This document shows, one piece after another, positions 1 through 64,000 of a stretch of DNA of 64,000 nucleotides (within the stretch, counting starts at the first letter, position 1; the number at the start of each line of letters is the position of its first letter). Made by a program: the position numbers and the translations under genes. The notes beneath the pieces are model-generated. The model worked only from the letters and a program-made list of their open reading frames with translations, was not told the origin of the DNA and made no database searches. The stretch lies in assembly GCA_964645205.1 (NCBI GenBank), contig CAZYBO010000005.1, positions 69,789 to 133,788 of the forward strand, written 5' to 3'. This stretch comes from an uncultured Rickettsiales bacterium (GTDB lineage: Bacteria; Pseudomonadota; Alphaproteobacteria; Rickettsiales; SXRF01).

Positions 1-2871
1 GACAGCAAGCTCGACGCTGCCAACCTTCAATGGATCAATAGCAACGTCGATAAATGGTTCGCAAACGGCAGCAAAGTCCGTGTGGGCAAAATCGACGACC
101 TTCCCCGCGTGACCGACGCCGCAGACAAAGCCGATATGGGCGCATTCATGGAATGGGCGGACGCGCAGAAAAAAGCCAGCGCCGAAACGGGTGCCACCAT
201 TGCATCTCTCGAAAAATCCGGCATGAAATCGAAAGAAATCATTCACGAACTGGAAGCGATTCAGAGCAGGGCTTCCGACGACGCTAAAATCGCCCTCGCT
301 GCAGGGATCGGCAAAGCCCACTGGGAAAAACCGCGCGCGCAAGTGCTTCCCGATGCGGACGCCGTACGCTCATGGGCGCTTGGCAGCAATATGCGCGATG
401 AAGACCTTCGCTGGGTGAATAATAACGTTGATAAATGGTTCGCCGAAGGCAAACAGGTGCGTGTCAACGGCGCGAACGACATTATCCCGCAGGTAGCCGA
501 TGCCTCCGGCAAGCCCGATATTGGCGTTTACAATGAATGGGTGAAAGTGCAGAGCAAAGGGCAGGAACGCGAGCTTTCGCTCAGTGAAGCCAAGCACGCC
601 ATCGCCGCCGCGCTCACCTTGCAGGAAACCGCCAATACGTTGCAAGAACGCCCGAAAGCAATGACCGCAGAACAGTGGGACGCGATTAAAACCACTGACA
701 CCAACGCGCTGAAAACCACCTCCGCGCAGCTCGACAAACTCTATGCCGATGGCAAGCGCATCGCGCTCAATGCCGATGGCTCGCTCGATCTGGGCGGCGC
801 ACGCGAATGGGAAAAAGCGCATGTGCTGAAAGATTCAAAAGACGCACAGCAATGGATCGCGGACAAAGCGCAGAACGGCACCGAATCCCAGAAACTCGCA
901 TGGAAAACGCTGGCGGGCTATCCCGGCATCGTGCGCGACCATTATGACGACGGCAACAAACTCACCCTCAATTCCAGCGGCCAGCTCGACGCCTCTGGCC
1001 TCGTGAAATGGGCTGCGGGCAAAGACGCCAACACGCGCAAATCCGTCAACGCCACGCTCGCACCGTTGCAGAAGGAAGGACTTGTTACGCTGACCGACGA
1101 CAAGCTCCCCGTCGCAACCACCGCAGCGGGCATTACCGTCGCGATGGGCACGGCTACCGTCGGCGGCAAGCAATATAACGTAACGTTCGGCGGCACGTCG
1201 AACGGCAAAGAAGCCACCATCACCAGCGTCACCATGAGCGACGACGCAGGCAAGCCCGTCGCAGGCGCGGATGGCAAGGCGATCGACATCGGCTCTTCGC
1301 TCGGCAAAAATAACAGCTTCAAAATCCAAAACGGCGCGCTGGTATACCCGGTCGCACCCGGCCTTGCTACCGTAGCCGAAGATATGCAGGTAGCCGCTGC
1401 CGGTATTCTGGGCAAGCAGAAGCAATCGCTGGACGCTGCAAGGCTCGCCGCCGAGAAAGCCGCAGCGGAAAAAGCCGCCGCCGAAAAGACGGCTGCCGCA
1501 AAAGCAGCGGGAGCGCTGGTGTTCCATCCGGGTGAGTTAAGCAAGGACGACGCGAAACGCTTCATCGCGGAAAAAATCGCCACGGAAAAAGATGCGAAAT
1601 TCCAGAACGCCTGGAAAACCGTCGACAGCCACCTCGATAAAATCTATCCCGACACGAAGCTGTCGCTGGATAAAGACCTGAAAATAAACCTGACCGGCAT
1701 GTCCGACAAACAGCCGGAAGCGATCAAGAAGGAACTCGACATCGCGGGCAACACGCTGGCTGAAGGCGGCCGCGCGCAGCTCACGCTGAAAACCGGCCAC
1801 ACCCCGACCCCGGGCGCAGTTGCTGAACCGTCGAAGAAGAAAGGCAATTTCTTTGAAGACAATAAAATGGGCATACTGGGCTTCCTCGGCGCTGCCGTGG
1901 TCGGCATGATGTTCGGCGGCAACATGATCGGCGCACTTATCTTCGGCGCTATCGCCTTCATGGTGCTCGGCTCGATGAAAGACCCCAACGGCACGCCCGC
2001 CAGCTTCTTCAGCAAGTTCAAAGACCCGAAAGCGCAAGGCCTCGGTCAGTCGCAAAGCGTCGGCACCGGCAGCGTGAAAGACAGTGAGAAATCCATCAAC
2101 GTGTCGGTGAAAGACATCGAACACGTAGCCGCCCCCACCGCCCTGGGTAAGCAAACCAAATACACTCTCACCGAGGGGGAACTCAAAGGTGCGATCATCG
2201 CCGGTGAAAAAACGGAAGACGGTATGTTCAAAGTCACTTCCATCACCCCGGCGGGCGCAGATCCGAAGCAGCCCGCGCCGCCGCTGGCCACGCCGATCTT
2301 CGTCGCCATCGTCAATAACGAGATGGATTTCAACAAGGCCGATGAGCTGGTGAAAGCCGCCAAACCTGTCACGCCGCCGCCGACAACGTCCGTAACTCCC
2401 TCGCGTGACTTGCCGGTTGTCGAGCATGTCACCGCAATCGCCGGCGAAGTGAATGTCGAGGGAAAAACCTACACCGCCACGCTGCACGGTTCCGCAGTCG
2501 GCAGTAAGGCCACCATGGATACGATAGAGCTGAGAGCCAACGACGGCACGGTGATCGAGCAGAAACTCCAGCAATCCATTACGGGGAAACTCGACGGCAC
2601 GAATGTCACGCTCGCAGGCGATGCCGTCAAGCAAGTGGAAACGATAGCGCCCGTCGTTGTCGCGGTGAACACGCAGATGCAGCAACTTACGAACCCGCTG
2701 GGCATTACCGTGGATCAGTCCTATGGCACGCCTGTGCAACCGATGACGCCCGCCCTGCAAGGCGCACTCGCGCAGGCTAACACGGATGCACGTCCGATGG
2801 GCGGCACTGCCGGCTCGCTGCCGACCAGGCAGCAGCAGGCGGGCGTGACCCTCACGCCGGGTGGTACTTAA
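1..2871 (+). CDS. Large repetitive membrane-anchored protein, 5'-partial (putative surface or effector protein)
   Basis: Frame is open from base 1 ([28 protein letters not shown]...). It has degenerate N-terminal repeats (W..N.DKW/LFA.GK.V), an AAEK linker and a Gly-rich hydrophobic hairpin ([37 protein letters not shown]). Confidence 0.75.
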
Positions 2872-4832
2872 GCCTTACGTCCCTTCACCAGCTCCTGCAC
2901 GATTTCCGGATTCGTCAGCGTCGACGTATCGCCTAAATTCGACACGTCGCCCTCCGCGATTTTGCGCAATATGCGGCGCATGATTTTTCCCGAGCGCGTC
3001 TTGGGAAGTTGCGGCGTGAAATGGATACGGTCGGGCGCGGCGATGGGGCCGATCTGCTTGCGTACCCATTGCACCAGCTCGCTCGCAATCGCGTCGCTTG
3101 GCGCAGTGCCTGCCGCCAGCGTTACATAGCAATAAATCCCCTGCCCCTTGATGTCATGCGGGAAGCCGACCACCGCTGCTTCCGTCACATGCGCATGCCC
3201 TACCAACGCGCTTTCCACTTCCGCCGTGCCAAGCCGGTGGCCGGAGACGTTCAGCACGTCGTCGATGCGCCCGGTGATCCAGTAATACCCATCGGCATCG
3301 CGCCGCGCGCCGTCGCCGGTGAAATACTTGCCGGGGAATTGCAAAAAATACGTTTGCTCAAAACGCGCATGGTCGCCATACACGCTGCGCATCTGCCCCG
3401 GCCATGAATCGGCGATGCATAACATCCCTTCGCACGCGCCCTGCAATTCCTTGCCCGCCGCATCCACGATCACCGGCTTCACGCCGAAAAACGGCACGGT
3501 GGCGGAGCCGGGCTTGAGCGCGGTAGCGCCGGGGAACGGCGCGATCATGTTGCCGCCGGTTTCCGTCTGCCACCATGTATCCACGATCGGGCAACGCTCC
3601 TGCCCCACCACGCGCCAGTACCACAGCCACGCTTCCGGGTTGATCGGCTCGCCCACGCTGCCGATGAGCCGCAGGGTTTTGCGCGAGGTGCAATTCACGA
3701 ATGCGTCGCCTTCGCGCATGATGGCGCGGATGGCGGTGGGCGCAGTGTGGAAAATCGTGACCTTGTGCTTGTCGATCACCTGCCAGAAGCGCGACCAGTC
3801 GGGATAGTTGGGCACGCCTTCGTACATCACCGTCGTCGCGCCGTTGAGCAGCGGGCCGTAGACGATATAAGTATGGCCGGTGACCCAGCCGACATCGGCG
3901 GTGCACCAGTAGATGTCGCCCCCGGCCTTCGCCGGGGCAGACTCCCCCTCCGGGGGATGGTAATCGAACGTGTATTTATGCGTCACGCCCGCCCACACCA
4001 TATAGCCGCCGGTGGTATGCAGCACGCCCTTAGGCTTGCCGGTGGAGCCGGAAGTGTAGAGAATGAAAAGCGGGTCTTCGGCGTCTTGCGATACGGGGAT
4101 ATGCGCAGCATCGGCTTTTGCCATCTCATCATGGAACCACACATCGCGTGTGTTCCATGCGATGTTGCCGCCCGTGCGCTTCACTACGATCACACGCTCT
4201 ACGCAATCGAGTTTTGCAATCGCCTCATCGACATTTTTTTTCAGCGGCACATTCTTGCCGCCGCGCAAACCTTCATCGGCGGTAATCACCAACTTGCTGT
4301 TGCAATCTTCGATGCGCCCTTTCAAGGCATCGGCGGAAAACCCACCGAACACCACGGAATGGATCGCACCAATGCGCGCACATGCAAGCATCGCCACCGC
4401 CGCTTCGGGGATCATCGGCAGGTAGATGGTGACGCGGTCGCTTTTGGCCACGCCATGGCTTTGCAGCACGTTGGCGAGCCGACAGACTTGCGCATGTAAT
4501 TCACGGTAAGTAATCGTCTGCGATTCGTTGGGATTGTCGCCTTCCCAGATAATCGCCGCCTGGTCGCCACGTGTTTTCAAATGACGGTCGAGGCAATTTT
4601 CCGTAATATTGGTTTTCGCGCCCGCGAACCATTTCACCGACACCGGCGAGGTGAATTGCGTGTCCTTCACCTTGTCCCACTTCTTGTGCCACACAAATGG
4701 CTCCGCCTGCTTCGCCCAGAACACGTCCGGCTGCGCGAGCGATTCGCGGTGCATGGAAGCATATTTTTCCGCCGTGATATAGGCGCGATCCGCCCATGCC
4801 TTGGATACGGGAATGACAGTTTCCTGTGACAT
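2868..4832 (-). CDS. acs: Acetyl-CoA synthetase
   Basis: [14 protein letters not shown]-binding motif, [10 protein letters not shown], and [11 protein letters not shown] with the acetylated Lys. Confidence 0.97.
3920..3957. repeat. Double GC-rich hairpin translated in frame within acs
   Basis: CCCCGGC-CTTC-GCCGGGG (3920-3937) and TCCCCC-TCC-GGGGGA (3943-3957). They encode an extra segment, [12 protein letters not shown], between FDYH and GDIYW. Confidence 0.6.
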
Positions 4833-4836
4833 AACG

Positions 4837-5127
4837 CTACTCCCCTTCGCCGAATTTTCCTTCGACCAGTTCCACCAGCGCCTGCAACACTTTATCCGCG
4901 TGGTTGCCGCTGGCCAGAATCTGCAATACCGAGCCTTTATCCGCCCCGAGCATCATCAGCCCTAAGATAGATCCGCCCTGCACTTGCGGCGAATCCAGCT
5001 CCGGCGGCACGCCACGCTTCACTACCAGCACGTCCGCATCGAACGATGTGACGGTCTTGACGAATTTCGCCGCTGCGCGCGCGTGCAGGCCTTTTTTATT
5101 GACGATGGTAACGTCCGCGCCCGCCAT
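4837..5127 (-). CDS. ptsH: HPr/NPr phosphocarrier protein
   Basis: [14 protein letters not shown] (phospho-His) and [10 protein letters not shown] (regulatory Ser). Lies in the PTS-Ntr cluster. Confidence 0.93.
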
Positions 5128-5519
5128 TACAGGAAATTGCCCGCGACGTTGATATATTTGCGGGCGGCGTCCTGCGCCTGCGCGACCGCATCGGCGAGTT
5201 TGACGTTACCGCGCACGCTGGCGAGCTTAATCATCATCGGCAAATTCACGCCCGCGATGACCTCCACATCGTCCTGCTTCATCGCGGAAATGGCGAGGTT
5301 TGAAGGCGTACCGCCGAATAGGTCGGTGAGGATGACCACACCCTTGCCGCTGCTTACGTCCTTGATCGCCTTGAGAATGCGGCCACGCGCTTTTTCGGCG
5401 TCTTCATCCGGTTCGATGCCGATAGCGGCGATCTGCGCTTGCTTGCCCACCACATGCTCCGTCACGGCGACGAAGGCTTCCGCCAGCTTGCCGTGCGTTA
5501 CTACTACGATCCCAATCAT
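5127..5519 (-). CDS. PTS EIIA component, mannose/fructose family (ManX-like)
   Basis: MIGIVVVTHG, LTDLFGGTPSN, GVNLPM. Confidence 0.92.
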   Translation of the reverse strand: MIGIVVVTHGKLAEAFVAVTEHVVGKQAQIAAIGIEPDEDAEKARGRILKAIKDVSSGKGVVILTDLFGGTPSNLAISAMKQDDVEVIAGVNLPMMIKLASVRGNVKLADAVAQAQDAARKYINVAGNFL

Positions 5520-6367
5520 ACTGCCTCGCTTGTTTTTAAATCCCTGTGACGTAGTGTCACGTTGTAGCCGTTTTCCTGTAAAAATGCGCTGAATTTCTGC
5601 GCCGTGTAGACCGAGCGGTGCTGCCCGCCGGTGCAGCCGAACGCGATGGTGAAATAGCTCTTTCCCTCTTCGAGATAACGCGGCAACAGCGGCAGCACCA
5701 GTGCGGTCAATCGCGAGAAGAATGCGGGAAAATCACGGTCGGATTCCACGTATTTGCCTACTTCGGCATCGAGGCCGGTTTTGGCGCTTAGATGCTCCTC
5801 GTAATACGGGTTTTTCAGGAAGCGTACGTCGAACACCATATCCGCCTCGCGCGGCACGCCGTGCTTGAATGAGAACGAGGTGATGCCCACCGCGAGCGTG
5901 TGGCCTTCGCGCGCGAAATGCGTGGAGATCACGCCCCGCAGGTCTATCGCCTCGAAATCGCTGGTGTCGATCACCACATTGGCAAGGTCGCGTAACCCTT
6001 CTATCAGCGCGCGCTCATGCCGGATGCCGTCGAGCACCGGCCTGTCCACCGCCAGTGGATGACGGCGGCGCGTGGTAGTGAAGCGGCGGCGCAACTCCTC
6101 GTCCTCACAGTCTAGGAACAGGATACGCAAATCGATAGCAGGATTTTTTTTCAGGGATTCGATGATTTCGGTGAAATGCTGGGGAGAAAAATCGCGGCTG
6201 CGTATGTCCACCCCGAGCGCCACGTGGCGTGCGCCGATATTGGCCGCCAGCGCGGGCACCAGCCCCAGCGGGATATTGTCGATCGCCTCGAAGCCGAAAT
6301 CCTCAAGCGTTTTGAGCGCAACCGCCTTGCCGGAACCGGACATGCCAGTGACGAGAACGAGTTTCAT
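5516..6367 (-). CDS. rapZ: RNase adapter RapZ (P-loop protein)
   Basis: MKLVLVTGMSGSGKAVAL (start reset to 6367), DVRFLKNPYY, GCTGGQHRSV. Confidence 0.93.
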   Translation of the reverse strand: MKLVLVTGMSGSGKAVALKTLEDFGFEAIDNIPLGLVPALAANIGARHVALGVDIRSRDFSPQHFTEIIESLKKNPAIDLRILFLDCEDEELRRRFTTTRRRHPLAVDRPVLDGIRHERALIEGLRDLANVVIDTSDFEAIDLRGVISTHFAREGHTLAVGITSFSFKHGVPREADMVFDVRFLKNPYYEEHLSAKTGLDAEVGKYVESDRDFPAFFSRLTALVLPLLPRYLEEGKSYFTIAFGCTGGQHRSVYTAQKFSAFLQENGYNVTLRHRDLKTSEAV

Positions 6368-6372
6368 GATGA

Positions 6373-6792
6373 CTACGATGCCTGAAGAAACATTCTGATT
6401 TTTGCACACGCGGACACATCGAATGCGCACAGCGAGTGTAGCCTCAGTCGCACGCCAAGGCAATGGAAGAACTCAGGCTCCGGCAGCCGCTCCACTGCGC
6501 CGCGTTCCACAAGCGCCACTGCGAGCGCGAGCGGTACATGCCCGGCAAACGGCAGCGTCACAATGCCAAGCCCCCGCACCTCCAGCTTGCCACGCAAGGC
6601 TTCCGGCGCAGAGGCAAATAAGGTTGCATCCGATACGGTAATATCCACGAAATCGTCGGCCACGAGTTGCGCGCCGCTATCGATGAGCCGAAGCGCAAGG
6701 TCGGATTTTCCGCTTCCCGGCTTGCCTGTGAGCAACACCCCCTTGCCGTCGATAGCGACGCAGGTGGCGTGCATGCTATCCGTTATCGTCAT
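6373..6792 (-). CDS. hprK: HPr kinase/phosphorylase, short alphaproteobacterial type
   Basis: HATCVAIDGKGVLLTGKPGSGKSDLALRL, LVADD, LEVRGLGI. Start reset to ATG 6792. Confidence 0.9.
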   Translation of the reverse strand: MTITDSMHATCVAIDGKGVLLTGKPGSGKSDLALRLIDSGAQLVADDFVDITVSDATLFASAPEALRGKLEVRGLGIVTLPFAGHVPLALAVALVERGAVERLPEPEFFHCLGVRLRLHSLCAFDVSACAKIRMFLQAS

Positions 6793-7240
6793 CGCCCTGT
6801 GCGACCAGCAGGTCGCGGAGGGCTTCCGCGCCGCTGGCGGCACGCAGGTTCTTGCATAATGTTTTATCGCGCGCCAACTTCGAGATGGTCGCCAGCGCCT
6901 TGATATGTTCCGTATTCGCCGATACCGGCGTAAGCAGCAGGAATACCAGATCAACCGGCCGGCCGTCCGCCGAGCCGAAATCGATGGGTTTTTCCAGCCG
7001 CGCGAAAACCACACAGAGCTTCTCCATATCCGCGAAACGCCCGTGGGGAATGCACACGCCGTTGCCCATGCCGGTGCAACCGACATGCTCACGCTCGGCC
7101 AGCACTGCATAAATTTCGCGTTCGGAAAGGTCGGACAACTCCGAGGCATGCGCGGCCAGCATTTTCAGCGCTTGTTTCTTGTCACGGGCGGGAAGCCCCG
7201 GAAGCACCGCTTCAATCGGAAACAGGGATGCGGGATGCAT
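6776..7240 (-). CDS. ptsN: PTS EIIA-Ntr
   Basis: EREHVGCTGMGNGVCIPHGR, DGRPVDLVFLLL. Directly downstream of hpf. Confidence 0.92.
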   Translation of the reverse strand: MHPASLFPIEAVLPGLPARDKKQALKMLAAHASELSDLSEREIYAVLAEREHVGCTGMGNGVCIPHGRFADMEKLCVVFARLEKPIDFGSADGRPVDLVFLLLTPVSANTEHIKALATISKLARDKTLCKNLRAASGAEALRDLLVAQGDDDNG

Positions 7241-7256
7241 ACTAAAAACCGAGCTG

Positions 7257-7841
7257 TTACGCAGCCTTGCCTTCGGGGTCTACCCAGGAGATATTGCCGT
7301 CCGCGCGGCGGTAAACCACGTTCAGCCCGCCATGCGCCGAGTTGAAGAACATCAGCGCGGGCAGATCCTGCAGATCCATTTTCATCACCGCTTCGCTCAC
7401 AGTGATGGTTTCGATGTCGGTCGGCTTTTCGGCGATGATAACGCCGGTGTATTTGTTGCCTTCCTCTTCGCCCGCTTCCGGCGGCAGTACGTATTTCTTG
7501 CCTTTTACGCGCTTGGGTTCGGGCGTTGCGTCGGCCGCTTTGTGATGGTTGGTGATCTTGCGCTTGTAGCGGCGAAGCTGCTTGGCGACTTTCTCCAGCG
7601 CCTCGTCAAACGCGGCGTATACGTCAGGCGATTCGCCGCGGCTGCGCACCACCAGCCCGGCATGCGTGCCGAGATTGCCGGTGATGTCCACGCGGAACAG
7701 GTGCGCCTCGCGGGAAACGACCGTCTGGATGCTGGTCACGCGGTCGATGTATTTATTGACATGCTCCTCAAGCTGAGCGCCGATATGGGTACGCAGCGAT
7801 TCACCAACTTCTACGCCTTTACCGGAAACCTGAATTTGCAT
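7257..7841 (-). CDS. hpf: Ribosome hibernation promoting factor (long HPF)
   Basis: MQIQVSGKGVEVGESLR, KQLRRYKRKI, C-terminal YRRADGNISWVDP. Confidence 0.95.
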   Translation of the reverse strand: MQIQVSGKGVEVGESLRTHIGAQLEEHVNKYIDRVTSIQTVVSREAHLFRVDITGNLGTHAGLVVRSRGESPDVYAAFDEALEKVAKQLRRYKRKITNHHKAADATPEPKRVKGKKYVLPPEAGEEEGNKYTGVIIAEKPTDIETITVSEAVMKMDLQDLPALMFFNSAHGGLNVVYRRADGNISWVDPEGKAA

Positions 7842-7945
7842 GATATGCCTGCTTTTGTAGTTGCTAAAATGTTAGGAAGGAGGCGGAGAATAATCCTTTG
7901 CCCGTGTCGCGTCAATGCCTGAATAAGGCAATGAAATACAAGCCA

Positions 7946-9091
7946 TTACATCGTGATGTTTTTGGGAATTTTAATGCCGAGCGCTTTAGCGAGCCGGTCT
8001 AAGTCGCCGTAATAGGCCACGCGGCGCAGGCATTTGGGAATAATCCCCGTCCATTGATAATGGCCTTTTACTTTGCCGTCATCGCCGTCGCCTTCGGCTA
8101 CGAACTTAAACAACTCGTTCATCGAAATCACGTCGCCTTCCATGCCCACGATTTCCGAGATGTGGGCGATACGGCGCACGCCGTCGCGCATGCGGCTGAT
8201 CTGCACGGCAAGATGCACCGCCGAGACGATCTGCGAACGCAGCGCACGCGTGGGAATATTCACATTGGCCATACACAGCATGTTCTCCAAACGCGACAGC
8301 GCGTCGCGCGGATGGTTGGCGTGGATGGTCGTCAGCGATCCTTCATGGCCGGTGTTCATCGCCTGCATCATGTCGAACGCTTCGGCGCCGCGCACTTCGC
8401 CCACGATAATGCGGTCAGGACGCATACGCAGCGCGTTGCGCACGAGGTCGCGGATGTTCACTTCCTCGCCGGGGTTGTTGTGCAGGCTGAACGGCTTGGT
8501 TTCAAGTCGCACCACGTGCGGCTGCTGTAATTGCAATTCCGCCGCGTCCTCAATGGTCACGATACGTTCCCAGTCCTCGATATGGCGCGACATGGCGTTG
8601 AGCAGCGTGGTTTTGCCCGAGCCGGTGCCCCCGCATACGATGATGTTCATGCGGCAGCGGCTGACGATTTTAAGGAACTCGCAAATGGCAGGCGACATAT
8701 TGCCCTGCGTCGCCATATCTTCGAGCGATATTTTACGGCGTGAGAATTTGCGGATGGAAATCATGGTGCCGTCCACCGCCAGCGGCGGCGCGATGATGTT
8801 CACGCGGCTACCGTCGATAAGGCGCGCATCCACCAGCGGGCGGCTGCTGTCAAGCGTGCGACCCACGGCCTTCACGATGCATTCGGCCATCGCGAACAGC
8901 GCTTTTTCGTCGGGAAACGTAATCGGCGTTTTTTCCAGCTTGCCCGCGCGCTCGATGAAGATTTCGTTATGCCCGTTGATGAGGATGTCGTTCACCGTGT
9001 CGTCGTTGAGCAACGGCACGATAGGGCCAAGCCCGCTGATCGCATCCCAGCTTGTGGTCGCAAGTATTTCTTCGTTTGCGTCATATGCCAT
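7946..9091 (-). CDS. CpaF/TadA-family pilus assembly ATPase with short N-terminus
   Basis: GLGPIVPLL, Walker A GGTGSGKTT, TIEDAAEL, RMRPDRIIVGEVRG, MNTGHEGSLTTIHAN. An in-frame stop at 9116-9118 excludes a longer N-terminus. Confidence 0.9.
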   Translation of the reverse strand: MAYDANEEILATTSWDAISGLGPIVPLLNDDTVNDILINGHNEIFIERAGKLEKTPITFPDEKALFAMAECIVKAVGRTLDSSRPLVDARLIDGSRVNIIAPPLAVDGTMISIRKFSRRKISLEDMATQGNMSPAICEFLKIVSRCRMNIIVCGGTGSGKTTLLNAMSRHIEDWERIVTIEDAAELQLQQPHVVRLETKPFSLHNNPGEEVNIRDLVRNALRMRPDRIIVGEVRGAEAFDMMQAMNTGHEGSLTTIHANHPRDALSRLENMLCMANVNIPTRALRSQIVSAVHLAVQISRMRDGVRRIAHISEIVGMEGDVISMNELFKFVAEGDGDDGKVKGHYQWTGIIPKCLRRVAYYGDLDRLAKALGIKIPKNITM

Positions 9092-9115
9092 AACGCCAAG
9101 ATTACAGGGTGCGAC

Positions 9116-9130
9116 TTAATATTGAGTTAT
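9116..9130. promoter_or_regulatory. CtrA-like box (one mismatch) upstream of the CpaF gene
   Basis: TTAA-TATTGAG-TTAT compared with the consensus TTAA-N7-TTAA. Confidence 0.3.
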
Positions 9131-9280
9131 GAAGTGGTTAGGAATTGGTTTAGTTTCATGGCGAAAATAGCGCCTCGTAATCCGATTATTTATTATATTA
9201 CATTATGTTATAAAATCTCATCTGTAATAAAATCTTCATAAATCCATTCTTTAGAAACCGGAGGCCGGCACGTATACTCA

Positions 9281-9296
9281 GGCATCAATAATGCCA
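9281..9296. promoter_or_regulatory. Palindrome resembling a sigma54 -24/-12 element on both strands
   Basis: GGCATCAATAATGCCA has GG-N10-GC spacing on the + strand and on the - strand (TGGCATTATTGATGC). Confidence 0.3.
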
Positions 9297-9315
9297 CACT
9301 CTCCACGGGGCGCCC

Positions 9316-10212
9316 ATGACTGTCACAGCGAAACTACCCTTGACCGATTACCTTGTACATTTTGTAAACGAGGATAAGGATACCGTGCGCACGCCGACCA
9401 AGCTGAAACCGGACATGGTGCGCGCACTCAATGCTATCAGCAAGGAAATCAATGCTCTGGGCGATGCTATGGCCGTGGCAAGAACGCAGCTCAAAGAAGA
9501 TGAAACGATCGAAAAAACGCTTAATACCTACCGCCCCATCGTTCAGGGCAGGCTGAACGATGTAAAAGTGGCGCTGAAAACCAAATATAAACTCGGCGAG
9601 AAAGAGGCGCACATCGTCACCAGCCATATCGCGCACACCGCCGCCGACTATTATTTTGACGACATAGCCAATAAGCTACCCAAAGGAATCCTGGCGATAG
9701 TTCCTGCCGTATATAAAGATGCCCCTCTTGAGGAGCGGAAAAATTCCTTTAAAAGTCTGGTCCGCGATGAAAGCGTATTTCCGCTTTTGGTCGGCTTCGC
9801 AGCGGCGGCAGTCGTACTGTTTGCAGCCAAAGACAAGATATTCCCGGATGCAGCTTCCGCCGGAGCAAAGGCATTGGAAGCCGCGCACCCAGAATATTTT
9901 AACGAGATTAACCTAAAATGGGCCGAGCAGTTCAAAGGCGTGGATATTTCCAACCTCTCCGACATGCAGCAGCGCTTCGGCGGTACGATTTCCATTCCCA
10001 CACCTGATGACGTGCACCCCCGTAACGTGCAAACCATCACCACCCGCGAATTCGTGGAGCATGTCGCACCTGCGATGAATCTGCTGGAAGAAATCGGCAA
10101 GGGCACCACCAACATCGCCTCCCTGTTGCGCGAATCCGGCACGAAAAGCTGGATTCAAAATATCGAAACCAACCGGCTGGAAGCCGTCCCAAATACAGCT
10201 CCCGCGCGGTAA
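9316..10212 (+). CDS. Hypothetical protein with one hydrophobic segment
   Basis: 298-aa ORF with segment PLLVGFAAAAVVLFAA. Likely co-transcribed with the ankyrin gene (3-nt gap). Confidence 0.7.
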   Translation: MTVTAKLPLTDYLVHFVNEDKDTVRTPTKLKPDMVRALNAISKEINALGDAMAVARTQLKEDETIEKTLNTYRPIVQGRLNDVKVALKTKYKLGEKEAHIVTSHIAHTAADYYFDDIANKLPKGILAIVPAVYKDAPLEERKNSFKSLVRDESVFPLLVGFAAAAVVLFAAKDKIFPDAASAGAKALEAAHPEYFNEINLKWAEQFKGVDISNLSDMQQRFGGTISIPTPDDVHPRNVQTITTREFVEHVAPAMNLLEEIGKGTTNIASLLRESGTKSWIQNIETNRLEAVPNTAPAR

Positions 10213-10215
10213 GCC

Positions 10216-10869
10216 ATGGAAGAGACCGAAACCCAGGCCACGAAATTCCTGTTCAACGCCGCAAGAGATAAGAACCCGACGGCCATACGCGCTGCGATTG
10301 ATGCGGGAGCGCTTATCGATGACTATGATATTACCGGCAGCACCCCGCTGATTTACGCCGTTTGCGGTAACGATCGCGCAAGCGTGGAAACCTTGCTTTC
10401 GCTCGGTGCGGACATCAACCAGCAGGCGAAAGCCTCCGGCGAAACGCCGCTTTTTTCCGCCGTGAGCCACGGCAATTATGAGATGGCAGAACTGCTGCTG
10501 AAACGCGGCGCCAAACCCGATATCGCTGACAAAATCCAGCAGACTCCCATGCACTACGCGGCGTTCAACGGCCTGACGGAGATAGCGCAACTGCTGCTGC
10601 ACCATAAAGCCAACCCTGAAGCGTTAGATAACGGCCACCAGACGCCGCTGGAAATTGCGCGGGAAGAAGGCCATGCCGATATCATCAAACTGCTGGAACG
10701 GCACTCACACGCCGCAAAGAGCCGCCTGCGGGTGGACATCATGCGTGTAGCTCCTGCAAATAGCAGCCTGCGGGTCGATGTGATGCGCGTGGTTCCCGCC
10801 CAAAACGGCCACACGCACAAACTCCGTGACGCAAAGAACGGCACGCCCGCAAAGAACGGGCGTCACTAG
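10216..10869 (+). CDS. Ankyrin repeat protein
   Basis: Repeats GSTPLIYAV, GETPLFSAV, QQTPMHYAA, HQTPLEIA. The C-terminal tail has a 14-aa duplication. Confidence 0.92.
   Translation: MEETETQATKFLFNAARDKNPTAIRAAIDAGALIDDYDITGSTPLIYAVCGNDRASVETLLSLGADINQQAKASGETPLFSAVSHGNYEMAELLLKRGAKPDIADKIQQTPMHYAAFNGLTEIAQLLLHHKANPEALDNGHQTPLEIAREEGHADIIKLLERHSHAAKSRLRVDIMRVAPANSSLRVDVMRVVPAQNGHTHKLRDAKNGTPAKNGRH
10720..10803 (+). repeat. Two 42-nt tandem coding repeats
   Basis: SRLRVDIMRVAPAN / SSLRVDVMRVVPAQ. Confidence 0.8.
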
Positions 10870-10870
10870 C

Positions 10871-12355
10871 CTACAGCCCCTGCACCTTCAGCCGCTTGCG
10901 TTTGGGTGAGGACGGAATATGCAGCGCCTCGCGGTATTTCGCCACCGTCCTGCGCGCCACGGTGATATTGCGCTGCTTCAGCAGTTCCACGATTTCGTCG
11001 TCGGATAGGATATGCTGCACCGTCTCTTTTTCGATCAGCTCGCTGATATGATTTTTCACCGCCATGCTCGACACGTCGTCGCCGCCTTCGGCACGTTGCA
11101 ATGCCGAGGTGAAGAAATATTTCAGCTCGAACGTACCGCGCGGGCAGACGAGGAACTTGCCGCTGGTGACGCGGCTGATGGTGCTTTCGTGGTAATTGGT
11201 TTCGGCGGCGATGTCTTTCAGCGTCATCGGCTTCAAATAACGCACGCCTAAGCGGAAGAACGCATCCTGCTGCTTCACCAGCTCGCCGCCCACTTTCAGC
11301 ATGGTCTCCGCGCGTTGCTCCAGCGCGCGCACCAGCCAGTTGGCGGAGCCGAACTGCTCGCTGAAATACTGCTTGTCCTGCCGGTTGCGCGTCTCAGATG
11401 TAATTTTTTTATAATAGCGCTTATTGACCATCACCTTCGGGAAATTGGACATGTTCAACTCCACATGCCAGTTGCCGTCGGGTAAGCGGCGCACGAAAAT
11501 ATCCGGCTCCACGGCCTGCGACACTTCATGGTCGAAATCCGCGCCGGGCTTGGGGTTCAGCGCGCGAATCTCTGCGATCATCTGCTTCAAATCGTCCCTG
11601 TCCACACTGCAGCGCTTCTGCAATTCGTCGAACTTGCCCGCCGCCAGCAAATCGAGATGCGCAAGCAGCGCCTGCATCGCCGGGTCGAGCCGGTTTTTTT
11701 CCTTGAGTTGCAGCGCGAGGCATTCGCTTAAGTTGCGCGCGAACACGCCCGGCGGGTCGAAGCGCTGGAGTTGCAGCAGCACCTCCTCCACTTCCTGAAT
11801 TTCAATGCCCAGCAGTTCCGCCAGCGGCTTTAAATCATCCTTGATATAGCCCGCGTCGTCGAGCATATCGATCAGGTGCGAGCCGACCAGCTTCTGCGCG
11901 GGCGCGGCAATATCAAGATGCAATTGCTCCAGCAGATGCTCGCGCAGACTGATGCCGCGCGAAGGATTGTCATCGATGTCGCGCGTGTCGGATTCCGGGT
12001 CGTAATCGCCCGCGCCCGATGATGAGCTTTGCACCGAACGCAAATAATCCGTTTCGATGTCGCCGCTATCGTCGCCCCACTCACCGCTTTCCATCTCGGA
12101 GGTGAAGCTGCTTTCTTCGCTGAAGTCCGCCTCGGCGGGCGCGCCGTCTTCGGAAGGCGCAACGGCCTCATCTGCACCCTGCGGTTCGCTTTCCGCGTCA
12201 TCGGCGGTGAGGAATGGGTTTTTTTCGAGCTCCTGCTCTACGAATTCACGCAACTCCAGCGAGGTGCATTGCAGCAGCTTGATCGATTGCTGCAGCGCTT
12301 GCGTCATCACCAGCGACTGGCCTTGGCGGAGTTCTAGGCGGGGCGCGTTTGACAT
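10871..12355 (-). CDS. rpoN: RNA polymerase sigma-54 factor
   Basis: Q/L-rich region I (LQQSIKLLQ), HESTISR, RpoN box ARRTVAKYRE. Confidence 0.98.
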   Translation of the reverse strand: MSNAPRLELRQGQSLVMTQALQQSIKLLQCTSLELREFVEQELEKNPFLTADDAESEPQGADEAVAPSEDGAPAEADFSEESSFTSEMESGEWGDDSGDIETDYLRSVQSSSSGAGDYDPESDTRDIDDNPSRGISLREHLLEQLHLDIAAPAQKLVGSHLIDMLDDAGYIKDDLKPLAELLGIEIQEVEEVLLQLQRFDPPGVFARNLSECLALQLKEKNRLDPAMQALLAHLDLLAAGKFDELQKRCSVDRDDLKQMIAEIRALNPKPGADFDHEVSQAVEPDIFVRRLPDGNWHVELNMSNFPKVMVNKRYYKKITSETRNRQDKQYFSEQFGSANWLVRALEQRAETMLKVGGELVKQQDAFFRLGVRYLKPMTLKDIAAETNYHESTISRVTSGKFLVCPRGTFELKYFFTSALQRAEGGDDVSSMAVKNHISELIEKETVQHILSDDEIVELLKQRNITVARRTVAKYREALHIPSSPKRKRLKVQGL

Positions 12356-12358
12356 AGG

Positions 12359-13180
12359 TTACAAGCTGAAACGTTCACCCAGATAGACGCGGCGCACTTC
12401 CGCGTTTTTCACGATTTCCGACGGGGTGCCTTCCATCAGCACGCTGCCCTCATGGATAATGTAGGCGCGGTCGATGATGTCGAGCGTCTCGCGCACGTTA
12501 TGGTCGGTGATCAACACGCCGATGCCACGGTCTTTCAGGTGTTTTACAAGGTTGCGTACGTCGTCCACCGCGATGGGGTCGATACCCGCCAGCGGCTCGT
12601 CGAGCAACATGAAGGACGGCTTACTGGCGAGTGCGCGCGCGATTTCCACGCGGCGGCGCTCACCGCCCGAAAGCGTGATGCCCTGCGCCATGCGCAAATG
12701 CGTGATGGAAAATTCCGCGAGCAGGTCATCGAGCATGATCTGTCGCAGCGAAGGATCCTGCTCCACGATCTCCAGCACGGAAAGAATATTCTGCTCCACC
12801 GTCAGCCCCCGGAAAATCGAGGCTTCCTGCGGCAGGTAGCCGATGCCCAGCCGCGCACGGCGATACATGGGCAGGCGCGTGATATCCTCGCCGTCGAGCA
12901 ATATCTGGCCGACATCCGGCTGCACCAGCCCGGTGATCATATAAAAACACGTGGTTTTCCCCGCGCCGTTGGGCCCGAGGAGGCCGACCGCCTCGCCGCG
13001 CTGCAAGCGCAGCGCCACATCGCGCACCACGGGGCGGCCGTTATAGCGCTTGCCGATATGGTAGACTTCCAGCCCGTTATTAGCGGCCACCAGCGTCGGT
13101 TTCCCGCCCGCGCCGATCGCGTCGGTACCCTCGGCGGCCACCTGCGGCAATGTTTTGCGTTTGCTCAGCCACTCGATCAT
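12359..13180 (-). CDS. lptB: LPS export ABC ATPase
   Basis: GPNGAGKTT, LSGGERRRVEIARAL, LITDHNVRETL. Lies between lptA and rpoN. Confidence 0.96.
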   Translation of the reverse strand: MIEWLSKRKTLPQVAAEGTDAIGAGGKPTLVAANNGLEVYHIGKRYNGRPVVRDVALRLQRGEAVGLLGPNGAGKTTCFYMITGLVQPDVGQILLDGEDITRLPMYRRARLGIGYLPQEASIFRGLTVEQNILSVLEIVEQDPSLRQIMLDDLLAEFSITHLRMAQGITLSGGERRRVEIARALASKPSFMLLDEPLAGIDPIAVDDVRNLVKHLKDRGIGVLITDHNVRETLDIIDRAYIIHEGSVLMEGTPSEIVKNAEVRRVYLGERFSL

Positions 13181-13743
13181 GGTTGCTTCCCAGCGTCTTT
13201 TTTATCCGGCACGAACAGGGCGCGCACGCGCTCCTTGCCCTTCGTTCCCGCCTGAGTTGCACTCGCACCGCCGGTCAGCTTGCTTTTACCGGTAGCGAAA
13301 TCATACACCAGCGTGTCGCCCTTGAGCGTGTTTTTCTCCCGCGTAAGCACCACATGGTCGTAGAGATTGATCTTGCGATTCTCCACATCGTACACGCCGC
13401 GCGCGCCGCTGGCGGTTTCCTGCGGGGTTGACAAAAACACGTTGCCGGTCACTTCGATCTTTTTGATCGCATCCCCGTCCTCGGCTTTTTTCTCGCTGCC
13501 ATCTTCGGCGGGCTTGCGGTAGAAAACGTTCATCTTCTCGGATTTCAGCCGCACATCGCCCTGAATGGCCACCACATGCCCGGTGAATATCGCCCGGTTT
13601 TCTTCCTGAAACACTTCAAGCTGGTCGGCGTTGATTTCGATCGGCGCATTGTTGGTTTTTTTGGAAGGCAGCAGCGACGGGCTTGCCGCCTGCGCCTGCT
13701 GAGCGAATATGACCGCGAATCCTATGAGGAGTGCTTTACGCAT
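13177..13743 (-). CDS. lptA: LPS transport periplasmic protein LptA
   Basis: Signal peptide, PIEINADQL, AIFTGHVVAIQG, GRVRA-like C-terminus. Synteny supports the call. Confidence 0.88.
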   Translation of the reverse strand: MRKALLIGFAVIFAQQAQAASPSLLPSKKTNNAPIEINADQLEVFQEENRAIFTGHVVAIQGDVRLKSEKMNVFYRKPAEDGSEKKAEDGDAIKKIEVTGNVFLSTPQETASGARGVYDVENRKINLYDHVVLTREKNTLKGDTLVYDFATGKSKLTGGASATQAGTKGKERVRALFVPDKKDAGKQP

Positions 13744-13751
13744 ATGTGTAT

Positions 13752-14339
13752 TTATTTGCGAGTATACAATTTCATTCTTACCGAACCGTTAAACCGTATC
13801 ACTGCGCCGCGGTCAATCACTTCAAACCCTTTGGCGGTGATCGTGCCGCCGGGCGCCTGACCTTCTACCGGCGTTTCACCGTACGCCCTGCCCTTGTCCA
13901 TGTCAACGTGCGCAAGCTCGCTGCGGAATTCGTAGCCACCGTCGTAAAATACCGTCACGCCGCCGGTCAGCTCCATCTTTTTTTCCGTGAGGTTGATCTC
14001 GCCGCTGCCTGCGTTGAGCGCAAGCCACGTGCCGTTATTCTGCTGCATCTCGGCGCGCACGTTTTGCAGGGTGACCGTATCCTTGTCCTTTTGCAGCGCG
14101 CTGTCGGCGATGATCGTGTACGGCTGGTTCTTCGCGTCCACGCCCTGATAGCGCGGGTTCGCCATCAGGTTCTGCGCGGGCAGGTTCTGCGGCATGTTGG
14201 AAAATACCATGCGCGCGCCTTCTTCGCCGGTATTGTTCGAGGCGATCCACACCACGGCGGCGATCATCGCGAAAATCAGCGCCCAGATAAAACGTTTGCC
14301 GAGGCTGACGAAGCGCGTATAGCGCGCCAGCTTGCTCAT
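13752..14339 (-). CDS. lptC: LPS export protein LptC
   Basis: N-terminal TM helix followed by NPRYQGVDAKNQPYTIIA. Lies between kdsD and lptA. Confidence 0.85.
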   Translation of the reverse strand: MSKLARYTRFVSLGKRFIWALIFAMIAAVVWIASNNTGEEGARMVFSNMPQNLPAQNLMANPRYQGVDAKNQPYTIIADSALQKDKDTVTLQNVRAEMQQNNGTWLALNAGSGEINLTEKKMELTGGVTVFYDGGYEFRSELAHVDMDKGRAYGETPVEGQAPGGTITAKGFEVIDRGAVIRFNGSVRMKLYTRK

Positions 14340-15319
14340 CAGGCGATGCCCGCGCGCAGGCAGTCGTGGATATGAAGTATCCCCACCGGCACGCCGCCAT
14401 CGACGGCGAACAGGCTGGTGATGGAACGCTCGTTCATGATCAACAGCGCTTCCGCAGCCAGCGCGGACGAGCGAATGCCGACCGGGTTTTTCGTCATCAC
14501 CTCGGAGGCTTTTTTATCGAGCAGTCCCGGTTCCATATGGCGGCGCAGGTCGCCGTCGGTGATCACGCCCACGAGCTTGCCTTTTTTATCGGTAACGCCA
14601 GCACAACCGAAACTCTTGGCGGTAATCACCAGCAGCACGTCGCGCATCGGCATATCCTCGGCAGCCAACGGCAATTGCTGGCCTCCGTGCATCAGGTCGG
14701 CCACGCGGATAAAAGCCTTTCCCAGCTTGCCGCCGGGATGATAGAGCGAGAAATCCTCACGGCTGAACCCTTTGCGTTCCAGCAACGCCACCGCCAACGC
14801 GTCGCCAAGCGCGAGCATCATGGTGGTGGATGTCGTGGGCGCGTCGGTGGGGGACGCCTCCGGTATCGGCGGCAGCACCATCGCGATGTCGGCAGCCTCC
14901 ACCAGCATCGAACCTTGCCTGCGCACCATCGCCACCAGCGGAATGGAAAAGCGTTTGCAGTACGCAATAATATCGGCCAATTCCGCCGTTTCGCCGGAGT
15001 TGGACAGGGCAAGCACCGCATCGTCCTGCGTAATCATACCGAGATCGCCATGGCTGGCTTCGCCCGGATGCACGAAATGCGCGGGCGTGCCGGTAGATGC
15101 CATCGTCGCGGCGATCTTGCGCGCAATGTGTCCGCTCTTGCCCATGCCCGATACGATCACGCGCCCACGTATGGCGGAAATGCATGCCACCGCACGCGAA
15201 AACTCACCGTCGAGCGAATCCATCAACGCCTGCAGGCCGAGTATTTCCTGCTTGAGCACCGCCTTGCCGTGATCGACATCGGCATTCGCAGCGTTCGGTT
15301 GTTTGGATGCGCGCGTCAT
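14339..15319 (-). CDS. kdsD: Arabinose-5-phosphate isomerase (SIS + CBS domains)
   Basis: SGMGKSGHIARKIAAT, HPGEASHGDLG, APTTSTT, HPGGKLG. Confidence 0.96.
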   Translation of the reverse strand: MTRASKQPNAANADVDHGKAVLKQEILGLQALMDSLDGEFSRAVACISAIRGRVIVSGMGKSGHIARKIAATMASTGTPAHFVHPGEASHGDLGMITQDDAVLALSNSGETAELADIIAYCKRFSIPLVAMVRRQGSMLVEAADIAMVLPPIPEASPTDAPTTSTTMMLALGDALAVALLERKGFSREDFSLYHPGGKLGKAFIRVADLMHGGQQLPLAAEDMPMRDVLLVITAKSFGCAGVTDKKGKLVGVITDGDLRRHMEPGLLDKKASEVMTKNPVGIRSSALAAEALLIMNERSITSLFAVDGGVPVGILHIHDCLRAGIA

Positions 15320-15934
15320 TTAACTATGCGCGAAAAGATCGTCGTTTTCCCAACCCGCAAGATCGAGTTCCGCACGCCATGGCAGGAAATCGCAACAGGC
15401 TTTGAGCAATTCGTCGCGGCCTTCGCGCCTGAGCATGCCGTCGAGCTTTTCGCGCAGCTTATGCAGGTGCAACACGTCCGACGCCGCGTAATCGATCTGC
15501 TCCTGAGACAGCGCAGGCGCGCCCCAGTCGGAGCTTTGCTGCTGTTTGGAAATGTCCACGCCGAGCAATTCCTTACAGATGTCTTTGTAACCGTGCTTGT
15601 CGGTGTAGGTGCGCGCCAGCCGCGATGCCGTGCGGGTACAATAGACCGGCGCTAGGCGCACGCCCAGATATTCGCGCATGATCGCAAGGTCGAACCGTGC
15701 GAAATGGAAGAGTTTTACACGCTTGGGATCGGTAAGCAGCTTGAGCAGATTCGGCGCGTTATACGCCCCCGGCTCGAACTTCACCAGATGCGCGTCGCCG
15801 CGCCCGTCGGAGATTTGCACCACGCACAGCCGGTCGCGCTTGTTGTTGAGCCCCATCGCCTCGGTATCCACGGCGATGTCGCCTTCAAACGTAAGCCCCG
15901 CGGGGAGATCGCCTTTATGCAGCGTATTCGTAAT
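15320..15934 (-). CDS. rnd: Ribonuclease D-family 3'-5' exonuclease
   Basis: LHKGDLP..AVDTEAMGL, FHFARFD, KQQQSSDWG, YAASDV. The homologous start position falls on an ATT codon at 15934. Confidence 0.88.
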   Translation of the reverse strand: MTNTLHKGDLPAGLTFEGDIAVDTEAMGLNNKRDRLCVVQISDGRGDAHLVKFEPGAYNAPNLLKLLTDPKRVKLFHFARFDLAIMREYLGVRLAPVYCTRTASRLARTYTDKHGYKDICKELLGVDISKQQQSSDWGAPALSQEQIDYAASDVLHLHKLREKLDGMLRREGRDELLKACCDFLPWRAELDLAGWENDDLFAHS

Positions 15935-16245
15935 AACACTTCTCCATCGTTTTGTGGTATGATCCGACGTTGTAATGCAAATCCCGTTGGCGGAAAAGGA
16001 TTTTATATGCGCGTCCCTTGAACGCGAGTCGTTCCTCGGACATATAAATATAGGCACATATATTAATTGACGTTTGGTTAATCTTCCCGGAAAGAGCGCC
16101 GTATCTTCGCAGGATAGTCGCTCTGCCGTTTCAGCCAATCGTTAACATAAGCCCCGCATAAGCATCCAAATTATAACCAAAATTTAATGACATCCCGCGT
16201 AATATAGTACCTGATTCAACACGACCAAGGATCCAGCGACCGCCG

Positions 16246-17676
16246 ATGACCGTACGCCTCACCCGCCACACACTGCTACTGGCAAGCGCAATGACGCTGG
16301 CCGCCGCGTGGCATGCGCATGCGGCGCCGCTTCCATGGCTCAACGATCCGTGGAACGTGCGCAAGGACGTGGGACGTTACGGCGTCAATCTCCGCCCCGC
16401 CGCCTGCCCCGCCGACAACGAAGCGCTGGTGCAGCCGCTGAAACTCAACACGGTCGTTATCCGCGCCTTGTGCAATAACCCCACCAGCCGCGCCGCGTAT
16501 CTGAGCTTGCTCGCACAGGGCGATTCCTACGGCAACAGCCATGCCGCTTACCTCCCCACCGTAACCGCCACGCTCAACCGTTCGCGCACCACCGAATTTG
16601 CCGATGGCGGCAAAAATACTTCGCAAGCAAAAGGCTCCGGCCTCACCGCCAGCATGCTGCTCTACGATTTCGGCCAGCGCGAAGCGTCGCTCGATGTCGC
16701 CGAGCAATCGCTCATCGCCGCCGGGCATAGTTACGATTCCAGTATGCAGGGCATGATCGCCGCCGCGCTGCAGGGCTATTACCGCCTGCTCACATCGCAG
16801 AACGCGGTGAAGGTCGCGGAAGAATCCGAACGTTTCGCCCGCGCCAGCTTCGAGGCCGCCGAGCTGAAGCACAGCATCGGCCAGGTCGCGCTCGCCGACA
16901 AGCTCCAGGCCAAAGGCTCCTATTCGCAGGCGCTGCTCTCCACCCAGCAGGCGCATAACCAGCTTGCGCTGAGCAAGTCCGCGCTGGCGCTGCTGATCGG
17001 CATACCGCCCACCGATGAGCTGGAAGTGAGCGAGATCGACGACCAATCACTCACCGTCGATCCGTTCGACGACAAGGTGCCGCAGTTGATGGAAGAGGCC
17101 AAACGCTTCCGCAACGACCTCGCCGCCCAGCGCGCGGCGGTAAAAGGTTCGGAAGCATCGCTGCGCGCACTGAAACGCTCGCAGCTCGCCACCATATCGG
17201 CAGGCGTGGACATGGGTTTCGACGACGCCGATATTTTTAATACCGCAACCACACGCACGCAGGCCATCGGCGTGTCAGTGAGCATCCCGATCTTCACCGG
17301 CTTTTCGCACACCTACACGCGCCACGCCACCCAGCGCAGGCTGGAAGCGCAACGCGAGCAACTCGCGCAGACGGAGCACAATGTCGAGCAAGACGTGTGG
17401 ACGGCATGGCATAACTACCAAACCGCACGCCTGTCGTGGGACACCAGCTTCGACCAGCTCAATACCGCCACGCAGCTTAAGGACGTATCGCTCGGCCGTT
17501 ACAAGGAAGGCATCGGCACCATCCTCGACGTGCTCAACGCGCAATCGCAATATAGCAGCGCGTTGCAAAGCCAGCTCCAGACGCGCTACAACCTGCTGAC
17601 TACCCGCGTAGACCTTGTGCGCGCCGTGGGCGTGCTCGACCTCGACAGCATACGGCTGGAGGCGGTAGAGCCATGA
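16246..17676 (+). CDS. TolC-family outer membrane efflux protein
   Basis: Signal peptide, LLYDFGQR, VSVSIPIFTG, YKEGIGTILDVLNAQ. Confidence 0.92.
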   Translation: MTVRLTRHTLLLASAMTLAAAWHAHAAPLPWLNDPWNVRKDVGRYGVNLRPAACPADNEALVQPLKLNTVVIRALCNNPTSRAAYLSLLAQGDSYGNSHAAYLPTVTATLNRSRTTEFADGGKNTSQAKGSGLTASMLLYDFGQREASLDVAEQSLIAAGHSYDSSMQGMIAAALQGYYRLLTSQNAVKVAEESERFARASFEAAELKHSIGQVALADKLQAKGSYSQALLSTQQAHNQLALSKSALALLIGIPPTDELEVSEIDDQSLTVDPFDDKVPQLMEEAKRFRNDLAAQRAAVKGSEASLRALKRSQLATISAGVDMGFDDADIFNTATTRTQAIGVSVSIPIFTGFSHTYTRHATQRRLEAQREQLAQTEHNVEQDVWTAWHNYQTARLSWDTSFDQLNTATQLKDVSLGRYKEGIGTILDVLNAQSQYSSALQSQLQTRYNLLTTRVDLVRAVGVLDLDSIRLEAVEP

Positions 17677-18827
17677 AAAAGCATTTCACCCAGCCTTACG
17701 TGCTCGTCGCCACCGTGCTGCTGTTCGGCATCGGCTGGCTGATCCTTCAAAGCTCGGGAAACAACGCTCCCCGCTACCGCACGGCAATCGTCGAACGCGG
17801 CAATATCTCGCAGGTCATCTCCGCCACCGGCACGCTCAACCCCATACAGGTGGTCAATGTCGGCACGCAAGTGTCGGGGCAGATCAACGCCATCCACGTC
17901 AAGGTCAACGACAGGGTCAAAAAAGGCCAGCTCCTCGCCGAAGTCGATCCCGCCATCCCCCTTGCCCAACTCAAGCAGAGCCGCTCCTCCATGGAAACCG
18001 CACGCTCGGCCTATGAGCTGGCAACCCGCGACCTGGAACGCACCCGCATGCTGGTTAAAAAAGATTTCCTGGCGAAAGTAGATCTAGAGCGTGCCGAACA
18101 AGCGCAGCGCGCCGCGAAAAACAGCTACGAATCGCAGAAAACGCAAGTCGAGCGCGACGAGGTGAACCTCAACTACACCAAGGTCACCTCCCCCATCGAC
18201 GGCGTGGTCATCACGCAGGAAGTCACCCCCGGCCAGACCGTCGCATCGAATTTCCAAACCCCCAACCTGTTCAAAATCGCAGGCGACCTGACGAAGATGA
18301 AAATCGAAGTCAATTTCTCCGAAGCGGACATCAGTAGCCTGAAAGAAGGTATGCCGATCACGTTTATCGTCTACGCCTATCCCAATAAAACCTTCAAGGG
18401 CGAGATACAAACCATCAACCTCAATGCGACCAACACCTCTGGCGTTGTAACTTACAATGTCATCATGCATGTGGAAAATGAGGAGCGCCTGCTGCTCCCC
18501 GGCATGACCGCCTATGTCAACGTTACCCTTTCCGAAAGCAAAGACGTGCTGCGAGTGCCGCTCGCGGCACTGCGCTTCCAGCCGCCGCCGGAGCAAAAAG
18601 GTGGGCTGCTGCAATTATTGAAATTCGGCACTACGCCAAAATTCGGTTCCCGGAGCACCAAGAAGAATTCCAAAGACACGTTCGTATACCTGCTTAAAGA
18701 CGATGCGCCGGAAATGGTACAGGTTACTATCACGGACATGGATGAAAGTTTTGCCGCCGTACAAGGAGACCAGATAGCTGAAGGTGATACGGTAATCACA
18801 GGACTGCAATACGCCGGAGCAAAATAG
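17673..18827 (+). CDS. MacA-like periplasmic adaptor
   Basis: ISATGTLNP..VNVGTQVSGQI, VTSPIDGVV, LLPGMTA. Confidence 0.92.
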   Translation: MKKHFTQPYVLVATVLLFGIGWLILQSSGNNAPRYRTAIVERGNISQVISATGTLNPIQVVNVGTQVSGQINAIHVKVNDRVKKGQLLAEVDPAIPLAQLKQSRSSMETARSAYELATRDLERTRMLVKKDFLAKVDLERAEQAQRAAKNSYESQKTQVERDEVNLNYTKVTSPIDGVVITQEVTPGQTVASNFQTPNLFKIAGDLTKMKIEVNFSEADISSLKEGMPITFIVYAYPNKTFKGEIQTINLNATNTSGVVTYNVIMHVENEERLLLPGMTAYVNVTLSESKDVLRVPLAALRFQPPPEQKGGLLQLLKFGTTPKFGSRSTKKNSKDTFVYLLKDDAPEMVQVTITDMDESFAAVQGDQIAEGDTVITGLQYAGAK

Positions 18828-18828
18828 C

Positions 18829-19521
18829 ATGGGTGCGCCCCTTATTTTCATGGAAGATATCGTCAAGGACTATACGCTTGGCGGTAACGTTACCACGCGC
18901 ATCCTGAAGTCCCTTGATCTCTCGATCAGTGAGGGGGAATTCGTATCCATCATGGGGCCATCCGGTTCCGGGAAATCTACGTTAATGAACCTGCTGGGCA
19001 TACTTGACCGCCCGACCAGCGGCACCTACCGACTCGACGGCAATGATATCAACGCCTATGACGACGCCCGCCTCGCGCAGATACGCAACCGCACTATTGG
19101 CTTCGTGTTTCAGGGATTCAACTTGCTGCCGCGCCGCACGATCATTGATAATATCGCTCTTCCGCTGTTCTACCGCAATATGGAGCATGGCGCACGCATC
19201 AAGCAGGCGGAGGAATATCTGGAGATGGTAGGGCTTTCCAGCCACCGCGACTATTTACCCGCTCAACTTTCCGGCGGCCAGCAGCAGCGCATCGCCATCG
19301 CCCGCGCGCTGGCAGGCAAGCCTAAAATCATCCTCGCCGATGAACCCACCGGCAACCTGGACAGTAAAACCAGCGATGAAATCATGCGCTTGTTTTCTAC
19401 CCTCAACGCACAGGGCATCACCATCATCCTCGTTACGCACGAGCAGGACGTCGCAAAGTTCGGCAAGCGCCTCGTACACGTCAAGGACGGGGAGGTCATT
19501 TATGACGGCCCGATGTATTAG
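18829..19521 (+). CDS. MacB/LolD-type ABC ATP-binding subunit
   Basis: [38 protein letters not shown]. Confidence 0.95.
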
Positions 19522-19533
19522 GATCCGCATCCC

Positions 19534-20754
19534 ATGAAAATCCTCGATCTCTCATATGAAGCATGGGTTTCAATCGGCGCAAGCAAGCTGCGAACCTTCC
19601 TCGCCGTACTCGGCATCGTATTCGGCGTCGGCTCGGTCGTGTTAATGGTTGCCATCGGCGGCGGCAGCAAGCGCTCGGTAGAGGAAGCTATGAGCAAGCT
19701 GGGCACGAACCTTTTGGTTGTGGTGGCAGGCGGCAGTAATGACAACGGATTAAAAAATTTCGGTAAGGGGACACTCTCTCTGAAGGAAGCGCGCACGCTG
19801 GCACAATTACCGACGGTCAAAATATTGGCACCTTCTACCGAGCCACGTCGCGAACAACTCGTAGCCGGGCAGCGGAATATAAAATCGTATGTAATAGGAT
19901 CGACTCCCTCTTTTTTCCTCGTACGCAACTGGTCATTCAGCGAAGGTGATGCCTTCATCGAAGACGATATGAAAATGGCACGTAACGTTGTCGTTATTGG
20001 AAAAACCGTTTCCGATGCGCTTTTCCCCAACGAATCCCCCATCGGCAAAACCCTGCGTGTTGCCAACACACCGTTTCGCGTCGTTGGGCTTCTCGCGGCG
20101 AAAGGCACAGGCGTCGAGGGCAACGATCTCGATAACGTTATCATTATGCCCATCACCTCGGCAGGACGTGCGGTCTGGGGAGATGACCCTAATAAGTTAG
20201 TGAGCATTATTTTTATGGAAATCGTGTCGAAGGATTTGCTCGACACCGCCACCGAAGAAGTCATCTCTCTGTTGCGCGAGATACACAAATTACCTGATAA
20301 TGCGCCCGACGATTTTTCTATCCTTAGCCTAAAAACCTTCAGCAAGGCGGCGACGGATACGTCGCAGGCGCTATCGCTTTTGTTGGGAGCGATCGCCTCG
20401 ATTTCGCTGATTGTCGGCGGCATCGGCATCATGAATATCATGCTCGTCACCGTCACTGAACGCACGCGGGAAATCGGTATCCGTAAAGCGATCGGTGCGA
20501 CACGTTACCACATACTTGTGCAGTTTCTTATGGAAGCCATATTTATTTCTATTTTAGGTAGCCTAATAGGTTTAGCGGCTGGATTCGTGGTTGCTATCAC
20601 AGCACAACAAATGTTCGGAGTTCCTATTGCGTTAAGTATATGGCCCGCCCTACTATCATTAGTAATGGCCATCACTGTGGGTATATGTAGTGGCCTATAT
20701 CCAGCTTATAAAGCATCGCGCCTTCAGCCGATCGAAGCATTGCGCACTACGTAA
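19534..20754 (+). CDS. MacB-type ABC permease
   Basis: LRTFLAVLGIVFGVGSV, GGIGIMNIMLVTVTERTREIGIRKAIGA, PAYKASRLQPIEALR. Confidence 0.95.
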   Translation: MKILDLSYEAWVSIGASKLRTFLAVLGIVFGVGSVVLMVAIGGGSKRSVEEAMSKLGTNLLVVVAGGSNDNGLKNFGKGTLSLKEARTLAQLPTVKILAPSTEPRREQLVAGQRNIKSYVIGSTPSFFLVRNWSFSEGDAFIEDDMKMARNVVVIGKTVSDALFPNESPIGKTLRVANTPFRVVGLLAAKGTGVEGNDLDNVIIMPITSAGRAVWGDDPNKLVSIIFMEIVSKDLLDTATEEVISLLREIHKLPDNAPDDFSILSLKTFSKAATDTSQALSLLLGAIASISLIVGGIGIMNIMLVTVTERTREIGIRKAIGATRYHILVQFLMEAIFISILGSLIGLAAGFVVAITAQQMFGVPIALSIWPALLSLVMAITVGICSGLYPAYKASRLQPIEALRTT

Positions 20755-21022
20755 TCGCCCACGATGAAATTAAATTATTGAAAAATATATTTAATTTTCA
20801 TATTTAATGGCAATTGTCACAAATTCTTCACAAAAACGTCATAAAACCGTAACAATGAATTGATACCCTTAGCTTACTGAGCAAAGTCGAGTAATTAAAT
20901 TTAATAATTATTAATTATCTCGTGCTAAATTATTAATACAATTAATTTTTTAAACTAATAAATTAATTGAATTCGAAAAAACAAAATTTGCAAATTTTTG
21001 TTTTTAACTTTAGGAAAGGCGA

Positions 21023-21352
21023 ATGAACATGAAATCCACCTCTTTGTTTAATACCAGCTCGATCAGCACTGCTGTACTAGCCGTTACCTCCTTGCTCAGC
21101 GTGAACGCATACGCTGACACTGGAAAAGGCACGTGCAAATACGGCTCTGTTAACCTTGGAACTCTAACTCACGATGAGTGCGGAAAGGCCTGCGCAAAAA
21201 AGAAAGCTGAGGGCGGCGCCGCTCAAAAATGTTATTTCCGTTGCGAGATTCCTTTGGCCGGTGTCTCAGGCGCTACGTGCTCCGAAATAGTAGTCAGCGA
21301 TACCCCATCAAACACCACGGCAGCTCCCCCGCCGCCTGTTTCCAACCCGTAA
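21023..21352 (+). CDS. Small secreted six-cysteine protein
   Basis: SD AGGAAAGG, signal peptide ending in VNAYA, 6 Cys in the mature part, Pro-rich tail, followed by a terminator. Confidence 0.7.
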   Translation: MNMKSTSLFNTSSISTAVLAVTSLLSVNAYADTGKGTCKYGSVNLGTLTHDECGKACAKKKAEGGAAQKCYFRCEIPLAGVSGATCSEIVVSDTPSNTTAAPPPPVSNP

Positions 21353-21407
21353 CACCTGTCACAGGCAGGTTGCAAAAACCCGCCTGTGTCAGCTTCAGCT
21401 ACTACGG

Positions 21408-21440
21408 AAAACTCCCGCCCTCACCGGCGGGAGTTTTTTT
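21408..21440 (+). terminator. Rho-independent terminator
   Basis: AAAACTCCCGCC-CTCACC-GGCGGGAGTTTTTTT. Confidence 0.85.
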
Positions 21441-21736
21441 ATGGCACAGCGCGGACAGCGCTACGGAAGTGTCGACCAACGACAGCGCGCGCAATGTGCT
21501 GAACTCGGTCTCCACCCTCTCCGGTCACTCCAAGCGATTGCAGGATGAGCGGCATAAAGCGAATTATTTTCGTTATGAGGATAGGTTTCGCGCGAAAGTT
21601 CTCCTGCCAGGCGCGAACGTAAGAGTGTATCTTCATCTTTGCCAGAAACGAGCGATAGGCCGAAGTCATCGTTAATATCCACGCTACCGGCATTTTCAGC
21701 ATCCAACTTCGCCCATCCTGCCATGAGGCCAAACGC

Positions 21737-22315
21737 TTGCTGTACTGCATTTTCCAAGCGCCTAACCATAATTTCGAGGTCGCTTTTGATACTGCCCTCT
21801 ACAATATGTGCCTGCGCGATTTGAACCCGTCGCATTATTACGGTCATGATTTCCTGCAGGTACGCGCCTCTAAATACTCCATTCGGGGCAATAATGAGGA
21901 CACGACCAAAGCACTGGCAGCGAAAGCCAAGGAGCGCTTTGATGCGCTGCCGCTGGCGTGGTTGAATCATAAAGACGAGCTGGAACGCTATACGGCATTC
22001 TGTGCGCTCTCGACGGAGGACAAACATAAGTTGTTTGCCGCCTGCGTTGCCCGCGCGCTGACGCCGCAATTAAATGGCGAGGCCGGCAAGTCCAAGCTGT
22101 TCGATGCGGTAGGTAAACGCCTTGGCGTTGATATGGCCGCGCATTGGCGTCCGACCAAAGCCAACTATTTCGACCGGGTGACGAAGAAGCAAGCCCTGGC
22201 CTGCGCTGAGGAAGTGATCAGCGCGGAATGGGCGAAGCAATTGGCCATCCAGAATAACGCTGCGATGCGCAGTGGAGATTTTGGATTGAGAGTCATGCCA
22301 CACCCAAGAATATGA
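21737..22315 (+). pseudogene. C-terminal fragment of an ICE/plasmid ParB-like protein
   Basis: LGVDMAAHWRPTKANYFDRVTKKQAL resembles the C-terminus of large plasmid/ICE ParB proteins. No N-terminal ParB domain is present. Confidence 0.55.
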
Positions 22316-22379
22316 TTGGTAGCTCGCTTTTACCATTCTCAAAACACAGAAGCAACGGAGGCTCTATTCTCCGCATCCC

Positions 22380-22580
22380 TTATTTTTGTTCTTTCTGACC
22401 AAGCTCTTGAATCAATTGTCGAATATCCTCGGCTCTCCACGCCGTGCAGCGCTCTGAAAGTTTGACCGGCTTGGGAAACCGCCCCGTTTTGACGCCCTCC
22501 CACCAGCACGTCTTCCCTATGGGAATGACGCTCAACACTTGCGGCAATCGCACAAAACCGGTTTCGGGAATGGTATCCAT
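22380..22580 (-). CDS. AlpA-family regulator / excisionase-like
   Basis: GFVRLPQVL..IGKTCWWEGVKTGRFPKPVKLSERCTAWRAEDI. SD GGAGG lies before ATG 22580. Confidence 0.9.
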   Translation of the reverse strand: MDTIPETGFVRLPQVLSVIPIGKTCWWEGVKTGRFPKPVKLSERCTAWRAEDIRQLIQELGQKEQK

Positions 22581-22663
22581 AACAGCCTCCATCTGTTTCT
22601 AGGGAAGGCAGGTCGTTCCGCCTGCTTGCCTTCCCGCTTCACGTTCTCGCCGCCGGTAACACC

Positions 22664-23104
22664 TCAATGCGGCTTTGTCGTATCACTCATTTTTTCGGCT
22701 TCATCCATACTGCCGCCATCGTTCATCACAAGCTCGATAGACTCGATATACGGCGCTGTCGCGTCCTTGGGCTTCGGCCAGCGATCCGGGTCGAACTCCT
22801 GGATGAAATCCGCTGTATTGGTTTCGAGCGCGGTGATGACGAGTTGAAGATTCTTCCCCCGCACGAGCACCGTGAAGAAGGTGAAGGCGAGGACGAAGTT
22901 CGTACCGAACCCTCCATCGTAGGCGATGTCGAGCAGGTAGGCGTAACCCGGTGCGCGTGTCGGAGCTGACGCCCGCCGTATCTTCAGGCGGGACGTGCGG
23001 TCCTTCGTGCCGAATGCCAAATACTCTTCCTGCTCCTCTCCCGCTGTCGTTACGGCGCGGGATGCTGTGGGTTTCTTTCTGAACTGTGCCAATGGGTCAT
23101 TCAT
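22664..23104 (-). CDS. Hypothetical protein downstream of the relaxase (mobilisation accessory?)
   Basis: Clean ORF with SD GGGAGG, directly following mobA. Confidence 0.6.
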   Translation of the reverse strand: MNDPLAQFRKKPTASRAVTTAGEEQEEYLAFGTKDRTSRLKIRRASAPTRAPGYAYLLDIAYDGGFGTNFVLAFTFFTVLVRGKNLQLVITALETNTADFIQEFDPDRWPKPKDATAPYIESIELVMNDGGSMDEAEKMSDTTKPH

Positions 23105-23221
23105 AATCCCTCCCAAGGCGCTCTACGCGTTGTGTTCTCCCGGCATTGCGCTGCGCCATGCGCTGCCGGGCATCACGGTCCTGCTCACGGATGTGAGCCA
23201 GGTAGATGGCGATACCGGCGG

Positions 23222-24076
23222 TCATCTTGACCATCCCGATTTGCGCCACCGACTGAACATTTGAAACCGCGTCCATAAGCTGATGGAACGCTCCCACCAC
23301 GTCGCCCCGACGCCTTGCTGTTTCACTTCCCCATGCTTGCGGATGGAATTCATCATCGGGCGTACGTCATTAAGGAGCTTCACCCGGCGCACGGCCTGAA
23401 ACCGATCCGGGTCGGCCTCGACACCCCGGCGTTTCATGGCGGTAGCCGCTACGCCGATTTTCGGCTCCGGCTCGCGGTCGATGCCCCGGTCTTTAAGCGA
23501 CCGGTGATCGACCCGCTCAGGGCGTCCCGCCTTCTCAAGGGAGGCATTGACGGAGTCCGCCCAGGACTCCCGCCATTGCACCAGAAGCCCCTTCTCGTTC
23601 CACTCCCTCGGCTTCTTGGCGCTGAACCCTTCGGGTTCTACTTTTCGCAAGGTGGCCAAGGCATGAACGTGGGGATTTTTACCGCTGCGCGTATGGTGGA
23701 GTGACAGCTCGACAACCATGCCTCGCGCCACCAGTTCTTTCTTCGCCCAATCGACCGCCGTCTGGAATTGGGCGTCAGGACTCAGCTCCGGGGGAACGGC
23801 CAGAATGAACTCTCTGGCCAATTGCGCGTCTACCCGCTTCTCCCCGGCTTCAACCCTGTTCCACAGACGCTCGGAATCATGCACCCATTCCGGCGCATTC
23901 TCCGGCGTCAGGATGGTGGTATTCACCACCCCCTTCATTCTGCGTGTGTAGTCGTAAACCTTGTCTGCCAGTGCATCTCGAAGTTTGCTTCCCGCACGGT
24001 AAGCCGCTGCCGCGATAACCGACCGTCCCCGTTTCTCGCGGCTGAAGATTTTTGCTTCGAGCCGATAGATCGCCAT
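23222..24076 (-). CDS. mobA: MobA/MobL-family (MOB_Q) relaxase, probably frameshifted near the C-terminus
   Basis: MAIYRLEAKIFSR..RSVIAAAAYRAG, LAREFILAVPPEL, HUH motif LHH..SGKNPHVHAL, VDHRSLKDRG. Confidence 0.9.
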   Translation of the reverse strand: MAIYRLEAKIFSREKRGRSVIAAAAYRAGSKLRDALADKVYDYTRRMKGVVNTTILTPENAPEWVHDSERLWNRVEAGEKRVDAQLAREFILAVPPELSPDAQFQTAVDWAKKELVARGMVVELSLHHTRSGKNPHVHALATLRKVEPEGFSAKKPREWNEKGLLVQWRESWADSVNASLEKAGRPERVDHRSLKDRGIDREPEPKIGVAATAMKRRGVEADPDRFQAVRRVKLLNDVRPMMNSIRKHGEVKQQGVGATWWERSISLWTRFQMFSRWRKSGWSR

Positions 24077-24226
24077 AACGAGACAACCACCTTTCTCTAA
24101 GTTCAATTGTATCACGGATGACATAGCGCTTGCATCAGGAGAACTAGAGCCACTGCGGGTTTTCGCTGATTCTGCTTCACAATGGAACAGTCGTCCGCTG
24201 GCGTCCGGATCGAACAAAAAAACTTT

Positions 24227-24256
24227 AAGGGCGAGGTTATACATCGCTTCGCGACG
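24227..24256 (-). other. Putative MOB_Q oriT
   Basis: Minus strand reads CGTCGC-GAA-GCGATG-TATAACCTCGCCCTT. This is a hairpin plus a nic-like core, similar to rhizobial oriT (..GCGACGTATAATTGCGCCCTT), about 150 nt upstream of mobA. Confidence 0.7.
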
Positions 24257-24609
24257 TTACCTCGCAGGGCCGCTCTAAAGCCGCGCCCTTGACCCAGGCT
24301 TATCAAAGGGCGTGCCGCCCTTGGGGTGCTTCTCTGGCGTTGAAGCTCCCAACCCTGCTCAATGGAGTGCCTCCCTTGAAACCCTGCTGCAAGGCGCTTA
24401 AGGCCACCCTTGCAGAACCCGGCCAACCAGTGGCGTGCCGCCCCTCGTAACCCCTGCCCAAAGACCTTCGCCTTTGGAATCCGCGTCAGGGACGAACCGC
24501 CCCTGACAACCCGTCATGTTTGAGAATTCCGCCAGCCCCACCATTTGACAGCATTACATCAATGTGGTGCTCGTGGTATGACACGTAAAATCGAACAATT
24601 CGGAGTTAT

Positions 24610-24789
24610 CGCACGGGCCGAATACCCATCGGCCTCACGCTGGAAGAACGCCAAAAACTCAATGCCGTCGCCGCCGTGAAAGAACTCGAATCCCTACTTG
24701 ATAAGCGCATCGCCTCCCAGCCGGGCAAGCGCACCGTCCGGCAGATAGGCGACGCTGAAGCCGCCGAGGACGTGAGAGCGCCTCACTGA
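24610..24789 (+). pseudogene. Possible MobC-like remnant divergent from oriT
   Basis: Short broken frame containing IGLTLEERQKLNAVAA. Position fits an oriT accessory gene. The resemblance is weak. Confidence 0.25.
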
Positions 24790-24960
24790 TCAGGATGACC
24801 GTGGAATGAGGTGCTTCTTACGGATGGCTTCGAGTGCTTCACGAGCCGGGCGATACTTACCCGCCGCCGCATCCGCCAGCCCCCGGCTGATACCAGCGAT
24901 GGCGTCCTGCCGTTCGCGTTCGGCGTTATCGGAATACGGGAAATTGTCGTCGGGCGGCAT
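24790..24960 (-). CDS. 56-aa orphan antitoxin-like peptide (below the ORF-track cutoff)
   Basis: MPPDDNFPYSDNAERERQDAIAGISRGLADAAAGKYRPAREALEAIRKKHLIPRSS resembles the C-terminal toxin-binding half of RelE/ParE-associated antitoxins. It starts 6 nt after vapC. Confidence 0.5.
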   Translation of the reverse strand: MPPDDNFPYSDNAERERQDAIAGISRGLADAAAGKYRPAREALEAIRKKHLIPRSS

Positions 24961-24966
24961 GGGTGA

Positions 24967-25377
24967 CTACTCCTTGGGCTCGTAGCGCTTTACGTCCTTG
25001 AACTTGTCGATGTCCCGGTCGAAGGACGCCACGGGAATCTCTCGTCCGGCTGCCAATGCCGCCACCAACGCATCAGGAAAATCCACCGGCTTTTCCTTGA
25101 ACCGCGTGAGGGCGTCGCGCATCACCCGAGCATCGTCGCACATCACGCCCGGATTCTCGATGAGGTCAAGCAGCGCCTCGGCCACCCGTTCGCGTTTCAG
25201 GTCGTAAACCCCGGTCAGCACGAAAGTGACTTCGGCTACGATGGCATTATCCAGAAATAATTGAACGTCACCGTCCGCCGCATCGTTCAGGAGTTTCTTG
25301 GACGCCCGCCCCATTACGGGCGAGTCCTGAGTGAAGAACCGCACCAGGACGTTGGCGTCGAGGATATAGGATTTCAT
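24967..25377 (-). CDS. vapC: VapC PIN-domain toxin
   Basis: YILDANVLVRF, IVAEVTFVL, VDFPDALV, ASFDRD. Its ATG overlaps the antitoxin TGA. Confidence 0.9.
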   Translation of the reverse strand: MKSYILDANVLVRFFTQDSPVMGRASKKLLNDAADGDVQLFLDNAIVAEVTFVLTGVYDLKRERVAEALLDLIENPGVMCDDARVMRDALTRFKEKPVDFPDALVAALAAGREIPVASFDRDIDKFKDVKRYEPKE

Positions 25378-25634
25378 TGCTTGTAGGTCTTGGCGTAGTG
25401 GCGGCGCTTGGCTTCCGCAGTCGCCTTCTTCTCGGCTTCCACGCCAGCAAAAGGCACGTCGGATTTGAGGCAGCCGGCCAGTTCGTCGATGCTCCGCGCA
25501 CGGCGGGCGACCAGCGCCCCGTTTTCCACCGACCAAGTCAGACGCATCCCGGCCTTCACCGGGAACTCTTTGTCCAGTTCCTTGGGGATGGTGATCTGCC
25601 GCTTCTCGGTAATGGTGGTTGTGAGCAATGCCAT
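25374..25634 (-). CDS. vapB: AbrB/MazE/SpoVT-family antitoxin (VapB)
   Basis: TTITEKRQITIPKEL..VKAGMRLTWSVENG is a swapped-hairpin pattern. Lies upstream of the PIN toxin. Confidence 0.88.
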   Translation of the reverse strand: MALLTTTITEKRQITIPKELDKEFPVKAGMRLTWSVENGALVARRARSIDELAGCLKSDVPFAGVEAEKKATAEAKRRHYAKTYKQ

Positions 25635-25643
25635 AATGACAGT

Positions 25644-25688
25644 ATCATACCACAACTCTAAGGTATTACGCAATAGATTTGGTAATAC
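25644..25688 (-). promoter_or_regulatory. vapBC sigma70 promoter with inverted-repeat operator
   Basis: TTGCGT-N18-TATGAT on the minus strand. GTATTAC-N12-GTAATAC (25663-25688) overlaps the -35. Confidence 0.6.
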
Positions 25689-25803
25689 TTTGACCTGACG
25701 CTATTTATTCTGGCAAACACACTCCCTTGCGGTAGCCAGCCCGCTTTAGCCGCCATGTTTTCCGCTTGCCTGCCCCATATCTCCTTGGCAACCCTCCATC
25801 TCC

Positions 25804-26690
25804 ATGAGGGTGGAGACTGGGGAATGTGAGGAGTTTCATCCGCTGACGTTATTGCGGGACTGGGGCAACGGAGATGCCTTCCGCATCGCCGACGCCCTGA
25901 CCGGCGTTGCCGTCTTCGGCGCGACCGGCAGCGGCAAGACTTCCGGCCCCGCCAAACACCTTGCCTACGGATACCTCGCCGCCGGGATGGGTGGTTTGGT
26001 GCTCTGCGCCAAAAAGGAAGAACGCCGCCAGTGGCAGCAATGGGCAGCCGAAACCGGGCGCACCGATGATTTGGTCATCGTGGACGCCAGCGGCAAATGG
26101 CGTTTCAATTTCCTCGAATGGGAGGCAGCACGTTCCGGCGAGGGAGCAGGACTCACCATCAACATCGTCGCCATTCTCTCCGAAATTGCCGGGGCAATTT
26201 CCGGCGCTTCCGCCAAGTCCTCGGGCAACAACAAATTCTGGGAGGATGCGCTTGGACAAATGCTCACCAACCTGGTTGACCTCGCCCTGTTTGCCAGTCT
26301 TCAAATTTCCCTGCCACTCCTGCGTTCAATCATGATTTCGGCTGCCAAGGACGAAGCGCAAGCGGAGGATGCGGAGTGGAAGGAGTCCAGCGTATGCGCC
26401 AGGACCATCGCCGAGGCCGATGCAGCCACTCTCAAAGCCGAGCCGGAGCTGCGTGCCGATTTTGAGGAATGCGCGAACTACTGGCTCAAGGAGTACCCGT
26501 GCCTCTCTGAGAAAACGCGCAGCATTATCGACCTCACGTTTTCGATCCTTGTCCGACCACTCGTCACCCGCCCTTTGCGCAAGCTCTTTTGCGCCGACAC
26601 CAACATCAAACCGGAAGACACGTTCGCGGGCAAAATCATCATCGTCGATCTGCCGATTCAGGAATTCAGGCTGGTTGGCAGGATTGCCAA
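25804..26690 (+). pseudogene. Truncated type IV coupling protein (TraD/TrwB/VirD4-like ATPase)
   Basis: Walker A AVFGATGSGKT, RFNFLEWE, FWEDA. Homology appears to end after GKIIIVDLP, and the frame runs into the integrase remnant (ORF stop 26778). Confidence 0.7.
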
Positions 26691-26903
26691 ATCGCTTCCG
26701 CGAAGTTCTCGGGCTTCAGCAAGACTCAATACAGGATACGCCCCCAATGAGAGCAGCTTTTCTTTCCCAGCATATTGATATTTGAAACGCCAGTATTTGC
26801 CACCGTTGGTATTAACGAGGACGTAAAGGCCGTTAGCGTCACTCAGTTTGTACGGCTTAACTCTAGGCTTGGCGCTGCGTACCTTGACATCGGTAAGTGC
26901 CAT
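26658..26903 (-). pseudogene. P4-like tyrosine integrase remnant (Arm-binding domain only)
   Basis: MALTDVKVRSAKPRVKPYKLSDANGLYVLV..GGKYWRFKY..GKEKLLSLGAYP.SLAEAR. Core-binding and catalytic domains are absent. Confidence 0.9.
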
Positions 26904-26905
26904 TT

Positions 26906-26951
26906 GGGGTATCTCCTTTTCGACCGTTCCAGATACCCCATATGATACCCC
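26906..26951. repeat. GATACCCC motifs (putative integrase arm sites)
   Basis: GGGGTATC at 26906-26913 (inverted), GATACCCC at 26932-26939 and 26944-26951. Confidence 0.5.
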
Positions 26952-27066
26952 GAAATATCTCCAAATGTCAACGCGGCGAGCCGGACGGCTGCGGTCATTG
27001 AATCCGCCGTCATCGGCTCTCACTCTTGGTTTTACGGACGTTCCCGGACGGTGCCGATCCTTAAAA

Positions 27067-27153
27067 TGGTGCCCAGAAGAAGACTCGAACTTCCATGTTC
27101 TTGCGAACGCTAGCACCTGAAGCTAGTGCGTCTACCAATTCCGCCATCTGGGC
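27067..27153 (-). tRNA. trnL: tRNA-Leu (CAG)
   Basis: Minus strand GCCCAGA...GCGGAATTGGTAGACGC..CTAGC-TTCAGGT-GCTAG..long variable arm..GTTCGAGTC..TCTGGGC-ACCA, 87 nt. Confidence 0.97.
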
Positions 27154-27296
27154 ACAGCATCATGCCGGGAAACTGCGTTGTAAACGCTTTCTTCCGCTTG
27201 TCAACCGAAGCTGCGGGCAACGTCGTTTTAGGGTTGAGTTTTGCGCGCTTTCGGTCTTTAATCGGGATGGCTCATTGAACAAGGTGGATAAGCGCT

Positions 27297-28235
27297 ATGG
27301 AACAGAAGGTTATCACAATCATCGGCGGCACCGGGTTTCTCGGGCGCTATGTAGTTAAACGGCTGGCGCACGCGGGCTATACGCTGCGCATCATCGCCCG
27401 CAACCCCGATGCGGCGCGGCGCCTGAAAACGGCGGGCGACATCGGGCAGATCGTTATCGTGCGCGGCAACCTCAACGCGCCGGAGACGCTGGAAGGCAAG
27501 CTCGACGGCTCATGGGCGGTTATCAACCTCGTGGGCATCCTGTTTGAATCAGGCCGGCAGAATTTCTCGCAATTGCACGCGCAGGGCGCAGAAGCGCTGG
27601 CGAAAATGGCGAAAGCGGCCGGAGTCACGCGCTTCATCCATATGTCCTCGCTGGGCGCCGACAAAGCGGGAAGCTCGCAATATGCCCGCAGCAAGATTTC
27701 GGGCGAGAAAGCAGTGCGCGCCGCGTTCCCTGAGGCTACTATCCTGCGCCCCAGCATCCTTTTCGGGCCGGAAGATAATTTTTTCAACCAGTTCGCGGCG
27801 ATGGCCTGCATCTCTCCCGCCCTGCCCCTGATCGGCGGCGGCGGCACGCGTTTCCAGCCCGTCTATGCGGGCGACGTGGCGGATATGGTCGAACGCTGCC
27901 TGCAGCGCCCCGACACCGCCGGGCAAACATTCGAGCTGGGCGGACCGCACACTTACACGTTCAAGGAAATTCTCGAATATATCCTGCGCACGACCGGCCG
28001 CGAGCGAAAATTGGTGAACGTACCGTTTTCCATGGCGAAGGCCGTAGGCGCGGTAGGTGAGCTACTCCCCCGCCCGCCGATCACACGCGACCAGGTGGCG
28101 TTGCTCAAATATGATAATCTCGTAAGTCCAAACGCGAAAACCTTCGCCAATCTCGGGCTTAAGCCCACGGCTGTTGACATCATCGTGCCCGGCTATCTCG
28201 CACGCTTCAGCAAGGGAGCTAAACTGGCCGCATGA
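27297..28235 (+). CDS. NAD-dependent epimerase/SDR, complex I NDUFA9-like
   Basis: IIGGTGFLGRYVV, INLVGIL, YARSK, LRPSILFGPEDNFFN. Confidence 0.9.
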   Translation: MEQKVITIIGGTGFLGRYVVKRLAHAGYTLRIIARNPDAARRLKTAGDIGQIVIVRGNLNAPETLEGKLDGSWAVINLVGILFESGRQNFSQLHAQGAEALAKMAKAAGVTRFIHMSSLGADKAGSSQYARSKISGEKAVRAAFPEATILRPSILFGPEDNFFNQFAAMACISPALPLIGGGGTRFQPVYAGDVADMVERCLQRPDTAGQTFELGGPHTYTFKEILEYILRTTGRERKLVNVPFSMAKAVGAVGELLPRPPITRDQVALLKYDNLVSPNAKTFANLGLKPTAVDIIVPGYLARFSKGAKLAA

Positions 28236-29650
28236 ACGATATGTTGCGCTTCGTCACTGCCGGACAGGAATATCCTGATGTTACGTCAGCCGACCAGCGC
28301 AAACATGATTTCAAGGAAATCTACAGCCTGTTCTCTCCCGAAAAAGCCGCGCAGCAAGCGTCGCGCTGCTCGCAGTGCGGCGTGCCGTTTTGCCAGATTC
28401 ACTGCCCGCTTTCAAACAACATCCCCGACTGGCTGAAGCTCACCGCCGAAGGCCGCCTGAGGGAAGCCTACGAACTCTCCGCCGCTACCAATACCTTCCC
28501 CGAAATATGCGGCCGCATTTGCCCGCAGGATCGGTTGTGCGAAGGTAATTGCGTCATCGAAAAAGATTTCAAGGCGGTCACCATCGGCTCGGTGGAAAAA
28601 TTCCTGACAGAAACCGCTTTCGCGGAAGGCTGGGTGGAACCGATCCGCGCTGCGCGCGAGAACGGTTTTTCGGTGGGTATCATCGGCGCGGGGCCTGCGG
28701 GACTTGCGGCTGCCGACGCGTTGCGCCGCAAAGGATATGAGGTGCATATCTACGACCGCTACGACCGCGCGGGCGGGCTGATGATCTACGGCATCCCCAA
28801 TTTCAAGTTGGAAAAATCCGTGGTGCTGCGCCGCCACGCGCTGCTGGAGCAAGGCGGTATACATTTCCATTTCAACTGTGAGGTAGGACGCAACATCACG
28901 CTGGAAGAACTGCGCACGCGGCACGACGCGGTGCTCATCGCCACCGGCGTGTATAAGCCGCGCGACATCGAGTTGCCTGAATATAATTTGAACAACATCG
29001 TACCCGCCCTGCCCTACCTCGTAGCCAGCAACCGCGAGGGGCTTGGCGATAAGGTGAGCGATCAGGTGAACGCTTCCGGCAAAGATGTCGTCGTCATCGG
29101 CGGCGGCGACACGGCGATGGATTGCGTACGCACCGCCGTGCGTCAGGGCGCGGCCAGCGTCACCTGCCTCTACCGCCGCGACCGCGCCAACATGCCCGGC
29201 AGCCAGCGCGAAGTGAAAAACGCCGAGGAAGAAGGCGTGCAGTTCCACTGGATGGCCGCGCCTAAAGCGTTCGTAGGCAGTGGCGCGATTGAACAAATTT
29301 TAGTACAGCGCATGCGCTTCACCACGCACGACGCCTCCGGCCGCCAGTCCGTCGTACCTATCGACGGAGAAACCTACGCGCTTCCCGCAACACTTGCGAT
29401 CAAGGCGCTGGGCTTCGACGCCGAAGCGCTGCCAACATTATGGAATGCCCCTGAACTAGGAGTGCGCGTAAACGGCACGATCGTCATCCACCCGCAAAGT
29501 TTCGCCACCAGCATGGAAGGTGTGTTCGCTGCGGGCGACATCGTGCGCGGCGCATCTCTCGTCGTATGGGCGATCCGCGACGGCCGCGACGCCGCCGATG
29601 CCATACACCGTTACATCCAATCAGGAAAAGCAGGAAGGAAAGCCGCATGA
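28232..29650 (+). CDS. gltD: Glutamate synthase small subunit
   Basis: RCSQCGVPFCQIHCP, CGRICPQDRLCEGNC, GAGPAGL, GGGDTAMDC, GASLVVWAI. Confidence 0.97.
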   Translation: MNDMLRFVTAGQEYPDVTSADQRKHDFKEIYSLFSPEKAAQQASRCSQCGVPFCQIHCPLSNNIPDWLKLTAEGRLREAYELSAATNTFPEICGRICPQDRLCEGNCVIEKDFKAVTIGSVEKFLTETAFAEGWVEPIRAARENGFSVGIIGAGPAGLAAADALRRKGYEVHIYDRYDRAGGLMIYGIPNFKLEKSVVLRRHALLEQGGIHFHFNCEVGRNITLEELRTRHDAVLIATGVYKPRDIELPEYNLNNIVPALPYLVASNREGLGDKVSDQVNASGKDVVVIGGGDTAMDCVRTAVRQGAASVTCLYRRDRANMPGSQREVKNAEEEGVQFHWMAAPKAFVGSGAIEQILVQRMRFTTHDASGRQSVVPIDGETYALPATLAIKALGFDAEALPTLWNAPELGVRVNGTIVIHPQSFATSMEGVFAAGDIVRGASLVVWAIRDGRDAADAIHRYIQSGKAGRKAA

Positions 29651-30246
29651 AGCACCTGATATTCGTATTTATCGCCTGTATAGCCGCGCACGACGCGATG
29701 GCCGCGCGCATGCGCGACATGTCGCTGTCGGTGGAAGATTCGATGCGCGAACCCGACATCACCACGACCAATCCACAAGACTATCTGAACCCCGGCGGAT
29801 TCGGCAGCAACACGCAAGGCACGCTCAAAGCGCCAACAAAGCCAGGAGGCTACGGTTCTGCCTATAGCGGGGCGAACAACTACGACGCAACCGCCCTTCC
29901 CGCCGACTCCTACATGGTAGGCTACTGCGACCCCAATGTCGGCGTGCGTGCGGGCGCAATGCAGGACTGCATCGCGCAAGGCAAGAAACAAACCTGCGAC
30001 ATATTCGCGCAACTACCCAACGACGCGCAGCGCCTGCTCGACCGCACCATATCCTGCCTGAGCGACACCGCCGAATACGAAGACGATTATGACAGCGCGC
30101 GCAAGGATTGCGGCTACGAGCGCGCCCGCCTCGGCCTGCTGAAAAAATACTGGGAAGAGCAGCAAACCGCGTATGCGCTGGTGTTCCTGCCCGATATGGT
30201 CATGAACGCCGCCGCAAACTGCATGCCTAACCGCAGGGGGTACTAA
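29647..30246 (+). CDS. Secreted cysteine-containing hypothetical protein
   Basis: ATG overlaps the gltD stop (ATGA). Signal peptide MKHLIFVFIACIAAHDAMA, 6 Cys in the mature part. Confidence 0.65.
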   Translation: MKHLIFVFIACIAAHDAMAARMRDMSLSVEDSMREPDITTTNPQDYLNPGGFGSNTQGTLKAPTKPGGYGSAYSGANNYDATALPADSYMVGYCDPNVGVRAGAMQDCIAQGKKQTCDIFAQLPNDAQRLLDRTISCLSDTAEYEDDYDSARKDCGYERARLGLLKKYWEEQQTAYALVFLPDMVMNAAANCMPNRRGY

Positions 30247-30248
30247 GC

Positions 30249-33200
30249 GTGCATTATTCGTGGGATGAGGAATGGAACCGCCGTGCCGCAGCACTCGCCG
30301 CGCACGGTCTCTATGATCCCGCGAACGAACACGACGCGTGCGGCGTAGGCTTCGTCGCCGCTATCGACGGCAAACCACGCCGCAGCATCGTCGAAGCCGC
30401 TATCGAAGCGCTGAAAGCCGTCTACCATCGCGGCGCAGTTGATGCCGACGGCAAGACTGGCGACGGCGCGGGCATCCATATCCAGATTCCGTTCGCATTT
30501 TTCCGCGAGCATATCGAACGTTCGGGGCGTGCGCTTGCCAGCGATAAACTGGCCGTAGGCATGATGTTCCTACCCAAGAAAAATCTCGGCGCGCAGGAAA
30601 CCTGCCGCGGCATCGTCGAAAGCGAAATCCTCTCATTCGGCTACCGAATATATGGTTGGCGGCAGGTTCCGGTGAAGGCCGAGCTGATCGGCGAAATCGC
30701 CAACGACTCGCGCCCGGAAATCGAACAGATCCTCATCGCAGGCAAAGAAGGCGCGGACGAAGAGCAATTCGAGCGCGACCTCTACATTATTCGCAAGCGT
30801 ATCGAAAAAGCCGTTCGCGCCCGCGCCATCAATGATTTTTACGTCAGCTCGCTATCGTGCCGCTCCGTTATTTACAAGGGATTGTTCAAAGCCGAGCAGC
30901 TCACCGCCTTTTATCCCGACCTGCTCGACGAGCGCTTTGTCTCCGCCTTCGCTATTTTCCACCAGCGCTTCTCCACCAACACCGCCCCCGCATGGCACCT
31001 CGCGCAGCCCTTCCGCATGATCGCGCATAACGGCGAAATCAACACGCTGAAGGGCAACATCAATTTCATGCGCAGCCACGAATCCACCTTCCGCTGCGCC
31101 GCGTTTGACGGCTTCGAGCAGGACATCACCCCCGTCATTCCCGACAACACATCGGACACCGGCGCGCTCGACTCCGTGGTGGAAATCCTCACCCGCGCAG
31201 GCCGCCCGCTGCCGCTGACCAAACTGATTTTAATCCCGCCCGCATGGAGCGGCGTAGCCGACATGCCGCAGGCGCACAAGGACATGTTCAGCTGCTTAAA
31301 CAGTATCTCCGAACAATGGGACGGCCCCGCCGCCATCGCTGCCACCGACGGCAAGTGGGTGATCGCAGGCATGGATCGCAACGGCCTGCGACCCATGCGC
31401 TACAGCGTCACCACCGACGGGATCGTGATTATTTGCTCCGAAAGCGGAATGGTCGAGCTTGCCGATTCGCAGATCATCGAGCGTGGTCGCTTAGGCCCCG
31501 GTGAAATTCTCGGCATCGACCTCGAAGCAGGCAGGCTCTATAAAGACCGCGAGTTAAAAGACCACCTCGCCGCACAGCACCCGTATGGGGAGTGGGTGGG
31601 GAATATTGTGCGGCTTAGTGATTTAGCGGTCAGCGTTCAGCGATCAGTGGCCGGTAAGGAAGAAAATATCCTGCTTACTGACCGCCGAACGCTGACCGCT
31701 GACCGCTTACACACGCTCCACCTCGCCACCGGTCTTACGCACGAAGACCTCGAAATCATCCTCCACCCCATGGCCGCCGACGGTAAGGAAGCCGTAGGCT
31801 CGATGGGAGACGACACGCCGATGGCGGTGCTGGCCGATGCGCATCGCGGCTTCCACCATTTCTTCCGCCAGAATTTCTCGCAAGTGACTAATCCGCCGAT
31901 CGACAGCTTGCGCGAGCGCCGCGTGATGAGTTTGTTCACCCGTTTCGGCAATGACGGTAATTATCTGGCGCTCGATAATTCGCACAGCAAGATCCTGCTC
32001 GCCGAAACGCCCGTGCTGCTTGCGCGCGAAATGACCGCCATTCGCAACCACTTCCACGACCGCATCACTGAAATCGACACGCTGTTCGCGCTCGACGGCA
32101 CGCTGCGCGAAGGCATAGAAGCCCTCATCCGCAAAGCCGAGGAATCCATCAAGAACGGCCGCAACTATCTGCTGCTCACCGACCTGCGCATGGATGAAAC
32201 CCACGCCGCCATCCCGATAATCCTTGCGGTTTCCGCGCTGCACAGCCACCTCGTTAAAAACAAATTGCGCAAGCGCGTGTCCATTTTAGTCTCCACGTCT
32301 GAATGCATTGAGGTGCATTGCTGCGCCGTGTTGATCGGTGTAGGCGCTACCGTCGTGCATCCATACCTTGCTGAAGAAACGCTCCGTCAGCGTCATGCAC
32401 AGGGGCTGTTCGCAGGCAAAGGGCTGCCCGATATGCTGGCGAATTACCGCGATGCGATGAGCAACGGCCTGCTCAAAGTCATGTCGAAAATGGGTATCGG
32501 CGTCATCAGCGCCTATCGTGGCGGCCTGAATTTCGAGGCGATCGGCCTTTCGCGCGCGCTCGCCGCCGAATTTTTCCCCGGCCTGCCCTCGCGCATTTCC
32601 GGCATCGGGCTGGACGGTATCGAGCGCCGCGTGCGCGAATTGCATGAAAGAGCGTTCAGTAACGTCGAGCAGCTTCCCATCGGCGGCTTTTACCGCTACC
32701 GCGCGAATGCAGAAAACCACGCGTGGGAAGGCAAGCAGATTCACATGCTGCAAACCGCGGTAACTACTGGTTCTTATCAGACCTTCAAGCAATACACGCA
32801 GTCTATCTACAGCCAGCAGCCGCTGCACCTGCGCGACCTGCTCGATTTCCGCCGTACGCAGCCTGCCGTCGCCATCGATGAGGTGGAATCCATCACCGAA
32901 ATCCGCAAACGCTTCATCGCGCCCGCCATGTCGCTGGGCGCACTCTCGCCGGAAGCGCACGAAACGCTGGCGATTGCTATGAATCGCATGGGCGCGGCAT
33001 CGAACTCCGGCGAAGGCGGCGAAGGCGCGGAGCGCTACAAGCCGTTGCCCAACGGCGACAACGCGAACTCCACCGTGAAGCAGGTAGCCTCGGCGCGTTT
33101 CGGCGTTACGGCGGAATATTTAAACAGCGCACAGGAATTGCAGATCAAGGTCGCCCAAGGCGCAAAACCCGGTGAAGGCGGCCAGCTTCCCGGCTTCAAA

Positions 33201-34799
33201 GTCACCACAGAAATCGCCCGGCTGCGCCACGCCACGCCCGGCGTCATGCTCATCTCCCCGCCGCCGCACCACGATATTTATTCCATCGAGGATTTAGCGC
33301 AGCTCATCTACGATTTGAAACAAATCAACCCGGATGCCATCGTGTCCGTCAAGCTCGTCGCGCAGTCGGGCATTGGCACCATCGCCAGCGGCGTGGCCAA
33401 GGCGATGGCGGATAAAATCGTGATCGCGGGGCATTCCGGCGGCACCGGCGCAAGCCCGTGGTCGTCCATCAAACATGCGGGCATCCCGTGGGAAATGGGG
33501 CTTTCTGAAGCTAATCAGGTGCTAACGCTCGGCCGACTGCGCCACCGCGTGAAGCTACAAACCGACGGCGGCCTTAAAACCGGGCGCGACATCGTCATCG
33601 CCGCCATGCTCGGCGCAGAGGAATATGCGCTGGGCACCGCGTCGCTGGTGGCTATGGGCTGCCTGCTCGTGCGCCAATGCCACAGCAACACCTGTCCGGT
33701 GGGGATCACCACGCAAGACCCGGCTTTACGCGCAAAATTCCATGGCACAGTGGAAAAAGTCGTGAATCTCTTTTCCTTCGTTGCCGAAGAAGTGCGCGAA
33801 ATTCTTGCCTCGCTCGGCTTTACGAATTTGTACGATATTATCGGCCGCTCCGATTTACTGATGCAGGTAGGTCGCGGCAGCGAGGATTTAGTTGATCTCG
33901 ACCTCAACAACCTCCTCGCGCAGGCCGACGCCGGCAGCCACAAGCGCTACTGCACCCTCACCTCGCGCAACGAAGTGCCCGACACGCTCGACGCGCAGAT
34001 GCTCAAGGACGCGCACGACGCGCTGGAGCGCGGCCAGAAAATCCAGCTCGCCTACAATGTGCGCAACACCATGCGCGCCATCGGCACGCGCCTGTCGTCG
34101 ATGATGGTGCGCCGCTTTGATACCGCCACGCTCCAGCCCGACCATATCACCCTGCGCCTGCGCGGGTCAGCGGGGCAATCGCTCGGCGCATTCGCCGTAC
34201 GCGGCCTGAAAATCGAACTGCTGGGCGATGCGAATGATTATGTGGGCAAAGGCTTGTCGGGCGCAACCATCGTGGTCAAACCGCGCCCGTCCAGCACGCT
34301 CGTTCCACATGAGAACACCATCATCGGCAACACGGTGCTCTACGGCGCCACCGCCGGAAAATTATTCGCCAGCGGACAGGCGGGTGAGCGCTTCGCCGTG
34401 CGCAACTCCGGCGCTATTGCCGTCATCGAAGGCTGCGGCAGCAACGGCTGCGAATACATGACGGGCGGCACGGTAATCATTCTAGGCGGCACCGGCCACA
34501 ATTTCGCCGCGGGCATGACCGGCGGCATGGCCTTCGTCTATGACGATAGCAACCATTTCGAGCCACGCGTGAATGCGGACACCGTGATTTACCAGCGCGT
34601 TGAAACCGCATACTGGCAGCAGGTGCTGCGCGATCTGCTTGCAGAGCACCTGCAGGAAACCGGCTCCCTGCGCGCCGAAAGCATCCTCGCCGGATTTGAG
34701 TGGGAGCTGCCGAAATTCTGGCAAATATGCCCGAAAGAAATGGTGGAACGCCTTGAACATCCTTTATCGGATACGGCGCAGAAAGCGAGGCGCGCATGA
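30249..34799 (+). CDS. gltB: Glutamate synthase large subunit
   Basis: HDA-CGVGF N-terminal nucleophile, KVAQGAKPGEGGQL, CLLVRQCHSNTCPVG. Confidence 0.98.
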   Translation: MHYSWDEEWNRRAAALAAHGLYDPANEHDACGVGFVAAIDGKPRRSIVEAAIEALKAVYHRGAVDADGKTGDGAGIHIQIPFAFFREHIERSGRALASDKLAVGMMFLPKKNLGAQETCRGIVESEILSFGYRIYGWRQVPVKAELIGEIANDSRPEIEQILIAGKEGADEEQFERDLYIIRKRIEKAVRARAINDFYVSSLSCRSVIYKGLFKAEQLTAFYPDLLDERFVSAFAIFHQRFSTNTAPAWHLAQPFRMIAHNGEINTLKGNINFMRSHESTFRCAAFDGFEQDITPVIPDNTSDTGALDSVVEILTRAGRPLPLTKLILIPPAWSGVADMPQAHKDMFSCLNSISEQWDGPAAIAATDGKWVIAGMDRNGLRPMRYSVTTDGIVIICSESGMVELADSQIIERGRLGPGEILGIDLEAGRLYKDRELKDHLAAQHPYGEWVGNIVRLSDLAVSVQRSVAGKEENILLTDRRTLTADRLHTLHLATGLTHEDLEIILHPMAADGKEAVGSMGDDTPMAVLADAHRGFHHFFRQNFSQVTNPPIDSLRERRVMSLFTRFGNDGNYLALDNSHSKILLAETPVLLAREMTAIRNHFHDRITEIDTLFALDGTLREGIEALIRKAEESIKNGRNYLLLTDLRMDETHAAIPIILAVSALHSHLVKNKLRKRVSILVSTSECIEVHCCAVLIGVGATVVHPYLAEETLRQRHAQGLFAGKGLPDMLANYRDAMSNGLLKVMSKMGIGVISAYRGGLNFEAIGLSRALAAEFFPGLPSRISGIGLDGIERRVRELHERAFSNVEQLPIGGFYRYRANAENHAWEGKQIHMLQTAVTTGSYQTFKQYTQSIYSQQPLHLRDLLDFRRTQPAVAIDEVESITEIRKRFIAPAMSLGALSPEAHETLAIAMNRMGAASNSGEGGEGAERYKPLPNGDNANSTVKQVASARFGVTAEYLNSAQELQIKVAQGAKPGEGGQLPGFKVTTEIARLRHATPGVMLISPPPHHDIYSIEDLAQLIYDLKQINPDAIVSVKLVAQSGIGTIASGVAKAMADKIVIAGHSGGTGASPWSSIKHAGIPWEMGLSEANQVLTLGRLRHRVKLQTDGGLKTGRDIVIAAMLGAEEYALGTASLVAMGCLLVRQCHSNTCPVGITTQDPALRAKFHGTVEKVVNLFSFVAEEVREILASLGFTNLYDIIGRSDLLMQVGRGSEDLVDLDLNNLLAQADAGSHKRYCTLTSRNEVPDTLDAQMLKDAHDALERGQKIQLAYNVRNTMRAIGTRLSSMMVRRFDTATLQPDHITLRLRGSAGQSLGAFAVRGLKIELLGDANDYVGKGLSGATIVVKPRPSSTLVPHENTIIGNTVLYGATAGKLFASGQAGERFAVRNSGAIAVIEGCGSNGCEYMTGGTVIILGGTGHNFAAGMTGGMAFVYDDSNHFEPRVNADTVIYQRVETAYWQQVLRDLLAEHLQETGSLRAESILAGFEWELPKFWQICPKEMVERLEHPLSDTAQKARRA
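31625..31707. repeat. In-frame palindromic heptamer element within gltB
   Basis: AGCGGTCAGCGTTCAGCGATCAGT (31625-31648) versus the inverted arm at 31677-31700, 22/24 matches, with 7-nt periodicity. Confidence 0.85.
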
Positions 34800-35467
34800 C
34801 TCGCCAGCTTTACCACACGCACCTCTCCCCCTTCTGCCGCAAAATTCGCATGATGCTGAAGGAAAAAGACCTGCCGTTTGAACTCGTGCAGGAAAACCCG
34901 TGGGATCGTAATCTGGAATTTTTCGCGCTCAACCCGGCTGGCGAAGTGCCGGTGCTGGTGGAAGATAACGGCACGGTAGTGTCCGGCGCCTACGCTATCG
35001 GCGAATATCTGGAAGAAACCTACCCACAGATCACCCTGCTGGGAAAAACCGCTCCCGAACGCGCCGAAGTGCGCCGCCTGATCGACTGGTTCGACCATAA
35101 GTTTGATTATGAAGTCACGCAGAACGTGCTGTTTGAAAAAGTGTTCAAGCATTATTTCCAGTGCGGCGAGCCGAATTCCGGCGCCATCCGCACGGGAAAA
35201 ACCAACATGCTCTACCATCTCGATTACATCGGCTACTTAGCAAACGAGCGCTATTTCCTCGCGGGCGACGCGCTCACGCTGGCCGATCTTGCGGCCGCCG
35301 CGCATTTATCCGCGCTCGATTATTTAGGCGATGTGCAGTGGGAATATAACCCCTGCGCGCGCAACTGGTACGCGCTGATGAAATCGCGCCCGTCGATGCG
35401 CAGCATCCTTACCGAACGCGTGCGCGGCGTGCGCCCGCCGGTTTATTATGAAAACCCGGATTTCTGA
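34796..35467 (+). CDS. Glutathione S-transferase family protein
   Basis: LYHTHLSPFCRKIR, NPAGEVPVL, LTLADLAAAAHLSALDY. Confidence 0.92.
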   Translation: MTRQLYHTHLSPFCRKIRMMLKEKDLPFELVQENPWDRNLEFFALNPAGEVPVLVEDNGTVVSGAYAIGEYLEETYPQITLLGKTAPERAEVRRLIDWFDHKFDYEVTQNVLFEKVFKHYFQCGEPNSGAIRTGKTNMLYHLDYIGYLANERYFLAGDALTLADLAAAAHLSALDYLGDVQWEYNPCARNWYALMKSRPSMRSILTERVRGVRPPVYYENPDF

Positions 35468-36545
35468 GGGAATCACCTCACAGGCTCGCGCGCTCGGCTT
35501 CGACACCGTAGGCTTCGCACGCCCCCAGCTCGCCGCGCGCTATGCCGCCGGGCTTGGGGAGTTTCTCGCACTCGGGCATCACGGCGACATGCAGTGGATG
35601 GAAGAAAAAGCCGACCGCCGCAGCGATCCGCTGACGCTATGGCCGGAGGCGAAAAGCGTCATCGTGCTCGGTCACAATTACGCACCCGAAACGAATCCGA
35701 TGGAAAAACTCGCGCAGAAAAACATCGGCAATATTTCCTGCTACGCGCTGAACGAAGATTATCATGAGGTGATCAAGAAAAAACTGAAAGCGCTCGCGCG
35801 TTGGTTGGTGGCAACGTACGGCGGCGACGTCAAAGTATTCGTAGACACCGCGCCCGTAATGGAAAAGCCGTTGGCGGAAGCTGCGGGATTGGGTTGGGTG
35901 GGAAAGCACACTTGCTTAGTCAGCCGCGAATTCGGTTCGTGGCTGTTTATCGGCAGCGTGTTTACGACGCTGGATTACAATGTCATCCTGAGCGAAGCGA
36001 AGGATCTTGCCGGAGCAAAGAAAGATTCTTCACCTGCGGTTCAGAATGACATTGCGCACTGCGGCACCTGTACCAAATGTATCGACATTTGCCCCACACA
36101 GGCCTTCACCGCCGAACGCAAGCTGGATGCGCGGCGCTGCATTTCCTATCTTACCATCGAACATAAAGGGCAGATTCCGCTGGAATTCCGCAAAGCCATC
36201 GGCAACCGCATCTACGGGTGCGACGATTGCCTCGCCGTCTGCCCGTGGAATAAATTCGCGCAAGTTGCAAACGAGTCCGCTTATCATCCACGCAAAGAAC
36301 TGGAGGCGCCGTTGCTACGCGAACTCGTGCTGCTCGACGATACCGCCTTCCGCGACTATTTTCGTAAATCCCCAGTTAAACGCATCGGACGCGACCGCTT
36401 CGTACGCAATGTGCTTATCGCCATCGGCAACAGCGGTGATCGTTCGCTAGCCGGAATTATTTCCCCGCTGCAAAATGACGCGTCATCGCTCGTCGCGGAC
36501 ATGGCGACATGGGCAGTTGAAGAATTACAACGAACCGTGCTATAA
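35448..36545 (+). CDS. queG: Epoxyqueuosine reductase
   Basis: YHEVIKKKL, VDTAPVMEK, CGTCTKCIDICPT, RCISYLTIE, YGCDDCLAVCPWN. Confidence 0.96.
   Translation: MKTRISEGITSQARALGFDTVGFARPQLAARYAAGLGEFLALGHHGDMQWMEEKADRRSDPLTLWPEAKSVIVLGHNYAPETNPMEKLAQKNIGNISCYALNEDYHEVIKKKLKALARWLVATYGGDVKVFVDTAPVMEKPLAEAAGLGWVGKHTCLVSREFGSWLFIGSVFTTLDYNVILSEAKDLAGAKKDSSPAVQNDIAHCGTCTKCIDICPTQAFTAERKLDARRCISYLTIEHKGQIPLEFRKAIGNRIYGCDDCLAVCPWNKFAQVANESAYHPRKELEAPLLRELVLLDDTAFRDYFRKSPVKRIGRDRFVRNVLIAIGNSGDRSLAGIISPLQNDASSLVADMATWAVEELQRTVL
35981..36051. repeat. Gene-less YGTC hairpin dimer (type B), in frame inside queG
   Basis: TGTCATCCTGAGCGAAGCGAAGGATCT...AGATTCTTCACCTGCGGTTCAGAATGACA. The left arm is 1 nt from the arms flanking the GIY-YIG gene at 58313. 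Confidence 0.92.
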
Positions 36546-36551
36546 AAAAAC

Positions 36552-36812
36552 ATGCAGCCCATCACTATCTACAGCAAAGATTATTGCCCCTATTGCACGA
36601 AGGCGAAGCTCCTTCTGAAACGCAAGGGCAGAGCGGATATCACGGAGATCGACATCACGCACGATGAAGCGCTGCAGCAGGAGATGATCACAAAATCCGG
36701 CGGACGAAAAACCGTTCCGCAGATTTTTATCGGCGACACGCATGTCGGCGGATACGATGATTTACACGCACTCGATGTAAGCGGGAAACTCAACGCGATG
36801 TTAAACGCATGA
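36552..36812 (+). CDS. grxC: Glutaredoxin 3
   Basis: CPYC, TVPQIFIG, GGYDDL. Confidence 0.96.
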   Translation: MQPITIYSKDYCPYCTKAKLLLKRKGRADITEIDITHDEALQQEMITKSGGRKTVPQIFIGDTHVGGYDDLHALDVSGKLNAMLNA

Positions 36813-36995
36813 ACGGAAGTTTTTGTAGCGCATCTCGTTGCATCTTTGCAACATCACTAGGTTTTCTATTCTATTTAGATGCAGCCACCATATATTGTTC
36901 TGGCGAAGTCTAAATTTTTTGTAAATAATAGATAAAATTTTAGATAAATTGTATCCGACCTACTCGGATAAGACAGAAAAGAGAGCATAAACAGG

Positions 36996-37430
36996 GTGTT
37001 ATACTGGAAATTGTGGTCATCGTTCTGGCAAGGTTGGGCCGAGGTTCTGCGGGATAACGCGGAAACCGATACTAACCAGCCGGTTAGCGAAAAACCTACA
37101 GAATCTTCCAGTGCTGATAATTGCCAATATTTGAGCGAGTATCTCATGCAGAAAACCGAAATTGCCCAACGTGCGCGCGCCGAACTCCTGTCGAACATGA
37201 ATCACGATTTGCGCACGCCGCTCAATGCGGTGATCGGATTCGCGCAGATCATCGAGAGCGAAATTTTCGGCAAAGTCAGCCCGCAATATCTCGAATATGC
37301 GCGCCACATTCAAGAAAGCGGCTACGAGTTGCTCGACCGCATCGAAGACCTGCTCGACCATCCCTACCCCAAAGAAAACGAGCCGGTGATTGTGGCCAAG
37401 AAGGTCAAGAAGCTCGCCGTCGCGGATTAA
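36996..37430 (+). CDS. Stand-alone HisKA/DHp domain protein (PleC/DivJ-like) without ATPase domain
   Basis: NMNHDLRTPLNAVIGFAQII..IFG..QYLEYARHIQESG..LL..IEDLLD, then a short basic tail and stop. GTG start is uncertain. Confidence 0.75.
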   Translation: MLYWKLWSSFWQGWAEVLRDNAETDTNQPVSEKPTESSSADNCQYLSEYLMQKTEIAQRARAELLSNMNHDLRTPLNAVIGFAQIIESEIFGKVSPQYLEYARHIQESGYELLDRIEDLLDHPYPKENEPVIVAKKVKKLAVAD

Positions 37431-37448
37431 ATCCGCTATACTCCCCGC

Positions 37449-38045
37449 ATGGATAAAGCACTCGCAGCACGCGACATCATCGCACACGCAGCCCCGCTCG
37501 CGTCATTCGACGGCTGGAACATAGCCACGCTCCAGCAGGCGGCGGTAGCGTGCGGCTACAAAAAAACCGACGTTATCCGCGTATTCCCGGGCGGCGCGAT
37601 CGACGCGGTGAATGCATTTTTCGCACAGGCCGACGATGCCATGCTGAACACACTCGAAGGCTACAGCCTCGGCACCATGAAAATCCGCGAACGCATCGCC
37701 ACCGCCGTGCGCATTCGCATCTGCGTACACGAAGATCACCCCGAAGCGCTGCGCCGCGCGCGCGCGCTGCAATCCCTGCCCTTCTTTTGCCACCATGCCA
37801 TGAAAAGCCTGTACCGCACCGTGGACACGATTTGGTATGCCGCGGGCGACAGCTCTACCGATTTTAATTTCTATACCAAGCGCCTCATGCTGGCGGGCGT
37901 CTACGGCGCAACCCTTACGTTCTGGCTTGACGATAAAAGCCCCGGGAAATCGAATAGCTGGGCATTCCTGGATCGCCGTATCGAAGATGTGATGAAGATC
38001 GAAAGCGCGAAACACACGTTGAAACGCTGGTTCAAAACCGCCTGA
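37449..38045 (+). CDS. COQ9-family (rpsU-divergent) protein
   Basis: FDGW, KIRERIATAVRIR, IWYAAGDSSTDFNFYTKR, SWAFLDRRIEDVM. Confidence 0.9.
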   Translation: MDKALAARDIIAHAAPLASFDGWNIATLQQAAVACGYKKTDVIRVFPGGAIDAVNAFFAQADDAMLNTLEGYSLGTMKIRERIATAVRIRICVHEDHPEALRRARALQSLPFFCHHAMKSLYRTVDTIWYAAGDSSTDFNFYTKRLMLAGVYGATLTFWLDDKSPGKSNSWAFLDRRIEDVMKIESAKHTLKRWFKTA

Positions 38046-38810
38046 TTATTCCGTAGCGGAGCGTAAATCGACCCGCGTCTGGTACGTCACTATATCGTCA
38101 AACGAATCTTGCGGGCTGCCGGGCGTTTGCGTAGGCAATTTCTGCACGAAAATAATATCGAACAGCGCAGCGGCCGCGGCCTGCGTGCAATGGCAGTTTT
38201 GCAATTCATCCACGTTCACCGAGCCGGATGTGCCTTGCGCCGACTTTGCCTGCACGCGCGCAGTTCCACCTTTGCGTGGGAACGCACCGTGGCCGTTCTT
38301 TCCGTAGCTCAGCAATACGTAGACCGCCATAGTGGTTTTTGGATTCCCCGCGGCGTTGCGGACGGTGATAAGCGCGGTTCCGTCGGTGACAGGAATGGTA
38401 AGGAACGCGTTGGCGGCGACATAATTCGTATGTATGGTATAGACCATGCGCCTGCCCCAGCCGTCTAAAGCATACTCATCGGGAAGACCGAGGGTTTTGG
38501 TAGGCACCATGCCGCTCAGCACAGGGCCGCTGCCGTAAAGGTCGGGCGGAGCGCCGCCGCAGTTCTCCGTGCCGTACGCTGCCGCATCCGTGGCAGCCGT
38601 CTGAAAGGCCGGACACGGCAACCGGTTATAGGTGCGGCGATAATCGAGGATGGTTTTCTGCAGATGCGCCATCTTCGCCTTGGTTTCGTCAATCTGCTTC
38701 TGTTGCAGCGACTCCGTGAGCATGAAAGCGCCCGCCCCCACCACGACACCGATGATGAGCAGCACGATGCTCATCTCCAGTAGCGTAAACCCGTGGCGGC
38801 GCATGGTCAT
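38046..38810 (-). CDS. Type IV pilin/pseudopilin-like protein with prepilin N-methylation motif
   Basis: RRHG|FTLLEMSIVLLIIGVVV, YRRTYNRLPCPA, DGWGRR..Y, C-terminal FDDIV. Confidence 0.85.
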   Translation of the reverse strand: MTMRRHGFTLLEMSIVLLIIGVVVGAGAFMLTESLQQKQIDETKAKMAHLQKTILDYRRTYNRLPCPAFQTAATDAAAYGTENCGGAPPDLYGSGPVLSGMVPTKTLGLPDEYALDGWGRRMVYTIHTNYVAANAFLTIPVTDGTALITVRNAAGNPKTTMAVYVLLSYGKNGHGAFPRKGGTARVQAKSAQGTSGSVNVDELQNCHCTQAAAAALFDIIFVQKLPTQTPGSPQDSFDDIVTYQTRVDLRSATE

Positions 38811-38819
38811 ACGGACTCC

Positions 38820-40220
38820 TTACATGTGAATGACGCGCCCGTATGCGTCGAGCACCGATTCGTGCATCATTTCCGAAAGCGTCGGGTGCGGGAACACGGT
38901 GTGCATCAAATCAAGCTCCGTGCCCTCCATCTGGCGCGCGATCGCGTAGCCCTGAATCATTTCCGTGACTTCCGCACCGATCATGTGCGCGCCGAGCAGT
39001 TCGCCGGTTTTCGCGTCGAATACGGTTTTCACCAGCCCTTCCGGTTCGCCCAGCGCAATCGCCTTGCCGTTACCGATGAATTGGAAACGCCCCACTTTGA
39101 CCGTGTGCCCCTTCTCTTTCGCGGCCTTTTCCGTCATGCCCACGCTTGCAACCTGCGGGTGGCAATAGGTGCAGCCGGGAATGTTCTTCACGTTCAGCGG
39201 ATGCACATCTTTGCTTCCTGCTATTTTTTCCACGCAGATCACCCCTTCGTGGCTGGCCTTGTGTGCAAGCCACGGCGCGCCGGTTAAGTCACCGATGGCA
39301 TATACGCCCGGCTCACCGGTAGCGCTCCATTTATCGACGACGATGTGGGTTTTTTCCACCTTTACCTTCGTGCCTTCCAACCCGAGATTTTCCACGTTAC
39401 CGACGATACCTACCGCAAGAATTACACGATCCACCGTCACGTCGCTCGTCTTGCCGCCCACTTCCAGCGTAACGGTTACGTTGTCTTTGCCTTTTTTTAG
39501 CGCCTTCACGTTAGTCGCCGTGTGGATTTTCATGCCCTGCTTTTCAAACGCCTTGTGCGCGAATTTCGAGATTTCCTCGTCCTCCACCGGCAGGATGCGA
39601 TCCATCACTTCCACCACGGTTACGTCCGCGCCCATTGAGCGGTAGAAGCTCGCGAACTCGATACCGATCGCGCCGCTACCTACTACCAGCAACGATTTCG
39701 GCATTTCGGTAGGCACCATCGCCTCGCGATATGTCCACACCAGCTTGCCGTCCGGCTCCATGCCCGGTAGCGTGCGCGCACGCGCGCCGGTTGCCAGCAC
39801 GATATGTTTCGCGGTCAGCTCCGAGATTTTTTTGCCGTCTTTTTCTATCGACACTTTGCCTTTTCCGGCGAGCTTGCCGTGGCCGTCGATCACCGTGACT
39901 TTATTTTTCTTCATCAGCCCCGAAACGCCTTTCGACAATTGCGCCGCCACGCCACGCGAACGCTGCACGACTTTAGCAAGATCGAACGTGATGTTTTTCG
40001 CGCTGATGCCATACGCATCGAGATTATGCATCAGGTGATAGATTTCCGACGTGCGCAGCAGCGCTTTCGTCGGTATACAACCCCAGTTGAGGCAAATGCC
40101 GCCCATATGCTCGCGCTCGACGATAGCTGTTTTCATGCCGAGCTGCGCCGCGCGGATCGCGGCTACATACCCGCCCGGTCCGCCGCCTATAATCACGATG
40201 TCAAAATTAGTCTCGCTCAT
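38820..40220 (-). CDS. lpdA: Dihydrolipoamide dehydrogenase
   Basis: GGGPGGY, GGICLNWGCIPTK, GSGAIGIE, HPTLSE. Confidence 0.97.
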   Translation of the reverse strand: MSETNFDIVIIGGGPGGYVAAIRAAQLGMKTAIVEREHMGGICLNWGCIPTKALLRTSEIYHLMHNLDAYGISAKNITFDLAKVVQRSRGVAAQLSKGVSGLMKKNKVTVIDGHGKLAGKGKVSIEKDGKKISELTAKHIVLATGARARTLPGMEPDGKLVWTYREAMVPTEMPKSLLVVGSGAIGIEFASFYRSMGADVTVVEVMDRILPVEDEEISKFAHKAFEKQGMKIHTATNVKALKKGKDNVTVTLEVGGKTSDVTVDRVILAVGIVGNVENLGLEGTKVKVEKTHIVVDKWSATGEPGVYAIGDLTGAPWLAHKASHEGVICVEKIAGSKDVHPLNVKNIPGCTYCHPQVASVGMTEKAAKEKGHTVKVGRFQFIGNGKAIALGEPEGLVKTVFDAKTGELLGAHMIGAEVTEMIQGYAIARQMEGTELDLMHTVFPHPTLSEMMHESVLDAYGRVIHM

Positions 40221-40234
40221 AATTCCCCTTATGC

Positions 40235-40540
40235 TTATCCGTTATCCGGCCTGAACCCGCGTACGAGCCACAGCCCGCCAAAGCCCACAACCAGCAAGAG
40301 CAGCGGCGGCAATACGACCAGCGCAGCCTGCTGCATTTTCACTTCGTTTTTATCCTGTTTGCGCATACCACCCGCGTCGATATGCAATTGCGTTTCGTCG
40401 TTCAGCGAAATGGTCAGGCTGCTATCGGCAGCTTCTTCGCTACGCTGGTAGAGGTGCCAGCTTGCACCCGCCATCCACACCACGCTTGCCACCACCCATA
40501 GGCGCAGCATACCGCGCCGCATATTCGCCCTCGCCGTCAT
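40235..40540 (-). CDS. Small two-TM membrane protein
   Basis: Two hydrophobic segments. ATG overlaps the upstream stop. Confidence 0.6.
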   Translation of the reverse strand: MTARANMRRGMLRLWVVASVVWMAGASWHLYQRSEEAADSSLTISLNDETQLHIDAGGMRKQDKNEVKMQQAALVVLPPLLLLVVGFGGLWLVRGFRPDNG

Positions 40541-40998
40541 CACTTCACCTCATCGGGAAGCGGTACGCGCGACGAGTGATGGTCCACAATCACCCATTTA
40601 TTGCCCTTCAGGATGTACGCGAATGAAAACCGCGCGGGGATGGAAATCTGTTCGCCTTCCTGCGTGTAACTCAACGTATACAGCCCGCTATTGAGCGCAA
40701 TATTGCCCGACGCGCGCGGGTGCGATTCGGTAACGTCTACCTTCACATCCGGCTCCGCCATCACTTTTTTGTAATAGGCCAAGCGCGACGCCTGCGTTTT
40801 CATCGGTGCGGTAGCGAAGGTCGAAAACATGATCGCATCCTTGTCGTACAACGCAACCACGCGCTCGGCCTTCCCGCCCTGCACAGCGTCCACCCACTCG
40901 GTAAGGGCGGCGGATACGTCGGGCGCAGCAAACGCGAACGTAGAAGATAGCGACACCAGCAACGCGCACAATCCAGCGGTAATATTGGTAATTTTCAT
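40540..40998 (-). CDS. Secreted NTF2-like protein (DUF4440/SgcJ-EcaC type)
   Basis: Signal peptide, VVALYDKDAI, NSGLYTLSY, ARFSFAY, WVIVDHHSS. Confidence 0.8.
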   Translation of the reverse strand: MKITNITAGLCALLVSLSSTFAFAAPDVSAALTEWVDAVQGGKAERVVALYDKDAIMFSTFATAPMKTQASRLAYYKKVMAEPDVKVDVTESHPRASGNIALNSGLYTLSYTQEGEQISIPARFSFAYILKGNKWVIVDHHSSRVPLPDEVK

Positions 40999-41008
40999 GA
41001 TGCGTTCC

Positions 41009-42262
41009 TTAGAGTAACAGCAAGCTCGGTTTTTCGACAAATCCCTTGAAGGCCTGCAGGAACTCCGCGCCTACCGCACCATCGACCACGCGGTGATCGA
41101 CAGATAGCGTAACATCCATCACGTTGCGCACTACCATCTGACCGCCACGCACGACGACACGTTCTTCGCCCGCGCCCACCGCCAGTATGCAGCCCTGCGG
41201 CGGGTTGACGATGGCGGCGAAATTCTTCACGCCGTACATGCCGAGGTTGGAGATCGAGAAGCCGCCGCCCTGAAATTCTTCCGGCGCAAGTTTGTTGGTG
41301 CGCGCGCGTGCGGCTAGGTCTTTCATCTCGGACGAAATCGCCACCACGTTTTTTTGGTCGGCGTTTTTGACGATGGGTGTGATCAGCCCGCCGTCGATAG
41401 CCACCGCCACGGAAATATCGACATTGTTATATTGCAGAATCGCCTCATCCGACCACGACGCATTCGCCGCCGGGATTTTCTTCAGCGCAAGCGCAACGGC
41501 CTTGATGATGAAATCGTTCACCGACAATTTGTAGGCAGGTTTTTTATCCTTGCCCGCGGTGGTTTCGGCATCGAAATTGATGTCCTTGCGCACGTCGAGC
41601 AGCTTGTCCAGTTCGCACTCCACCGTGAGGTAGAAATGCGGCACCTGCTGTTTCGATTCCGTCAGGCGGCGCGCAATCACCTTACGCATCGACGTATTGG
41701 GGAGCTTCGTGAATTCCACGCTATTGCGCATCACGCGGCCTTTACCTGCGCCGCCGGAAGCCAGCGCCTTCAGCACGTCCTCTTTCACCACGCGCCCGTG
41801 CGGGCCGGTGCCTTGGATGAAGCCAATATCGATACCTTCATTGCCTGCGATGCGCTTGGCAAGCGGCGATGCGAATACGCGGCCACCGGCGCTGCTTGCT
41901 GCAGACGGCGCGGAAGCTACAGGCGCAGCAGAAGCAGCAGCGGCAGGAGCTTCCGGTTTTGCAGCGGCGGCGGGTGCTGCCGCTTTCGGCTTATAGCTTT
42001 CCAGCACTTTCTTATCCTCGCCGTCTTCCAGCAACAACGCGATGAGCTGATTGACCTTCACCCCTTCCGTGCCCGCGCCGATGGCGATTTTGCCGATGAC
42101 GCCTTCGTCCACGGCTTCCACTTCCATCGTCGCCTTGTCGGTTTCGATTTCGGCGATCACCTGGCCGGATTTGATTTTATCGCCTTCCTTCACCAGCCAT
42201 TTGGCGAGGTTGCCCTCGGTCATGGTGGGGGAAAGCGCGGGCATGAGAATTTCTATGGGCAT
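41009..42262 (-). CDS. pdhC: Pyruvate dehydrogenase E2
   Basis: Lipoyl domain [32 protein letters not shown]. Confidence 0.97.
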
Positions 42263-42279
42263 AGGAAGTCCTTAGTATG

Positions 42280-42355
42280 TGTCATCCTGAACGAAGTGAA
42301 GGATCTTTCTTCCTGCGTACGGCGTTTAGACCCTTCGCGTGCGCTCAGGATGACA
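42280..42355. repeat. Gene-less YGTC hairpin dimer (type B), intergenic upstream of pdhC
   Basis: TGTCATCCTGAACGAAGTGAAGGATCT...AGACCCTTCGCGTGCGCTCAGGATGACA. Confidence 0.9.
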
Positions 42356-42362
42356 AATAAAG

Positions 42363-42776
42363 TTAGTTGTTACAGTTCCCCTGTTTATAGGAGTTGGAAT
42401 TCAGGGTCACCTGGAATTTCTGGGTGGTGAGGAATTCGGCGAATTTGAACGCTTCGTCGGCATTACTCAGCATGTAGGATACGCTGCCGTTGAGCTGGTA
42501 GACGGGCTGGTTATATTCGTTCTGCGTGTAAATATTATAGTTCATATTCTGCTTCTCGAATTTTTTCAGCTCTTGCTGCTTGGCGAATTGCTCGATGGTG
42601 GCGGACTGCTCGTCGAATTTGGCTTTCGCTTCCTTGATAGTGGGAACCTTGTGGTTGAAATTGATGCCGACCGTCACGTTTTCCTTCATCGTGCAACCGG
42701 CGGGCAGCGGGGTTTCCGCGAATGCAGGCGCAGCAAACATTGCAGCCAGCGCCATAACCGTCATCATCGTCTTCAT
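42363..42776 (-). CDS. Secreted hypothetical protein, paralog 3 of a tandem triplet
   Basis: SD GGAGG, signal ..PAFA, shared pattern with its neighbours (NY..Y.L.GSV.Y.L..A.FA.L...G.C). Confidence 0.7.
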   Translation of the reverse strand: MKTMMTVMALAAMFAAPAFAETPLPAGCTMKENVTVGINFNHKVPTIKEAKAKFDEQSATIEQFAKQQELKKFEKQNMNYNIYTQNEYNQPVYQLNGSVSYMLSNADEAFKFAEFLTTQKFQVTLNSNSYKQGNCNN

Positions 42777-42795
42777 AACACCTCCAAAAGATTGA

Positions 42796-43248
42796 TTATA
42801 CATCGCCTTCACTGTCCTCAATAGGCACGCTTCCGAAGCAATTGCCGTCAGCGTGGCCGTTTACGTTCAGGTTCACCTTGTACTGTTTCGCTTCCAGAAT
42901 TTCCGCGAGTTCCCATGCCGCTTTCGCGCTGCCGATATTGAATGACACGCTGGCCTGCCCGGAATACGTCATCTGCTGCGGTTGAGCATTGATGGTATAG
43001 TTCTGGTTGTTTATGACCAGCTTTTCTATGCCCTTGGTCAGTTCCTGCACTTCCTTGAGTTTCACGTCGAGCTGCGCCACCATCTCTTGTGGGCTTTTCG
43101 CCATGCCGCCGGGAACGGTCAGCGACAGCGTGGCGTTTTCGCGCAGCACACCGGCGCACGCACCGCCCGTCGCAATTAGTGATTTCGCCTGCGCGGGAAC
43201 AGCCGCCAGCACGCATACCAGCATCACCACATAGTTGATTCTAGCCAC
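42796..43248 (-). CDS. Secreted hypothetical protein, paralog 2
   Basis: Signal ..PAQA, NQNYTIN, GQASVSF, AWELAEILEAKQYKV, DGNC. Confidence 0.7.
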   Translation of the reverse strand: MARINYVVMLVCVLAAVPAQAKSLIATGGACAGVLRENATLSLTVPGGMAKSPQEMVAQLDVKLKEVQELTKGIEKLVINNQNYTINAQPQQMTYSGQASVSFNIGSAKAAWELAEILEAKQYKVNLNVNGHADGNCFGSVPIEDSEGDV

Positions 43249-43651
43249 CGCAACTCCCCCTCACATCGCTGATTTCCGCCTTATAATGATGGGCTTCTAA
43301 CAGTTTGGCAAATGGTTCCGCAACCTCGGGAGTAAGCCGATACGTTACGTTGCCGCTGAGTGCGTAAATGTTGTCGCTCGAAGACAGGTAATAGTTTTTA
43401 TTTTCCGGCGCGGGGAGCACGATAGCCTGCGCCTGCGCGAGCGTTTCGATCCGCTTGGTCTGCTCCTCGAAATAGGCCTTGCCTTCGGTCATCGTATCGA
43501 ACCGAATATCGTTGAAAGTAATGGCGACATATTTATCGCCGGGCGCGATCGCTTCGATGATGGCAGGCGTAACTTTGCTCATGCCGGTTTGAGGGCTGTA
43601 GATCATCATCAGCGCCAGGACACATACCAGTATGCCGATGGCGCGTTTCAT
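43241..43651 (-). CDS. Secreted or membrane-anchored hypothetical protein, paralog 1
   Basis: Hydrophobic N-terminus, EGKAYFEEQTKRIETLAQ, LSGNVTYRL, FAKLLEAHHYK, RGSC. Confidence 0.7.
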   Translation of the reverse strand: MKRAIGILVCVLALMMIYSPQTGMSKVTPAIIEAIAPGDKYVAITFNDIRFDTMTEGKAYFEEQTKRIETLAQAQAIVLPAPENKNYYLSSSDNIYALSGNVTYRLTPEVAEPFAKLLEAHHYKAEISDVRGSCGG

Positions 43652-43656
43652 GGCTC

Positions 43657-44637
43657 TCAGACCTTATAGCAGACGCGTTTGACGGCCTCGACGATATGCG
43701 AGGCTTGCGGCAGCGCAAGTTTTTCAAGGTTGGCGGCGTAGGGCAACGGCACGTCCGCACCCGCCACGCGCACAACCGGCGCGTCGAGATAATCGAACGC
43801 ATGCTCCATGATCTGCGCGGCGATTTCCGCGCCGATGCCGGCGCCCGGCCAGCCTTCTTCCACCGACACGCAGCGGTTGGTTTTCTTCACCGATTCGATG
43901 ATGGTTTCCGTATCCAGCGGGCGCAGGGTGCGGAGGTCGATCACTTCGGCGCTGATGCCTTCAGCAGCCAGCTCTTCCGCCGCCTGCAGCGCTTTGCCCA
44001 CCATGATCGAAAACGCGACGATGGTGACATCCGTGCCTTCGCGCACGATAGCGGCCTTGCCGATTTCCAGCACTTCATCCGGCTCCGGTGCATCGAAACT
44101 CTGGCCGTATAGCATTTCGTTCTCAAGGAAAACAATCGGATTCGGGTCGCGGATCGCGGCTTTCAGCAATCCCTTCGCGCTCGCTGCGTCCCACGGCGCG
44201 ATCACTTTCAGCCCCGGCACGTGCGCATACCAGCTCGCATAGCACTGCGAATGCTGCGCGCCCACGCGCGAAGCCGCACCGTTAGGGCCGCGGAACACGA
44301 TGGGGCAACGAATCTGCCCGCCCGACATGTAATTGGTTTTCGCCGCCGAGTTGATGAGATGATCCATCGCCTGCATCGCGAAATTGAACGTCATGAATTC
44401 CACCACCGGCTTCAGCCCCATCATCGCCGCGCCAACGCCAAGGCCTGCGAAACCGTGCTCGGTAATCGGCGTGTCCACTACGCGGCGCGCGCCGAATTCG
44501 GCCAGCAGCCCTTGCGTCACTTTGTACGCGCCCTGATATTCGGCGACTTCCTCGCCCATGACGAATACATCGGCATCGCGGCGCATTTCTTCCGCCATCG
44601 CATCGCGCAGTGCATCTCTTACGGTAATAGTAGCCAC
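43657..44637 (-). CDS. pdhB: Pyruvate dehydrogenase E1 beta (326 aa, no lipoyl domain)
   Basis: GTG start after [39 protein letters not shown]. Confidence 0.97.
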
Positions 44638-44656
44638 GTTATCATCCCCTCGATAT

Positions 44657-45027
44657 TGTCATTCCTGCGAAAGCAGGAATCTTAATCTTGCCCTAAACCC
44701 AATCCTGTATTTCGTCGTACAAATCTTTCCATTCCGGATTCAGCTTTTCAATCAACTCTACTTTCCACTCCCGCTTCCAGCGCTTCAGGCATTTTTCGCG
44801 CTGAATAGCGCGGTCTACATAGTCGAAAACTTCAACATACACTAATTTTTTAATATGGTATTTCTTGCTATGCCCCTCTATCAATCCGTCCTTATGTTCC
44901 CTGACTCTTCTTACCAGATCCTTCGTCACTCCAATGTACAGTACGCCATATCTTTTGCTTGCCAGCACATACACATAGTATCTATGCGTTTTGCTCATTC
45001 AAGATCCCTGCTTTCGCAGGGATGACA
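44657..45027. mobile_element. GIY-YIG cassette A bracketed by inverted TGTC hairpins
   Basis: Arms at 44657-44682 (TGTCATTCCTGCGAAAGCAGGAATCT) and 45002-45027 (AGATCCCTGCTTTCGCAGGGATGACA). Mobility is inferred. Confidence 0.8.
44693..44998 (-). CDS. Short GIY-YIG nuclease (COG2827/YhbQ-like)
   Basis: YYVY..LYIGVT.DLVRR..EHK..AIQREK..KRW..LNPEW.DLY. Confidence 0.92.
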   Translation of the reverse strand: MSKTHRYYVYVLASKRYGVLYIGVTKDLVRRVREHKDGLIEGHSKKYHIKKLVYVEVFDYVDRAIQREKCLKRWKREWKVELIEKLNPEWKDLYDEIQDWV

Positions 45028-45047
45028 ACACAAAACCGTATCCATAC

Positions 45048-45212
45048 TCAATCCGCCCTAGGCCCCACGCCGCTATTGTAGCCCGCGTTGCCTTTCTGCT
45101 TACTCGCTTCCGCCCAGCAGCCTTTGAAATAGGCCTTGTCGCCGACCGACTCGCCTTCCTCCGGCATGCAGTAACAGCCCGACAGAAGCAGCACGAGCGC
45201 AAGCGCGCGCAT
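45048..45212 (-). CDS. 54-aa putative lipoprotein
   Basis: MRALALVLLLSG-C lipobox. ATG overlaps the pdhA TAA. Confidence 0.55.
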   Translation of the reverse strand: MRALALVLLLSGCYCMPEEGESVGDKAYFKGCWAEASKQKGNAGYNSGVGPRAD

Positions 45213-46234
45213 TATTCCACCACCACGTCCGTCCACAGCTCACCCTCGTCCGGTTCGGGGCTGGACTGTGCGAATTCCGCGGCTTCGTTGACGATAACTT
45301 TAATGTCCTTATCGATGTCCTTGAACGCATCCTCGTTGCCGAACCCCTGACGGATCATGTTGCCCTTCAGCCCTTCGATCGGGTCGCGCTGTTCCTTGTA
45401 CTGCTCCACCTCTTCCTTGCTGCGGTATTTCGCAGGGTCGGACATGGAGTGGCCGCGATAGCGGTAGGTTTTCATTTCCAGCAGGAATGGGCCGTTGCCC
45501 TCGCGCACATATTGCACCGCCTCACGCCCCGCTTCGCGCACGGCCAGCACGTCCATGCCGTTGACCTGCTTTCCGGGAATGCCGAAACCCTCGCCGCGGC
45601 GGAACAGTTCGGTGGTGGAGTGCGAGCGCTTCACGCTCGTGCCCATCGCGTATTCATTGTTTTCGATGATGTAGATCACCGGCAGTTTCCACAGGCTCGC
45701 CATGTTGAACGATTCGTATACCTGCCCCTGATTCACCGAGCCGTCGCCGAAATAGGTGAGGCTCAGGCAACCGTTGTTACGGTATTTATGCGCGAACGCG
45801 ATGCCGGTGCCGATGGGCACTTGCGCGCCGACGATGCCGTGGCCGCCGTAGAAATGTTTTTCCGTGGAGAACATGTGCATCGACCCGCCCTTGCCCTTGG
45901 AGAACCCGCCGATACGTCCGGTGAGTTCCGCCATGATGCCCTTGGGATCCATGCCGCAAGCGACCATGTGGCCGTGGTCGCGGTAGCTGGTGATGACGGC
46001 GTCGTTGGGCGTGATGCAATCTTGCATGCCGACGACCACCGCTTCCTGCCCGATATACAAATGGCAGAACCCGCCGATCAGCCCCATGCCGTAAAGCTGC
46101 CCGGCTTTTTCTTCAAAGCGGCGGATCAGCAGCATGTCGCGGTAGAGCTTGAACAGGAGTTCTTTGGAGACGGCGTTGGCGCCGCCTTTCTGGGCAGCGG
46201 TATTTTCGGGAAGTTTGCTCGCAGCTTTCGCCAT
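45212..46234 (-). CDS. pdhA: Pyruvate dehydrogenase E1 alpha
   Basis: GFCHLYIGQEA, GKGGSMH, FGDGSVNQGQVYE, TYRYRGHSMSDP. Confidence 0.97.
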   Translation of the reverse strand: MAKAASKLPENTAAQKGGANAVSKELLFKLYRDMLLIRRFEEKAGQLYGMGLIGGFCHLYIGQEAVVVGMQDCITPNDAVITSYRDHGHMVACGMDPKGIMAELTGRIGGFSKGKGGSMHMFSTEKHFYGGHGIVGAQVPIGTGIAFAHKYRNNGCLSLTYFGDGSVNQGQVYESFNMASLWKLPVIYIIENNEYAMGTSVKRSHSTTELFRRGEGFGIPGKQVNGMDVLAVREAGREAVQYVREGNGPFLLEMKTYRYRGHSMSDPAKYRSKEEVEQYKEQRDPIEGLKGNMIRQGFGNEDAFKDIDKDIKVIVNEAAEFAQSSPEPDEGELWTDVVVE

Positions 46235-46348
46235 GATCGCTCTCAAGGAAAGGGGTATGTGTGAGAGCTTTATAAACACTAAGAACGGGTGGTTATGCAA
46301 GCGTTTAATGCAGCATGCCTTGCTGCATTGCAGCGTAAGCGCGCGCCG

Positions 46349-46684
46349 TTACTGAGCCTGTTCGTTGAGGAAATACACCACCTCGTTTTTACCCGCCATG
46401 CCGAGCACCAGCCGCGCCTGCTCGTCGAGCAGGTCAAGGTCGAGCGAATCGCTACTCAGACCTTTCACTTTTTTCTCCAGCGCATCATGCTCGGCGTTCA
46501 CTTCCGCAAGCTCGGCTTTAAGCTGTTCCAACTTGCGCGTTTCCTTGAATAAAGCCACCACGCCGCGTTCGCCGCTGATCGCATGAAAACCGAGGTAAAA
46601 CAGCACCAGCACACACAAAAGCGATACGGCCGCCCGCTTAAAAAACGGTCGCCTTACTTCAGCATATGCCTGATTTCTTCTCAT
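46349..46684 (-). CDS. ftsB: Septum formation initiator FtsB/DivIC
   Basis: TM helix, YLGFHAISGERG, coiled coil, DLDLLDEQAR..LG. Lies upstream of pdhA. Confidence 0.85.
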   Translation of the reverse strand: MRRNQAYAEVRRPFFKRAAVSLLCVLVLFYLGFHAISGERGVVALFKETRKLEQLKAELAEVNAEHDALEKKVKGLSSDSLDLDLLDEQARLVLGMAGKNEVVYFLNEQAQ

Positions 46685-46765
46685 ATAGCCGCTTAATCTA
46701 CATAAAATTCAGGGATTTTGAAAGATAATTTAACAGTTGCGACTGGATTTATGCGCCCCATGCAG

Positions 46766-46781
46766 TTAAAATTAGCTTAAC
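46766..46781. promoter_or_regulatory. Full CtrA box
   Basis: TTAA-AATTAGC-TTAAC in the divergent gap between ftsB and the 46794 ORF. Confidence 0.6.
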
Positions 46782-46793
46782 ATTAAGGGCTGT

Positions 46794-48520
<1,727 letters not shown>

Positions 48521-48602
48521 TTAACAGTTGAAATTTCATGCTGGGCTACCGGCTGCACATAGGCTATACTGGCTAGAGTGTGACCTTGAACGGGAGTAGC
48601 GT

Positions 48603-49064
48603 ATGAGCATCTCTGTTGGCATGAAAGCACGCAAAAAGCAATCTTCTTTATCAGCCCCGCCCGAGGCGGGCAGCGCACCCCCGCTGGAGAAATCCATACT
48701 CGCGCTGGAAAGCGCCTGCCTGCGTATCCTCGAAAACCGCAACGCCACCGGTGTCCACGACACCGACCGGCTCTACTGGCAACAACGCCTGAAAAACATC
48801 GCCACCCCCGTATCGCTGGCGCTGCGCGAATGCCGCGGCCTGCGCCGCTTCCACAACCATTACCGCCACCGCGAGGACGACGAAGCCGTGCTGCGCCCCG
48901 TCATGGAACCCTGCCCCATCACCATGCTCGCACAGGTATGCGACCACGCGCTGGAAGCCTGCCGCTACGACCTGCTAGGCGTCCGCGACAACGGCCTCAA
49001 CAGCCAACGCCGCGCACTGGAAGCCGCGTTGCAGGGATTTTTGATACGGCAGAGGAAAGCGTAA
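48603..49064 (+). CDS. Hypothetical protein
   Basis: 153-aa ORF between eno and kdsA. No recognised motif. Confidence 0.55.
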   Translation: MSISVGMKARKKQSSLSAPPEAGSAPPLEKSILALESACLRILENRNATGVHDTDRLYWQQRLKNIATPVSLALRECRGLRRFHNHYRHREDDEAVLRPVMEPCPITMLAQVCDHALEACRYDLLGVRDNGLNSQRRALEAALQGFLIRQRKA

Positions 49065-49083
49065 AATAACCTGCTTTAACCTT

Positions 49084-49155
49084 TGTCATTCCTGCGAAAG
49101 CAGGAATCTTGGGTTTAGCCGAAAAGCATAGATTCCTGCTTTCGCAGGAATGACA
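49084..49155. repeat. Gene-less YGTC hairpin dimer (type A)
   Basis: TGTCATTCCTGCGAAAGCAGGAATCT-N20-AGATTCCTGCTTTCGCAGGAATGACA is a perfect 26-bp inverted repeat, identical to the left arm of cassette A. Confidence 0.95.
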
Positions 49156-49165
49156 ACATATGAAG

Positions 49166-49996
49166 TTACAATGCCTTCGTAATCTTATCGTGCTCTTTCA
49201 GCAGCACGAGCAGGCGCTCCATATCGTCGAGCCGCATCATGCAGGGCCCGTCGGACGGTGCGTTGTCGGGGTCTTGGTGCGTTTCCATGAATAATCCCGC
49301 CACGCCGACTGCCACCGCAGCTTTGGCGAGGATGGGCACATATTGCCGCTGGCCGCCAGATGCACCGCCCTGCCCGCCGGGTTGCTGCACGCTGTGCGTG
49401 GCGTCGAACACCACCGGGCAGCCGGTTTGCGCCATGATCGGCAATGCACGCATATCGGTAACCAGCGTGTTGTAACCGAAGCTGGCGCCGCGCTCGGTGA
49501 GGATGACATTCGGGTTGCCCGCGTAATCCATTTTATCCACCGCGTTTTTCATATCCCACGGCGCAAGGAACTGGCCTTTTTTGATGTTGATAACCTTGTC
49601 GGTGCGCGCAGCCGCCAGCAGCATATCCGTCTGGCGCGAAAGAAAGGCGGGAATCTGCAAAATGTCCACATGCGGCGCAACCACTTCGCACTGCTCCTCG
49701 GTGTGCACATCGGTAAGCACCGGACAGCCCAGCTCCTCGCGAATTTCGTCGAAAATCGGCAGCGCCTTCACCAGCCCCACGCCGCGCTTACCCGCGATGC
49801 TCGTGCGGTTCGCCTTATCGTACGACGATTTGTAGATGAACGGGATGTCGAGCGTGTTGGTGAGCTTGATCAGCGCCTCAGCCATGAACAGCGTGTGGTC
49901 GCGGTTTTCCACCTGACATGGCCCCGCGATAAGCACAAACGGCATGTCGTTGCCGATGGTGATGTTGCCGATGGTGATGTGGCGAATAGCGGTCAT
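49166..49996 (-). CDS. kdsA: KDO-8-phosphate synthase
   Basis: [46 protein letters not shown]. Confidence 0.97.
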
Positions 49997-50002
49997 ATCA
50001 GT

Positions 50003-50377
50003 CGTCATCCTGCGGGTTGCGAAGCAACAGCGCAGGATCTCTCCCCGGTGAGCCCGGAATAGAGATCAGCCCACGCAGGATTTTTTGTTTCGATAATAGA
50101 TAGTTTCTTTTCACGATGAATATTCTTCAACTTTTTCTCCGCTTCAATAGCAGCCACAATCGTTTCGTGACATTCGAACCAAACCAGCCGCGTGAGATTA
50201 TACCGTTTCGTGAAACCGGCAACCATCTTTTCTTTATGTTGCCATACACGTTTTACCAGATCGGATGTCACGCCAATGTAAATCGTCCCACGATAGCCAT
50301 TAGACATCATGTAAACATACCCGCCAACCATCGCTTCGGATCCTGTGCTCTTGCCTGCGGCAAGCCACAGGATGACG
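50003..50377. mobile_element. GIY-YIG cassette C bracketed by inverted CGTC hairpins
   Basis: Arms at 50003-50040 (CGTCATCCTGCGGGTTGCGAAGCAACAGCGCAGGATCT) and 50338-50377 (reverse complement CGTCATCCTGTGGCTTGCCGCAGGCAAGAGCACAGGATCC). Confidence 0.8.
50005..50331 (-). CDS. Short GIY-YIG nuclease (COG2827/YhbQ-like)
   Basis: GYVY..IYIGVT.DLVKRV.QHK..AIEAEK..KNPAW.DLY. The stop codon lies inside the hairpin arm. Confidence 0.92.
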
Positions 50378-50381
50378 ATTT

Positions 50382-52425
<2,044 letters not shown>

Positions 52426-52447
52426 GTATTCTCCTAATGACCAAATA

Positions 52448-53161
52448 TCATCGAGCCGCAGCGATGATCCTGCCGAATTCGTCCGCCTTCAGGCTCGCAC
52501 CGCCTACCAGCACGCCGGAAACACCCGGCACGGCGAGGATGGATGCCGCGTTCGCCGCGTTAACCGAGCCGCCGTATAACACCGGGCGAGCTTTCACGAT
52601 GCCGGTAATATAGTCGTGCATCGCGCGAATGTCACCCTCTGTCGGCGTACGGCCAGAACCAATAGCCCAAACCGGCTCATATGCAAGTATAAAATACCCG
52701 TCCGGCAGGGATTCGCGCAACTGCTCCCCGACAATTTCCCGTTCCTTGCCCGCTTCGCGCTGGGCGAGCGTTTCCCCTATGCATATAATCGGCGTCAAAC
52801 CGGCCTTCAGCGCGGCCTGCGCCTTTTTTCGCACGTCTGCGCTGGTTTCGCCATGCAGCGTGCGGCGCTCGGAATGGCCGACGATCACATGCGTGCAGCC
52901 CACCGCTTTAAGCATCGGCGCGGAAATATCGCCGGTAAATGCGCCTTGCGCTTCCGCGTGGCAATCCTGCCCGCCTACTTTAACATGCGAACCGGCCAGC
53001 TCACCGCAAACCTGCGCCAGCAGAGGCGCGGGCGGGCATACCACCACCTGCACGCCCGGCGCGGGCGCGACCGCCGCCGCCGCATGGCAAAGCGCCGAGG
53101 CGAGCGCGGGGTCTCCGTGCATTTTCCAGTTACCGGCTATGATGGTTTCGCGTTGCGTCAT
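52448..53161 (-). CDS. tpiA: Triosephosphate isomerase
   Basis: AGNWKM, VGHSERR, AYEPVWAIG, LYGGSV, LVGGASL. Confidence 0.97.
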   Translation of the reverse strand: MTQRETIIAGNWKMHGDPALASALCHAAAAVAPAPGVQVVVCPPAPLLAQVCGELAGSHVKVGGQDCHAEAQGAFTGDISAPMLKAVGCTHVIVGHSERRTLHGETSADVRKKAQAALKAGLTPIICIGETLAQREAGKEREIVGEQLRESLPDGYFILAYEPVWAIGSGRTPTEGDIRAMHDYITGIVKARPVLYGGSVNAANAASILAVPGVSGVLVGGASLKADEFGRIIAAAR

Positions 53162-53260
53162 GGGTCTTGTCTAAATCATCAAAAACCGTTTTACAATCTC
53201 CATTTGTCGTGCAATTCTGCTGGCTGGCAATTTTTCTGAACCTTTTTCAAGCGCTTATTT

Positions 53261-55168
53261 ATGCTCAACCAAATACGTTCCCAAGCCGCCGGTATCGGCG
53301 CAAAGCTCCTGTTAGCCCTGCTGGTTCTCTCCTTTGCCGTATGGGGCATCGGCGACATGGCCGGCCAGTCCGGTCGTGGCGGGGCAGTCGCCACCGTGGG
53401 CAAGGAACGTATCTCCGTGGCCGCCTACCAGAATGCCGTGCGCCGGGAAACCGAGAACCTGCGCCGCGCGTTCGGCGATAAATATTCGCCGGAGCTGCTG
53501 AAAAGCCTGAACCTCGAAGTGCAGGCGCTCAACCCGATGATCAACCAGTCCCTGCTGGAGCAGGAAGGCCGCGCGCTGAAGCTGATTCCCTCCGACGCCG
53601 ACATCGTGCGCCGTATCCGCAGCAACGCCAACTACCATGACAGCAAAGGCGCGTTCGACCGCAAGCTGTTCGACGCCATGCTGAAAAACGCCGGGCTGTC
53701 GGAAAAAACCTATGTTGAGCAACTGCGCCGCGAAATAGCCGCCGGCATATTGATGGATACGATTTCCGGGAATTACAGGCCGCTGGACATCGCCATCACC
53801 ACCGTGCGCGAAACGCGGGAAGAACAGCGCGGCATCACACTCTACACGCTGAAACCCTCGCTGGTGAGCAACATGCTCGAGCCGGACAAGGCGACGCTTG
53901 AAGCCTATTACGCCGAACACGCCCGCGAATTCAGCGCGCCGGAAGCGCGCACGGCCAGCTACGTCACCCTCAAGAACGGCGACCTCCCCGACAAAGTGCA
54001 GGTTCCCGAAGCCGAGCTGCGCAAGGCGTATAACGAACATCTCGAAGAGTTCCGCCGCCCGGAACGCCGCGACCTCGAACAGTTGCTCTATAGCAGCGAG
54101 GATAACGCCAACAAAGCCTACGACCTGCTGAGGTCGGGCAAAACGGTGGCGCAGGCCGCCAAGCTGATCGGCGTTATCAATAAGGATTCCCTGTCGATGG
54201 ACAAAGTCGAGCGCGGCCAGTTGATCGAAGCGGCGGAAGAGTTAGTGTTCTCGCTCAAAGCGGGTGAATATACCGAACCACTGAAAAGTCCGTTCGGATG
54301 GCATATTTTCCGCGTGAAGAAAATTATCGCGCCTTCCGTCACCCCTTTTGAGGAAGCGCGCGTCGTGCTGGAAAAAGACCTTGCGCAAAAGCTGGCCGAT
54401 GAAGCGCTGGGCAAACTCGCCAACACGCTGGAAGATTCGCTGGCCGCCGGTAGCAGCCTGCAAGAAGCCGCGAAAGAACTCGGCTTGAAAGTGCATACCG
54501 TAGGCCCGGTGACCATGGAAGGAAAAACGCCTGAAGGCACGCTGTCCAAAGCCATTCCCGAACTTGATAAGTTCCTCGATACCGTGTTCAAGACCGATGA
54601 AAAAACCGAATCGTCGCTCATCACCTCGCGCGGCGGCGTATCGTATATCGTGCGCGTAGACAGCGTCACCCCTGAACGCACGCGCGAACTTTCCGAAGTG
54701 CGCGCCGCCGTGGTAGCCGCGTGGCAGATGGAGCATCGCGGCGAGCAACTGGCGAAACTCTCCGAAGAAATTGCAAAGAAAATGGCCGACCCCGCCACGC
54801 GCGGCGAAGCGATTGCGAAATACAACCTTAGCCCGAGCTATAACGGCGCGATCAAGCGTTCGTCGCGCAGCGCGGGCGACACGCAACTGCCGCCCGTGCT
54901 GGTGGCCGAGCTGTTCGCCGCGAAAAAAGGCGGCGGCACACGCGCCTATATGCTGAAATCCGGCGATTACGCGCTGGCGATTGCGGGCGCTGTCGTTCCC
55001 GCCGCGGCGACCGATAAAAGCAAAGCCGACAAAGCCGCGCTTGAAGAGATCGAACGTGAGTTGCGCACCAGTATGCGCAACGAGCTGGTCGAGCAATATC
55101 TGAATGCGCTGGGCAGAAAATATTCCGTCTCCATCGACCATGAACTCATAAAAGCCGCCGCCGAATAA
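53261..55168 (+). CDS. ppiD: PpiD-like periplasmic folding chaperone
   Basis: N-terminal TM (SFAVWGIGD), SurA-N-like domain, parvulin remnant KSPFGWHIFRV. Lies between tpiA and trpE. Confidence 0.88.
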   Translation: MLNQIRSQAAGIGAKLLLALLVLSFAVWGIGDMAGQSGRGGAVATVGKERISVAAYQNAVRRETENLRRAFGDKYSPELLKSLNLEVQALNPMINQSLLEQEGRALKLIPSDADIVRRIRSNANYHDSKGAFDRKLFDAMLKNAGLSEKTYVEQLRREIAAGILMDTISGNYRPLDIAITTVRETREEQRGITLYTLKPSLVSNMLEPDKATLEAYYAEHAREFSAPEARTASYVTLKNGDLPDKVQVPEAELRKAYNEHLEEFRRPERRDLEQLLYSSEDNANKAYDLLRSGKTVAQAAKLIGVINKDSLSMDKVERGQLIEAAEELVFSLKAGEYTEPLKSPFGWHIFRVKKIIAPSVTPFEEARVVLEKDLAQKLADEALGKLANTLEDSLAAGSSLQEAAKELGLKVHTVGPVTMEGKTPEGTLSKAIPELDKFLDTVFKTDEKTESSLITSRGGVSYIVRVDSVTPERTRELSEVRAAVVAAWQMEHRGEQLAKLSEEIAKKMADPATRGEAIAKYNLSPSYNGAIKRSSRSAGDTQLPPVLVAELFAAKKGGGTRAYMLKSGDYALAIAGAVVPAAATDKSKADKAALEEIERELRTSMRNELVEQYLNALGRKYSVSIDHELIKAAAE

Positions 55169-56688
55169 TGTCCGCTTCCGCAAAAGAGCCTACGATTTTC
55201 CCTGCGAAGGACGTATTCACGCAGCATTTCAACCACGCCATATCGCAACTCGTATGGGCGACCTGCCCTGCCGATCTTATCACGCCGGTAGCCGCCATGC
55301 TCCGGCTGATGGACGAGAAAAGCCCGTCCTTCCTGCTGGAGTCGGTTGAAAAAGGTGAAATACGCGGGCGTTATTCCGTCATCGGCCTCATGCCCGACCT
55401 CATCTGGCGCTGCAAGGGCGACAAGGCGGAAATCTGCTACCACGACCGCATCGATGATGCACGTTTCAAGCCGTGCGACGAGCCCGGCCTGCAATCGCTG
55501 CGCACGCTCTATGAAGCGTCCAAGATCGACATCCCCGACGGCCTGCCGCCTATGGCCGCCGGTCTCGTCGGCTATATGAGCTATGACATGGTGCGCCAGA
55601 TGGAAAGCCTCGGAGAAGGGAAATCCGATAGTATCGGCGTGCCCGACGGCTGCTTCATCCGCCCCAAGCTGATGGTGATTTTCGACGCGGTGACCGACCG
55701 CATGTTCATCGTCACCGCAATCTGGGCGGATACGAAACGCGGCGACGCGAACGCCGCCTACGACGCCGCCGTCAAGCGCATCCACCATGTTATCGATACG
55801 CTCGCCGCACCCTTTGCGCTCCCCGAATCCAAAGGCGCCAAGGCGGTGAAGATGAGCGATTTCGTCTCCAACACCACGCGCCCCGAGTACGACAGGATGA
55901 TCGACGACGCGAAGGAGCACATCCGCGCGGGCGATATTTTCCAGGTCGTGCTGTCGCAGCGTTTTTCCGCGCCGTTCAGCCTGCCCCCCTTCTCGCTCTA
56001 CCGCGCACTGCGCCAGCTCAACCCGTCGCCGTTTTTGTTTTATTTGCATTTCGGCGAGTACACGCTGGTCGGCTCCAGCCCGGAAATCCTCGTGCGGTTG
56101 CGCGATGGCGAAGTCACCATCCGCCCCATCGCAGGCACGCGCAAACGCGGGCATGACCGGCATGAGGACGAATTGCTGGCGAAAGACCTGCTCTCCGATC
56201 CCAAGGAAATTTCCGAGCATCTCATGCTGCTCGATCTGGGCCGCAACGATGTCGGCCGCGTATCCAAAATCGGTTCGGTAAAAACCACGCAGCGCATGAC
56301 GATTGAAAATTACAGCCACGTCATGCATATCGTCTCCAACGTCGTCGGCGAAATCGACCCGCGCTACGACGCACTGTCGGCGCTCATCGCAGGCTTCCCC
56401 GCAGGCACCGTATCCGGCGCGCCGAAAGTGCGCGCCATGCAGATCATCGACGAGTTGGAAAAAGAACGCCGCAGCTTCTACGGCGGCTGCATCGGCTATT
56501 TCTCCGGCAACGGGAATATGGACACCGCCATTGCACTACGCACCGGCCTGATCAAAGACGGCAAACTGCATGTGCAGGCCGGCGGCGGCATCGTCGCCGA
56601 AAGCGAAACCCAGGCCGAATTCGAGGAATCCACCAACAAAGCCCGCGCCTTGATGCGGGCGGCGGAAGAGGCTATAAAGTTCGTATGA
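55168..56688 (+). CDS. trpE: Anthranilate synthase component I
   Basis: FLLESVE, GDIFQVVLSQRF, LNPSPF, PIAGTRKRG, FPAGTVSGAPK. Confidence 0.97.
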   Translation: MSASAKEPTIFPAKDVFTQHFNHAISQLVWATCPADLITPVAAMLRLMDEKSPSFLLESVEKGEIRGRYSVIGLMPDLIWRCKGDKAEICYHDRIDDARFKPCDEPGLQSLRTLYEASKIDIPDGLPPMAAGLVGYMSYDMVRQMESLGEGKSDSIGVPDGCFIRPKLMVIFDAVTDRMFIVTAIWADTKRGDANAAYDAAVKRIHHVIDTLAAPFALPESKGAKAVKMSDFVSNTTRPEYDRMIDDAKEHIRAGDIFQVVLSQRFSAPFSLPPFSLYRALRQLNPSPFLFYLHFGEYTLVGSSPEILVRLRDGEVTIRPIAGTRKRGHDRHEDELLAKDLLSDPKEISEHLMLLDLGRNDVGRVSKIGSVKTTQRMTIENYSHVMHIVSNVVGEIDPRYDALSALIAGFPAGTVSGAPKVRAMQIIDELEKERRSFYGGCIGYFSGNGNMDTAIALRTGLIKDGKLHVQAGGGIVAESETQAEFEESTNKARALMRAAEEAIKFV

Positions 56689-57257
56689 AAATCCTCCTCC
56701 TCGATAATTACGACAGCTTTACTTACAACCTGCTGCATTATATCGGCGAGCTGGGCGCGGAAGTTGTCGTCTATCGCAATGATAAAATCAGCGTCGATGA
56801 GGTAATGAAAATAAAGCCAAACGGCATCGTCATCTCCCCCGGTCCAGGCGCGCCGAAGGAATCGGGCATCTGTTTAGACCTCATCAAAAAAGCCTCCGGC
56901 AGCATCCCGATTTTCGGGGTGTGCTTAGGCCAGCAAGCCATCGGTGAAGCGTTCGGCGGAAAAGTTATTCGCGCACCGAAGCCGATGCACGGCAAAGTCA
57001 GCGAGATTTACCACGAAGGCCGCACCCTGTTCAAAGGCCTGCCCGTGCCGTTCAAAGCCACGCGCTACCACTCGCTCATCGTCGAGCGCGAGTCGCTTCC
57101 CGATTGTTTAGAGGTCACGGCGATTACTGCCGAAGACGGTCTCATCATGGGGCTTTCGCACAAAACCCACAATACCCACGGCGTACAGTTCCACCCGGAA
57201 TCCATCGCGTCGGAGCAAGGCCATGAGTTGATAAAGAATTTCCTCGACGGAGTATAA
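56685..57257 (+). CDS. trpG: Anthranilate synthase component II (glutamine amidotransferase)
   Basis: DNYDSFTYNL, SPGPG, GVCLGQQ, RYHSL, QFHPES. Confidence 0.96.
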   Translation: MKILLLDNYDSFTYNLLHYIGELGAEVVVYRNDKISVDEVMKIKPNGIVISPGPGAPKESGICLDLIKKASGSIPIFGVCLGQQAIGEAFGGKVIRAPKPMHGKVSEIYHEGRTLFKGLPVPFKATRYHSLIVERESLPDCLEVTAITAEDGLIMGLSHKTHNTHGVQFHPESIASEQGHELIKNFLDGV

Positions 57258-57259
57258 GC

Positions 57260-58288
57260 ATGACCACCCCCATGCACGATATTCTCACCCTGCTCGCCGA
57301 ACGCAAGAACCTGACGCAGGACGCGGCCGTGCGCGCGTTCCAGATCATCATGAACGGCGGCGCGACGCCAGCGCAGATGGCGGCATTTATGATGGGCTTG
57401 CGCATGAAGGGCGAAACGGCGGAGGAAATTACCGGCGGGGCGATCGCCCTGCGTGCGAAAGCGCCGCATGTGAAGGTGCCTGCAGGTGCGATCGACACAT
57501 GCGGCACGGGCGGCGACGCCAAGGGCACGTACAATATTTCCACCGCCGTGGCGTTCGTGCTGGCGGCCTGCGGCGTACCGGTGGCCAAGCACGGCAACCG
57601 CTCGGTATCCTCGCAATCCGGCTCCGCCGACGTGTTGGCGATGCTCGGCGTGAATATCAATGCGGAAATCCCGGTGCTGCTGCGCTGCCTCGAGCAGTGC
57701 AATATCTGCTTCCTGATGGCGCCGCGCTTCCACACCGCCATGCGCCATGTCGCCCCGCTACGGCAGGAGCTTGGGCTGCGCACCGTATTCAACTTGCTTG
57801 GCCCCCTCTCCAACCCTGCCACGCCCGACTTTCAGTTACTCGGTGTTTATTCGGAAAACTGGCTGGAGCCGATGGCACATGCGCTGAAGTCGCTCGGCGT
57901 CAAAGCCGCTTGGGTCGTGCATGGCAGCGACGGGCTGGACGAACTTACGCTGTCGGGCACCTCGCAAGTCGCCGAACTGAAAGACGGCAACGTGCGCCGT
58001 TTCGACATCACCCCTGAAGATGCCGGCCTCGCGCGCGCGTCCATCGACGAGCTCAGGGGACAATCCCCCGAATACAACGCCAACGCCCTGCAACACGCGC
58101 TCTCCGGCGCCGACAGCGCCTACCGCCGCGCCGTACTGCTCAACGCGAGCGCCGGTTTGATCGTCGCGGGCAAAGCCGCCGACCTCAAAGCAGGCGTAGC
58201 ACTCGCCGCCGCCGCCATCGATTCGGGTGATGCGTATAAGGTTCTCAAAAAGCTGGTCGATGTGAGCAATACTAAAGTGTCATCCTGA
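57260..58288 (+). CDS. trpD: Anthranilate phosphoribosyltransferase
   Basis: DTCGTGGD, NISTA, KHGNRSVSSQSGSAD, HGSDGLDE. The stop codon lies inside a hairpin arm. Confidence 0.97.
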   Translation: MTTPMHDILTLLAERKNLTQDAAVRAFQIIMNGGATPAQMAAFMMGLRMKGETAEEITGGAIALRAKAPHVKVPAGAIDTCGTGGDAKGTYNISTAVAFVLAACGVPVAKHGNRSVSSQSGSADVLAMLGVNINAEIPVLLRCLEQCNICFLMAPRFHTAMRHVAPLRQELGLRTVFNLLGPLSNPATPDFQLLGVYSENWLEPMAHALKSLGVKAAWVVHGSDGLDELTLSGTSQVAELKDGNVRRFDITPEDAGLARASIDELRGQSPEYNANALQHALSGADSAYRRAVLLNASAGLIVAGKAADLKAGVALAAAAIDSGDAYKVLKKLVDVSNTKVSS

Positions 58289-58631
58289 GCGTAGCGAAGG
58301 ATCTGGCCGTTTATGCTAATCTACTACGTTTATATACTCACGAGCCCCAATAACAGGGTTATGTATATTGGCGTTACGAACAACCTTGAACGCCGTGTAT
58401 GGGAGCATAAATCTAAAGCCGTATCTGGATTTACCCAAAAATATAATGTGACAAAATTGGTATATTTTGAAGAATGCTCCGATATTATGTCGGCGATTGC
58501 TCGCGAAAAACAGATTAAAGGCTGGCTACGAAAAAAGAAAGATGCGCTGGTAGAAGTCACCAACCCGGAATGGAAAGATATAAGCGTGGAATGGTACGCA
58601 AGTGAGATCCTTCGCTGCGCTCAGGATGACA
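58278..58631. mobile_element. GIY-YIG cassette B bracketed by inverted TGTC hairpins
   Basis: Arms at 58278-58304 (TGTCATCCTGAGCGTAGCGAAGGATCT) and 58605-58631 (AGATCCTTCGCTGCGCTCAGGATGACA), 26/27 inverted match. Confidence 0.82.
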
Positions 58632-58636
58632 AGTAA
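58313..58636 (+). CDS. Short GIY-YIG nuclease (COG2827/YhbQ-like)
   Basis: YYVY..MYIGVTNNLERR.WEHK..AIAREK.IKGW..TNPEWKD. The C-terminal EILRCAQDDK is encoded by the right arm. Confidence 0.92.
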   Translation: MLIYYVYILTSPNNRVMYIGVTNNLERRVWEHKSKAVSGFTQKYNVTKLVYFEECSDIMSAIAREKQIKGWLRKKKDALVEVTNPEWKDISVEWYASEILRCAQDDK

Positions 58637-58637
58637 C

Positions 58638-59432
58638 ATGACAGACACCCTCGCCGCCATCTGTGCCGCCAAGCGTGAGCACATCGCCAAGCGCAAGGCC
58701 GCCGCACCGGAAGGCCGCATACTGGAGGAGGCGCAGCGCGCCTTGCCCGCACGCGGATTCAGACGGGCGTTGCAGGAAAAGCAAAACAACAAAAAATTCG
58801 GTCTCATCGCGGAAATCAAAAAGGCCTCACCGAGCAAGGGCATCATCCGCGCGGATTTCGACCCCGCGGCACTGGCGAAGGCATATGAAGAAGGCGGCGC
58901 GGCGTGCCTTTCCGTGCTCACCGACGAGCCGTATTTTCAGGGTAGCGATGCGTATCTCGCGCAGGCGCGAAACGCCGTGGGCCTGCCGGTGCTGCGCAAG
59001 GATTTTATGCTCGATCCGTACCAGATCATTGAATCGCGCGCGCTTGGAGCGGATTGTATCCTGCTCATCATGGCCGCCCTGTCCGACGCGCAGGCGAAAG
59101 AACTGGACGAAGCCGCCACAAAACTTGGTATGGACACGCTGGTCGAAGTACACGACGAATATGAGATGGAACGCGCGGTTATGCACCTGCGCCCTGCCCT
59201 GCTTGGCATCAATAACCGCAACCTGAAAACGCTGAAGGTAGACATCGAAACCTCGCGGCGGTTGGCAGCACGGCTCCCAAAGGACGTAACCGGCGTGTGC
59301 GAAAGCGGTATTGAAACGCACCGCGATCTGCTGTATCTCCGGGAAAGCGGTTTTACCTGTTTCCTCGTCGGCGAATCGCTGATGCGGCAGGCGGATGTGA
59401 CGAAAGCGACTCGAACCCTGTTGGGAGGATAG
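58638..59432 (+). CDS. trpC: Indole-3-glycerol-phosphate synthase
   Basis: IAEIKKASPSKG, SVLTD, LRKDF, GINNRNL, ESGI. Confidence 0.97.
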   Translation: MTDTLAAICAAKREHIAKRKAAAPEGRILEEAQRALPARGFRRALQEKQNNKKFGLIAEIKKASPSKGIIRADFDPAALAKAYEEGGAACLSVLTDEPYFQGSDAYLAQARNAVGLPVLRKDFMLDPYQIIESRALGADCILLIMAALSDAQAKELDEAATKLGMDTLVEVHDEYEMERAVMHLRPALLGINNRNLKTLKVDIETSRRLAARLPKDVTGVCESGIETHRDLLYLRESGFTCFLVGESLMRQADVTKATRTLLGG

Positions 59433-59433
59433 C

Positions 59434-60114
59434 ATGGATCAGATGATGGATGTGCAGGATTGCGCGGCGCTCGCATTTTTTCTCCTGTGCTGGATCGGCT
59501 ACACGAAATATACCGAACTGCACGGCAACAGCGAGAACAGCCTGCTCGCCGCCACCAACCGCTACCGCCTGCAATGGATGCGTGAAATGCTCAAGCGCGA
59601 CAACCGCACGATGGATTCCATCATGGTGGGAAATCTCCTGCGCAGCATTTCGTTTTTCGCCAACACCACGATCTTTATCCTGCTCGGCCTGATGACGATG
59701 CTCGGCTACCACGACCGTGCGGCAAGCATCCTCGGCACCATCCCGTTCGTGAAGCCGACTTACGGCTTCGTGTGGGAAATAAAAATCTTCCTGCTCATCA
59801 TCATCTTTATCTATGCGTTCTTTAAATATACATGGTCGCTGCGCCAGTATAATTACGCAGGCATCTATATCGTGGCCGCACCGCCAAGCCGCGAACGCGT
59901 CGAGGAACACGACACGATCGCGGCCAAAGGCGCATACCTCGTAAGCAATGCGGCGGCGCATTTCAACAACGGCCTGCGCGCCTATTATTTCGGGCTGGCG
60001 GCGCTCGGCTGGTTTATCCACCCGCTGGTGCTGATGGCGGCTACCGCATGGGTCGTGTTCGTGACCTATCGTCGCGAATACCGCTCCGGCACCCTGAAAA
60101 ACCTCAATCGCTAA
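59434..60114 (+). CDS. DUF599-family membrane protein
   Basis: YRLQWM..ML.RDNR, SFFANTTI, FFKYTWSLRQYNY, FNNGLRAYYF. Confidence 0.88.
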   Translation: MDQMMDVQDCAALAFFLLCWIGYTKYTELHGNSENSLLAATNRYRLQWMREMLKRDNRTMDSIMVGNLLRSISFFANTTIFILLGLMTMLGYHDRAASILGTIPFVKPTYGFVWEIKIFLLIIIFIYAFFKYTWSLRQYNYAGIYIVAAPPSRERVEEHDTIAAKGAYLVSNAAAHFNNGLRAYYFGLAALGWFIHPLVLMAATAWVVFVTYRREYRSGTLKNLNR

Positions 60115-61140
60115 ATGGCAAAACGCCCGTGGGACGATTTCAGCTCCGTGCGCCTTGCGCCTCACGCGCGCGCCGTCGAACCTGCGGAATTGGTGGATAT
60201 GGCCGATTACCGCAAGGCAGAGCGCATGGAGGCCTGCAACGGCTGTGACCCGATCCGCATCGTGCTCGCCTACGCGCAGGATGAATTGATCTATGACGGC
60301 GGCGATAACCCTGTCCCAGTAAGTGTGGCAGAATACGGCGTGACGCCGCGCGAACGACGCCTGAATAAATTCGGTCTCGCCTACCGCCGCGCGGCGAAAT
60401 TTTACCTGCACCGGACACTTGCCGACATCGTAATCGGCGCCGCGATCCGCCTTTACAAAACGCAAGGCTGGACGACCGTGCTGTATGACGGGCTGCGCAC
60501 GATGGAAGGCGCATACAAACTCTACTGCTTCGCCAGCGACGACGATATCAAAAACGGCCTGCTCGCCCTGCCCGGCCAGAGCGCGCACAATAAAGGCCTG
60601 GCGGTTGACAGCATGATGGAGCAAAACGGCCGCGAACTGGACATGGGGGGGCATTTCGACCATCTCGACATGTCCACCAACATTCGCACCTATAACGGCG
60701 CACGCATTACCGAAGAAGCGAAAAAAAATCGCCTCATCCGCGAGGCGGCGTTTTTATATTCCGCCTTCACGCAAGGCCTGCTGGTCGCACCGCTGCGCAA
60801 CGAATTCTGGGACGACCGACTGCCGGAAAACCGCGAGGATTTATGGCGCGTGCTGGATTCCGCCGCGCGTTGCCTCGGCATCACGCTTTTATCGGAAGAC
60901 GACGAAATCCTGCGCAAGGCCAACCGCCCAGCATTTTATGCGAAATGGGAATCGTGGGATTATGCGCGCTTCCTCGCCGAATGGAAAAAAACTTTTGCAG
61001 GCCGCGAAGCCACGTTAAGCGAACTGTTGGGCGTATCGCATCCCCCGCTTACGGAAAAACCGGAATTCTATCACGGGAACTATCACCCGATTTATGATCG
61101 GGATTTGAAGGACTACGGAAAAAACCTTACGACGGCATGA
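60115..61140 (+). CDS. VanX/DdpX-like (peptidase M15D) D-Ala-D-Ala dipeptidase homolog
   Basis: LYDGLR, SAHNKGLAVD (SxHxxGxAxD), LDMGGHFD, and EFWD in place of EWWH. Confidence 0.7.
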   Translation: MAKRPWDDFSSVRLAPHARAVEPAELVDMADYRKAERMEACNGCDPIRIVLAYAQDELIYDGGDNPVPVSVAEYGVTPRERRLNKFGLAYRRAAKFYLHRTLADIVIGAAIRLYKTQGWTTVLYDGLRTMEGAYKLYCFASDDDIKNGLLALPGQSAHNKGLAVDSMMEQNGRELDMGGHFDHLDMSTNIRTYNGARITEEAKKNRLIREAAFLYSAFTQGLLVAPLRNEFWDDRLPENREDLWRVLDSAARCLGITLLSEDDEILRKANRPAFYAKWESWDYARFLAEWKKTFAGREATLSELLGVSHPPLTEKPEFYHGNYHPIYDRDLKDYGKNLTTA

Positions 61141-62116
61141 GCAGCCGCTTCACTTCCTGCGCCACGCGCGCCATTTCGTCGCTGGGCGGATAACTCCACG
61201 GCTCCAGCGGAATGCCTAGCGGCTTAGCGATACCGTCGCGCAGCAGGCGGTTGGAAAAGCGTACGGGCTTGGTTCCCGAATGCCCGGGCAACGGCAGCAG
61301 GAAAATCGGTTTGCCGGTGGCGTGCGCCTCGCTCATCATATTAACTGAATCATTACTCACCACAATGTAATCCGCGAGCGAAAGCAGGCCGAGATACGGA
61401 TTTTCCTCGTGCCCGTAATAGATATACACGCGCGGATTCACGGCGAACGCCCCCGCCAGCGCCGCGATATTCATGTCACCCGTGCGTCGCGAGGGCGTGA
61501 TAAGCAACGAACAGTCGCTCTGCTCAAGCATCGTCTCCAGCGCGTGCGTCACCGCCTTCATGCCTTCCAGCGTGAGTTTGTATTTGTTGGTGGTGCCGCC
61601 GAGAAGCACCGCCACGTACGGCCTCGGGAATTTCGCAAACCGCGCCTTGAAACGCTCGCCCGCCTCCGCCAGCGTCTCAGCCGTAATTGAATGCAGCGCG
61701 TAGCGCGTCTTGATGACGTTGCGGCCTTCGATAGTGTCGTGTGTCATCGCCACGATCACGTCGAAATTCCTGGGATCGACCATCGGATCCTGAATATGGA
61801 TAAAGCGCGGCGGGTGACGCGTGTTCGCCCTCGTGATATGCGCCTTCAGCCCCATCGCCACAATCGCCGCGCGCCTGCCGCAGGTGATAATCAACTCCGG
61901 CCACGGTGCGCATAGCGTGTCGCTGGCGGCATTATCCACCAGCGCGGGGAAAATATACGGCTTTAAAAACAGCGCATGAAACCCGTTCGGCAACCACACA
62001 TAGGGCGTGCGTATCTTCACCGTTTTCATGTCCGCTTCCACGCCAAGCGCAAGCGCAAGCGACTTGACCTGCGCGGCCATGCCTGCGCTGCCGTCGGTGA
62101 TTCCCCACGCACGCAT
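61127..62116 (-). CDS. ELM1-family (GT-B-like) protein
   Basis: ITDGSAGM..Q, PELIITCGRR, IHIQDP, AVLLGG, TPSRRT, NPYLGLL, DSVNMMSEA. Confidence 0.85.
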   Translation of the reverse strand: MRAWGITDGSAGMAAQVKSLALALGVEADMKTVKIRTPYVWLPNGFHALFLKPYIFPALVDNAASDTLCAPWPELIITCGRRAAIVAMGLKAHITRANTRHPPRFIHIQDPMVDPRNFDVIVAMTHDTIEGRNVIKTRYALHSITAETLAEAGERFKARFAKFPRPYVAVLLGGTTNKYKLTLEGMKAVTHALETMLEQSDCSLLITPSRRTGDMNIAALAGAFAVNPRVYIYYGHEENPYLGLLSLADYIVVSNDSVNMMSEAHATGKPIFLLPLPGHSGTKPVRFSNRLLRDGIAKPLGIPLEPWSYPPSDEMARVAQEVKRLLMPS

Positions 62117-62812
62117 TTACATCAGCCCCTTCGACTTGAAGGAAAAATGTTTCTTCGCCCCGACGATGACATGGTCGTGCACTTCGATATTGAGTGCGCG
62201 CGCGGCCTCTACGATCTGGCGGGTGATGTCGATGTCGGCCTTGCTCGGGTTTACGTCGCCGCTGGGATGGTTGTGCACGAGGATGATGCTGGCCGCGCCA
62301 AGTTCCAGCGCGCGCTTGACCACCTCGCGCGGGTAGACCGGCGTGTGATCGACCGTACCGCGCTGCTGGCGTTCGTCGGCGAGAAGCTCCAGCTTGTTGT
62401 TGAGGAACAGCACGTGAAATTCCTCGTGCATGTTGTGGCCGATATGCAGGCGGCAATAATCGAGCAGTTGCGTCCAGCTTTTCACCACGGCGCGTGACGC
62501 CACTTCCTCGCGCAGCATGCGCTCGGCAGCGGATTTCACCACCTTGATCGCTACAATAGCCGCCTCGTTCACGCCTTCGACTTTTTTCAGCTCCGCACGC
62601 TCGGCAAGCATAACTTTTCCGAAACTGCCGAAATGCGCGATCAGATCCTTAGCCATCGGCTTCACGTCGCCCAGCGGACTGGCCGGAAACAAGATCATCT
62701 CCAGCAGTTCATAATCCGCCAGCGCTTCCGCACCGTGCTGCAGGAAACGCTCGCGCAGCCGCTTGCGGTGGCCGGTAGTATGGCGTTTTTCGAGCTGCAG
62801 CTCAACGGTCAT
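62117..62812 (-). CDS. radC: RadC-family JAB domain protein
   Basis: GHRKRLRERF, DYELLE, YPREV, HNHPSGD..PSKAD, VHDHVIV. Confidence 0.95.
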   Translation of the reverse strand: MTVELQLEKRHTTGHRKRLRERFLQHGAEALADYELLEMILFPASPLGDVKPMAKDLIAHFGSFGKVMLAERAELKKVEGVNEAAIVAIKVVKSAAERMLREEVASRAVVKSWTQLLDYCRLHIGHNMHEEFHVLFLNNKLELLADERQQRGTVDHTPVYPREVVKRALELGAASIILVHNHPSGDVNPSKADIDITRQIVEAARALNIEVHDHVIVGAKKHFSFKSKGLM

Positions 62813-63965
62813 GCGCCGCCTTCCTCCACGCGAGCGCGGACGCGAGCAGCATCATGCCGCCGACGAAGCACAGCAGGTAGCTGGCGTAATAAAACCGTTC
62901 GTCGCGCTGCGCGAACAGGATCGTTTTCACCGCCACATGCAGCCACGCCACCGCGATGAGTCCGACCGGCAGGATGGCATGGCGGCGTGAAGTAAAGTAA
63001 TGCGCGGCCAGTACCAGCGCCGTCCATGCGAGCATGATCCACATCATCGGCGCCCGTACCACGAAATCGATCGCGCCCCTCATATGATGCAGATACTGAT
63101 CCATCGTAATCGCCCCGGTGAGTTGCGCCGGATATTGCGCTTTGTTTATCAGCGCATATTCCATAAAAATTTTCCAGCCATAAAAACCGGTAAGATGCGA
63201 CACCCATGCGTTCATCCCAAACAGGAACACCGCCGTAATCAGCGCATGTCGCCAAGGAAGCCGGAAATCCTCATGCAGCGCCGCCGAGGAACAGAACGCC
63301 ACCATGCACATCACCGGTATCATATCGGGACGCGACAACGCGGTGAGCGCGGCGAACGCATACCATAACCCGATCGAACGCCACACCATCAGCGCGTAGA
63401 TGCCCGCCATCATCAGCAGCGTGGAGATCATGTCGGGCGTGGAAAGCCGCGCCATGTAGACCGTATCGAGCGGCATATAAAACAGGAAGCCCGCGCAGGC
63501 CAGCCACCACGCGCCCCGGTGCAGCGCAGGCGATGGCGCAACCCAAAGCAACGCCGCCAGCAGCGCGAGCGAAGCCAGCGACACCAGCCACGTCGCCTTC
63601 GCCGTGGGCACGCCGGACGCATGCAGCGCATAGGCCGCGCCGACATAAAACGGCTTCACCGTGTAAAAAGGTAGGTTCTGCCGCAGCGCTTCGCTGTTGT
63701 TCCACAGCTTGCGCGTTTCCATGCGCTCCTGAAACGCTTCGTATTGCTTGGGAGAGACTTCTTTTTTGATCTCCTCCATAGTGCGCGCGTACCACTTTTC
63801 CTGATTCGGCTCCTCAAGCGCGAGCATCGCTCCCACATAGGGGATCATATCGTAATTATGGTAGGGATTCTGGTAGACCGTCCACAGTGCCTTGGCGCAG
63901 AGGATGAAATAGAGCGCCGCGCACAGCGCAAGCACGATACGGCTTGAGACGGTTTGTTCACGCAT
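62802..63965 (-). CDS. Polytopic membrane protein (possible GT-C glycosyltransferase)
   Basis: Many hydrophobic helices with an N-terminal periplasmic loop (YDMIPYVG) and SRPD motif. Family call is tentative. Confidence 0.55.
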   Translation of the reverse strand: MREQTVSSRIVLALCAALYFILCAKALWTVYQNPYHNYDMIPYVGAMLALEEPNQEKWYARTMEEIKKEVSPKQYEAFQERMETRKLWNNSEALRQNLPFYTVKPFYVGAAYALHASGVPTAKATWLVSLASLALLAALLWVAPSPALHRGAWWLACAGFLFYMPLDTVYMARLSTPDMISTLLMMAGIYALMVWRSIGLWYAFAALTALSRPDMIPVMCMVAFCSSAALHEDFRLPWRHALITAVFLFGMNAWVSHLTGFYGWKIFMEYALINKAQYPAQLTGAITMDQYLHHMRGAIDFVVRAPMMWIMLAWTALVLAAHYFTSRRHAILPVGLIAVAWLHVAVKTILFAQRDERFYYASYLLCFVGGMMLLASALAWRKAAHDR

Positions 63966-64000
63966 AGGGCGGATGGAGCTTTCCTGTAGGCGATGCGGTA

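Follow-up and report, generated by a model that had tools for sequence, protein, structure and literature searches.

An in-frame hairpin repeat dimer in the QueG linker of an uncultured Rickettsiales bacterium

The queG gene of an uncultured Rickettsiales bacterium, which encodes epoxyqueuosine reductase, carries a 69-nt hairpin dimer in frame, just before the codons of its first Fe-S motif. The gene lies in a 64,000-nt stretch of contig CAZYBO010000005.1 (the window), and all positions below are those of the window. Our analysis of the repeat, of the nuclease genes that share its arms, and of QueG orthologues from the same family of bacteria indicates that the insert is likely to be a selfish repeat dimer of the Ssn type, tolerated in a permissive loop of the enzyme.

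The hairpin dimer in queG

The features of queG were as follows.

35448..36545, plus strand: queG (epoxyqueuosine reductase), an intact 365-aa ORF with QueG_DUF1730 and Fer4_16 domains
35982..36050, plus strand: in-frame hairpin dimer, 69 nt, 23 codons, VILSEAKDLAGAKKDSSPAVQND
35982..36006, plus strand: left arm, GTCATCCTGAGCGAAGCGAAGGATC, exact family consensus
36007..36023, plus strand: spacer, TTGCCGGAGCAAAGAAA; the family-typical form is ...GCAAAGAAA, and similar spacers occur in many genomic dimers
36024..36050, minus strand: right arm, GTCATTCTGAACCGCAGGTGAAGAATC (minus-strand reading), a variant with the mini-stem ACC-GCA-GGT
36060..36095, plus strand: first Fe-S motif, CGTCTKCIDICP, C205-P216 by alignment to 5D08

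A first-pass annotation of this DNA had placed a hairpin dimer in frame in queG before the Fe-S motif, and we confirmed it at 35982-36050 in an intact ORF. In the product, Pfam identified PF08331, the N-terminal family of QueG, together with two adjoining 4Fe-4S units (a double domain), and the product matched the B. subtilis QueG structure 5D08 with an E value of 1e-44. Every residue that was invariant over 21 aligned QueG sequences of the family is retained, the cluster cysteines are all there (C205/208/211/215/231/258/261/265), and queA and tgt are intact elsewhere in the same genome. In the alignment to 5D08, the counterpart of C205 is Cys188 in B. subtilis QueG, which serves as a ligand to the distal [4Fe-4S] cluster, and the codon for this first Fe-S cysteine follows 9 nt after the end of the dimer at 36050. 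The peptide flanked by FTTLDY and AHCGTCTKC is NVILSEAKDLAGAKKDSSPAVQNDI. It had been described as an insert of 75 nt or 25 codons; the sequence, frame and position held, whereas the repeated unit is 69 nt, or 71 nt (35981-36051) when the flanking T and A, which are near-invariant in the repeat, are counted. The extra AAT/ATT of the 75-nt span is not common to the related copy in ileS (below).

With the dimer, the linker is 29 aa long, as compared to the canonical 11 aa. The net gain of 18 residues is less than the 23 residues of the element, and part of the old linker has therefore been lost. Only one of the six frames of the dimer is free of stops, and it is the frame read by queG, which is what a selection filter acting on random insertions would leave. 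The earlier claim that a nuclease-linked repeat gives rise to new protein sequence is borne out here, in that the insert adds residues to a conserved enzyme.

The repeat arms are hairpins under constraint. The dimer is an imperfect palindrome of left arm, 17-nt spacer and right arm, and as ssDNA the region folds at -19.8 kcal/mol (z = -2.4). Its left arm consists of the tag GTC, a hairpin (AT-CCT-GA-GC, loop GAA, GC-GA-AGG-AT) and a tail C. We compared 31 distinct 25-nt arm variants from this genome and its relatives, hand-picked for distinctness and not for pairing. In this set, 98.6% of the cells of the stem were paired and 4 of the 7 pairs had changes on both sides, GCGNAGC to ACGNAGT being one example, with double changes from G-C to A-U; among the controls, shuffles and slid registers, none came near the observed pairing. 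Longer arm variants retained a perfect mini-stem (GGCGAAGCC, GCCGCAGGC and ACCGCAGGT). Neither the queG insert nor the larger D-type inserts seen in relatives matched any Rfam family.

Ser189 marks the end of the cobalamin domain in B. subtilis QueG, with Cys188 as a ligand of the distal cluster (PMC5175355), which places the insert at a domain junction, beside the distal cluster and away from the tRNA-binding HEAT domain. The loop was modelled with AlphaFold2, a step that the first-pass annotation had proposed, and residues 185-214 received a pLDDT below 50; the model, built on a 21-sequence alignment, had a moderate mean pLDDT of 72, and other Fe-S regions were also of low confidence. The insert is read as a hydrophilic and probably disordered loop.

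The repeat family and its GIY-YIG cassettes

The window contains one gene-less type-B dimer besides that of queG and three cassettes in which a GIY-YIG gene lies between inverted arms.

42281..42354, no strand assigned: gene-less type-B dimer, 74 nt, 19 nt upstream of the start of a 417-aa ORF (41009-42262, minus strand)
58279..58630, plus strand: GIY-YIG cassette B, between trpD and trpC, with two inverted type-B arms
44656..45028, minus strand: GIY-YIG cassette A, with a 101-aa ORF (44693-44998) and arms TTGTCAT(C/T)CCTGCGAAAGCAGG(G/A)ATCTT
50003..50377, minus strand: GIY-YIG cassette C, with a 108-aa ORF (50005-50331) and longer hairpin arms starting CGTCATCCTG

The arm is repeated genome-wide beyond chance. 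In the window, the queG left arm recurred at 42281, 58279 and 58606 with 1-2 mismatches, as compared to 0 matches in shuffled sequence, and the 2.17-Mb genome held 40 arm copies at up to 4 mismatches, with 0 expected. Exact matches to the arm pattern numbered 43, versus 0 with a reversed-pattern control. A chance palindrome in queG was thereby ruled out (0 expected). An nhmmer search of the genome returned 83 hits, giving 28 convergent pairs and 15 solos; one pair was GIY-YIG cassette B, and the other 27, which measure 53-81 nt, were dimers without a gene that share a recognisable spacer. The exact 25-nt arm also occurred in at least 120 contigs of many phyla, including Acidobacteriota, Chloroflexota, Bacteroidota, Bacillota and Patescibacteria, and is therefore not lineage-specific.

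The 28 copies lie in AT-rich flanks, with T immediately before 24 of them and A immediately after all 28. No consistent direct repeats indicative of target-site duplication were found around these copies, nor was any other footprint of transposition. A MITE would have terminal inverted repeats, target-site duplications and an autonomous parent with matching ends; of these, the repeat has the first, lacks the second at these copies, and shares its ends with a cassette that bears a gene. By hand count, about 15 of 27 dimers had one G-C arm and one A-T arm, where about 12 were expected.

Both arms of cassette B, at 58279-58303 (plus strand) and 58606-58630 (minus strand), differ by 1 nt from the left arm of the queG dimer, as had been noted at first reading. 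The cassette encodes a 107-aa protein (58313-58636) whose sole domain is GIY-YIG (Pfam, residues 4-75, E value 4e-19); this size is within the range of about 94-110 aa of Ssn proteins. Its best solved relative is the UPF0213 protein 1ZG2, and NCBIfam offered no informative or specific family for the nucleases. Nuclease B and QueG were each singletons in the protein collection. Cassettes A, B and C each have their own arm type on one plan (GTCAT, hairpin, ATC), inverted on both sides of the gene.

Arm type B is associated with one GIY-YIG clade. Nuclease B has its closest homologues (53-62% identity) in genomes G014, G018, G012, G003, G019, G024 and G008, and all of these have B-like arms with the same GA...GA stem on their flanks. 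Other types of hairpin are found beside the more distant paralogues; one of them, in G021 and 52% identical to nuclease B, has the exact Neisseria NTS consensus on its flanks. Across 41 genomes, a B-clade nuclease and at least 19 arms occurred together in 7, one without the other in 2 and 2, and neither in 30 (Fisher p = 5e-5, phylogeny uncorrected), so that 7 of the 9 arm-rich genomes have the nuclease. The exceptions include G031, in which 44 arms occur but a homologue of nuclease B was not found at E <= 1e-5, and G001, with a B-clade nuclease but zero arms. The first-pass annotation had suggested the GIY-YIG system as the source of coding palindromes. Its association with the repeat stood, in flanking arms, in the covariation of clade and arm type and in co-occurrence; since this evidence is associative and has exceptions, copying by the nuclease is a step that we infer. 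Joining of DNA is not known for GIY-YIG nucleases, which counts against this step.

The nearest characterized system is that of SsnA, a 94-aa single-domain GIY-YIG nuclease of Neisseria that binds the hairpin NTS (CGTCATTCCCGCGMAVGCGGGAATCYRG) and cuts ssDNA beside it, the cleavage typical of Ssn being sequence-specific and sparing dsDNA and RNA; Ssn homologues across phyla have related hairpins (SRM) on both flanks (Chenal et al., Nat Commun 2025, PMC11893778). Similarly, the cassettes encode single-domain GIY-YIG proteins of about 100 aa between inverted hairpins that start with (C/T)GTCAT and end with ATC, and here too there are tens to hundreds of gene-less copies per genome and several nuclease/hairpin pairs per genome. 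In contrast, the stem of the type-B arm contains two G·A mismatches, and its 2-bp mini-stem is topped by a loop of 3 nt; moreover, type-B copies are found in frame within housekeeping genes, whereas in Neisseria only 2% of NTS are inside genes (PMC11893778). The SRM pattern HGTCWYN(0-2)YYVSBRHN(0-5)WNVSBRGN(0-2)RNCYNB had no match to the arms of queG or of cassettes A or C; it matched the NTS control and had 51 other matches in the genome versus 12 in a shuffle. By eye, the arm architecture (tag GTCAT, hairpin, ATC tail) is the SRM layout.

It is possible, though we consider it rather unlikely, that the repeats were copied without the nuclease, by host template switching or break repair at the hairpins or by some other enzyme, the nuclease being a fellow traveller with recognition of that hairpin. 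The 44 B-type arms of G031 without the nuclease homologue would fit such copying, as would the missing target-site duplications at the 28 copies, the partial replacement of the old queG linker, as break repair would do, and the published Ssn work, which shows cleavage only and no strand transfer (PMC11893778). However, the nuclease clade and the arm type covary, arms lie on both flanks of the gene, and the B-clade nuclease is found in most of the arm-rich genomes.

The dimer also resembles the CGTC-tagged palindromic repeats, which occur mostly as inverted dimers, are commonest in Alphaproteobacteria, include Neisseria dRS3 and Rickettsia RPE-4/-6, and had no known associated enzyme in 2013; where such a dimer lies inside a gene for a known protein, it adds 20-30 aa (Di Nocera et al., BMC Genomics 2013, PMC3733652). 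The Rickettsia precedent invoked at first reading is sound, as that study equates RPE-4/-6 with CGTC repeats whose dimers inside genes are of this size. Both groups combine a tag that stays unpaired with a stem-loop and a short tail, form mostly inverted dimers with conserved spacers, predominate in Alphaproteobacteria, and add 20-30 aa when intragenic. They differ in that the tag here is mostly TGTC (T at -1 in 24 of 28 copies) and the stem has an internal G·A block; as compared to the CGTC definition (8-9 bp stem, 4-5 nt loop, 3-bp tail), the arm has 9 stem positions, 2 of them G·A, and a 3-nt loop. RPE-1 is likewise palindromic selfish DNA, in frame in housekeeping genes unrelated to each other, with an extra peptide compatible with function (Ogata et al. 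2000; PMC10969869), in a host that is also a small-genome alphaproteobacterium; it is longer (about 100-150 bp), and the likeness drawn here is one of description. In contrast to RPE, whose shared insertions are usually attributed to descent, the queG linker was struck repeatedly by different families. The RPE analogy and the nuclease link are both sound and already published ground.

The REPIN/RAYT system consists of REP doublets and a domesticated IS200/IS605 tyrosine transposase. It shares with the present repeats the inverted hairpin doublet as the replicating unit, a single-copy gene within the same hairpins and the recognition of ssDNA hairpins. It differs in that the enzyme here is a GIY-YIG nuclease and not a Y1 transposase, and the tag is TGTC/CGTC and not GTAG.

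Coding copies and the queG linker among relatives

A genome-wide count of in-frame copies, also proposed at first reading, added ileS, alaS and ribD to queG, with candidate solo arms, likewise in frame, in ORFs that we took to be glyS and polA. The copies in ileS, alaS and ribD were verified as insertions by comparison with structures or orthologues. The ileS copy reads VILSEAKDLALAKKDSSPAVQND, and the alaS copy (HPERSEGSKKDSSASPQND) falls largely in an alignment gap of about 15 residues relative to solved AlaRS. The ribD copy (VILNEVKDLATSHGARKILHFVQDD) is a clean 25-aa insertion relative to most orthologues of the family. An ungapped PDB alignment had suggested that in ribD a native helix-strand unit had given way to the dimer; this was rejected, since most family orthologues are without the segment, which makes it a plain insertion in a variable region. 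Between tags, the dimers measure 69 nt in ileS, 69 nt in queG, 75 nt in ribD and 59 nt in alaS, where the left tag is degenerate, so that three of the four coding dimers are a multiple of 3. The lengths of gene-less dimers fall into all three classes modulo 3 (8, 5 and 10). In the family as a whole, IleRS and RibD have repeat-derived inserts, some even domain-sized, at a few sites; together with the queG inserts, these mark a clade with a heavy load of coding palindromes.

The copy most like that of queG is the one in ileS. The two were identical at 66 of 71 positions, with 100% identity in the arms and all five differences in the first 8 nt of the spacer (36007-36014), and their identity ended exactly at T-GTCAT...ATGAC-A. 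Elsewhere in the genome, the right-arm variant of queG was found only in the ileS copy. The complete identity of the arms implies recent copying, and the insert is absent from the closest QueG orthologues; on these sequence comparisons, the queG copy appears to be young.

The ileS insert was found at the same site only in G012. In ileS, 64.5% of the 4-fold sites differ between this genome (G000) and G012, and yet the two dimers agree at all 43 outer arm bases; only the mini-hairpins differ, and each of them is a perfect stem. This conservation would be accounted for by selection on the hairpin, by gene conversion from other copies or by renewed insertion at that site, each on its own. The preservation of coding arms far beyond that of neutral sites might point to a role at the DNA level, in which the hairpins act as in Neisseria, where SsnA cuts incoming ssDNA at NTS sites and so modulates recombination near the marked gene; NTS and SsnA have a published role in transformation (PMC11893778). 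We consider such a role improbable, because NTS are themselves rare inside Neisseria genes, competence in the host is without evidence, and re-insertion or gene conversion accounts for the arm conservation equally well.

Alignment of QueG orthologues with and without the insert, a check that had been proposed with the first reading, covered the 41 species of the family of G000 that have a readable linker: 24 had the canonical linker and 17 an expanded one. Canonical linkers have 11 residues (ELPxDxxExDH-like), as does that of B. subtilis QueG, and are homologous to one another and to the B. subtilis linker. In contrast, the expanded linkers contain at least six types of palindrome, and their inserts, of 15 to 49 aa, are unrelated in sequence. 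The types were distributed as follows.

Type B: G000, G014
CCCGA/GGG variant: G008, G018, G048
NTS-like hairpins: G019, G049
Other CCCCGC hairpins: G046, G050
Long-hairpin type, like the arms of cassette C: G053
BoxC-like repeats: G059; G055 (where the assembly breaks)
Palindrome of about 140 nt: G003, G015, G045
Expanded, type unclear: G011, G058

Carriers of expanded linkers are dispersed over both the QueG tree and the IleRS tree, and several have sisters with a canonical linker (G014/G002, G008/G005 and G015/G001, expanded carrier first). Up to three or four linker states occur in one genus. A single ancient insertion in all carriers was rejected on the basis of this scatter, of the canonical sisters and of the homology of the canonical linkers. 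All genomes with a B/C-type linker insert have 23-49 such arms, and none of the genomes with zero matches to the arm pattern has such an insert. Canonical spacing was found in 77 of 78 QueG sequences from other families (17/41 versus 1/78 expanded, p = 1e-8). At the other internal sites of QueG, no insertions of more than 2 residues were found.

It might be argued from these numbers that the longer loop by the distal cluster is adaptive, for example in favouring another electron donor, and that the palindromes merely provided the raw material, since expansion is confined to exactly one site and almost to one family. However, the canonical linker persists in 24 of the 41 species, including sisters of expanded ones, the inserts vary widely in length and are unrelated, IleRS and RibD have been colonised by repeats in the same way, and the predicted order of the insert is low. 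We regard adaptation of the linker as very unlikely. Our own reading, a repeat tolerated in a permissive loop, in turn assumes that the loop is neutral for QueG activity; as linker length is near-invariant outside the family, the linker is not obviously free to vary, and neutrality is to be taken as an assumption.

Least likely of all, and hardly to be expected, is that the insert came with an allele inherited or transferred from another genus: G014 does have the same pair of arm variants (CCT/AGG on the left, TTCT/AGAA on the right with a CCGCAGG-type mini-stem), but both the QueG tree and the IleRS tree place G014 well away from G000, each with a canonical-linker sister, the residues flanking the insert track the species and not the insert, the left boundaries differ by 9 nt, and the arms are 100% identical to those of the ileS copy of the same genome.

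Proposed origin and meaning of the insert

Taken together, the queG insert is, on our reading, a non-autonomous, gene-less dimer of TGTC/CGTC-tagged hairpins of the kind known as Ssn-related motifs, the full-length form of the repeat being a cassette of about 350 bp in which inverted arms enclose one small Ssn-like GIY-YIG gene. A dimer copy, closest to the one now in ileS, probably entered the 11-residue linker between the cobalamin-binding and ferredoxin domains of QueG. By analogy with the published biochemistry of Ssn, it might have been mobilised in trans by the nuclease of cassette B via single-stranded DNA. Inserted in the only frame and orientation free of stops, it is translated as a loop beside the distal Fe-S cluster, and it probably persists through tolerance of the linker and not through any need of QueG for it.

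The repeatedly invaded queG linker is the feature of wider interest; otherwise the insert is ordinary in kind. The linker may be unusually permissive, or it may be targeted as well. More tentatively, and with a good deal of doubt, we suggest that a few short coding sites, of which the queG linker is the clearest, are recurrent targets of unrelated palindromes, which insert there or displace each other, and that arms in frame are kept "alive" as DNA hairpins, constant in sequence although 4-fold sites of the host gene approach saturation. If this were true, it would mean that integration of Ssn-type repeats is directed by structure or site, and that selection acts on them at the DNA level inside genes. 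The queG case is a clean natural example of nuclease-associated hairpin repeats giving peptide segments to conserved enzymes, and it connects two literatures that have not been explicitly linked, that of Rickettsia-like coding palindromes and that of the Ssn single-strand nucleases. The 11-codon linker of queG thus offers a tractable site at which to distinguish target choice from a selection filter, and to determine whether copying is driven by Ssn or not.

Hairpin types across the genome

In G000, the genome that holds the window, the type-B arm, the 25-nt hairpin repeat of the queG insert, is accompanied by other hairpins. Genome-wide, approximately 82 GTCAT-tagged perfect-stem hairpins were found beyond type B, versus 5 in the shuffled sequence, and these included the types TCCTGC, CCCGGC and TCCCGC, the last of which is like NTS, the Neisseria hairpin repeat. 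The published search pattern for SRM, the Ssn-related motif (PMC11893778), matched 51 sequences of the genome, versus 12 in the shuffle.

G031, a genome of the same order and another family, contained 44 type-B arms, many of them with a GCCGCAGGC mini-stem, but at E <= 1e-5 nothing homologous to the GIY-YIG nuclease of cassette B was found in this genome. The type-B arms of G031 may be either orphan repeats or repeats moved by a different mobilising enzyme.

Hairpin arms beside genes

The following regions of the window hold hairpin arms and the genes beside them:

58279-58640, boundaries of GIY-YIG cassette B with trpD and trpC
49166-50382, a 561-aa ORF and a 280-aa ORF on either side of cassette C (50003-50377)
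42281-42354, type-B dimer (two inverted arms) carrying no gene
41009-42262, minus strand, 417-aa ORF

The left arm of cassette B contains the stop codon of trpD, and its right arm is read through by the GIY-YIG ORF, which ends in ...ILRCAQDDK*. Candidate starts of trpC lie inside the right arm or directly past it.

The ORFs that flank cassette C are presumably pyrG (561 aa) and kdsA (280 aa). The arm tag of the cassette starts 5 nt past the stop codon of the putative pyrG. Because the listed ATG of the putative kdsA (50008) coincides with the ATGAC of the other arm, cassette C may supply the start codon of this gene.

The 417-aa ORF, probably a 2-oxo-acid dehydrogenase E2, has the gene-less dimer 19 nt 5' of its start codon, and the dimer could influence translation or mRNA stability of this gene. 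Another type-B dimer was found immediately upstream of queA in G000, where queA and tgt are side by side and both intact (contig C9:15457-18333).

Coding inserts in relatives

In three relatives, G015 (L003), G003 (L008) and G045 (L214), the queG linker, the stretch before the first Fe-S motif, carries a palindromic insert of approximately 140 nt (46-49 aa). Its core is conserved (CAGAACCG.AG.GT...GAGGATTCGAG), its outer stems vary between genera by compensatory changes, and Rfam returned no match for it. The G055 assembly is interrupted within the linker, with BoxC-like sequence on both contig ends (C244/C214), and in G022 (C34/C78) one contig starts at the linker position. Short-read assemblies seem to be fragmented by repeats at this site.

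The IleRS of the family has a second, heavily used insertion site after ...GKFTDEIFD (G000 C1:261097-261864; loci L028-L050).

Inserts at the second IleRS site
Hairpin-derived peptides: G000, G012, G006
BoxC-like repeats: G031
Domain-sized inserts: G008, G013, G032

RibD of G012 (L323) carries a different hairpin-derived insert (TTCHPALVAGSGAKP...), and two BoxC-like inserts are present in that of G031 (L324). Both proteins add to the cases of rampant coding palindromes within the clade.

Follow-up and report, generated by a model that had tools for sequence, protein, structure and literature searches.

Putative Ssn-family nuclease genes between their own hairpin repeats in operons of an uncultured Rickettsiales bacterium

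Three small GIY-YIG genes lie close together in the genome of an uncultured Rickettsiales bacterium, each flanked by inverted hairpins, which raises the question of whether they form a new kind of system and what ties the nucleases to the hairpins. We analyzed the surrounding stretch of 64,000 nt (the window, in which all positions below are counted). A preliminary description had read the locus as a candidate new system, with the GIY-YIG proteins as cognate nickases that spread or maintain YGTC-tagged repeats without a transposase. Its architecture, the cognate pairing and the lack of an HUH transposase hold up; the novelty does not, and the 'spread or maintain' part is partly contradicted. 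The cassettes are probably a new example of the already published Ssn nuclease/hairpin-repeat system, and the gene-repeat association, the hairpin-directed cleavage of ssDNA and the analogy to IS200/IS605 and REP-associated transposases are all found in Chenal et al. 2025 (Nat Commun, PMC11893778). Added here are the empty junctions in sister genera, an in-frame dimer in queG, the AT-rich ssn genes and the covariation of protein clade and hairpin.

Genes, arms and gene-less dimers

The genes ssnA (44693-44998, minus strand, 101 aa), ssnC (50005-50331, minus strand, 108 aa) and ssnB (58313-58636, plus strand, 107 aa) encode putative Ssn-type GIY-YIG proteins that all match Pfam PF01541 (E-values of 8e-15, 1.4e-12 and 3.9e-19, respectively) and share 40–51% pairwise identity, bearing out the earlier account of three divergent ~100-aa genes within 14 kb; in the 2.17-Mb genome, this GIY-YIG type is represented by these three genes only. 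The Tyr, YIG, Arg, His, Glu and Asn positions, also reported as retained, are invariant across 55 aligned sequences (Y10, Y21-I-G23, R31, H35, E68 and N87 in cassette A numbering). SsnA is a single-domain protein whose AlphaFold model (pLDDT 87, pTM 0.80) has the GIY-YIG fold, with UPF0213 and the Slx1 nuclease domain as the closest solved folds in a fold search, and none of the ssn proteins has an extra DNA-binding domain. The ORFs are constrained (dN 0.15–0.20, with dS saturated). The ssn genes are AT-rich relative to adjacent genes: GC content is 42% in ssnA versus 58–61% in the flanking genes, and GC3 is 46–52% in the ssn genes versus 70–78% in their neighbors.

As had been described, all three genes sit between genes of housekeeping operons, and each has inverted YGTC-tagged arms of its own type on both sides, with the tags facing outward. 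Cassette A is found at pdhA / small lipoprotein-like ORF / pdhB. Its arm on the 3' side of ssnA (44656/44657-44683, plus strand; TGTCATTCCTGCGAAAGCAGGAATCTT) has a T-GTC tag, an 8-bp stem and a GAAA loop (ssDNA fold of -7.8 kcal/mol, z -5.1), and the arm on the 5' side (45001-45028, minus strand; TTGTCATCCCTGCGAAAGCAGGGATCTT on that strand) folds at -8.6 kcal/mol (z -5.1); the two are 93% complementary and differ by a single compensated base pair. Cassette C occupies the pyrG|kdsA junction. Its arm on the 3' side of ssnC (50001-50039, plus strand) is a two-tier hairpin, TCGTCATCCTGCGGGTTGCGAAGCAACAGCGCAGGATC (-12.9 kcal/mol, z -4.0), which codes for the C-terminal tail of ssnC and its TGA stop, and on the minus strand has an ATG that overlaps this stop and lies upstream of where kdsA ancestrally started. 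The arm on the 5' side (50339-50378, minus strand; TCGTCATCCTGTGGCTTGCCGCAGGCAAGAGCACAGGATC on that strand; -13.2 kcal/mol, z -4.7) follows the pyrG stop codon after 5 nt. Cassette B is at the trpD|trpC junction, where the left arm (58278-58304, plus strand; TGTCATCCTGAGCGTAGCGAAGGATCT) contains the trpD stop TGA (58286-58288), and the right arm (58605-58631, minus strand; 96% complementary to the left) encodes the final ~10 codons of ssnB and is followed by the trpC start ATG at 58638. At such operon junctions, the arms contribute stop and start signals.

All three gene-less dimers of types A and B reported earlier were recovered: a type-A dimer downstream of kdsA (49083-49156; two perfect arms, tags outward, variable spacer), a type-B dimer upstream of pdhC (E2) (42280-42355; right arm decayed), and a type-B dimer in frame within queG, directly before the Fe-S domain (35981-36049). 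The genome contains about 117 YGTC-tagged hairpins, nearly all in tags-outward dimers (tags point outward in 42/42 strict dimers and inward in none). Reversed-pattern controls give no match in any of 41 genomes, versus 37–40 matches per type in this genome, and stem covariation leaves 75–77 of 77 pairs Watson-Crick. As ssDNA, the arms of types A and C reach folding z-scores of -4 to -5; type B is a weak fold in the nearest-neighbor model (z about 0), with stability not predicted, and its inner pair covaries regardless (G:C in 23, A:T in 16, other in 1). Type-B dimers are consistently asymmetric between left and right and fall into spacer subfamilies, and the conserved unit begins at YY-GTCAT. 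Type C is limited in this genome to the two cassette arms, with no dispersed copies, and is dispersed in four other genomes (G003, G012, G013 and G034). There are also 34 type-D hairpins, for which no D-clade gene or pseudogene was found in this genome.

The REPIN-like organization of the dimers would suit mobilization by a RAYT/IS200-type Y1 transposase, as for GTAG REPs and REPINs, with the GIY-YIG genes as passengers. We give this next to no credence, as the tag is YGTC rather than GTAG and the idea is refuted for this genome by the absence of PF01797, unless such a gene lies in the 0.7% that the assembly lacks. The search found no PF01797 match in G000, G001, G014, G017 and G031, and its control recovers the family in E. 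coli and five other control genomes. The words 'without a transposase' are apt as regards Y1/HUH (PF01797).

The Ssn family and the pairing of proteins with hairpins

Ssn proteins are nucleases with GIY-YIG as their single domain; they bind to a cognate hairpin in ssDNA and cut just 5' of it (PMC11893778). According to the same paper, the hairpin (NTS/SRM) is given as CGTCATTCCCGCG...GCGGGAATC, with the NTS defined as CGTCATTCCCGCGMAVGCGGGAATCYRG; SRM are found in the flanks of 71% of homologs, and on both sides in 42%; four homologs cleave upstream of the hairpin, in ssDNA only; cleavage is abolished in Y6A, Y17A and E64A mutants; transformation of N. meningitidis is affected in vivo; and an IS-like NTS-ssnA-NTS unit is discussed.

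We consider it probable that the three genes encode Ssn-family ssDNA endonucleases and that the flanking hairpins are their cognate SRM/NTS, an assignment based on Pfam PF01541, catalytic positions and hairpin likeness, with the family compared via its published description. The invariant Tyr residues are at positions 6 and 17 (counted) and the Glu at 64 (by alignment) in 94-aa homologs, and the type-A arm agrees with the Neisseria NTS at 24 of 28 positions, with two of the four mismatches making up a single base pair. The degenerate string published for SRM recovers none of the six window arms, failing at one degenerate position (a stem T:A pair); genome-wide it has 51 sites, versus 6–13 in simulated genomes. 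By homology, each Ssn protein would bind the folded hairpin of its own type in single-stranded DNA, probably recognizing the lower stem, the unpaired 5'-side YGTC tag and the C after the stem, and would hydrolyze the strand a few nt 5' of the tag; with the arms in inverted orientation, this would give one cut per strand, at the unit's outer border. By transitivity, SRM (NTS) are the 'CGTC-tagged REPs' of Di Nocera et al. 2013, because dRS3 is common to both, as the NTS core (PMC11893778) and as the CGTC-1 REPs of Neisseria (PMC3733652). An explicit statement of this was not found in the literature, and PMC11893778 does not cite PMC3733652.

We infer that ssn specificity is cognate because hairpin types co-vary with protein clades. 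The pairing, as suggested in the preliminary description, is supported by label-change shuffles (24 changes versus 38.2 when shuffled, reached in 0/200 shuffles) and by a Mantel test (r = 0.26, reached in 0/999 permutations). SsnB falls in the B clade (SH-aLRT 100%), and ssnC in the C clade (96%) with genes of G013 and G012 whose hairpins are of the same type; the C-clade genomes G012, G013 and G034 carry type-C hairpins, the upper stem of which co-varies freely. Inverted flanking arms are found at 40 of 60 ssn loci in 40 relatives, and at 59 of 78 loci from many phyla versus 18 in cross-locus controls.

Genes and hairpins might instead merely share permissive intergenic sites, the former as free-standing homing-type endonucleases and the latter as ordinary REP-like terminators or stabilizers. 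The same junctions in relatives do gather unrelated insertions (including toxin-antitoxin-like pairs and other small ORFs), and 59% of arm ends are toward the 3' end of a gene, which is typical of REPs. Such a coincidence is nevertheless very improbable, and was already disfavored, given that both arms of a gene are of the same type and the type follows the protein clade, that the bracketing recurs across phyla, that the proteins carry no extra DNA-binding domain, and that this genome's other GIY-YIG gene (YhbQ-like; contig C4:300166-300363) lacks such hairpins.

At the level of types, gene and repeat are only loosely linked. G031, a 100% complete genome, carries 57 type-B hairpins, and a profile search finds no ssn in it; G017 has many hairpins and no ssn, and G001 has kept ssnB and has no type-B hairpins. 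A role of the nucleases in spreading or maintaining the repeats, as proposed, is partly contradicted by G031, G001, the orphan type D and the undispersed type C; 'cognate nickase' agrees with the published biochemistry of four homologs (PMC11893778).

Cassettes and dimers are insertions at tolerated sites

The cassettes and gene-less dimers are insertions: they are absent at the same junctions in sister genera, differ from the host in composition and include an in-frame landing in a gene; the relatives compared are other genera (about 80% amino-acid identity), and it is at that distance that insertion is read. Empty sites, a check proposed at the outset, do exist: pyrG|kdsA is a vacant 4-nt ATGA stop/start overlap in G001, G004, G005, G009 and G010, trpD|trpC is a vacant ATGA overlap in G004, G009 and G015, among others, and the queG loop is 39 nt long and repeat-free in eight relatives. 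The type-B dimer adds 23 codons to this surface loop with the frame intact, and other dimers occupy the same loop in other relatives. Units persist at sites that the host tolerates, e.g. tight junctions of essential operons. B-clade genes are also found at trpD|trpC in G001, G003 and G008; upstream of trpC, G010 has an L2-type gene versus the B-type gene of G000, G001, G003 and G008; and ssnA is on opposite sides of the small pdh-junction ORF in G000 and G009.

It is possible, if doubtful, that SRM-ssn-SRM is an autonomous transposon, in which the nuclease serves as transposase, making a nick in each strand at the outer hairpin edge, and moves the gene-less dimers in trans as non-autonomous REPIN-like derivatives. 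Consistent with this are the presence/absence pattern at operon junctions and within queG, the different ssn clades upstream of trpC across genera, the foreign base composition, the absence of another candidate transposase, and the arms of one gene being closer to each other than to those of the nearest protein relative (0.35 versus 0.53); the conserved end YY-GTCAT is also the position of the published cut, and type-B asymmetry and spacer subfamilies are expected for progenitor copies. However, GIY-YIG enzymes are hydrolytic, form no covalent intermediate and are not known to catalyze strand transfer; the published activity cuts beside existing hairpins rather than at empty sites (PMC11893778, where the idea was raised earlier); no target-site duplication is visible, as noted before; genomes with many well-conserved hairpins lack ssn; type C, dispersed in other genomes, has not spread here; and searches found neither identical cassette copies nor population polymorphism.

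Tentatively, the nucleases may instead have been domesticated, cutting incoming or exposed ssDNA at repeats and thereby tuning recombination or transformation, as proposed for Neisseria, with the cassette layout as a relic. The transformation effect in N. meningitidis points this way, ComEC is encoded in this genome, and three genera have kept ssnA at the pdh junction and four have kept ssnB at trpD|trpC, with intact ORFs and invariant catalytic residues. But ssn is dispensable, because 12 of 41 related genomes have none; copy number and type differ among genera; the AT-rich codon usage speaks against long residence; and the position of ssnA within the pdh junction is not constant.

Comparison with known systems

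UPF0213/YhbQ-type proteins and the Slx1 nuclease domain (1ZG2, 6SEH, 7CQ2) share the GIY-YIG core (Foldseek probability 1.0; rmsd of 2.6–2.8 Å over about 75 columns between the ssnA model and Slx1), but are just 25–30% identical, lack the conserved C-terminal NP-W-DL helix and have no associated hairpins. Neither a sequence search with ssnA nor a fold search using its model (library up to April 2026) found an Ssn structure in the PDB copies covered. REP/REPIN with RAYT and IS200/IS605 likewise combine a small gene between inverted hairpin repeats with abundant gene-less inverted dimers, and recognize ssDNA hairpins and cut beside them, as the ssn proteins would by homology; they differ in having an unrelated HUH enzyme with a covalent tyrosine intermediate rather than a hydrolytic GIY-YIG fold, and RAYT in its GTAG tag and PF01797 gene. 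The queG dimer resembles the in-frame gene insertions of Rickettsia palindromic elements (RPE), which belong to another lineage, whereas the repeat type here is tied to a nuclease gene residing in the genome. CGTC-tagged REPs (Di Nocera, De Gregorio and Rocco 2013, PMC3733652) have the same unpaired CGTC/TGTC tag at one end, are mainly alphaproteobacterial, mostly form head-to-head dimers and are sometimes found within genes (CGTC-1 being dRS3 in Neisseria and RPE-6 in Rickettsia), but were reported with no dedicated enzyme.

The closest likeness is to Ssn (SsnA of N. meningitidis, cd10448, PMC11893778): a single-domain GIY-YIG protein of about 95–108 aa with the same catalytic Tyr/Tyr/Glu, a gene between inverted directional hairpins whose (C/T)GTC tag is unpaired and whose stem is followed by a C, and numerous gene-less genomic copies, the type-A hairpin being nearly the Neisseria NTS. 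Unlike the Ssn systems described, three divergent paralogs with their own hairpin types share one 14-kb stretch of a small uncultured alphaproteobacterial-like genome, and the cassettes lie within essential operons, to which they provide stop and start codons; unlike the simple 8-bp Ssn hairpin, type B has a GNA loop flanked by tandem G-A mismatches, and type C has two tiers with a hypervariable upper stem.

GIY-YIG genes and their tagged hairpins

The three genes code for small proteins in which GIY-YIG (Pfam PF01541; E-values 1e-12 to 4e-19) is the sole domain detected: ssnA (44693-44998, minus strand, 101 aa), ssnC (50005-50331, minus strand, 108 aa) and ssnB (58313-58636, plus strand, 107 aa). 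They share 40–51% pairwise identity, and the Tyr, Tyr-Ile-Gly, Arg, His, Glu and Asn positions are kept in all three and invariant across an alignment of 55 sequences (Y10, Y21 and E68 of ssnA among them), as the preliminary description had it for three divergent genes. NCBIfam has no model for these proteins. The structure model of ssnA (pLDDT 87) is a single compact GIY-YIG domain, whose nearest solved structures are UPF0213 and the Slx1 nuclease domain; PDB searches with the ssnA sequence and model returned no solved Ssn structure.

All three genes lie within 13.9 kb (probability for three random points about 1e-4), each oriented as its host operon: ssnA with pdhA, a 54-aa lipoprotein-like ORF and pdhB (cassette A), ssnC between pyrG and kdsA (cassette C), and ssnB between trpD and trpC (cassette B). 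An orientation bias of ssn genes relative to their neighbors was considered and dropped, as the counts (59 same, 25 opposite) equal the expectation from gene order. The 54-aa ORF (45048-45212, minus strand) has a lipoprotein-like signal (MRALALVLLLSGC...) and conserved counterparts in several of the family's genera. According to tblastn, the whole 2.17-Mb assembly (G000; 14 contigs, 56.5% GC, 99.3% completeness) contains no further gene of this type. Its sole other GIY-YIG gene (contig C4:300166-300363) is of a different, YhbQ/UPF0213-like type, and we assume that it may lie beside a tRNA gene. No tagged hairpins were found near this gene, which therefore serves as an internal negative control.

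Each ssn gene is bracketed by inverted arms of its own type with the tags facing outward. The type A arm reads TGTC-ATTCCTGC-GAAA-GCAGGAAT-C and the type B arm TGTC-ATCCT-GA-GC-GNA-GC-GA-AGGAT-C, while the type C arm is two-tiered, CGTC-ATCCTG(C/T)G-G-(5-6-bp upper stem, GNA-type loop)-AG-C(G/A)CAGGAT-C. G000 also holds about 34 copies of a fourth family, type D (GTCATCCCGGCGCAGGCCGGGATCCAC), mostly as dimers, i.e. two inverted arms with no gene between them (e.g. C3:151829-151908 and C3:68815-68893). Genome-wide we counted about 117 hairpins (43 type A, 40 type B and 34 type D), with type C confined to its two cassette arms. All strictly paired copies in G000 are tags-outward dimers (42/42, 53–89 nt) with none tags-inward, and a decayed partner is present for most apparent singletons. 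Of 135 pattern matches, a total that includes some sites matched by both the A and D patterns, 132 have the GTC tag and 123 a C following the stem; among 77 arms, 58 have T at position −1 and 18 have C. The conserved unit starts at YY-GTCAT. The flanks outside it are merely G-poor and show no target-site duplication, in agreement with the preliminary description, whose arrangement of outward tags, one hairpin type per gene and housekeeping-operon junctions was likewise recovered; reversed-pattern controls gave no match in 41/41 genomes searched. We also observed single hairpins tagged on both sides (GTCAT-stem-loop-stem-ATGAC; G000 C1:4137-4162, C1:31627, C1:270646 and C6:80630), which look like dimers collapsed through recombination between their own arms.

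When folded as single-stranded DNA (ssDNA), arms of types A and C do far better than shuffled sequence (z −4 to −5.1), and those of type B do not in the nearest-neighbour model. The inner pair of type B co-varies (G:C 23, A:T 16, other 1), and 38/40 copies have the same tandem G-A positions; in the A/D stem, two freely varying positions are Watson-Crick paired in 77/77 and 75/77 copies. Type C hairpins are also present in G012, G013 and G034, genomes with C-clade genes. In these and in G003 the upper stem is different in nearly every copy and always paired, and no variation is seen in the lower stem, in the G/AG internal loop or in the G-N-A-type loop. Because the upper stem is free yet paired, the enzyme is suggested to read the lower stem, the internal loop and the tag.

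Relation to the Ssn family

Association of such genes with hairpins, and hairpin-directed cleavage of ssDNA, have been published for the Ssn nucleases (Chenal et al. 2025, PMC11893778), so the core of what had been put forward as a new system is already covered and the claim of discovery does not stand. In Neisseria the hairpin target, NTS, is defined as CGTCATTCCCGCGMAVGCGGGAATCYRG; among RefSeq homologs of the 94-aa GIY-YIG protein SsnA (cd10448), the motif is found in the flanking regions of 71%, and on both sides of 42% (PMC11893778). For SsnA and three homologs, binding was seen only with the hairpin as ssDNA, and the cut falls a few nucleotides upstream of it, with cutting governed by the three bases before the stem and binding by the C after it; cleavage is lost in Y6, Y17 and E64 mutants of Nm SsnA, and distant homologs prefer their own motif (PMC11893778).

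It is likely that our three genes are new members of the Ssn family with cognate Ssn-related motif (SRM) hairpins; by homology, the proteins would cleave ssDNA along the outer side of each arm. At 101, 107 and 108 aa, they fit the Ssn size class (roughly 90–110 aa, single domain, without an extra DNA-binding domain), and directional hairpins flank them on both sides, the GTC tag preceding the stem on its 5' side and a C following it. Counting along 94-aa homologs puts the two Tyr at residues 6 and 17, and alignment puts the Glu at 64; Y10, Y21 and E68 of ssnA are putative equivalents of Y6, Y17 and E64 of Nm SsnA by position only. The type A arm is the same as NTS at 24/28 positions, two of the four differences being both sides of one base pair, and some G000 copies have the exact CCCGCG...CGCGGG stem. 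The published degenerate SRM string, HGTCWYN(0-2)YYVSBRHN(0-5)WNVSBRGN(0-2)RNCYNB, matched 0/6 arms in the window (a single degenerate position, V against T, is enough to exclude type A); it gave 51 matches across the genome as compared to 6–13 in simulated genomes. Since the string was hand-made from 29 genomes (PMC11893778), we attribute the mismatch to the limits of the string itself and do not take it to exclude membership.

Genes of the ssn type were found in 29/41 related genomes, with inverted flanking arms at 40/60 of their loci. The enrichment for flanking hairpins anticipated in the preliminary description extends to many phyla (including CPR, Bacteroidota and Planctomycetota), where 59/78 loci have inverted arms as compared to 18 in cross-locus controls, 46 of the 59 with GTC tags on both sides. 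The expected co-phylogeny of protein and hairpin was also recovered. On the protein tree (SH-aLRT support 100% for the B clade and 96% for the C clade), hairpin type requires 24 label changes vs 38.2 in shuffles (reached in 0/200), protein distance correlates with arm distance (Mantel r = 0.26, reached in 0/999 permutations), and the arm distance is 0.35 within the same gene, 0.53 to the nearest protein relative and 0.79 to a random locus. Judged from these sequence comparisons, hairpin type follows protein clade.

Insertion at operon junctions and in queG

Related genomes of other genera supply empty sites, which the preliminary description proposed to look for. In five of them (G001, G004, G005, G009 and G010) the pyrG stop overlaps the kdsA start as ATGA; in G000 cassette C puts 370 nt between the two genes, pyrG ends at a new stop codon that precedes the left arm by 5 nt, and the right arm (GGATGAC) supplies the ssnC stop together with an ATG located 12 nt 5' of the former kdsA start. 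The trpD-trpC junction has an ATGA-type overlap in G004, G009, G015 and others and is occupied by B-clade genes in G000, G001, G003 and G008, the trpD stop of G000 lying inside the left arm of cassette B; upstream of trpC, G010 has an ssn gene of another clade with other hairpins, and trpD was not found nearby. At the pdhA-pdhB junction, ssnA is present in G000, G001 and G009, downstream of the 54-aa ORF in G000 and upstream of it in G009. Outside the cassettes, a type B dimer (35981-36049, 69 nt) is in frame in queG (35448-36545), the gene for epoxyqueuosine reductase, just before the 4Fe-4S domain. The dimer corresponds to 23 codons, in a loop of 31 codons vs 13 in empty alleles. This loop is 39 nt long and repeat-free in 8 relatives, contains other B-type dimers with the same left boundary in G008 and G014, and a different, longer repeat in G015 and G003. 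The cassettes and gene-less dimers are insertions; their boundaries and the number of events are approximate, since the relatives compared belong to different genera.

The insertions are possibly old. The ssn genes have 42–46% GC (GC3 46–52%) as compared to 58–63% (70–78%) in their neighbors, and this AT-rich composition argues against long residence; of dN/dS only dN was usable, because dS is saturated between genera. Public reads were examined for excision or empty alleles; no run contains this organism (the best one has 13% of words in common, with contigs of only 151 nt at depth 2–3), and the joints seen came from dimers of other organisms.

Former ATGA overlaps are found at two of the three cassettes, and ATGA is also part of the tag when this is read in reverse (ATGAC). 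Start-codon targeting was dropped as a general rule: 70/119 arm ends face gene 3' ends, and genome-wide 39% face starts as compared to 34% at random positions.

Unrelated insertions are present at pyrG-kdsA and pdhA-pdhB in other relatives. In three other genera, the pdhA-pdhB junction (G008, G006 and G032; loci L091, L095 and L102) contains an ORF of about 120 aa framed by GGTTTTAG / CTAAAACC-like heptamer runs, and toxin-antitoxin-like pairs are found at one or the other junction in other genera. Both junctions are recurrent landing sites, and because unrelated inserts share them, tight junctions of essential operons look like sites where inserts survive.

Nucleases as possible drivers of repeats

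The preliminary description further proposed that the proteins are cognate nickases that spread or maintain the repeats. The cognate pairing is supported by the co-variation of clade and hairpin type; spread and upkeep are partly contradicted by several genomes. The complete (100%) genome G031 contains 57 type B hairpins, many identical to the consensus, and 6 type-A-pattern matches, and has no ssn gene, even by profile search; G017 (88% complete) has 25 type B hairpins and neither an ssn gene nor a Y1 transposase. Either these families outlived their own nuclease or they never needed one. G001 has an intact ssnB ortholog at trpD-trpC (contig C6, L116) whose two flanking hairpins have lost the GTCAT tag, in a genome with 0 type B hairpins; this looks like an immobilised or domesticated copy. 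In G000, a search for a D-clade gene or pseudogene found none at E < 1 despite the 34 type D hairpins, D-clade genes with D-type arms being present in G001, G016, G018 and others, and type C has not spread beyond its cassette arms. It is possible that SsnA cross-cuts type D. A RAYT as hidden driver was ruled out by the absence of the Y1/HUH transposase (PF01797) from G000, G001, G014, G017 and G031, with control genomes positive, which bears out an architecture without a transposase.

One tentative reading, which we hold to be rather unlikely, takes the SRM-ssn-SRM units as mobile elements that are autonomous and belong to a class with a new mechanism: a hydrolytic GIY-YIG ssDNA nickase of about 100 aa would nick both strands, each along the outer side of the nickase's own hairpins, and the move would be finished by replication or repair in the host. 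Gene-less dimers would then be non-autonomous derivatives (including in-frame coding inserts, Rickettsia RPE and Neisseria dRS3), each nuclease clade would power a separate repeat lineage, and orphan repeat families would be left over from drivers now extinct. Besides the hairpin-rich genomes without ssn, the orphan type D, the G001 copy and the unspread type C, the chemistry speaks against it, as to our knowledge strand transfer is not known for hydrolytic GIY-YIG enzymes. Alternatively, the proteins may have a host function in ssDNA restriction as in Neisseria; ComEC is present in G000, and we regard this reading as doubtful too. Both are compatible with membership in the Ssn family.

The NTS-ssnA-NTS unit has been likened to an insertion sequence, with a parallel drawn to IS200/IS605 and REP-associated transposases (PMC11893778), and our literature search found no later paper on Ssn mobility. 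CGTC-1 REPs are dRS3 in Neisseria and RPE-6 in Rickettsia, and a dedicated enzyme for CGTC REPs was not found (Di Nocera et al. 2013, PMC3733652). As dRS3 is also the NTS core (PMC11893778), the two papers together yield the link between CGTC REPs and this nuclease that the preliminary description had drawn; the 2013 paper is uncited in the Ssn paper. Whether Ssn nucleases are the engines of CGTC-tagged repeat families was left open by the Ssn paper, and the locus is a natural test bed for this question: one small genome holds three orthogonal nuclease/hairpin pairs, a nuclease-less repeat family and a nuclease without dispersed repeats, and sister genera supply empty sites for comparison. Its three architectures (a simple stem, a mini-hairpin with G-A mismatches, and a two-tier hairpin with a free upper stem) suggest which DNA parts may be read by the enzyme, which matters for the use of Ssn as programmable ssDNA cutters.

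Among known systems, REPIN/RAYT is defined by a Y1 HUH transposase and a GTAG tag and differs from G000, where PF01797 is absent and the tag is YGTC. Homing endonucleases of the I-TevI type combine the nuclease with a separate DNA-binding domain, reside in an intron, intein or phage, and cut the double-stranded DNA of the empty allele; we rejected this assignment, the ssn proteins being single-domain and their genes free-standing between chromosomal operon genes. The G000 hairpins fit the CGTC-tagged REPs, which are short palindromes, one end of which carries an unpaired tag of the CGTC type, mostly arranged as head-to-head dimers (PMC3733652).

Follow-up and report, generated by a model that had tools for sequence, protein, structure and literature searches.

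The 64,000-nucleotide window, that is, the whole stretch of DNA analysed here from an uncultured Rickettsiales bacterium, carries a compact unit between the host genes pyrG and kdsA. In this unit, which we call cassette C, the gene for a 108-residue GIY-YIG nuclease (P0001) is enclosed by two inverted arms, and the whole sits within an operon, pyrG-ssn-kdsA, in which all genes lie on the minus strand. The features are listed below, with the arms named relative to the nuclease gene.

49166..49996, minus strand: kdsA, the downstream host gene (Pfam DAHP_synth_1)
50003..50040, GTCAT strand plus, antisense to the operon: 3′ arm, CGTCATCCTGCGGGTTGCGAAGCAACAGCGCAGGATCT
50007-50014 paired with 50031-50038: lower stem of the 3′ arm
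50016-50020 paired with 50024-50028: upper stem of the 3′ arm
50021-50023: GAA loop of the 3′ arm, with G50015 opposite A50029 and a bulged G at 50030
50005..50331, minus strand: gene of the ssn type, encoding P0001, a GIY-YIG nuclease of 108 aa with a single domain
50338..50377, GTCAT strand minus: 5′ arm, CGTCATCCTGTGGCTTGCCGCAGGCAAGAGCACAGGATCC
50373-50366 paired with 50347-50340, minus strand: lower stem of the 5′ arm
50364-50359 paired with 50355-50350, minus strand: upper stem of the 5′ arm
50358-50356, minus strand: GCA loop of the 5′ arm, with G50365 opposite A50349 and a bulged G at 50348
50382..52067, minus strand: pyrG (CTP synthase), the upstream host gene (Pfam CTP_synth_N and GATase)

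The cassette is fitted closely to its neighbours. Only 4 nt separate the TAA stop codon of pyrG (50382-50384) from the 5′ arm, and at the other end the six nucleotides ATCAGT (49997-50002) separate the 3′ arm from the likely kdsA start, ATGACC (49996-49991). Arm and gene overlap at this end, where the 3′ arm encodes residues 97-108 of P0001 together with the TGA stop (50005-50007). The 3′ strand of the 5′ arm holds an AGGA 9 nt before the nuclease ATG, and the arm itself ends 6 nt before that codon. No family was found in an Rfam scan of 49800-50600, and a scan for terminators and promoters returned nothing at the arms, including no T-run terminator. The GIY-YIG nuclease is the sole open reading frame of the cassette, which holds no transposase.

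Read on its GTCAT strand, the left (3′) arm (plus strand, 50003-50040) is CGTC ATCCTGCG G GTTGC GAA GCAAC AG CGCAGGAT CT and the right (5′) arm (minus strand, 50377-50338) is CGTC ATCCTGTG G CTTGCC GCA GGCAAG AG CACAGGAT CC, exactly as quoted in the first-pass annotation of this DNA. Both arms fold as ssDNA into the bulged two-tier hairpin which that annotation had described, at -12.9 kcal/mol for the 3′ arm (z -5.1) and -14.9 kcal/mol for the 5′ arm (z -5.4), with 0 of 200 shuffled sequences as stable in either case. Its count of two changed base pairs and one added pair between the arms is confirmed from the sequence: one pair of the lower stem changes from C:G to T:A, one pair of the upper stem changes from G:C to C:G, and the upper stem of the right arm gains a C:G pair. 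The middle base of the loop differs as well, and every difference preserves the pairing. The outer 10 nt and an inner GGATC are common to both arms of the cassette. The parts of each arm are the GTC tag; a lower stem of 8 bp whose sequence is conserved (ATCCTGYG/CRCAGGAT); G apposed to A, with a bulged G on the 3′ side; an upper stem of 5-6 bp that is free in sequence and mostly closed by C-GNA-G; and a 3′ C. The G/AG internal loop claimed earlier is kept in both arms, although it is better described as a G·A pair followed by a 3′ bulged G.

The sole Pfam match of P0001 is PF01541 (GIY-YIG; E 1.4e-12, residues 4-76), and the protein carries the catalytic-type residues Y7, Y18, R28, H32, E65 and N84. 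The AF2 model (pLDDT 86.5) shows one GIY-YIG domain followed by a disordered tail, residues 97-108, with values below 50; neither Pfam nor the model revealed a DNA-binding extension or a second domain. Among solved folds, the UPF0213 proteins 1zg2 and 1ywl come nearest, followed by Slx1 (bound to branched DNA) and the N-terminal domain of UvrC. No Ssn entry appeared in the PDB fold search with the model, a PDB sequence search returned only the UPF0213 entry 1zg2 (E 0.009), and NCBIfam gave no family match. A GIY-YIG homing endonuclease of the I-TevI/Seg type, in which the catalytic domain is linked to a DNA-binding domain and the target is duplex, was considered and rejected, given that P0001 has no separate DNA-binding domain and no NCBIfam match.

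The Ssn family consists of single-domain GIY-YIG nucleases of the cd10448 type, among them the 94-aa SsnA of N. meningitidis (Chenal et al., Nat Commun 2025, PMC11893778). The target of SsnA is the hairpin repeat NTS (CGTCATTCCCGCGMAVGCGGGAATCYRG), more generally termed SRM, which is bound as ssDNA only and on one strand only (PMC11893778). The tested members of the family cut a few nucleotides upstream of the motif and do not accept dsDNA or RNA as substrates; Ssn enzymes were likewise inactive on plasmid, genomic or duplex NTS DNA (PMC11893778). Recognition by SsnA depends critically on the bases directly upstream of the palindrome and on the C directly after it, while the identity of the loop does not matter, the loop may even be absent, and a longer stem is tolerated (PMC11893778). 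Changing the palindrome sequence while keeping the hairpin abolished activity, so that Ssn recognition is not of structure only (PMC11893778). SRMs were found on both sides of 42% of Ssn homologs, in a layout that the authors liken to an insertion sequence, and they raise mobility of an NTS-ssn-NTS unit as a hypothesis only (PMC11893778). SsnA is also mentioned in a 2026 preprint, in benchmark use only.

Several lines of evidence place P0001 in this family. A profile (A2) built from the three small GIY-YIG proteins of the window and their relatives matched 20 of 61 genomes of the genus Neisseria at about 1e-38. Three of the matches that were fetched are 94 aa long, carry Tyr6, Tyr17 and Glu64, and are each directly followed by a canonical NTS; judging by this length, these residues and the adjacent NTS, we infer that the 94-aa protein is SsnA. 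P0001 is 52-53% identical to these proteins over 86 aa (E 5e-30 to 5e-32), far beyond the homology criterion of the Ssn paper, a tblastn E below 1e-10 (PMC11893778). Residues Y7, Y18 and E65 of P0001 are invariant in alignment A2 and have the same 11- and 47-residue spacings as Y6, Y17 and E64, which are the positions that the SsnA study mutated (PMC11893778). In a tree, the Ssn-like proteins form one clade (98/97), and a long branch divides it both from the remaining small GIY-YIG proteins encoded in this genome and from the YhbQ-like Neisseria protein. No ssn gene was found in N. lactamica NS19 or N. mucosa, which were reached via an NTS pattern scan; each had only a YhbQ-like 91-aa GIY-YIG protein and UvrC.

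The repeats point the same way. On both sides of the P0001 gene, SRM flanks are present as CGTC, an 8-bp palindrome arm, its partner and then a C. The published SRM motif, HGTCWYN(0-2)YYVSBRHN(0-5)WNVSBRGN(0-2)RNCYNB, matches neither arm of cassette C, and it also fails on the arms of the other two cassettes of the window, A (44693-44998) and B (58278-58631); it does match the canonical NTS and 51 sites of other types in this genome. This motif tolerates loops no longer than 5 nt and serves for searching; it does not define the family. As it fails on the arms, membership at the level of the motif rests on architecture: GTC, palindrome and C. Cassette C is therefore an Ssn/SRM unit of a known family, and the wider framing of the locus in the first-pass annotation as a candidate new system has to be given up, since P0001 is an Ssn nuclease. 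The novelty lies in the architecture of the arm, where a second stem takes the place of the loop of the one-stem hairpin. Further likenesses to the Ssn/NTS-SRM system lie in the size of the single-domain protein (about 94-108 aa) with its common Y-Y-E spacing, in a gene bracketed by inverted hairpin repeats that start with (C/T)GTCAT and end with GGA(A)TC, in the dispersal of ORF-less inverted repeat pairs in related genomes, and in the possession of its own repeat type by each nuclease clade. The differences are that the 3-5 nt loop of the NTS gives way here to a G·A apposition with a bulged G, plus another stem, of 5-6 bp, that carries a loop; that the arm measures 36-38 nt from GTCAT to GGATC and escapes the published motif; and that the genome under study has this repeat nowhere but at the ends of the cassette. 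The published SRM census is consequently incomplete, as the motif misses whole classes of arm, those of all three window cassettes included; in alphaproteobacterial MAGs that are related, each genome holds dozens of copies of such classes.

Two arms by themselves carry little weight, and the comparison was widened to ask whether the pairing is conserved. Related cassettes found through their nucleases (L001, L002/L003, L133 and L294) have two-tier arms with the same lower stem and divergent upper stems: CTTGCC, ACTGC, AACGCC, GCTGC, GCGGC and ATTGCC among these protein-anchored cassettes. The closest comparison is with L001, whose nuclease is 66% identical to P0001 and whose two-tier arms occupy the same pyrG|kdsA junction. 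At the DNA level, the body of the nuclease gene is 66.7% identical between the two and the flanking genes 66-73%. The 5′ arm is identical at 39 of 40 positions and is thus more conserved than the 3′ arm, in which 8 of 39 positions differ; one of these is the N of the loop, and four stem differences make up two compensatory pairs.

Arms were also collected independently of the protein. The first scan, for ATCCTGYGG-N(9-24)-AGCRCAGGAT over 185,579 genomes, gave 126 distinct matches, about half of which are expected by chance. The flanking GTC…C signature lies outside this pattern and was used as an independent marker to separate chance matches. A perfect upper stem of at least 4 bp was present in 27 of 35 matches with GTC…C vs 2 of 48 without it (Fisher p 1.4e-12). 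Among 34 arms of the same length, all taken without selection for pairing, 94.8% of cells were paired and 65 cells showed double changes, vs 18.7±5.4 in shuffles (0/500) and 4-11 in slid controls. A looser pattern, GTCATCCTG-N(15-36)-CAGGATC, fixes only the six outer pairs; it found 3-59 copies per genome in 14 genomes chosen as holders of the element, and a reversed control pattern found none. In the 86 same-length arms that it yielded, 93.4% of cells were paired, all eight of the eight unfixed pairs changed on both sides, and the number of double-change cells rose to 186, vs 48.8±7.7 in shuffles (0/500) and 11-26 in slid controls. Covariation of homologous arms, which the first-pass annotation had named as a check on the fold, thus bears it out.

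These alignments also separate the fixed from the free parts of the arm. The base directly 5′ of the 3′ strand of the lower stem is G in 142 of 143 arms, a near-invariant bulge. The G·A position defines three subclasses: 66 arms have G·A itself, 41 have A-T and 24 have G-C. Across about 180 arms, the upper tier is unconstrained in sequence and yet paired, and the pair closing the loop is C:G in 80 of the 86 arms. GNA triloops closed by C-G, as in d(GCGAAGC), are exceptionally stable in ssDNA, and the usual C-GNA-G closure gives the upper tier a likeness to such mini-hairpins. The GNA triloop reported earlier is present in both arms of cassette C; it proves to be a preference rather than a rule, with GNA making up 47 of 86 triloops, AAA 14 and ATA 9, and with AAC and 4-nt loops also common, which sets the class apart from the d(GCGAAGC) type. 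What varies freely here, the upper tier with its loop, matches what SsnA was shown to do without, and the invariant GTC, lower stem and 3′ C match what it was shown to read (PMC11893778).

Covariation by itself cannot tell ssDNA from RNA hairpins, and the nature of the folded strand has to be sought in features that differ between strands. The loops are GNA on the GTCAT strand 47 times vs 3 times for the complementary TNC (p 4e-11), mismatches on this strand are G·A or G·T 31 times vs A·C or T·C 4 times (p 3e-6), and the bulged G is on the GTCAT strand in 85 of 86 arms. All three features are one-sided, an asymmetry that neither a duplex site nor a symmetric cruciform would bring about. The 3′ arms of the window, L001, L002 and L133 keep the features of the GTCAT strand even though this strand is antisense to the operon; together with the occurrence of copies in both orientations, this makes a role in RNA only unlikely. 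The call for ssDNA over RNA is based on this orientation of the arms and on the published data for Ssn relatives. Taken together, these sequence patterns and the analogy with SsnA support a fold that is conserved on one specific strand, as an ssDNA hairpin. The proposal of the first-pass annotation that a folded single strand is the recognised substrate gains support in the same way, from the covariation of the upper tier, from the features confined to the GTCAT strand and from the published ssDNA biochemistry of Ssn enzymes.

Three other explanations of the arms were weighed against this reading. The arms may act mainly as RNA stem-loops in the pyrG-ssn-kdsA transcript, with their pairing kept for RNA reasons such as occluding the Shine-Dalgarno sequence of ssn (AGGA), stabilising the mRNA or uncoupling the translation of the flanking genes. 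Placement of the cassette in a same-strand operon, the position of the AGGA and of the end of the 5′ arm before the ATG, the greater conservation of that arm with L001, and the inability of covariation to separate the two kinds of hairpin would all suit such a role. It would not account for the antisense 3′ arms, in which the GAA loop, G·A and bulged G features are nonetheless kept, or for dispersed copies that lie in both orientations and mostly in inverted pairs; there is neither a T-run terminator nor an Rfam family at the locus, and the tested Ssn members do not bind RNA (PMC11893778). We consider a mainly RNA-based function very unlikely, and an RNA side-effect of the 5′ arm alongside a role in DNA possible.

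Both of the remaining explanations place the arms in double-stranded DNA and are contradicted by the same strand bias. If the arms were extruded as cruciforms from supercoiled duplex and the nuclease cut them as a branched substrate, much as Slx1 does, folding would involve both strands, and the partner strand would carry C·T mismatches, TNC loops and a bulged C; instead, the GNA over TNC bias, the G·A and G·T over A·C and T·C bias and the bulged G are properties of one strand. The Watson-Crick share of the variable-pair cells (563 of 602 in the 86 arms) means that both strands could fold, and the Slx1 structures, bound to branched DNA, are the closest solved folds after UPF0213. However, no Ssn activity was seen on plasmid, genomic or duplex NTS DNA (PMC11893778), and we give the cruciform a very slim chance. 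Slimmer still is the chance that the arms are the terminal inverted repeats of a small transposon or of a homing element, recognised as duplex, and that their hairpin potential is incidental. The layout of inverted repeat, gene and inverted repeat, the fact that the cassette is an insertion, and the outer 10 nt and inner GGATC common to both arms are what would be seen in such an element. Yet the upper tiers differ between the two arms while each remains self-complementary, those of about 180 arms are free in sequence but paired, and the strand asymmetry of loops, mismatches and bulge would be meaningless in a duplex. The cassette encodes no transposase, its sole protein being a 108-aa single-domain nuclease without a DNA-binding extension, and Ssn members are inactive on dsDNA (PMC11893778). 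We therefore regard 50003-50377 as very likely an Ssn-family cassette in which the gene for a nuclease of about 100 aa lies between two inverted copies of its own SRM target, the target being an ssDNA hairpin.

The class of arm follows the nuclease. The canonical SRM (GTCAT, a stem of 8-9 bp, a loop of 4-5 nt and (A)TCC) is the majority form in the 80 protein-anchored Ssn loci sampled. The nucleases with the arm class of cassette C (window C, L001, L002, L133 and L294) form a clade (96/95; SH-aLRT 97 in a second tree). Among 30-31 relatives, unselected, arms were abundant only in the genomes with P0001-like nucleases, namely G003 (42 copies), G012 (20), G013 (29) and G028 (15), and 22 relatives had none. 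The arm class is co-inherited with one nuclease clade. In the genome under study, the two-tier arm is found only at the two ends of cassette C; arms of type A, type B and two further SRM types are spread over the genome, for the most part as inverted pairs without an ORF, and about 110 of 181 matches to the GTCAT word are recognisable arms, as read from the list of matches. Dispersed two-tier copies in relatives likewise lie in both orientations, mostly as inverted pairs. Around the loci of the first arm scan, 0 of 120 had a GIY-YIG gene within 8 kb; these loci are dispersed repeats rather than cassettes.

Two-tier arms also occur with a second, unrelated nuclease clade (L299, L338 and L349; SH-aLRT 95), where they are built on a different lower stem, ATTCCGGG. 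The G/AG junction is shared by L299 (in its 3′ arm) and L349, and the junction of L338 differs. The two-tier architecture requires 5 changes on the tree vs 10.6 with shuffled labels (0/500) and is thus recurrent but clade-bound. Further, isolated two-tier arms were seen at L303 and L138.

Other systems that depend on folded repeats offer partial parallels. REP/REPIN-RAYT and IS200/IS605 elements also have a small gene between inverted hairpin repeats whose 5′ tag is short and conserved, hairpin pairs that are dispersed without an ORF, stems that are conserved next to loops that are free, and, as proposed for cassette C, recognition of a folded single strand. They differ in that the enzyme here is a GIY-YIG nuclease and not an HUH tyrosine transposase, with no sign of strand transfer; the tag is GTC(AT) and not GTAG, and the two hairpins lie on opposite strands here and on one strand in IS200/IS605. 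Membership in either group was rejected, as there is no HUH Y1 transposase and the only ORF of the cassette encodes the GIY-YIG protein. The attC site of integrons is likewise a folded single-strand site with largely free sequence, conserved structure and extrahelical bases that mark the strand. In contrast to attC, the arms of cassette C have no R′/R″ core sites (GTTRRRY) and no integrase, there are two arms per cassette rather than one attC, and the lower stem is conserved in sequence. An integron cassette, which is defined by R″/R′ core sites (RYYYAAC … GTTRRRY) with an associated IntI integrase, was rejected on the same grounds: the arm ends are CGTCATCC and GGATC(T/C), without GTTRRRY, and the neighbours are pyrG and kdsA, without IntI.

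A mechanism for cassette C can be drafted largely by analogy with SsnA of N. meningitidis. Whenever the GTCAT strand is exposed as ssDNA, be it in replication, in repair or in the uptake or transfer of DNA, the arm would snap into its hairpin. The upper tier, capped by C-GNA-G, would nucleate folding, and together with its mini-loop it would serve as a module for nucleation and stability only. The nuclease, if it binds as SsnA does, would read the GTC tag, the sequence of the lower stem, the bulged G and the 3′ C, and would nick the single strand, probably a few nucleotides 5′ of GTCAT and thus outside the cassette on each strand. By the same analogy, P0001 would be expected to act exclusively on ssDNA. 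The nuclease may serve the mobility of the cassette, or it may, as in Neisseria, limit the recombination of ssDNA that enters the cell, or it may do both. This genome offers just two sites, and restriction on a genome-wide scale thus seems less likely here than a role that is selfish or self-regulatory. Since the arms are on opposite strands, a single ssDNA molecule would be cut at one end only, and the mechanism of mobility is to that extent not yet complete.

To our knowledge, Ssn enzymes are the only site-specific ssDNA-cutting nucleases known so far, and they are under development as ssDNA tools. The two-tier arms offer a natural split of the target into a part that is read (GTC, lower stem, bulged G and 3′ C) and a part that is structural. 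This split agrees with the published dispensability of the loop, and it predicts that the upper tier could be reprogrammed at will. Recognition by the nuclease may be limited to the GTC tag, the bulged G and the lower stem, with the upper tier under no such constraint.

The history of the pyrG|kdsA junction bears on the question of whether NTS-ssn-NTS units move. In at least eight relatives (L145-L149, L151, L154 and L158) the junction is empty, with sequence GCGGCATGAC, and the two genes abut or overlap: the pyrG stop overlaps the kdsA start (GCATGAC; …GCGGCATGACC…), the TGA stop lying inside ATGA. Other relatives have unrelated inserts at this position. Cassette C is an insertion at the pyrG|kdsA junction. 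The KdsA tree places this genome and G007, whose junction has a different insert, as sisters, and it likewise groups the L001 genome with its sister G010, whose junction is empty (98/93). As the junction is filled in two non-sister lineages, the filled state needs at least two changes, meaning independent insertion, ancient exchange by recombination of the flanks, or several precise losses.

We also entertain, as a tentative and rather doubtful proposal, that the two-tier arm is a modular Ssn target and that the cassette may in addition be an autonomous mobile element homing to sites of the GTCAT/ATGAC type. The mobile element is suggested by the filling of the same junction in two non-sister lineages with empty sisters, and by the ATGAC starts that recur at cassettes C, B and L001. 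At each of these three, ATGAC opens the downstream host gene 5-6 nt past the terminal …GGATGAC(G/A) of the arm, a recurrence that possibly reflects a target preference. If true, this would be the first comparative evidence of site-specific movement of an Ssn cassette, and the unit would stand to GIY-YIG nucleases as REPIN does to RAYT.

Besides cassette C, the window holds two more Ssn-type cassettes, A and B, and the arm type differs from one cassette to the next:

Cassette A, 44693-44998, minus strand; arm GTCAT(T)CC(C)TGCGAAAGCAGG(G)A(A)TC
Cassette B, 58278-58631, plus strand; arm GTCATCCTGAGCGTAGCGAAGGATC

The cassette B arm carries a GC-GTA-GC mini-hairpin flanked by tandem G·A pairs. All three small Ssn genes of the 2.17-Mb genome fall within a span of at most 14 kb. 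Arms also occur as inverted pairs that enclose no ORF, three of which lie in the window:

35981-36050, ORF-less inverted SRM-arm pair, type B; within a coding frame, apparently queG
42280-42355, ORF-less inverted SRM-arm pair, type B
49085-49160, ORF-less inverted SRM-arm pair, type A; flanked by an unknown ORF and kdsA

Across the whole genome, roughly 110 of the 181 GTCAT-word matches were recognisable as SRM arms when the list was judged by eye, and these represent at least four types, including the canonical Neisseria type, GTCATTCCCGCGMAGGCGGGAATC. Exact copies of the canonical Neisseria NTS consensus occur in genomes from many phyla (loci L162-L241), among them Dehalococcoidia, Planctomycetota, Nitrospirota and many Proteobacteria, and inverted pairs are a frequent arrangement at these loci. 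C-class dimers without an ORF were also observed in three genomes (G093, G013 and G012; for example G093, contig C29, 2284-2351), usually combining an arm of the YG-A…T-G-CR subclass with one of the YG-G…AG-CR subclass, the two sometimes being joined via a common GGATCC.

Two-tier arms are also present in a second Ssn clade, represented by three loci from Xanthobacteraceae-type MAGs (L299, L338 and L349), with a lower stem, ATTCCGGG/CCCGGAAT, that differs from that of cassette C. The G…AG junction of cassette C recurs in L349 and in the 3' arm of L299; the fold of the L299 5' arm differs, and the L338 arm has a junction unlike G…AG. Two other loci, L303 and L138, have two-tier arms bearing a 3' TA bulge.

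The pyrG/kdsA junction occupied by cassette C is an insertion hot spot. In seven loci from the same bacterial family (L143, L144, L150, L152, L156, L160 and L161) it contains unrelated inserts: small ORFs and, in L152 and L160, what by eye resemble two-gene toxin-antitoxin-like modules. The 5'-terminal part of kdsA carries, at a distance of 25 nt from cassette C, a perfect 15-bp tandem duplication of GTTGCCGATGGTGAT (two copies, 49949-49978) that doubles the peptide ITIGN; the kdsA orthologue beside L001, the orthologous cassette at the same junction, has one copy of the unit. In cassettes C, B and L001, ATGAC opens the downstream host gene, 5-6 nt past the arm-terminal GGATGAC(G/A):

49991-50010, cassette C
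58620-58645, cassette B
about 1815-1845, L001

This proximity could reflect a target preference for the GTCAT/ATGAC word or a duplication of that word; it could also have arisen by chance.

Three further small GIY-YIG genes, located outside the window, belong to a different clade from the Ssn genes (genome G000):

Contig C2, 366543-366758, tRNA-adjacent small GIY-YIG gene
Contig C4, 300160-300363, tRNA-adjacent small GIY-YIG gene
Contig C2, 109510-109647, tRNA-adjacent small GIY-YIG gene

Each has a tRNA gene directly upstream and a similar G+C-rich leader of ~100 nt (…CCTACGCC…GGGTGGCAGGCC…GGGGGACTGGAG…) ahead of it, and one of the three genes is truncated. The set resembles a distinct element associated with tRNA genes.

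What the first reader, a model, noticed from the sequence alone, without database searches (positions are those of the whole stretch)
58278..58631. Cassette B: GA-mismatch mini-hairpin family with two dispersed empty dimers
Seen: arms fold as ATCCT-GA-GC-GNA-GC-GA-AGGAT. Loop variants are GTA, GCA and GAA, and the 42280 copy has a compensatory AC-GAA-GT. The tandem GA/GA positions could form sheared pairs. The loop N varies freely while G and A are fixed. Empty dimers sit 16 and 22 kb away, with decayed right arms. Inference: an older, dispersed sub-family served in trans by this gene.
Basis: partly seen in the sequence, partly recalled or inferred. Interest (0 to 1): 0.68.

Follow-up and report, generated by a model that had tools for sequence, protein, structure and literature searches.

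The report
Ssn nuclease with GA-mismatch hairpin repeats
A small DNA-cutting enzyme gene sits between two inverted copies of a short DNA hairpin that also occurs about 60 more times in the genome; the pairing belongs to the Ssn nuclease system published in 2025, but this hairpin has non-Watson-Crick G·A positions that the published search motif misses.

Summary
Window 58278-58631 is a 107-aa GIY-YIG nuclease gene between trpD and trpC. It is bracketed by inverted 27-nt arms, TGTC-ATCCT-GA-GC-GNA-GC-GA-AGGAT-CT. The gene-less dimers at 35981-36051 and 42280-42355 are real, but their right arms are not decayed. They are intact variants with compensated stems (ATTCT-GA-ACC-GCA-GGT-GA-AGAAT and ATCCT-GA-GCG-CA-CGC-GA-AGGGT).

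The genome holds 66 such arms: 28 empty dimers, the cassette and 8 unpaired arms. GA/GA is present in 53 of 56 forward arms chosen on tag and stem alone. The loop is GNA in 34 of 42 seven-nt cores. The pair next to the loop is always C-G, and the next pair alternates G-C and A-T. Nucleases 54-70% identical to this one, from more than 15 phyla, carry the same GA-bracketed arms, and all 7 pairs covary.

This is the Ssn nuclease / hairpin-repeat system (Chenal et al. 2025). The arm class fails the published SRM search pattern (0 of 66). Its core is the known "mini-hairpin DNA" GCGNAGC. Service in trans is plausible. "Older" is not supported, because divergence equals that of the other families. 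I class it as a new variant of a known kind, of moderate interest.

The parts
58278..58304 (+). Left arm of cassette B: TGTC tag, ATCCT/AGGAT stem, GA/GA, GC-GTA-GC core, CT tail. Its T-GA (58286-58288) is the stop codon of trpD.
58313..58636 (+). Nuclease B, a 107-aa single-domain GIY-YIG protein of the Ssn type. Y7, Y18, R28, H32, E65 and N84 are conserved. The last ~10 codons lie inside the right arm.
58605..58631 (-). Right arm of cassette B, read on the - strand: TGTCATCCTGAGCGCAGCGAAGGATCT (loop GCA).
35981..36007 (+). Left arm of the gene-less dimer inside the queG-like ORF (loop GAA).
36023..36051 (-). Right arm of that dimer: TGTC-ATTCT-GA-ACC-GCA-GGT-GA-AGAAT-CT. It is a compensated variant, not a decayed copy. 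A twin copy lies on another contig.
42280..42306 (+). Left arm of the intergenic gene-less dimer: GA-AC-GAA-GT-GA, the A-T version of the inner pair.
42328..42355 (-). Right arm of that dimer: TGTC-ATCCT-GA-GCGCACGC-GA-AGGGT-CT, with an 8-nt core and one G-T wobble in the outer stem.

Best explanation
Cassette B is an Ssn-type system. It is a small single-domain GIY-YIG nuclease gene flanked by two inverted copies of its probable recognition hairpin. The roughly 60 gene-less copies of that hairpin, mostly 55-78-bp inverted dimers, are non-autonomous members of the same family.

By homology with characterised Ssn enzymes, nuclease B should bind the arm only when the DNA is single-stranded. It should bind only the strand that reads 5'-TGTC-ATCCT-GA-...-GA-AGGAT-C, and nick a few bases 5' of the TGTC tag.

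The hairpin of this class is not fully Watson-Crick. A 5-bp outer stem carries two opposed GA dinucleotides in a Y-GA-R context, which suits tandem sheared G·A pairs. These clamp an exchangeable inner mini-hairpin. The mini-hairpin is usually (G/A)C-GNA-G(C/T), the known extra-stable d(GCGNAGC) motif. Some arms carry GNNA tetraloops, 3-bp inner stems or a second nested GA module instead.

Shown here: the anatomy, the copy numbers, the covariation, the invariance of the tag, of GA/GA and of the 3' C, and the link between arm class and nuclease similarity. Inferred: ssDNA cleavage, the cut position, sheared pairing, action in trans on the dimers, and how copies spread.
For: Protein:
- Pfam GIY-YIG, E = 4e-19, 107 aa, one domain.
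- Y7, Y18 and E65 are conserved in 97-100% of 112 homologs. They sit one residue away from the Y6, Y17 and E64 whose mutation abolished SsnA cleavage (PMC11893778).
- A 52%-identical relative is flanked by perfect canonical NTS arms, TGTCATTCCCGCGAAAGCGGGAATCCAG.

Repeats:
- The genome has 66 arms, in 29 inverted pairs with the tags facing outward.
- The strict pattern occurs 52 times, and the control pattern (the same motif read backwards) occurs 0 times.
- The positions critical for SsnA are kept here. The GTC before the stem is needed for cleavage and the C after the stem for binding. Here the tag is TGTC or CGTC in 64 of 66 arms, and the 3' base is C in 58 of 66.

Structure:
- On 53 distinct arms from other genomes, chosen without any pairing requirement, 88.7% of cells are paired, against 24-52% when the partner column is slid.
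- All 7 pairs change on both sides. None of 500 shuffles reaches the observed score.
- In this genome the loop-closing pair is C-G in 42 of 42 arms. The next pair is G-C in 23, A-T in 17 and A·C in 2.
- GA/GA occurs in 53 of 56 forward arms selected on tag and outer stem only.
- The context is Y-GA-R on both sides in every arm that has GA.

Chemistry:
- Of all 64 GCNNNGC triloops, only GNA forms the mini-hairpin. Tm is 70-76 C, with a sheared G-A pair (PMC13037366).

Class link:
- 73 of 80 B-like genes have GA-bracketed arms, against 2 of 15 distant genes.

Other:
- The genome has no Y1/RAYT transposase.
Against: - There is no biochemical test. Cleavage, strand choice and sheared pairing are all inferred.
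- The nearest-neighbour DNA fold is weak (-2.7 kcal/mol, z = -0.4) and equal on both strands.
- Eight of 42 loops are not GNA (ATA, AAA, AAC, GCG), and such loops also flank intact genes in other phyla. The mini-hairpin is therefore not strictly required.
- The arms fail the published SRM pattern.
- Arm class and protein clade are not strictly tied. The L024 nuclease groups with A and C but has B-type arms.
- Relatives G031 and G017 carry 44 and 13 such arms without a detectable nuclease.
- No two dimers are identical (maximum 0.94), and no target-site duplication is seen. Nothing shows current mobility.
Confidence: 0.72

Rival explanations
1. The dispersed dimers are dead relics. Nuclease B is a resident, possibly domesticated, gene that no longer acts on them, and the arms persist by slow neutral decay or by host-level use.
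For: No two dimers are identical (nearest neighbour 0.88, maximum 0.94). Spacers have diverged much more than arms. Relatives G031 and G017 keep many arms without a nuclease. B-like genes sit at trp operon junctions in several genera of the same family, so the gene can be long-lived at one place.
Against: The arms are far better kept than the spacers. The tag, GA/GA and the 3' C are near-invariant, and stem changes are compensated. That argues for continued selection or homogenisation on the hairpin, not neutral decay.
Confidence: 0.15
2. The arms work mainly as RNA elements, REP-like mRNA stabilisers or attenuators at operon junctions. Their link with the nuclease gene is incidental.
For: Many copies lie at junctions between co-directional genes: trpD|trpC, and 42280-42355 between two minus-strand ORFs. 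CGTC-tagged REPs were proposed to act as RNA hairpins (PMC3733652).
Against: Each dimer presents both orientations. The fold energy is weak and there is no T-run. Rfam finds nothing. One dimer is translated inside queG. The arm class tracks nuclease similarity across phyla. GNA with a C-G closing pair is a DNA-specific stability rule.
Confidence: 0.06
3. The arms are mobilised or maintained by another enzyme, a RAYT/IS200-type or other transposase, and not by the GIY-YIG protein.
For: The architecture of a gene between inverted hairpins plus dispersed dimers copies REPtron/REPIN logic (PMC3733652; PMC11893778 discussion).
Against: The genome (99% complete) has no Y1_Tnp match, although the control genomes score. 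The tag is TGTC, not GTAG. The only gene flanked by these arms here and in 73 other genomes is the GIY-YIG gene.
Confidence: 0.05

Closest known systems
Ssn nucleases with NTS / Ssn-related motifs (SsnA of Neisseria meningitidis; Chenal et al., Nat Commun 2025, PMC11893778)
   Same: The protein is a ~100-aa single-domain GIY-YIG enzyme with the same catalytic Tyr/Tyr/Glu positions. The gene sits between inverted hairpin repeats. The repeats carry a 5' (C/T)GTC tag and a 3' C. The genome holds tens of gene-less copies, mostly as inverted pairs. The central loop base is free, in line with the finding that loop identity is not needed for cleavage.
   Different: The NTS stem is 8-9 uninterrupted base pairs with a 4-nt loop. 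This arm has 5 bp, then GA/GA, then a 2-3-bp mini-hairpin with a GNA triloop. The published SRM pattern matches 0 of 66 arms. No biochemistry exists for this class. The tail is CT, not CYRG.
CGTC-tagged REP families 1-4 (Di Nocera et al., BMC Genomics 2013, PMC3733652)
   Same: Both have the terminal CGTC/TGTC tag, AT as the first two stem bases, mainly inverted dimers with variable spacers, occasional in-frame copies inside genes, and a presence in Micavibrio-like alphaproteobacteria.
   Different: Those families have 8-9-bp stems, 4-5-nt loops and a CCA tail, and were reported to lack a dedicated enzyme. No GA-mismatch class was described.
Mini-hairpin DNA d(GCGNAGC) / d(GCGNNAGC) (Hirao and co-workers; review PMC13037366)
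   Same: 26 of 66 arm cores are exactly GCGNAGC (19) or GCGNNAGC (7). The loop-closing C-G pair is invariant. G and A at the loop ends are kept and N is free.
   Different: The mini-hairpin was known from phage replication origins, promoters and synthetic uses. It was not known as the core of a genome-wide repeat family tied to a nuclease. Here it is embedded between GA/GA and an outer stem.
REP / RAYT (REPIN) systems of the IS200/IS605 type
   Same: A gene sits between inverted hairpins, with dispersed non-autonomous inverted dimers, recognition of single-stranded DNA hairpins, and no target-site duplication.
   Different: The enzyme is a GIY-YIG nuclease, not a Y1 (HUH) transposase. The genome has no Y1 gene. 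The tag is TGTC, not GTAG.

Membership tests
Ssn nuclease / SRM system | Single-domain GIY-YIG protein of about 94-110 aa | tested here: met
   107 aa. Pfam PF01541 covers residues 4-75, E = 3.9e-19, with no other domain.
Ssn nuclease / SRM system | Catalytic residues equivalent to SsnA Y6, Y17 and E64 | tested here: met
   Y7, Y18 and E65 are present in B and conserved in 97-100% of 112 aligned homologs. The mutant data are in PMC11893778.
Ssn nuclease / SRM system | Assignment to CDD family cd10448 | not testable with these tools
   No CDD library was available. As a proxy, a homolog 52% identical to B is flanked by canonical NTS arms. NCBIfam gave no specific model.
Ssn nuclease / SRM system | Gene flanked on both sides by inverted hairpin repeats with a 5' (C/T)GTC tag | tested here: met
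   Arms at 58278-58304 and 58605-58631 with TGTC tags facing outward.
Ssn nuclease / SRM system | Repeats match the published SRM search pattern HGTCWYN(0-2)YYVSBRHN(0-5)WNVSBRGN(0-2)RNCYNB | tested here: not met
   0 of 66 B arms match. The arms of cassettes A and C do not match either. The pattern does hit 51 other sites in this genome (pattern). The pattern is a search device, not the family definition.
Ssn nuclease / SRM system | Many gene-less copies of the same repeat in the genome | tested here: met
   66 arms: 28 empty dimers, 8 unpaired arms and the cassette pair.
Ssn nuclease / SRM system | Strand-specific cleavage of single-stranded DNA a few bases 5' of the tag, with no activity on duplex DNA or RNA | not testable with these tools
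   This needs purified protein and oligonucleotides.
CGTC-tagged REPs (families 1-4) | Uninterrupted 8-9-bp stem, 4-5-nt loop and CCA tail | tested here: not met
   The arm has a 5-bp stem, GA/GA, a 2-3-bp inner stem, a 3-4-nt loop and a CT tail. The definition is in PMC3733652.
CGTC-tagged REPs (families 1-4) | Terminal CGTC/TGTC tag and mainly inverted dimers | tested here: met
   The tag is TGTC in 62 arms and CGTC in 2, out of 66. There are 29 inverted pairs.
Mini-hairpin DNA | Sequence GCGNAGC or GCGNNAGC with a C-G pair closing a G...A loop | tested here: met
   19 arms have GCGNAGC and 7 have GCGNNAGC. The C-G closing pair is present in 42 of 42 seven-nt cores. A further 14 are the ACGNAGT variant, whose stability is unknown.
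Mini-hairpin DNA | Unusual thermal stability, with sheared G-A pairing | not testable with these tools
   Standard nearest-neighbour folding gives only -2.7 kcal/mol. UV melting or NMR is needed.
REP/RAYT (REPIN) | Associated Y1 (HUH) tyrosine transposase | tested here: not met
   PF01797 has 0 matches in the whole genome, while the control genomes are positive.
Classical MITE (derived from a DDE transposon) | Target-site duplication flanking the terminal inverted repeats | tested here: not met
   No direct repeat is seen in the 8-nt flanks of the 29 pairs. The flanks are merely A/T-rich, with T at -1 in 34 of 66 arms.

The most novel reading that the evidence does not exclude
B-like Ssn nucleases may recognise a non-Watson-Crick DNA platform. 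Two tandem sheared G·A pairs would be held between a short stem and an exchangeable, extra-stable mini-hairpin. The stem and the inner module covary or change length (7 to about 39 nt) across more than 15 phyla, while GA/GA, the GTC tag and the 3' C stay fixed. The enzyme would then read structure plus a few fixed bases. That would define a separate, easily re-targetable specificity class of single-strand nucleases that current SRM searches overlook.
Probability: 0.35. Interest if true: 0.6.

Novelty: new variant of a known kind. Interest (0 to 1): 0.45.

Why it matters
Ssn enzymes are the only known site-specific nucleases that cut single-stranded DNA alone, and they are wanted as tools. Their catalogue of enzyme-target pairs is still small.

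This locus, with about 70 related ones, defines a widespread target class that the published motif search misses. Its design gives direct, cheap predictions for binding and cleavage assays. That design is an invariant GA/GA, a GNA or GNNA mini-hairpin core, and a covarying outer stem.

It also shows that the mini-hairpin d(GCGNAGC), known mostly from phage origins and synthetic work, is used on a genomic scale by a selfish or semi-domesticated repeat family.

For genome annotation, it explains the recurrent translated tails such as VILSEAKDL, both inside real genes and in spurious ORFs.

Tried and rejected
- Nearest-neighbour DNA folding as evidence for the hairpin. The energy is no better than shuffles and is the same on both strands, so it was rejected as a test.
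- Rfam scan of the window. It found only a tRNA.
- NCBIfam gave no specific family. The PDB sequence search found only the distant UPF0213 protein 1ZG2.
- Literature search for the arm sequence itself returned nothing relevant.
- RAYT/Y1 transposase as the driver. It is absent from the genome.
- Target-site duplications. None were found.
- "Older family". The divergence of B dimers equals that of families A and D.
- Phylogeny to decide whether the trpD|trpC cassette is ancestral or recurrent. The tree of ~95-aa proteins is unresolved, and the AU test does not reject a single clade (p = 0.145).
- My first architecture classifier had a greedy-match bug. I replaced it.
- A fuzzy search with indels timed out.

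Full report
**What is at the coordinates**

Window 58278-58631 holds a 107-aa ORF (58313-58636, + strand) with a GIY-YIG catalytic domain (Pfam E = 3.9e-19). It lies between trpD (57260-58288) and trpC (58638-59432).

It is bracketed by two 27-nt arms in inverted orientation. These are TGTCATCCTGAGCGTAGCGAAGGATCT at 58278-58304 and the reverse complement of TGTCATCCTGAGCGCAGCGAAGGATCT at 58605-58631.

The stop codon of trpD (58286-58288) is the T-GA inside the left arm. The last ten or so codons of the nuclease lie in the right arm.

The pattern ATCCTGAGCGNAGCGAAGGAT occurs four times in the window and never in 100 shuffles. The other two hits begin gene-less inverted dimers at 35981-36051 and 42280-42355. 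The first sits in frame inside a 365-aa queG-like ORF. The second lies between two minus-strand ORFs.

**The fold**

The energy is only -2.7 kcal/mol (z = -0.4). The complementary strand scores -2.5. Nearest-neighbour energy is therefore no evidence for the fold.

The published chemistry is relevant here:
- d(GCGNAGC) and d(GCGNNAGC) are the "mini-hairpin DNA" of Hirao and co-workers.
- Of all 64 GCNNNGC triloops, only GNA forms the mini-hairpin (PMC13037366).

Standard folding models do not include these effects. The review itself says they are unexplained by conventional thermodynamics.

**Genome-wide census**

The genome is 2.17 Mb in 14 contigs, and the window is C5:69789-133788. I curated 66 arms of this type. 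They form 29 inverted pairs (28 gene-less dimers of 55-78 bp plus cassette B) and 8 unpaired arms.

A strict pattern search gives 52 hits against 0 for the control pattern, the same motif read backwards.

Features of the 66 arms:
- The tag is TGTC in 62 and CGTC in 2.
- The base after the stem is C in 58.
- The outer stem is ATCCT/AGGAT in 52 and ATTCT/AGAAT (compensated) in 6.

The GA/GA count was made without selection bias. Of 59 sequences picked on tag and outer stem alone, 53 have GA/GA, 2 have GA/AA and 1 has AA/GA. The other 3 are the TC/TC reverse reading of single hairpins. The context is Y-GA-R on both sides in every arm that has GA. From my own knowledge, that context favours tandem sheared G·A pairs in DNA.

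The inner module is 7 nt in 42 arms, 8 nt in 14, 9 nt in 7 and 15-16 nt in 3. The longest ones contain a second, nested GA-GC-GAA-GC-GA unit.

In the 7-nt class:
- The loop-closing pair is C-G in all 42.
- The next pair is G-C in 23, A-T in 17 and A·C in 2.
- The loops are GTA 12, GAA 12, GCA 9, GGA 1, AAA 3, ATA 2, GCG 2 and AAC 1.

Loop positions 1 and 3 are therefore constrained (0.59 and 0.44 bits), and position 2 is nearly free (1.69 bits, with G avoided). The constraint is still not absolute. About one loop in five is not GNA.

**Correction to the observation**

The "decayed right arms" are not decayed. The arm at 36023-36051 reads TGTC-ATTCT-GA-ACC-GCA-GGT-GA-AGAAT-CT. It has a compensated outer stem and a 3-bp inner stem with a GCA loop. 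The same arm type occurs in a second dimer on contig 1. The arm at 42328-42355 reads TGTC-ATCCT-GA-GCGCACGC-GA-AGGGT-CT.

Most dimers are heterodimers. One arm has an AC..GT core, and the other has a GC..GC core or a longer one. Spacers fall into two recognisable groups, roughly actgcggcaaagaa and aagcgccacacgcaggaagga. Dimers were therefore copied as units.

**Relatives**

Only three GIY-YIG genes of this kind exist in the genome, all in the window: A (44693-44998), C (about 50008-50331) and B. Each has its own arm type.

In 41 genomes of the same family and order, 27 have homologs, and 16 have the B-type arm pattern, from 1 to 98 copies. The control count is 0 everywhere.

A scan of one genome per species found more than 528 relatives. 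The best 80 are 54-70% identical to B. By their record titles they come from more than 15 phyla, including Chloroflexota, Patescibacteria, Ignavibacteriota, Omnitrophota, Nitrospinota, Planctomycetota, Legionella and Micavibrio.

I searched the flanks of each gene only for a GTC tag followed by a terminal 4-bp pairing.
- Of the arms next to genes at least 54% identical, 118 of 135 are GA-bracketed.
- That covers 73 of the 80 such genes with any arm found.
- For more distant genes the figures are 3 of 25 arms and 2 of 15 genes (Fisher p = 2e-9).
- Distant genes carry fully paired NTS-like arms, for example TGTCATTCCCGCGAAAGCGGGAATCCAG.

I also collected 53 distinct arms by spacing alone (NGTC-N5-GA-N7-GA-N5, with no pairing required). 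On these, 88.7% of cells pair, against 24-52% for slid partners. All seven pairs change on both sides, and no shuffle reaches the observed score. Outer stems include ATTCT/AGAAT, ACCCT/AGGGT, ATGCT/AGCAT, ATACT/AGTAT, ATATT/AATAT, ATTTC/GAAAT and ATCCC/GGGAT.

There is an exception to the class link. One nuclease that groups with A and C has B-type arms (L024).

**What is known**

Chenal et al. (Nat Commun 2025, PMC11893778) described the Ssn family:
- These are about 94-aa single-domain GIY-YIG proteins (CDD cd10448).
- Their genes are typically flanked by hairpin repeats (NTS, or more generally SRM) that also occur in many gene-less copies.
- SsnA binds the hairpin only as single-stranded DNA and only on the strand carrying the CGTC side. 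It cuts a few bases upstream.
- The three bases before the palindrome matter most for cutting, and the C after it matters most for binding.
- Loop identity is dispensable.
- Homologs have their own specificities.
- In Neisseria the enzyme restricts incoming transforming DNA.
- The authors note the IS-like look of NTS-ssnA-NTS.

I read it and tested its features here.

Nuclease B has Y7, Y18 and E65, matching the mutated Y6, Y17 and E64 of SsnA. The arms keep the tag and the 3' C. However, the published SRM search pattern matches none of the 66 B arms and none of the arms of cassettes A and C. It does hit 51 other sites in this genome.

Di Nocera et al. 2013 (PMC3733652) catalogued CGTC/TGTC-tagged REPs with 8-9-bp stems and 4-5-nt loops. 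They noted their presence in Micavibrio and the lack of a dedicated enzyme. They described no GA-mismatch class.

**Mechanism proposed**

Nuclease B probably binds the forward strand of the arm when it is single-stranded, for example during replication, repair, transformation or conjugation. It would then nick 5' of TGTC.

Only the forward strand carries purine mismatches (GA/GA) and a G...A loop. The complement carries TC/TC and a T...C loop. The two strands should therefore differ greatly in hairpin stability. This fits one-strand recognition, but it is an inference.

The inner module behaves as an exchangeable stabiliser, and GA/GA behaves as a fixed feature.

How copies spread is unknown:
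- There is no target-site duplication.
- There is no Y1 transposase.
- Dimers share spacers, so they were copied as units.
- No identical copies exist, so there is no sign of recent activity.
- B dimers are no more diverged than families A or D, so "older" is not supported.

**Verdict**

The feature is real. The system is a member of the Ssn/SRM kind, with a structurally distinct and widespread hairpin class that the published motif does not capture. I class it as a new variant of a known kind, of moderate interest.

Noticed in passing
Relative genomes G031 and G017 (genome search handles): G031 (same order, 100% complete) has 44 B-type arms but no Ssn homolog at E <= 1e-5. G017 has 13 arms and no gene. 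The arms can outlive, or exist without, the nuclease.
   Followed up: partly
window 57260-59432; loci L003, L006, L114, L116, L120, L128: Junctions of the trp operon are repeatedly occupied by B-like nuclease cassettes in this bacterial family. The trpD|trpC junction is occupied in G000, G001 and G008, and the gene lies next to trpC in G003 and G010. The trpG|trpD junction is occupied in G018, G019 and G013. Other genera have the bare ATGA-overlap junction. The tree and AU test (p = 0.145) cannot tell ancestral from recurrent insertion.
   Followed up: partly
L114 (G001), about 1140-1500: The cassette at trpD|trpC in G001 keeps its GA-bracketed hairpins but has lost the GTC tag on both sides (CAAC...AAAA in place of TGTC...GACA). 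By the SsnA mutational data this should stop cleavage at its own arms.
   Followed up: no
own genome C1:31600-31628, C1:270619-270647, C3:233541-233567: Single hairpins carry a tag on both sides (TGTC-hairpin-GACA). This is exactly what a deletion between the AGGAT repeats of the two arms of a dimer would leave. They may be excision or deletion footprints.
   Followed up: no
whole genome; e.g. window 49083-49159 and contig C3: Other tagged hairpin families are abundant: GTCATTCCTGCGAAAGCAGGAAT (30 arms), GTCATTCCCGC.. (10) and GTCATCCCGGCGCAGGCCGGGAT (32). The last two match the published SRM pattern but flank no nuclease gene in this genome.
   Followed up: partly
window 35448-36545: A B-type dimer is translated in frame inside the queG-like ORF as VILSEAKDLAGAKKDSSPAVQND, just before the CxxCxxC iron-sulfur motif.
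   Followed up: partly
L024 (G032): A nuclease only 48% identical to B groups with nucleases A and C (SH-aLRT 97) and is nevertheless flanked by B-type arms (ATTCT-GA-ACGTAGT-GA-AGAAT and ATATT-GA-GCGAAGC-GA-AATAT). Arm class and protein clade can be uncoupled.
   Followed up: no
window 31618-31714: A different 46-nt inverted repeat built of GNTCAGC-like heptamers (76% complementary) lies inside a long ORF. It is unrelated to the tagged hairpins.
   Followed up: no
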